A stretch of 20,000 nucleotides of DNA, from the NCBI RefSeq assembly GCF_004010195.1, contig NC_057719.1, positions 10,953,164 through 10,973,163 on the forward strand, given 5' to 3'. The DNA is from Chiloscyllium plagiosum (lineage: Eukaryota). A model generated the notes under the pieces. That model made no database searches. It was given only the letters and a program-made list of their open reading frames with translations, and was not told the DNA's origin. The position numbers were made by a program, and so were the translations under genes. This document shows, piece by piece, positions 1 through 20,000 of the stretch. Positions within the stretch are counted from its first letter, which is position 1. Every line of letters starts with the position of its first letter.

Positions 1-314
1 TGAGCAAGTGTAGCTGAGTTTGAGATTGAAATCAGTGAAATCAGTCATTCAGTCCAGCAGATGAGAGAAGACAGCAGAGAAGACATATTGCCTGATAGTA
101 GGGAGATGGACCAAGGTATGATTTAAAGGTAAGGTTTCCACCACCATATGATGATGAGAGGCTGGTCAGTGGTAGACAGCAGCGTCTGGCAAAGAAGCCT
201 TGTTTCAGGGAATTAATTAATTAATTCAACTGTATTGTGCATCTCTATCTTCACTCTGATCGTGTGAATGTGCAGGTTTCTTGATAAACTGCTGGGAGTT
301 CATACAACTGAATG

Positions 315-560
315 GTTTCAGTGAGCAGTAAGGAGTTAACCACATTGCCGTGGACTGGAGTCACATGTAGTCCAGTGAGAAAATCCACTAAATGAAATTG
401 GTGAATTCCAAACTGACAGAGCTTTGTAGAAGTTCATTTTTATTGACACCGGATTTTTTTTTAAATTTCCATATGTTTAGGAAAACCTGAGTTCAGATTC
501 TCAAAACTGATGTGGTAGCATTTGATCTCAACCCATGAAGTGGTTCAAGTGATGATCTAT
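315..560 (-). mobile_element. Degraded tRNA-headed SINE-like repeat (same family as 10540-10880)
   Basis: gagttaaccacattgccgtggactggagtcacatgtag closely matches gagtcaaccagattgctgtgagtctggagttacctgtag at ~10636-10673. Confidence 0.6.
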
Positions 561-1311
561 TAGCAGCAAGGACCTGGCCTGAAATAAGTTTGGGGATCGC
601 TCACTTTCATTTCTGTCCCTGTCCTAAAGTGCAAAGCTGACCCTTAATTAACCAGTATGTCGTCTCCTCAATCCGAGGGGCGACAGGATAATTCTGGAAT
701 GGGTCTCCTCTGAGCTTTAACTTGACAGAGTAGCCTCTCATTGAGCTATAGCTAGCCTGGCAATACATGAGCCTAAAACAGAAAGTGTTCCCTTCCAAGG
801 ACCTTAGTGACAGAGAAAAATGAGCAATAGTTAAAAAGGGAATGTGTTATATCATATGCATTTCCATTGCCCAGTTAAAATACACACTGTGCACGATCCA
901 GGTTCCAGCTCCAACATAGACATCACTCATCATCTTTCATCTACGTTATGTCACCTTTGTTGCACTTTTCAAACTATACACACAATGGCAGTGCCAGCTG
1001 TGTATTGTATGGGAGAACCTCGAACCTGATATGGGATTACAGCTAAAGTCGTAATTCAACACTGGGACTCAGAATAAGTCACAGACGCACAAGAGACAGG
1101 TTTTGAGTACTGAAAATACATTATTTAAGGTTGTGATTAGGTTACTGTGATAAATTTACTGAATGGTGTCAGGTACACCTGAGCAAAGTATTGTTCCATG
1201 ACTGTTATATACAATGATGCATCTTACTTCCAAATCTTTGACGTATTGAAGTGGCAGTGTTGACGTTAAGTTGGTTCACATGCTGTTTTGTGAGACCATG
1301 TCAGACATGAT

Positions 1312-1493
1312 GGAGTAATTTTAATCTGATGTGTTGGATGGAAATGCCAGATAATTAGATCGAGGTTGGTGTTACACTATGCCCAAAATTATAGTCCCAT
1401 TTATTTCAATGACAGTTGAAATGGAGGATTACTCTGCATTGCTCCCAACCTTGTTAGTTTCCTGACAGGCGGGTTCACTAAAAAATATCCCCC
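1312..1493. mobile_element. Possible old MITE-like palindromic DNA element
   Basis: Degenerate terminal inverted ends (ggagtaatttta...taaaaaatatcccc) and a central ccatttatttcaatg motif. Confidence 0.3.
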
Positions 1494-1862
1494 ATGCTTT
1501 ATTTTGCTGCATAAGTATATAACTGGTGAGTCCCTTTGAGGCCACAGGCTCGATTGCAACAGTCACAGTTCATTACACTTGACAGTTTTATGAATAGCAA
1601 ATTGTAAGTAGATCTGATCCTAGGCCATAACACAAGAGGTGCAATGTTCAAAGTGAAGCAGGAAGGACAACAGATGTCACATGCAGACTAGGATGATCAT
1701 CGCTAATCTCTTGAGGCCTATGACATGAAGGGGGGATTGTTGGTCAGGAAGTGAATTGAGTACGAGATCAAGCACAGTAACTCAGTGGTTAGCACGGCTG
1801 CCTCATAATGCAAGGTACCCAGGTTCAAGTCTAGCCTCAGGCAATTGGCTGTGTGAAGTTTG

Positions 1863-2008
1863 ATTTGGAGATGCTGGTGTTGGGCTGGGGTGTACAAAGT
1901 TAAAAATCACACAACACCAGGTTATAGTCCAACAGGTTTAATTGGAAGCACACTAGCTTTCGGAGCACAACTCCTTCATCAGGTGATTGTCCTGTGTGAT
2001 TTTTAACG
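1863..2008 (-). mobile_element. Short Penelope-like (PLE)-derived insertion with 12-bp TSD
   Basis: Flanked by gtgtgaagtttg at 1851-1862 and 2009-2020; internal 15-bp inverted repeat (1899-1913 / 1993-2007); contains a hammerhead core. Confidence 0.8.
1951..1985 (-). ncRNA. Minimal type I hammerhead ribozyme motif
   Basis: Minus strand CAC-CUGAUGA-A-GGAG(UUGUG)CUCC-GAAA-G-CUA-GUG: helix I CAC/GUG, helix II GGAG/CUCC, palindromic AGCU helix III, CUA cleavage triplet. Confidence 0.7.
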
Positions 2009-2099
2009 GTGTGAAGTTTGCATACTCTCCCTGCATCTGATCAAGAGATGTGCAAGTTAGGTGGATTGGCTATGCTAAATTGTCCATCGTATTCATAGT

Positions 2100-2268
2100 G
2101 TGGTAGACACTAGGACACTGAGTAAATTTAAGACTTTTAATGAGTAATGGGTTGAAGGGTTATGGACAGTGGTGTTGAAGTTGAGATGAGTGCAGCCATG
2201 ATCGTATAAAATGGAGGAACAGGATTGAGGGGCTGAATGGCTTACTCCTGCTCCTAGTTCTTATGTTT
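2100..2268 (+). mobile_element. CR1-like LINE 3' end fragment
   Basis: cagccatgatcgtataaaatggaggaacaggattgaggggctgaatggcttactcctgctcctagttcttatg, typical CR1 3' UTR/tail; similar to 15395-15564. Confidence 0.75.
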
Positions 2269-2359
2269 AACCTTCTATTAATTAGCAATCAGTCTATCTC
2301 ATCTGTAAATTTACTCAGTATCCTGGTAAATACTGCACTCTGGAGCAGGGAATTCCATA

Positions 2360-2422
2360 TGTGCTGCCAGATCTGCTGTGTTTCTCCAGCATTTCTTCAT
2401 TTTTATTTCAAATTTCCAGCAT
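2360..2422 (+). mobile_element. PLE-derived tail fragment
   Basis: tgctgccagatctgctgtgtttctccagcatt matches the other PLE-like copies in the window (4490, 17675). Confidence 0.55.
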
Positions 2423-2832
2423 TGGCACTAATTTGCCTTTATTCCCTGCCCAATATTGTGTTGTTTGGAGAGCTGACCACTGCTAAAGGGATCAAAGATT
2501 CTGTGAAGACTGCCTTTCTGAGTATTACAATGATCACTACCATAGGGAAATAAGGCCATAGCTTGTAACACATGGAGATACTTTTGAGTCTGAGTGAAGA
2601 ACTAGCATGAAGGAGAATAGGAAGAGATTGAGAGGTTCAATTTTCCTAAGCAGTGACTATACCTACAGCTGCACCCGCTGTTGAAAAATCTGCCAATTAC
2701 AAATAGGCCTGACTAACTAGCAGCAGGCCTTAAACCAATGAGTACAACCTCCCCAAAATCTCTGTCAGCAAAGAAATGCACAACATCAGGAAGGACCAGG
2801 GAGTGCATGGTGTCAGGTTTGTTATTTATATA

Positions 2833-4111
2833 ATCATAGAGTCATAGAGATGTACAGCACGGAAACAGACCACTCAGTCCAATTCGTCCATACCAACCAG
2901 ATATCCTAAATTAATTTAGTCTCATTTGCCAGCACCTGGCCCATATCCCTCTAAACCCCTTCCTATTCATATACCTATCCATATGCCTTTTAAATTCTGT
3001 AATTGTACCAGCTTCCACCACTTCTTCTGGCAGCTCATTTTATACAATCACCACCCTCTGCGTGAAAATGTTGCCCCTTATGTTCCTTTTAAATCTTCCC
3101 CCTCACACCTTAAGCCTGTGCTCTCTAGTTCTGGACTCCCCCACCCCTGCTACTCACCCTTTCCATGCTCCTCATGATTTTATAAATCTCTATAAGGTTA
3201 CCCGGCAGCCTCTGATGATCCAGGGAAAACAGCCCCAGCCTGTTCAGCCTCTCTCTGTAGCTCCAACCCTCCAACCCTGACAACATCCTTGTAAATCTTT
3301 TTTGAACCCTTTCAAGTTTCACAACATTCTTCCGACAGCAGGGAGACCAGAATTGGACACAGTATTCCAAAAATGGCCGAACTAAGGTCTTGTACAGCCA
3401 CAACATGACTTCCCAACTCCTATACTCAATGTACTGACCAATAAAGGCAAGCATACCAAACGCCTTCTTCACTATCCTTTCAAGGAACTATGAACCAGCA
3501 CTCCAAGGTCTTTTTGTTCAGCAACACTCCCCAGGATCTTACCATTAACTGTATAAATCCTGTCCTAATTTACCTTCCCAAAATGTAGCACATCACTTTT
3601 ATCTAAATTAAACTCCATCTTCCACTCCTCAGCCCAGTGGCCCATCTGATCATGATCCCATTGTACTCTGAGGTAAGCTCCTTCGCTGTCCACTACACCT
3701 CCAATTTTGGAGTCATCTGCAAACTTACTAACCATATCTCCTAAGTTCAAATCCAAATCAATTATATAAATGACGAAAAGCAGTGTATCCAGCACCAATC
3801 CTTGTGGCACTCCACAGGTCACAGACCTCCAGTCTGAAAAGCAACTCTCCAACATCCCCCTCTGTCTTCTACCTTTGAGCCAGTTCTGTATCCAAATGGC
3901 TAGTTCTCCCTATATTCATGAGACCTAACCTTGCTAACCAGTCTCCCATGGGGAGACTTGTCGAACGACTTACAAAGTCCATATAAGTATAGATCATGTC
4001 CACCGCTCTGCCCTCATCAATCCTCTTTGTCACCTCTTCAAAAAATTCAATCAAATTAGTGAGACATGATTTCCCATGGATAAAGCCGTGTTGACTATCC
4101 CGAATCAGTCC
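2833..4111 (-). mobile_element. 5'-truncated CR1/HER1-like LINE with decayed ORF2 reverse transcriptase and C-terminus
   Basis: ORFs 3869-4054 (FFEEVTKRIDEGRAVD.IY.DF), 3565-3855 (GVPQG, KFADDSKIGG RT motif) and 3125-3472 (LYKTLVRP.LEYCVQFWSP...ERVQKRFTRM); tail repeat (tctatgac) at 2833-2850. Confidence 0.95.
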
Positions 4112-4153
4112 TACTCAGTGGGATGTCAAGCAGCCAAGGTCATGCTTCAAAGT

Positions 4154-4547
4154 AAAGGCAAAATACTGAGGATGCTGGAAATCTGAAATAAACATAGAAT
4201 GCTGGAGGAACTCAACAGATCTGGAAGCATCAGTGCAGAGAGAAACAGTGTTAACATTTCAAGTCCAGTATCACTCTTCAGAACTGAGTGCGAGTTAAAA
4301 GGCTGGGCTACTATGTAAATTCAAGATGTGTATGCAGTTTAGTACGCATATTCTTTTAAATAAATGGGAACTTGTTCTATAAATTGTTCCACTTCTTGTT
4401 TTTGGGTTACATTTCCTGCCTTAACATTGGCAGAGGGGCCAAAATAAATCCTTTGGAAGACATGTCACACTGGATTTCTCTCTCCTCAGATACAGCCAGA
4501 TCTGCTGGGTTTCTCCAGCATTCTCTACGTTTGTTTCACACTTCAGA
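4154..4547. mobile_element. Inverted pair of PLE-derived fragments (4154-4286 on -, 4472-4547 on +)
   Basis: gctggaggaactcaacagatctgg versus ccagatctgctgggtttctccagc; decayed hammerhead core on minus at ~4250-4284 (GUU-CUGAAGA...GAAAUGUUAAC). Confidence 0.65.
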
Positions 4548-5539
4548 CTATCTGATACCCCACACTACCCTAGCTGAATGTTGCTGTGGGGTGGGAAGTG
4601 GGGAGAGGAGATGGTAATTAAGATTCTTCAGGGTTTCACTGCATCACTAACATAGCAGAGAGGATCCTATCAAAATTTCAAACACGGTGTGAGAAAAGAT
4701 TAATATCTTCCATTGGAAAAGTCAAAGAAAACTTCTGTATCACTGGCCATGCTGTATGCACATAGCGAGTGGGGGGAACCTTCCAGCTTCCAGTCAGAGT
4801 TAAGAGAAACACACTATCTTATGAAGACAAAGCCTGTTAAATGAATCTGCAGCTCTGAACAACTGATAGGGTGCAGTAGGGCTGGGAAGTACAGGGATGA
4901 ACAGTTTAGGGGTTGATCTCTGTGCGTTGTATTTTCACTACTCCCTGGTCAAATTTGACAGTTTCAATCAGAGTGTAAGGATATGGTAACTGATCCACCA
5001 ACAGCATCTGGCACATAAAGATGTGGGAAAGGCCAAACAAAGGCTAGATTTTTTTTTGTCGTTGTTGCTGATCCACAACAGACTGCCTGGTATTTTCTTG
5101 TGGTTCTGAAAGGTCTCTAGTATAGTTCGCAAGGAGTTTCAGTTTGCACTTTGAAAGTGGAGTGCTGTCTCACCTGGAGCAATATAGTAATTAAACTTAC
5201 AAGAGATGGCGACGGGCTGCTCTGCGGATTACACAGCCAGCAGTTGGAAGTGTCAATCACGGAGATTGGGAACTGAACTGAAGATTTGAAGTGGTTTGTG
5301 GACTGAGGGAGGATTTAAGGTGATGAACTGGTTCAAGACTTGTGTGCGATCAATGCAAATGCGAAGTCCTAAGTTTAGCCATGTGTGAAGAACTCACAAA
5401 TGGGAGTTTTAGAGTGGGGAACAAATTGTGAGCAAATTGGTTTTAATTTCTGTGACATGAATGCATACATACATGCAAGTGAAATCATCCTGTTAACGGT
5501 ATAAACATGGAACTCTTCTGCCCATATATTAACTAGCAA

Positions 5540-5840
5540 CTATTCAATCACCCACCCTGTCTTTCTTGCCTGACAATAACTCGCAATCTTTGTATGCTTC
5601 CATTTTAAAATTCTGATCGAGTTGAAATCCGTCCGTGCCCCTGTAATCTGCTCCATCCCACTGCTCTTCTCATCACCGAGTTCCTCAAACTCTGATAGTT
5701 ACCTCTCCATTCAGATCGTTACAATATTGGTAGCTATGCCCCACCTGCCTATGTTTCTGTACTAAGCACTGGAATCTGCCTCTTCGCCTTTCCAGCACTG
5801 CCTAAAACCTATTTCTGTGACCAAGATTTCAGTCACCCCT
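5540..5840 (+). mobile_element. Old L2-like LINE 3' fragment
   Basis: Motifs ttttaaaattct..., ctggaat..., ctaaaacctatttctgtgaccaagatttcagtcaccc resemble the L2 C-terminus/3' UTR; parallel to 13880-14187. Confidence 0.55.
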
Positions 5841-5855
5841 ACAAATGATTCACTC

Positions 5856-6080
5856 AAATAAAAGCAAAATACAATGGATACTGGAAATCTGAACCAAACA
5901 CAGAGAATACTGGAGAAACTCAGCAGGTCTGGCAGCATCGGTGAAGAAACAAAATTAACATTTCGCTTCTGATACATCTCTTCACCAGAACACTAAGTTC
6001 CGCAGAAAAATCATACCAGACTCGATGCGTTAACTCTGTTTCTATTTTCACAAATGCAACGTTTCTCCAGCATTCTTTGT
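5856..6080. mobile_element. Head-to-head inverted PLE-derived hairpin element
   Basis: Left arm actggagaaactcagcaggtctggcagcatc; right arm gttaactctgtttct...tttctccagcattc; two decayed hammerhead cores at ~5955-5991 (-) and ~5996-6035 (+). Confidence 0.7.
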
Positions 6081-6888
6081 ACTTGATTCCACCTAAATTT
6101 TTCTTCCACGTGCTATCATTTTTCTTCATGTGAAATGTTCCACTATGTTTTTCTGTGTCAAAGGTGTGATAGATAATCGCAAGATATATTTTTTTAAAAA
6201 TCTTTTCACATTGGGTTCATACTGGATTTGATTGTTTGCATCCCACTCTTAGGCCTCTGGGGAACACAGAAGAGCAATGTGACCATTACAGATAACCAAA
6301 GACTGAACTTACAGAGTGCAATTTGGAAAAGCAAAGGAAGAGTACAGCCTTTGAACTTCCTCTGAAGTTTAGTGGGAGCCCTGAGGCCACATGGAAACGT
6401 TATGTGGCACTCTTCACAGCTGCTCTAATAACAACAGTATCCAACAACGATATCTTGTGGTTAGTCATTCAGATGGTTCGAAAACAGAAGAGGCACAACA
6501 GCCAAGAGGGATTTGTGATGTACCCAAGGCTGACAAACAGTGGGCACAAATTCCAAATACAGTCCCAGACAATTTTAAAATAAAAAACGAATGAAAATGA
6601 ACTGATTTTTTTTTCTTTGAGTAACAGATCATCAGGCAGAAAGATGCTTTGAAGCGGAAGGAAAAAAAATGAATTCTCAAATGGCGCAAAAGAGTGAGTT
6701 TCAACAAAATTGGAAGCAAAAATGTTTGTGATTAAAACCGAATGCAAGACCCAAGTTTATTGTAAATTTCAAAATACTGCAAGTGGATGAAATGCAGTGT
6801 TATTGGAAATGATGTGGCTGCCTACAGACCCTTACTCCACCAGTAAATAAACACTGACCCTTCAACATAGGTAACTCTCCTCGCTCAT

Positions 6889-7383
6889 CTCGGAGCAAGT
6901 CAAAGGTCAGAAATTCTGTGCCAAGTAATTCACCTCTTGCATCTGCAAAGCCCATTTACCATCCACGTTGGGGGTAGGATGGAATACTTTCTCTTGTCCG
7001 GATGGATGCAACTCCAAGAAGAAACTCAATGCCATCCAGGGCAAAGCAGCCCACTTGATTGGCACGACATTCAACATTCACTTCCTTGTGGGCGGCACGG
7101 TGGCACAGTGGTTAGCACTGCTGCCTCACAGCGCCAGAGACCCGGGTTCAATTCCCGCCTCAGGCGACTGACTGTGTGGAGTTTGCTCGGAGCAAGTCAA
7201 AGGTCAGAAATCTGTGCCAAGTAATTCACCTCTTGCATCTGCAAAGCCCATTTACCATCCACGTTGGCGGTAGGATGGAATACTTTCTCTTGTCCGGATG
7301 GATGCAACTCCAAGAAGAAGCTCAATGCCATCTAGGGCAAAGCAGCCCACTTGATTGGCACGACATTCAACATTCACTTCCTT
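6889..7383 (+). repeat. Direct duplication: 199 bp (6889-7087) and 198 bp (7186-7383)
   Basis: Copies are identical except for 3 substitutions and one 1-bp indel; separated by a SINE head. Confidence 0.95.
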
Positions 7384-7590
7384 CAACACCGATGCACAGT
7401 GGCAGCAAAGTATACCATCTACAAGATACACTGCTACAGTTCAGCCAGACCCCTTCCACAGCACCTTTGGAATCTCCAATCTCTACTATTTAGAAGGACA
7501 AAAGCAGCAAATACACAGAAACATCACCACCTGCAAGTTCCCCTCAAGTCACATGATGCTGACTAGGCACGATTCTGTAACTCCTTCACA
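6925..7590 (+). mobile_element. Decayed LINE ORF2 C-terminal region (CR1/L2 group)
   Basis: Translated pieces MEYFLLSGW, KKLNAIQGKAAHLIGTT, IHFLQHRCTVAAKYTIYKIHC, HHHLQVPL resemble the post-RT region of non-LTR elements. Confidence 0.75.
7088..7186 (+). mobile_element. Young HE1-like SINE, 5' tRNA head only (3'-truncated)
   Basis: Box A TGGCACAGTGG 7101-7111, box B GGTTCAATTCC 7145-7155, CpGs intact; stops at gtgtggagtttgc. Confidence 0.9.
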
Positions 7591-7617
7591 GTATACTGCA
7601 AATGGGCCAAATGGAGA

Positions 7618-7637
7618 GTGTGTGTGTGTGTGTGTGT
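7618..7637. repeat. (GT)10 microsatellite
   Basis: Direct reading. Confidence 0.95.
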
Positions 7638-7849
7638 CTCATGGGTGTGGTGACAGAATTATTTTTCCGGTTAATTAGCGTTCACTTGGTAAAGAGAAGG
7701 AGGAGTGAAGTGAATAGGTTTCTTCTTGCTCAAGAACAAGAGTGACAAGTTCTGAAGCCCAATGGATTACACAGATAGAAAGATAACTCCAGGAAAAATC
7801 CTTACATTGAGCAAGAGTGAAGTCAGCCATAACTGTTACAACCACTCTG

Positions 7850-7998
7850 ACTTCTGAAATTAAAACCAAATACTGGAAATACTCAGTAGGTCTGGCGGGT
7901 GAGAGATAAAGAGTTAATCTTTCAGGATGGTGGCACATGAGTAGAGCTGATGAGTATTCTCAGCATTTTCTCTCCAGTCCTGTATTCTGATTTCTGAA
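7850..7998. mobile_element. Degraded PLE-derived inverted element
   Basis: tctgaaattaaaaccaaatactggaaatactcagtaggtctggc ... tgagtattctcagcatttt. Confidence 0.55.
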
Positions 7999-8034
7999 TA
8001 GAGGATTTAAGGCTCACTGCAGACACTTGGTACA

Positions 8035-8335
8035 ATCTAGGCTAACACTGCAGTACAGTTCTTGAGAGGCTACTGTATGTTTGGAGGTTACCTGCTGTTA
8101 AGTCCAGATTTGAATGTGTTTATTGGCAGATGAGATGTTAACCTGAGACTCTGAGTACCTTCTAAGGTAGCCATTAAAGATTCAATAGTACTCCTGCTTG
8201 AGGGAAAGTCGGGCAGCTCTCTCTGGTGTTCTGGCCAGTTATTTGCCCCTGAGATTATCCAGATATTATCGCATTGCTATTTGTGGGAACTTATTGCACT
8301 CAAATTGGCTGCAGCCATGCCCAGCATGACACCAC
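8035..8335 (+). mobile_element. Deu-domain SINE (SacSINE1/AmnSINE1-like)
   Basis: attatcgcattgctatttgtgggaacttattgcactcaaattggctgc resembles the Deu-domain core; gatgagatgttaacctgag upstream. Confidence 0.7.
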
Positions 8336-8711
8336 CTGTCTTAACATGGAAATCAAAACGCTTCCCGGAGTAAGTTAGTTTCCGGTCCAGAAGTGAAGGT
8401 GAGCGACAAGCCTGAATCACTGTTCACTGTGTTCAATTACTCTTCATTCATTAGGGAACAGGTAATTATACAGGCGATTTCAATCATATTATTGTTTCTC
8501 TGTGTGTGTGCAGTTTAAGCTGGATTGGAACTTGACAGTAGTGTCAATATTTGCACAGCTCTGTAAACATCAAAATGAATTACAAGACGGCATTAACATA
8601 ATCTACCCGGTGAAACATTTAACTTAAAGTTTCAAAAATGCTGTCACAATCCATTTGCATTTCTTATTGGACTACGATGTGAGGGCTGAATAAGTAGTAA
8701 CAACTACTACT

Positions 8712-9010
8712 GGGGCAGCATGGTGGCTCAGTGGTTTGCACTGCTGTTTCACAGTGTTGCTTCACCCCTTGGGCAACTGTCTGTGTGGAGTTTGCACATT
8801 CTCCCTGCGTCTGCGTGGGTTTCCTCCAGGTGATCCTGTTTCCTCCCATAGTCCAAAGATGTGCAAGTTAGGTACATTGGCCATGAGAAATGCAGGGTTA
8901 CAAGGATAGGGGGTGGGGGAGAGGGGTGAGTCTGGGTGGGATGCTCTCCGGAGATTCGGTGCAGACTTGTTGAGCTGAATGGCCTGTTTTCGCACTGTAG
9001 AGATTCTATG
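8712..9010 (+). mobile_element. HE1/V-SINE, near full length with a deletion in the head
   Basis: ggcagcatggtggctcagtgg head, V-domain tctgcgtgggtttcctcc...gtccaaagatgtgc, CR1-like tail gaatggcctgtttcgcactgtagagattctatg. Confidence 0.9.
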
Positions 9011-9335
9011 AACAATAATTTTCTATTTTTCCAGCACAAGCAAAACCAAACTTTGTTTTGTTTGGAAATAGTTGTGAATTATTAAAGGCTTCTGATTCAG
9101 AAAGACTGCTGTATGTCTCACATACAGCAAAGCCTTCTTGAACCTGAGGTACATCTGACCAGCAATACTTAGCAAAGCACACAACGTGTGGCAGAGTGAC
9201 ACAGCACAAGGCCTCATCTGAATGATGGCTCTGCAGCAGAGCACCTGATTTTTCTAGTACTCCTGATCTGAACTGAGCAACCTAAACCACCAACCTTACA
9301 CTTATCGTTTCAATAGAAATCATACAACAGTATTA

Positions 9336-9488
9336 GAAAAAAGGTACATTTCATGGAGGCTTTTTGTCTTGCAGTCATCAGGACATTTTTGCAATAATAC
9401 ACCGGTGTAAATGATAGTTTCCCACTTTAATTTGCATTCGCCACGGTGAGTGCGGGACAAAAAACTTCCACAAAATGTGCCTTTTTTC
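9336..9488. mobile_element. Inverted-repeat element with ~44-bp arms, probably a PLE hairpin with decayed hammerhead cores
   Basis: 9336-9379 versus reverse complement of 9445-9488 is ~80% identical; minus strand of the left arm reads GUC-CUGAUGA-CUGCAAGAC-AAAA. Confidence 0.65.
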
Positions 9489-9503
9489 AGCAATTCTGTA
9501 CTA

Positions 9504-9949
9504 CCAAACGATGGTTAAAGTTAGAAAAGTTCAGCCTAACAGAAGAAAAGAACTTGCCTTTATATAGCACCCTTCACAACACTGGGATGCCCAAACCTTT
9601 TTCTCGTCAAATCAATTATGGTCACTGTTCTGATGTAGCCACTGTTGTGATATAGGAAATTCAGAAAGCCAATGTGTGCACAGTAAGCTCCCACAAATGG
9701 CAATGGAGATAAACAGCCGCCTACTTTAGGTGCTTCCTGAAGGATAATATATTTTGCCAGAAAACTGAGAGAAATCTTATGCTCTTCTCTGAAAAGTGCA
9801 AAGGAAAACTGGAAGGGATATCAGACTCCTGTGACGTTGGACTCTCATAACACAGGAAGGACTTTTCTGAATACATCATGTGGCTCCTCTAACTCTCCCA
9901 CCATGAAAATACACTGTGCTTAACATAATTTTATGATATACAACACATA
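9504..9949 (+). repeat. Copy 1 of an inverted segmental duplication (partner 12072-12480)
   Basis: Reverse complement aligns end to end at roughly 95% identity apart from two deletions. Confidence 0.95.
9548..9800 (-). mobile_element. Deu-domain SINE 3' half
   Basis: Reverse complement of aacttgcctttatatagcacc (tail) and gccaatgtgtgcacagtaagctcccacaaatggcaatg (Deu core). Confidence 0.75.
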
Positions 9950-10124
9950 TGTCTGCTTTGCTGTAATGCAATTGCTAACAAATTTGCAGGATTGTAGAGA
10001 GTTCAGAGCATGGTTTTAATGAACAAGCAGTTTTATGCAAATAAAGAGAAAATAATGTTCCTGTAATAAGAAACAAAGACTGTATTGTGCTTTTCTCAAC
10101 TTGAGGACATCCCAAAGCAGCTTC

Positions 10125-10468
10125 ATATAGTCCCTACAGTGTGGAAACAAACCATTCAGCCCATCACATCCACACTGACTCTCCGAAGAGCATTACACCC
10201 AGATTCACTGCCCCCCCCTCCCAACCCCCTTACTCTATCCTGGAACCTTGTGTTTCCCATGGCTAAACTATACATCCCTGGACACATTGAGCAATTTAAT
10301 ATGACCTATCCAGCTAACCTGTACATCTTTGGACTATGGGAGGAAACCAGAGCACCAAGCAGAATCTCATGTGGACACGAGAACAATGTGCAAACTCCAC
10401 ACAGACAGTTGCCCGAGGCTGGAATTCAACCCTAGCACGGTGCTAACTACTGAGCCACTGTGCCACCA
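10125..10468 (-). mobile_element. HE1/V-SINE, inserted into a Deu-SINE tail (10080-10530)
   Basis: catctttggactatgggaggaaaccagagcacc...caaactccacacagacagttgcccgagg...gagccactgtgccacc. Confidence 0.9.
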
Positions 10469-10539
10469 AGGTTACAGCCTATTATATCATGTCATGTTCA
10501 CCCATTGTTGCAATGTGGGAAACTCATTAAGTCCATTCC

Positions 10540-10881
10540 TTCCTTCATTTATTCATGGGAATGGGTATCACTGCCTATTGCTAATTGTCCATTGATCGTA
10601 GTAGCTTGCTAGGGCTGCTTCAGAGGGCAGTTAAGAGTCAACCAGATTGCTGTGAGTCTGGAGTTACCTGTAGGCCACACCAGCAGATTTCCTTCCCTAA
10701 AGGACATCAGTGACCCAAACTGCTTTTACAACAAGTGATGATAATTGTCATGGCACCATCACTGATGCAAGGTTTATCTTCCAGATGTTTTGTTGAATTT
10801 GAATCTCACCAGCTGCTCTGGCGTGAACCAATGTCCAAATCTCCAAATTATTTGCCCAGTGACATTACTATCACACTACCA
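10540..10881 (-). mobile_element. tRNA-headed SINE-like repeat
   Basis: Minus strand begins tggtagtgtgatagtaatgtcactggg; homologous to 315-560 and 14925-15120; ends ccattcccatgaataaatgaagg. Confidence 0.7.
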
Positions 10882-10899
10882 GCAAAATTAAAATGACAA

Positions 10900-11290
10900 A
10901 GTTATGCAAAATTATTGATATAACAGTGAACACTTACAAAGTGCTGTAAAGCCAATGATGGACTAAATAAATTGTAATCAATGCTGTAATATACGACATG
11001 CAAACAGTCAATTTGCTCAAAGCAAGCTCTGTCAACAGAACTGAAATAATAGACCAGATTAACTGTCTTCTTGATGTCAGTTGAGGGATGAATATTGACT
11101 ACCACAACAAAGAGTACTGCCCTTCTTCACACAGTGCCATAAGATCTTTTACATTCACCAGAGAGAGAAAATGGCCCCTTGGTTTAAAGTGTCATACAAA
11201 AAGTATTCCTCTCACACTGCAATGCTGCATTGATGGAATAATCTAGATCAGGAGCTCAAGTTCTCTCCTGTAGAATTTGATTCACAGGGA
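10900..11290 (-). mobile_element. Old Deu-domain SINE
   Basis: caatttgctcaaagcaagctc, gttgagggatgaatattgac, agtgccataagatcttttacattcacc. Confidence 0.6.
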
Positions 11291-11364
11291 AAAAGAGACT
11301 GAAGGGTCCAAATTATACTGTCTGAGTCCTCAGTGCTTTTTGTAAAAACACCATCTCATCCTTC

Positions 11365-11465
11365 ATTGATTTTGTGCATCACCTGTTCTGGAATATGGGA
11401 GCAGAAGCACTGCACAGTGTCCTAAGGGTCTAACCAAGTTTCTATGCAAGTTTAACATTTCAATT
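11365..11465 (-). mobile_element. Small CR1 ORF2 fragment
   Basis: Translated LNLHRNLVRPLGHCAVL resembles L.LY..LVRP.LEYCVQFW. Confidence 0.55.
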
Positions 11466-11553
11466 CTATTCCTCAAGAGGGGGAAACTCGAAGGAACATT
11501 GAGAACAAAGCAAACAAAAGCAAGTAGAGAATATAAGGAATGTATTAATGTTA

Positions 11554-11987
11554 AAGAGTCATACAGCACAGAAACAGACTCTTTGGTCCAACCAGTCCAT
11601 TCTGAACATAATCCCAAACTAAGCCAGTCTTACCTGCCTGCTCCTGGCTTATATCCCTCTAAACCTTTCCTATTCATGTATTTCTCCAAATGTTTTTTTT
11701 AAACATTGTAATTGTGCCTGCATCCACCACTTCCTCAGGAAGTTCATTCCACATGTGAACTACCCTCTGTGTAAAATAAATTGCCCCTCATGTCTTATTT
11801 AAATTTCTCTACTCTCACCTGGAAAATGCGCCCCTACTCTTGAAATCCTCCATCTTGGGGGAAAAAAAACACCTCCCATTAACCCTATCTATACCCCTCA
11901 TGATTTTATATAAGGCCATCTCTCAATCTCCAGTGAACCAAGTCCCAGCCTATCCAGCCTTTCTTTGTTACTCAAACCTTCCATACC
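11554..11987 (-). mobile_element. CR1/HER1-like LINE 3' end
   Basis: gagtcatacagcacagaaacagac...cctgctcctggcttatatccctctaaacctttcctattcatg, same family as 2833-3250. Confidence 0.9.
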
Positions 11988-12071
11988 TTTCTTTGGGCAG
12001 AGAAAAAGTAAAAAATATTGTCCTAAGCTGCGCTGAATCTTCAGCCCTGATTGTACTTTGTGGGTGAGTTT

Positions 12072-12480
12072 TATGTGTTGTATATCATAAAATTATGTTA
12101 AGCACAGTGTATTTTCATGGAGAGAGAGTTAGAGGAGCCACATGATGTATTCAGAAAAATCCTTCCTGTGTTATGAGAGTCCATCGTCACAGGAGTCTGA
12201 TATCCCTTCCAGTTTTTCTTTGCACTTTTCAGAGAAGAGCATAAGATTTCTCTCAGTTTTCTGGCAAAAAATATCATCCTTCAGGAAGCACCTAAAGTAG
12301 ACGGCTGTTTATCTCCATTGCCATTTGTTGGAGCTTACTGTGCACACATTGGCTACATCAGAACATAATTGATTTGACAAGAAAAAAGCTTGGGCATCCC
12401 AATGTTGTGAAGGGTGCTATATAAAGGCAAGTTATTTTCTTCTGTTAGGCTGAACTTTTCTAACTTTAACCATCGTTTGG
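12072..12480 (-). repeat. Copy 2 of the inverted segmental duplication
   Basis: 409 bp, equal to 446 bp minus deletions of 30 and 7 bp. Confidence 0.95.
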
Positions 12481-13654
12481 GGTGGGCAGGGTTGGAGTGA
12501 AACTAGTGATCAGCTTGTAAGCCCACAGTGGAGTGAAGCCAGCTTTAATATCTGGGTGTCATTGCCATCTCCTGTATGAATCACCCACCTAATCTCACAG
12601 GTAGTGAGGAAGCAGCAGGACTTCAAGATATCTTGACTCGATACTGTAATAATACAGTAATGTAGCAGTCAGGGCAGGCTGAGGTGAGGAGGAAGAGTAG
12701 GTCCTGACTCCATTGTCAGGCCAAGAGCACACTTCCTCCTCCCAGTCCAATGACGGAAGCCTTTTGGAAAACAAAAGGTGGGAAATTGGCCATCCCAAGT
12801 CCTTAGCAGGTTGGTTTCCCTGAAGAAACCCACAATAGGTGACGACCAAATGGGAAGCTGCACCTTGCTATCCAAGTGCCATCATCAGAACTTGAACATT
12901 TTGGGGATTCTTATGCATTCCAAAAACCTGCTACAGAAATGGTGTGGGTCAAAGGAAAGAATGCCCCCTCCATTTTGGCCACGCACACGTCCCATTCACC
13001 TCAGGCTCTGATGGGCATAGACCAAACCTTTCAACTACACGTTCAGCAAATTAAACATCAGGGGACTGTTTCAGATTGCAGTGCGAGGTGTTGGGGCTGT
13101 ATGTTAAACTAAAGAGATCATCAATCATTAATGCTAGTACAACTCCCATTAATGACCTTAGCTGACTGAATCCAATGATTTGAATTAATTTGTGAATACA
13201 TTTTCAAAACTTCACAACAGCTTTTGTTTCATAGTGGGACAGCAGAAATAGCGATGCATGTTTTTTTTCCTTGCTTCAGTTTGTTTTTCAATTCTAACAA
13301 TTGCTCTAAAATAGCTGAGATCATCAGTCAGCCGCAGTATCAAGAGACTGCCCGCGTCACCAGTTTGTTAATGATGGCTTAATGTGATAGAAAAAACATT
13401 CTGCCCTTTCGACTTCAAAGTCAGTCAAGTACATGGACTCAAATAACAAAAAAAACCCAAAGCCCCAGGGTACAGACTTTACAGTTTTTAAGGGGCTAGA
13501 TCCTGATTTCTTTGTGGTTTCTTTTTTGGTAGACCGGGATTAAATTTTGTTAAGTATTATTACTTATAGGAAATGGTGATTATTCTAACTTTCATGAATT
13601 TCTCTCCCCCGCTTTTATATAATAATCTATCAGAATGGCTGATGACTGATCTTC

Positions 13655-13662
13655 TGTACTCT

Positions 13663-13696
<34 letters not shown>

Positions 13697-13770
13697 GTGG
13701 GTCATCTCCCACATCAGGAGCACATAATTTCTGCTTGAAGTGCTTAACAGAAGGAGTGCGACACTGCCAG
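13655..13770 (+). mobile_element. tRNA-derived 5' head of a Deu-type SINE
   Basis: gggtagcactcttgcctctgagtcagaaggttgtgggtc...cccac. Confidence 0.6.
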
Positions 13771-13879
13771 TAAAGTTGCTAGTGAAGCAACAGGCACAAC
13801 ACTTTGACAAAAGCCTGATGCTCAAGGACCAGTTGTGTTTCTCATTTTGCTTCAGGTACCAACACCCTTCAACTCTGGT

Positions 13880-14187
13880 GCCTGCTACCTTCAACTTACT
13901 CCTGATGCACTACCACTGCCAAAGTAGAATTGTCATCCTTGTGTTTAAATTCCATAATGACATTTCCTCATTCAATCTTTTATCTCCAAAGATCTACAAC
14001 TCCACTCGAATCCTCTGGTCTTCTGAGGCCAGTCTCTTTTACACCCTGCCCTTCCAGTGCCCCACCATTAACTGCTGCCAAGACTGGGTCCCAAGACTGG
14101 GAATGTCCTCCACAATACCTCTCCATCTCTACTTTAGATCTTTCAGACCTTCTTTAAAACCCAACTCATTGACCAATCCTTTGGTGT
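13880..14187 (+). mobile_element. Old L2-like LINE 3' fragment
   Basis: aattgtcatccttgtgtttaaattcc (I.ILVFK) ... ctttaaaacccaactcattgaccaatcctttggt. Confidence 0.6.
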
Positions 14188-14609
14188 GACATTTATATCT
14201 TCCTTTATGTTTATGCAAAGTCCCCAGGGATATCTCTCTCCATTAAATGTGTTTTAGAAACACTTTGCTGTTGTTGCATCCGCTCAAAAGGGTTCTGGAA
14301 TTTTGACAAAATCAAGAAAGGGGAAAAACTGGGTGAGTTTGGGGTCTGTGTGCTGATGGCCACACCTTTCTGGGTCCCTAAGATTTCCAAACGGCAGTGA
14401 TTTTCCTCAGAGCTGTACTGACCCCACTGGTGGAAATGACCATTAATGTCCATTAATGTGTAATTCCAGGGATTTGATACTAAATGGATTCAAGGTGGCA
14501 CAGACGCAGACAACTTTTTGCAAGCTCTCTACAGCAGATCTTATTCTCACATTTCTTAAAATCATTCTGCACATTTAAATCTCAGTTCTAAGTCTGTAAG
14601 AATTACTAA

Positions 14610-14762
14610 CAATATTCACCTTCTTTGCAGCCGCAACTTTCCATTCTTCCCTCTGTCCAATCACCCTATGATCTTTGTATGATATGATCTGCCTGTACTG
14701 CATGCAAAACAAAACTTCGCACTGTACTTAGGTACATGTGACAATAATAAATCAAATCAAAT
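14610..14762 (+). mobile_element. Rex1/Babar-like LINE 3' tail
   Basis: gcatgcaaaacaaaacttcgcactgtacttaggtacatgtgacaataataaatcaaatcaaat ends in the (aaatc)n tail typical of such elements. Confidence 0.6.
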
Positions 14763-14924
14763 TCTCTCTTTGCAAGTGTGCAAGGGGCCCAGTGGTAGAA
14801 AGCGATTTCCTCCAATTTACTTTAGATTGGCTTGTTTCTTAATATTTTTCAGGTCAACAGTTTTGACGATGGTTGTCCCTTCATTGCCAGTTATATGACA
14901 GTTGGTTTCCCCCATTGGAAAATA

Positions 14925-15365
14925 ACAGCACAGTGGTAACATTAATGGTTCAGCAATTCAGAGGCACGATTACTGCTCTGGGAATACAAGTTCAAACCCC
15001 ATCATGGCAGCTGAGGTGATGTCATTTGACAAATCTAGAGTGAAAAACTCAAGTCAGAGTGACCATGAAACAATCAGGAATGTGGTTGACTCTTAACTTC
15101 CCTCTGGATAGGCCTAGCATGTCACAAAGCTGGATCAACTGCCCCAGAAGAATCAAGAAGGAATTAAGTTAGATAGATCACTGGCATTGGCTCAGGCACC
15201 AGAAATGGTGGCAGCATACCCTCCCCAGTCCACGCTGTGAAGTCTTCCTCGTTTTTATCCGGGACCTTTGGCTAAAATTGGGCAAGCTGTCCCACAGTCT
15301 GGTGAAGCAACAGCCTGACATAGTCACGCTCACCAAATCATACCTTACAATGTCTGAAACTGCAC
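14925..15365 (+). mobile_element. 5' end of a LINE: tRNA-like head followed by APE endonuclease N-terminus
   Basis: cagtggtaa...aagttcaaacccc head; 15242-15349 translates VFLVFIRDLWLKLGKLSHSLVKQQPDIVTLTKSYLT, resembling APE N..GL...PDI..L.ES.L. Confidence 0.75.
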
Positions 15366-15394
15366 CAGCACCTGGCAAAAAAACGCATAACGTA

Positions 15395-15564
15395 CAGAAT
15401 GTTTTTGAGATATAGTTGTTAGGGCTAAAGGGATCCAAAAAGAATGTGGAGGAAGTAAGAACAGGGTGCAGAGTTGAATGATCAGCCATGATCATATTGA
15501 ATGATGAAGCAGGCTCAAAAGGCCAAATGGCCTACTTCTGTTCCTATTTTCTATGTTTCTATGC
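15395..15564 (+). mobile_element. CR1-like 3' end inserted between the two LINE pieces
   Basis: gatcagccatgatcatattgaatgatgaagcaggctcaaaaggccaaatggcctacttctgttcctattttctatgtttctatg. Confidence 0.85.
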
Positions 15565-15569
15565 TTTGG

Positions 15570-15771
15570 CAGCAAAACAGTCTGGCATTAATACTGAAGA
15601 TTAAGCCAGACATAGCTGGACCTCTAACCAAGCTGTTTGAGTCGAGTTCCAACACTGGTATCTACTTGCCAATGTGGTGAATTTCCAAGTATGAATTGCC
15701 TCTGGAAAGCAGGGCAAATCCAACCAGCCTATTACTGCCACATCAGTCAATTATCAATCATTAGCAAAGTC
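15570..15771 (+). mobile_element. LINE ORF2 pre-RT fragment
   Basis: Translates LKIKPDIAGPLTKLFESSSNTGIYLPMW*...YYCHISQLSIISKV, resembling LA.PL..LF..S..TG..P..WK...NYRPISLL..ISKV. Confidence 0.8.
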
Positions 15772-15818
15772 TTCCTATTGCCATAAATGTAAAATCTTGC
15801 ACTTATTCAGCACATTAT

Positions 15819-16049
15819 TGAAATAACTCCACAGAGTCTGATACCCCATCACCAAATCACACTTTATTTACACATGGAGAGGCCTTGACACTAATCCAGT
15901 TCCCTCAGAGCGAGCTCTCAGAGTGAAGAGGATGTCTGGCACTCCTTTACTATCAGCCAGGGCTTCTCGAGTGGATCAGATTAACAGCCCCAATAAAGGA
16001 ACTCATATTCTATGAGGTCCATCTGGCTGACCTTATTATAATCACAACT
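15819..16049 (-). mobile_element. Probable solo LTR (~230 bp)
   Basis: Minus strand ends ...gagttatttCA with AATAAA ~45 nt upstream; CCAAT-like motif internally; recalled as a shark LTR-type repeat; no clean TSD seen. Confidence 0.55.
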
Positions 16050-16094
16050 CTTTTATTACTGAATGTCCTCTTTATTGCCAATTAGGTGTGGTCC

Positions 16095-16440
16095 CAGAAA
16101 TAACATAGGAAACACAGTGAGCTTTCTCACACAGCAATGTGATTCGATCAGATAATATGTTTTAATGTTTGATTGAGGGATAAATGTTAGCCAGGACAAT
16201 GGGTGTAGCTACTCTGTTCATCTTCAAAATAGTGCCTGAGGATTCCTTTCCATCCACCCAGAACAGCAGAAAGGGTCTCATTTCAAATTTCATCTGAAAC
16301 CTTTTGGCACTTCAGACTGTGCAGCACTCCTTCAATACCGCATTGGAGTGTCAGCCTTGATTTTGCGCTCAAATCCAGCTGAGAAACTTTACCTTTCTCA
16401 CTCAGAAGCAATAACACTGCCCAATAGCTAAGGCTGACAC
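16095..16440 (-). mobile_element. Deu-domain SINE
   Basis: acagcaatgtga, ttgagggataaatgttagccaggac, gcagcactccttcaataccgcattggagtgtcagcct, ctcagaagc...gctgacac. Confidence 0.7.
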
Positions 16441-16761
16441 AAGTCCAAATTTGACTATTTGCTCTTTTCTTAATTTATCTCTAACTGAATCCAATCCTTT
16501 GTCTGCAATACTTCCAGCCTTACATTCCAGTATGCACCTATCTTCCACTATTCCTGCTCTTTCAATTATCAGTGTCTAATCTTTACGCAAATACAGAAGG
16601 AGGCATCTTAATTTCAGGAAACATCTCACCATCAACACTGTTGGTTAGCTCAGAAATCAACAAAACCTCTTTTCTTAAAAGGTCACTGCCCATGGAGTTG
16701 GCTCCAGTGTCTTTCTAACATTTGCTTGAAGGAAATGTGTGAATGGTCATCACAGTCGTAT

Positions 16762-17108
16762 GTGGGGTGGTACGGTGGCTCAGTGGTTAGCACTGCTACC
16801 TCACAGTGCCAGGGACCCGGGTTCAATTCCAGCCTCGAGTGACTGCCTGTGTGGCATTTGCACGTGCTCCCTGTGTCTGCATGGGTTTCCTCTGGGTGCT
16901 CCGGTTTCCTCCCACAGTCTAAAGATGTGTAAGTTAGGTGGATTGGCCATGTTAAATTACCCACAGTGTTCAGAGATGTTTAGGTGAAGTGCATTAGCCA
17001 TGGGGAATGCAGAGTTAAAGGGATAGAGTAGGGGGATGGGTCTGGGTGGGATGCTCTTCGGTGGGTTGGTGTGGACTTGTTGGGTCGAATGGTCTGTGGG
17101 GATTCTAT
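16762..17108 (+). mobile_element. Full-length HE1/V-SINE
   Basis: Box A tggctcagtgg, box B gggttcaattcc, V-domain and CR1-like tail ending gggattctat. Confidence 0.92.
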
Positions 17109-17162
17109 ATAAAAAATATTGAACCATGCAGATGTGCTATTCATAAATAAAACCAGACTGTA

Positions 17163-17403
17163 AATTTGCCTATGCAAAGTGGAATCATGTGAATATTTCA
17201 GTCAAGATGAGAGTGGTGCTGGAAAAGCACAGCAGGTCAGGCAGCATCCGAGGAGCAGGAAAATCCATGTTTCTGATGAAGGGCTCCTGCCCGAAACGTC
17301 GACTTTCCTGCTCTTCTGATGTTGCCTGACCTGCTGTGCTTTTCCAGCACCACTCTCATCTTGACTGAAATATTCACATGATTCCACTTTGCATAGGCAG
17401 ATT
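17163..17403. repeat. Long hairpin (111-bp arms, 19-nt loop) built on a PLE-derived inverted element
   Basis: 17167-17243 is the exact reverse complement of 17323-17399; inner arms imperfect; core CUGAUGA-A-GGGC(UCCU)GCCC-GAAACGUC at 17273-17300. Confidence 0.95.
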
Positions 17404-17620
17404 GGAAAAGTTACAGCTTTAAATGGTTGATCATAGCCCGTACCATACAACCTGTCACACTTGGGCACTATTTGAAGTGGACAACTTGACAGAGGTGGAA
17501 GATGTAGGAGGTGTGGTCTAGTCCAACATTTTTGGTGCAACGTACAGTCCAGCATTATTTGCAGCAACTTTTACATCAATGCACAGCAACAGGGCAACAA
17601 CAATACAACTTGCCATCATT

Positions 17621-17753
17621 CAGGAATCCTGAAGAAGGGCTTATGCCCGAAACGTCGATTCTCCTGCTCCTCAGATGCTGCCTGGCCTGCTGTGTTTTTC
17701 CGGCATCATATTTTTCAACTCTGGTCTCCAACATCTGCAGTCCTCACTTTCTC
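17621..17753 (+). mobile_element. 133-bp PLE-derived insertion with 15-bp TSD
   Basis: caacttgccatcatt (17606-17620) / caacttgccattatt (17754-17768). Confidence 0.85.
17623..17662 (+). ncRNA. Minimal type I hammerhead ribozyme motif
   Basis: GGAAUC-CUGAAGA-A-GGGC(UUAU)GCCC-GAAA-C-GUC-GAUUCU: helix I, core, helix II, palindromic ACGU helix III, GUC triplet (predicted cut after 17656). Confidence 0.78.
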
Positions 17754-18859
17754 CAACTTGCCATTATTGTAAGGATTAACAACAACCCATCATACATGCA
17801 ATGCAATGTTGGTGCTTTCTTTCACTGGACACTTTATCTAAAGAGGACCTGGGTTGCACTGGTCATGTAGGGTTACAGAATTATGTAGATAAAGGCCATT
17901 CAGGCCACTGTATGTTCATTAACATTTTGAAAATGATATCCCTTGCGTCTCACCCCTTGTTCATAAACCCCTGGACGTTTCCCTCACCATCTATTTATCC
18001 ATCTGGAAGTGATTACTGAACCAGCTTGCTTTGTCTCTTAGACAATGCATAATAATTAACTTTAATCATCATGATACCTCTTTATTGTTCTTTGGCATTA
18101 ATAGTTACTCTGTTGCTTTAACTTCAGCATAGCCATCATTCTGTAATAATTTCATGTCTGCTTTGCTCTCTCTGCAAATAAAGAGTTACTTCATGAATAT
18201 TCATTTACTTTTTAGTGATAAATTCCGTACAGACAGGACAGTCACCATCATGCTCTTTGCTGTCTTTTCAAAGAGTCAACAATCCAATGAGCAGGTATAA
18301 CTCTCATCCATTGTGGAGTGCTGGCTGATGTGAAGTGACTGTATGAAAATCCTGATTTATTGAAAGTGATCCTTCTGGCCCCTAAAGGAGATTGTGTTCC
18401 CTTGCCTTGAAAACATAATGTTCCTTGGGCAGCACTTAAAATCCACTTATCAATCAGTGAAAAACATCAGGAGAGGCAGGCATCCCCATTTTTTAATAAC
18501 CTCAAATCCATAGCAAATGCAAAAGGTTTACTATTAATGATAACAAGGTGTTTGAGCTGATGATCTCAGGAGATTGATTACAGTAGGAAGAATACAAGTT
18601 GCTATGTGATCCAAAATTCTCATAGAAATCAAATTGCGCTTCACCTGGAGTGTTTACATAACAGAGAGAATCACAAACTCTAATGAAAGGCTGAAAACAC
18701 AAGCTTGAGAAACCAGGGTGACAGAATAACCTGCCGCTTGATCCTGGAGGGAACAGTGGTCGCTACCCTGCACTTTCAAACTGTTGAGCTTTCTCCTCTC
18801 ATCACAAGTACTGCTCATCCCCAATGGAAAGATGGAGCTGCAGGATAGTGCCAAAGGCC

Positions 18860-19185
18860 AGTGATGGAGCTGTCCAAGGTTCTGTCTTTTGGATGAGGCA
18901 TTAAACTGATGCCCACTTGGGAGAACATAAAACATGCAGTGACGGTGTTTCGGGGAAACAACCCCAGTGCCTTTGTCAGTATTAAACCTTCAAGCAACAC
19001 CCCGAAAGTCTAGGTCATTGGTTTCATTATCTGTCTGTGCGGTTTTACAGTGTGCAAACTAGTTGTCGCAGGTCCTACATGCCAACACACAAGGGTAATT
19101 CAAAGACACTTTAATGTTTGTAACTTGTTTTGGGAAGTCACTGGGGTGGTGAAAGGTGCAAAATAAATGCAAGCTCTTCCTTCTT
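18860..19185 (+). mobile_element. Old Deu-domain SINE
   Basis: gtctttggatgaggcattaaac ... gtgtgcaaactagttg ... gtgaaaggtgcaaaataaatgcaag tail. Confidence 0.65.
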
Positions 19186-19463
19186 GCCTCTTTTCATTGC
19201 TGGAGAACTACAAAAGATGCAATATGTTAAAGGACAATTAGTCAAGTGAATTTATTCAGCAGAACTTACTGTCATGCTTGGAAACTGACCTTGGACATGA
19301 AATACTTGTCCTTTTGGATGGAAATTGCTCCTCTCAACATTATGTCCACATTATGTTATGAAAAACATCACAGATCATTGTGCCAAGCACCAGGTAACCC
19401 ATTGTACTAAAAACCAGATAAAGGGCAATGAGGATTGCCTAGACCATAGCCTTTTAATCCATT

Positions 19464-20000
19464 TAGAACATAGAAACATAGAAAAGATACACCGCAGTAC
19501 AGGCCCTTTGGCCCTCGATGTTGCGCCGATCCAAGCCCACCTAACCTACACTAGCCCACTATCCTCCATATGCCTATCCAATGCCCGCTTAAATGCCCAT
19601 AAAGAGGGAGAGTCCACCACTGCTACTGGCAGGCATTCCATGAACTCACGACTCGCTGAGTAAAGAATCTACCCCGAACATCTGTTCTATACCTACCACC
19701 CCTTAATTTAAAGCTATGCCCCCTCCTAATAGCTGACTCTATATTTGGAAAAAGGTTCTCATGGTCAACCCTATCTAAACCCCTAATCATCTGGTACACT
19801 TCTATCAAGTCACCCCGAAAACTTCTTTTCTCCAATGAAAACAGCCCCAAGTGCCTCAGCCTTTCCTCATACGATCTTCCTACCATACCAGGCAACATCC
19901 TGGTAAACCTCCTCTGCACCCGTTCCAGTGCCACCACATCCTTCCTATAGTATGGCGACCAAAACTGCACACAATACTCCAGATGCAGCCACACCAGAGT
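19464..20000 (-). mobile_element. CR1-like LINE 3' end, continuing beyond the window
   Basis: ORF 19623-19994 (HLEYCVQFWSPYYRKDVVALERVQRRFTRM...RGHSFKL...FFTQRVVSSWN) and (tctatgtt)n tail at 19464-19482. Confidence 0.95.

What the first reader, a model, noticed from the sequence alone, without database searches (positions are those of the whole stretch)
17606..17768. 133-bp TSD-flanked retro-insertion that begins with an intact minimal hammerhead ribozyme
Seen: a 15-bp TSD brackets a 133-bp insert whose first ~42 nt fold as a complete type I hammerhead (helix I GAAUC/GAUUC, CUGAAGA core, 4-bp helix II, GAAA, GUC triplet). Helix III is only the palindrome ACGU, and there is an extra A after A9. 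Established: Penelope-like elements and retrozymes carry minimal hammerheads that need dimerisation through a palindromic helix III, and an extra A at this position occurs in the CChMVd hammerhead. Inference: this is a tiny non-autonomous, ribozyme-bearing retroelement mobilised in trans by a PLE, a shark mini-retrozyme-like unit that repeat annotation would not flag as catalytic RNA.
Basis: partly seen in the sequence, partly recalled or inferred. Interest (0 to 1): 0.72.

Follow-up and report, generated by a model that had tools for sequence, protein, structure and literature searches.

The report
Penelope retrotransposon stub carrying hammerhead motif
This 133-base insertion is real, but it is one of hundreds of thousands of short end-pieces of an ordinary protein-coding Penelope-type jumping gene, likely a dead-end DNA copy of the first 130 letters of that element's RNA rather than a self-spreading mini-ribozyme element.

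Summary
The TSD (14/15) and the minimal hammerhead core are present as described. The unit is not independent. Its 127 element-derived bases are both the 3' end and the 5' leader of an autonomous RT + GIY-YIG Penelope-like element (PLE). The genome has 46,872 exact 32-nt cores and about 127 insertions per Mb. The family's own helix I has 2-4 bp. With the flanking TT, the junction folds into a hairpin that hides the core. Family 5' ends pile up at an initiator-like site 4 nt before the core, often after an extra G (55 of 100 against 9 of 100), not at the cut site. That fits run-off cDNA from the capped, uncut RNA front. Three of three U6-joined copies of sister subfamilies join exactly at the cut site, so the motif probably cuts at times in vivo. 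No transcription of this copy was seen in one lightly sampled RNA run. PLE minimal hammerheads, tails, inversions and TSDs are published. This scan noted the run-off, cap and U6 readings before on other DNA; I re-tested them here.

The parts
17606..17620 (+). left copy of the 15-bp target-site duplication; its last TT also fits the inverted arm
   Evidence: family TSDs 10-20 bp, mode 14, found in 39 of 181 insertions against 0 of 542 mismatched-flank controls
17619..17627 (-). 7-9-nt inverted piece of the element's 5' end (reverse complement of family positions -4..+2 or +4; position 0 = C3 of the core); supplies the 5' strand of this copy's helix I and a rival hairpin 17619-17633
   Evidence: 884 exact copies of this 28-nt junction; in 30 sampled, 20 continue as inverted arms of 89 nt or more, 1 as 19 nt, 9 as 7-9 nt
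17628..17656 (+). minimal type-I hammerhead of the PLE pseudo-LTR: core, extra A, 4-bp helix II, GAAA, ACGU palindrome, predicted cut after C17656
   Evidence: 46,872 exact genome matches of the 32-nt pattern, 0 for the reversed control
17657..17718 (+). rest of the pseudo-LTR up to the tail-less 3' end zone (+28 to about +90)
   Evidence: 107 of 241 arms end at +75..+98
17719..17754 (+). about 35-bp PLE 'tail', ending at +125/+126; in long copies the element body follows directly
   Evidence: 101 of 241 arms end at +125/+126; 44 of 47 inverted pairs have the tail on one arm only; 149 exact tail-to-body junctions
17754..17768 (+). right copy of the TSD (one C/T difference)
   Evidence: both junctions are also on contigs of runs X13 and X14
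17163..17403 (.). separate, more diverged head-to-head insertion of the same family, with a second core at 17273-17300; not part of the 133-bp unit
   Evidence: 111-nt arms, 94% complementary; 85% identical to the insert over 80 nt

Best explanation
The insert is a TSD-flanked 127-bp piece (hammerhead, pseudo-LTR end and tail) of a very abundant RT + GIY-YIG Penelope-like element plus a 7-9-nt inverted junction, likely made as a run-off cDNA of the capped, uncut front of the element's own RNA and likely unable to move again. Steps. (1, shown) These bases are both the 3' end and the 5' leader of long copies. (2, from PMC11167929, inferred here) The PLE protein nicks both target strands about 15 bp apart and starts reverse transcription internally at the tail end (+126) or about 35 nt before it. 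(3, inferred) Started at the first leader/ORF junction, synthesis runs off the RNA's 5' end at the initiator-like A(-4) after about 130 nt, often adding a base opposite the cap. (4, inferred) The top-strand end ...TT paired with AA at +3/+4, copied 7-8 nt to the RNA end and joined the first cDNA, giving the mini-inversion; cDNA fold-back is not excluded. (5, inferred) The ribozyme motif is a passenger here. In the family it probably cuts occasionally, as a dimer or with protein help.
For: Long copies encode RT (Pfam RVT_1 E=7e-6), a CxxC linker and GIY-YIG (E=3.4e-4) upstream of the same 127 nt. Five of 20 loci found with 5' ORF DNA have the whole unit directly before the body and four more have part of it; L122, L123, L127 and L134 start at about 0, -8, -1 and +10, and L138 is a partial tandem. 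Census of 148 10-kb stretches (1.42 Mb): 100 of 228 arm 5' ends lie at -9..+9, 34 at -5..-3 against 8 at -8..-6, and only 24 in -99..-10. Of 16 copies that run past the tail into body sequence, and so came from a leader/ORF junction, 10 start at -8..+5. The base before A(-4), where it is not the family's C, is G in 55 of 100 listed rows against 9 of 100 at an inner control position (counted by eye; Fisher p=1.5e-12). There are 5,010 such junctions at -4 against 286 at +12 under a slightly stricter pattern. The insert is 121/127 identical to the end of long copy L038. PMC11167929 found that template sequence 3' of the RT start is needed and that ribozyme cleavage is not; the stub lacks that sequence.
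Against: No RNA start was observed: raw reads of run X17 (about 2% read) showed no place where many molecules begin or end, and run X18 laid nothing. The initiator and cap readings rest on DNA junctions and a recalled consensus. Both Pfam scores are below the curated cut-offs, and a third ORF piece had no hit. Only 39 of 181 insertions and 9 of 29 solo tail-bearing stubs had a detectable TSD. BLAST ends are uncertain by 2-3 nt. 36 of 228 arms extend beyond -100, so ordinary truncation from the 3' pseudo-LTR also occurs. Some G rows at -5 are explained by inverted arms or point changes. The anole element is a Poseidon-clade PLE, so its rules may not carry over.
Confidence: 0.68

Rival explanations
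1. Plain 5'-truncated copy made from the 3' pseudo-LTR of the same autonomous PLE. RT stalls at or just past the hammerhead structure, or the ends are trimmed there, with no RNA end at -4.
For: 5' truncation and adjacent inversions are the textbook PLE pattern (PMC8557442, PMC8969392, passages). 52 of 228 arms extend upstream of -20. Helix II is stable (P about 1).
Against: The edge is sharp and lies upstream of the structure (34 ends at -5..-3, 8 at -8..-6). Long copies start at the same place. The G excess at -5 is not expected from a pause.
Confidence: 0.2
2. One reading: an independent 133-bp non-autonomous mini-retrozyme with its own source copy, self-cleaved and mobilised in trans by a PLE.
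For: 29 of 181 insertions are solo, tail-bearing units starting at -9..+9. Animal retrozymes derive from PLE pseudo-LTRs and leave monomers (bioRxiv 10.64898/2026.07.22.740005). Pseudo-LTRs sufficed for trans mobilisation in a rotifer (PMC3846280 passage). 884 copies share the 28-nt junction.
Against: No tandem array. 5' ends do not pile up at the cut site: 7 at +26..+30 against 5.7 expected, p=0.34. The shared junction sits on different subfamilies and arm lengths, so it recurs rather than being inherited. The nearest relatives are a mix of solo, inverted and long copies, without shared private changes. I sampled 30 of 884 junction copies.
Confidence: 0.07
3. The stub is what remains of a longer head-to-head insertion whose left arm was deleted after insertion.
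For: 47 of 181 insertions are inverted pairs. Seven of nine short-arm junction copies keep more inverted sequence upstream after a gap.
Against: The left TSD abuts the junction intact, which needs a deletion ending exactly at the TSD. Similar TSD-abutting mini-inversions occur elsewhere (L096, L151, L087).
Confidence: 0.05

Closest known systems
Minimal hammerheads (min-HHR) in pseudo-LTRs of metazoan PLEs (Cervera and De la Pena 2014, PMC4209133; parts 1-2 of 4 read)
   Same: No helix III beyond a palindrome, an unpaired base between positions 9 and 10.1, G-C closing pair of helix II, mostly single motifs from truncated PLEs, and opposite-strand pairs close together; thousands per genome in fish, coelacanth and frog.
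   Different: Helix II here is 4 bp and the family helix I 2-4 bp, shorter than in the schistosome examples. The copy number is far higher (46,872 exact cores). Cartilaginous fish are not mentioned in the parts I read; supplements were not opened.
EN+ PLE insertion unit: 5' truncation, inverted pLTR, 30-40-bp tail, TSD, palindrome at the junction (PMC8557442, PMC3846280, PMC8969392; passages)
   Same: Every structural feature: one-sided tail (44 of 47 pairs), head-to-head inversion, junction palindrome, 10-20-bp TSD, partial tandem.
   Different: The passages do not describe 5' ends piling up at a transcription start or an extra G. PMC3846280 explains junction palindromes by self-priming on an antisense template.
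PAc, Poseidon element of Anolis (Frangieh et al. 2024, PMC11167929; parts 1-2 of 4 read)
   Same: Two RT start sites bounding the tail, priming on both strands, hammerhead at the pLTR/ORF junction, uncut RNA as the main template.
   Different: Its ORF starts inside the hammerhead; here the main ORF ATG lies about 40 nt after the tail. The parent here has a CxxC linker (Neptune/Nematis type).
Non-LTR retrozymes (PMC7229834 passages; bioRxiv 10.64898/2026.07.22.740005, parts 1-3 of 5)
   Same: Short, non-coding, type-I hammerhead, PLE-derived, long TSDs.
   Different: Retrozymes are tandem repeats with canonical or paired ribozymes that give circular RNAs. This is a single unit identical to a PLE end.
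U6/LINE-1 chimeras made by RtcB ligation (Moldovan et al. 2019, PMC6789731; abstract, introduction start and section list seen)
   Same: U6 3' end joined to a 5'-OH retroelement RNA and then retrotransposed; a model for the three U6 junctions at +28.
   Different: There the 5'-OH source is an unknown nuclease with variable junctions; here all three are at the hammerhead cut site.

Membership tests
Endonuclease-bearing Penelope-like element (fragment of) | Parent ORF with RT and C-terminal GIY-YIG | tested here: met
   L061/L062 ORF pieces; RVT_1 E=7e-6 and GIY-YIG E=3.4e-4, both under Pfam cut-offs
Endonuclease-bearing Penelope-like element (fragment of) | Pseudo-LTR: same sequence at the 3' end and before the ORF | tested here: met
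Endonuclease-bearing Penelope-like element (fragment of) | 30-40-bp one-sided tail, inverted 5' copy, TSD | tested here: met
Neptune clade | Zn-finger-like CxxC linker between RT and EN | tested here: met
   motif seen in L061-L068 translations; shared with Nematis per PMC8557442
Neptune clade | RT phylogeny | not tested
   no reference PLE proteins were on hand; no tree built
Minimal PLE hammerhead | Core boxes, extra base after A9, G10.1-C11.1, palindromic 15.2-16.2 | tested here: met
   the descriptor required the palindrome, so that trait was imposed in the scan
Minimal PLE hammerhead | Structure kept across sequence families | tested here: met
   helix II GGGC/GCCC with at least six loop variants; a subfamily with AUUC/GAAU; another family with CAC/GUG, GGAGC/GCUCC and AGCU. 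No formal covariation statistic was run.
Minimal PLE hammerhead | Self-cleavage as dimer or with protein | not testable with these tools
   indirect only: 3 of 3 U6 joins at +28 in sister subfamilies
Non-LTR retrozyme | Tandem repeats with two or more hammerheads | tested here: not met
   no array; the neighbouring core is locked in a 111-bp hairpin, inter-copy ACGU pairing P=0.0
Non-LTR retrozyme | Unit ends defined by the cleavage site | tested here: not met
   unit starts 28-35 nt upstream of the cut; no pile-up at +26..+30
Non-LTR retrozyme | Abundant monomeric or circular RNA | tested here: inconclusive
   a poly(A) single-cell run cannot show it; no reads on this copy's unique flanks
Independent non-autonomous (SINE-like) family | Own source lineage with shared ends and private changes | tested here: not met
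   30 of 884 junction copies and 21 close relatives examined

The most novel reading that the evidence does not exclude
These stubs are a genome-scale fossil record of PLE reverse transcription. Most are strong-stop-like cDNAs of a capped RNA that starts 4 nt before the hammerhead, joined to a second cDNA primed from the other target strand. Rare U6 fusions at the exact cut site show that the weak minimal hammerhead does cleave in the germ line. The joining step can also rebuild a 6-bp helix I, as here and at up to about 900 junctions, so some stubs could be better ribozymes than their parent.
Probability: 0.5. Interest if true: 0.6.

Novelty: new member of a known kind. Interest (0 to 1): 0.3.

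Why it matters
The single insertion matters little: it is one copy of a dominant repeat. The family statistics bear on two open points in PLE biology: how pseudo-LTR, tail and inversion structures arise, and whether metazoan minimal hammerheads cut in vivo. PMC4209133 reports low in vitro activity and no in vivo evidence. PMC11167929 found no RNA-seq ends at the cut site. A predicted start at A(-4), a 130-nt run-off product and U6 ligation at +28 are direct, cheap tests. In practice, such stubs should be annotated as PLE ends and not as new retrozymes.

Tried and rejected
Rfam scan of the window: five microRNA-model matches on the neighbouring hairpin, all below gathering scores, and no hammerhead. 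Tandem array: none at the site. Host exon: the ORF list shows only LINE pieces and short frames, and a 120-aa stop-free frame across the insert is taken as chance. Cis-dimer with the core 356 bp upstream: rejected by folding. 5' ends at the cut site: not enriched. Hidden subfamily upstream sequence mimicking the -5 edge: five references were used, and 4 pairwise matches were found among 48 solo flanks. Sequencing runs: no RNA holder listed. X17 gave 0 depth on the unique flanks and no sharp starts; X18 laid nothing. No empty-site joint appeared among those shown for X13, X14 and X2, with 819 joints not shown. Look-up of earlier findings by sequence returned nothing. Literature: 'hammerhead ribozyme + Penelope + shark' gave one review; 'Penelope + shark genome + repeat + Neptune' gave none; the strong-stop/cap search, the U6/RtcB search and the elasmobranch search listed no paper describing these readings. 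These were search listings only, in an open-access library; Repbase and Dfam could not be searched, and no supplements were read.

Full report
Observation. The 15-bp repeat at 17606-17620 and 17754-17768 (one mismatch) brackets 133 bp. Rfam does not flag it. My descriptor does, with 69 rows (63 distinct sites) in 1.42 Mb of other genomic DNA against at most 1 in each of five shuffles. Below, position 0 is C3 of the core (17629).

A very common repeat. The genome is 3.56 Gb. A 32-nt pattern over the core has 46,872 exact matches and its reversed control none. I took 148 10-kb stretches at round coordinates (1,421,641 non-N bases). They held 241 arms of this and sister subfamilies. After dropping 13 arms at edges or N runs, 228 arms made 181 insertions, about 127 per Mb, or roughly 4.5e5 in the genome by extrapolation. 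Contigs of a run from a second organism also carry the family.

The parent. Many close relatives continue upstream in shared sequence of staggered length into the end of a GIY-YIG frame. Of 30 loci found with that DNA, 27 have the insert sequence downstream; the three misses contain N runs. L061 and L062 share 3 kb with RT, a CxxC linker and GIY-YIG. Pfam gave RVT_1 E=7e-6 and GIY-YIG E=3.4e-4, both under the curated cut-offs, and a third piece had no hit. At the other end, 5 of 20 loci found with 5' ORF DNA have the whole unit directly before the body and 4 have part of it. There are 149 exact tail-to-body junctions. So the insert is the pseudo-LTR end plus tail of an autonomous PLE of Neptune/Nematis type. 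3' ends are bimodal: 101 of 241 at +125/+126 and 107 at +75..+98. In 44 of 47 inverted pairs only one arm has the tail. TSDs of 10-20 bp were found in 39 of 181 insertions and 0 of 542 controls. This is the published PLE layout (PMC8557442, PMC3846280, PMC8969392, passages) and matches the two RT start sites of PMC11167929.

Helix I is a junction product. The family reads CCTCATTC before the core, so its helix I is 2 bp, a U-U mismatch and one more pair; one subfamily has 4 bp. The window copy has CAGGAAT instead, the reverse complement of -4..+2. This 28-nt junction occurs 884 times. In the first 30 listed, 20 continue as inverted arms of 89 nt or more, one as 19 nt and nine as 7-9 nt. Seven of the nine carry further inverted sequence after a gap; two abut flank, without a detected TSD. 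The accident gives a 6-bp helix I, the MFE of 17621-17665 (z -1.9; 7 of 200 shuffles as good). A double-hammerhead dimer scores -24.9 kcal/mol against -9.5 for the native leader of L038; neither is the dimer MFE (-28.6 and -24.1).

Where copies begin. Of 228 arms, 100 start at -9..+9, with 34 at -5..-3 and 8 at -8..-6. Only 24 start in -99..-10, and 36 reach -100 or beyond. Long copies start in the same zone. Of 16 fetched copies (of 149) that run past the tail into the body, 10 start at -8..+5, 2 far upstream and 4 inside. TCA(-4)TTCC fits the initiator consensus (recalled), and Drosophila Penelope has an internal promoter with an initiator (PMC2377424 passages). Following a lead from earlier notes, I listed copies with a non-family base at -5. 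There are 5,010, with G in 55 of the first 100 (T 23, A 22); at a control position (+11) there are 286, with G in 9 of 100 (counted by eye; p=1.5e-12). Some rows are point changes or inverted-arm bases. An extra G is what copying a cap would leave, and the window junction can be read with its complement (GGAAT+C), ambiguous by one base. Ends at the cut site are not enriched: 7 at +26..+30 against 5.7 expected. The templates were therefore mostly uncut, as in PMC11167929.

Does the motif cut? On a second lead from earlier notes, I searched for the U6 3' end within 30 nt upstream of +36. There were three matches, all joined exactly at +28. One is near full-length U6 (90.4 bits); two are 3' fragments below the gathering score (22.5 and 21.9 bits), sitting inside inverted pairs, one with a 13-bp TSD. 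They belong to sister subfamilies, not the window's exact one. RtcB joins U6 to 5'-OH RNAs (PMC6789731, abstract), and 5'-OH is what a hammerhead leaves (established). This is indirect, n=3, and says nothing about this copy.

Expression. No RNA holder was listed. In about 2% of a poly(A) single-cell run of the same species label, family reads were plentiful on both strands, but depth on the unique flanks was 0. On the tandem copy L138, depth summed over both directions was about 600-1,300 over the stub region, 40 or less in the body and about 20-115 upstream, with no sharp starts or ends. The second run laid nothing. This mirrors passive read-through of many stubs and neither supports nor refutes the start site. 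Both junctions are on contigs of two other data sets of the same organism label.

Mechanism and rivals. Best: a run-off copy of the capped RNA front made in cis by the element's own enzymes, with a short second cDNA primed from the other target strand, and a dead end because the template sequence 3' of the tail is missing (0.68). Plain truncation from the 3' repeat (0.2) does not explain the sharp edge or the G. An independent mini-retrozyme (0.07) fails the tandem, cut-site and private-lineage tests: all three subfamily groups have long and short forms, and 21 close relatives of all forms share no private set of changes with the insert. Later deletion of a long left arm gets 0.05. That it is a PLE end at all is shown, at about 0.95.

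Novelty. PLE minimal hammerheads with the extra A and palindrome are published (PMC4209133), as is the PLE origin of animal retrozymes (bioRxiv 10.64898/2026.07.22.740005). I found no paper on the start-site pile-up, the extra G or U6 joins. Subscription papers, repeat libraries and supplements were not seen. Earlier notes of this scan report the same readings on other DNA; I had reached the RNA-5'-end reading before opening them, and took the cap and U6 tests from them. The finding is a new member of a known kind, interest 0.3.

Noticed in passing
window 17163-17403: Head-to-head insertion of the same family whose 111-nt arms include about 37 bp (17367-17403 and 17163-17199) of sequence with no match in 148 random stretches. 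It looks like host flank duplicated in inverted orientation instead of a direct TSD, which would favour a fold-back or DNA-templated second arm.
   Followed up: partly
window 1955-1985, minus strand (core at 1982): Minimal hammerhead of a different family (helix I CAC/GUG, 5-bp helix II, AGCU palindrome), with about a dozen relatives in the random stretches.
   Followed up: partly
window 2362-2443, 4147-4281, 4467-4544, 5854-5965: Short pieces of a further, more distant repeat that shares the middle of the pseudo-LTR, some in inverted pairs; a degenerate core at 4281 on the minus strand.
   Followed up: no
L287, L288, L289 (G000:C3:3076511, C10:45249801, C11:5559499): U6 snRNA 3' ends joined exactly at the hammerhead cut site of sister subfamilies.
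   Followed up: yes
window 17643-17753 and L122, L123: An ATG in helix II opens a hydrophobic, cysteine-rich upstream frame of at least 37 codons in the young subfamily. It is closed by stops before the main ORF in L122 but runs into it in L123; older subfamilies lack the ATG.
   Followed up: no
window 9504-9949 and 12072-12480: A 446-bp inverted pair, 89% identical, 2.1 kb apart; also a 199-bp near-identical direct repeat at 6889-7087 and 7186-7383.
   Followed up: no
window 3125-3909, minus strand: Fragments of a CR1-like LINE reverse transcriptase frame (label from recall).
   Followed up: no
L113, L152, L171, L103, L223, L249, L161: A third hammerhead family with a long helix II and ACGU followed by U or C at position 17.
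   Followed up: no
L138:2285-2324: Five RNA reads (two start places) go back 40 nt at a point next to the cut site; probably a genomic tandem duplication, too few to interpret.
   Followed up: no
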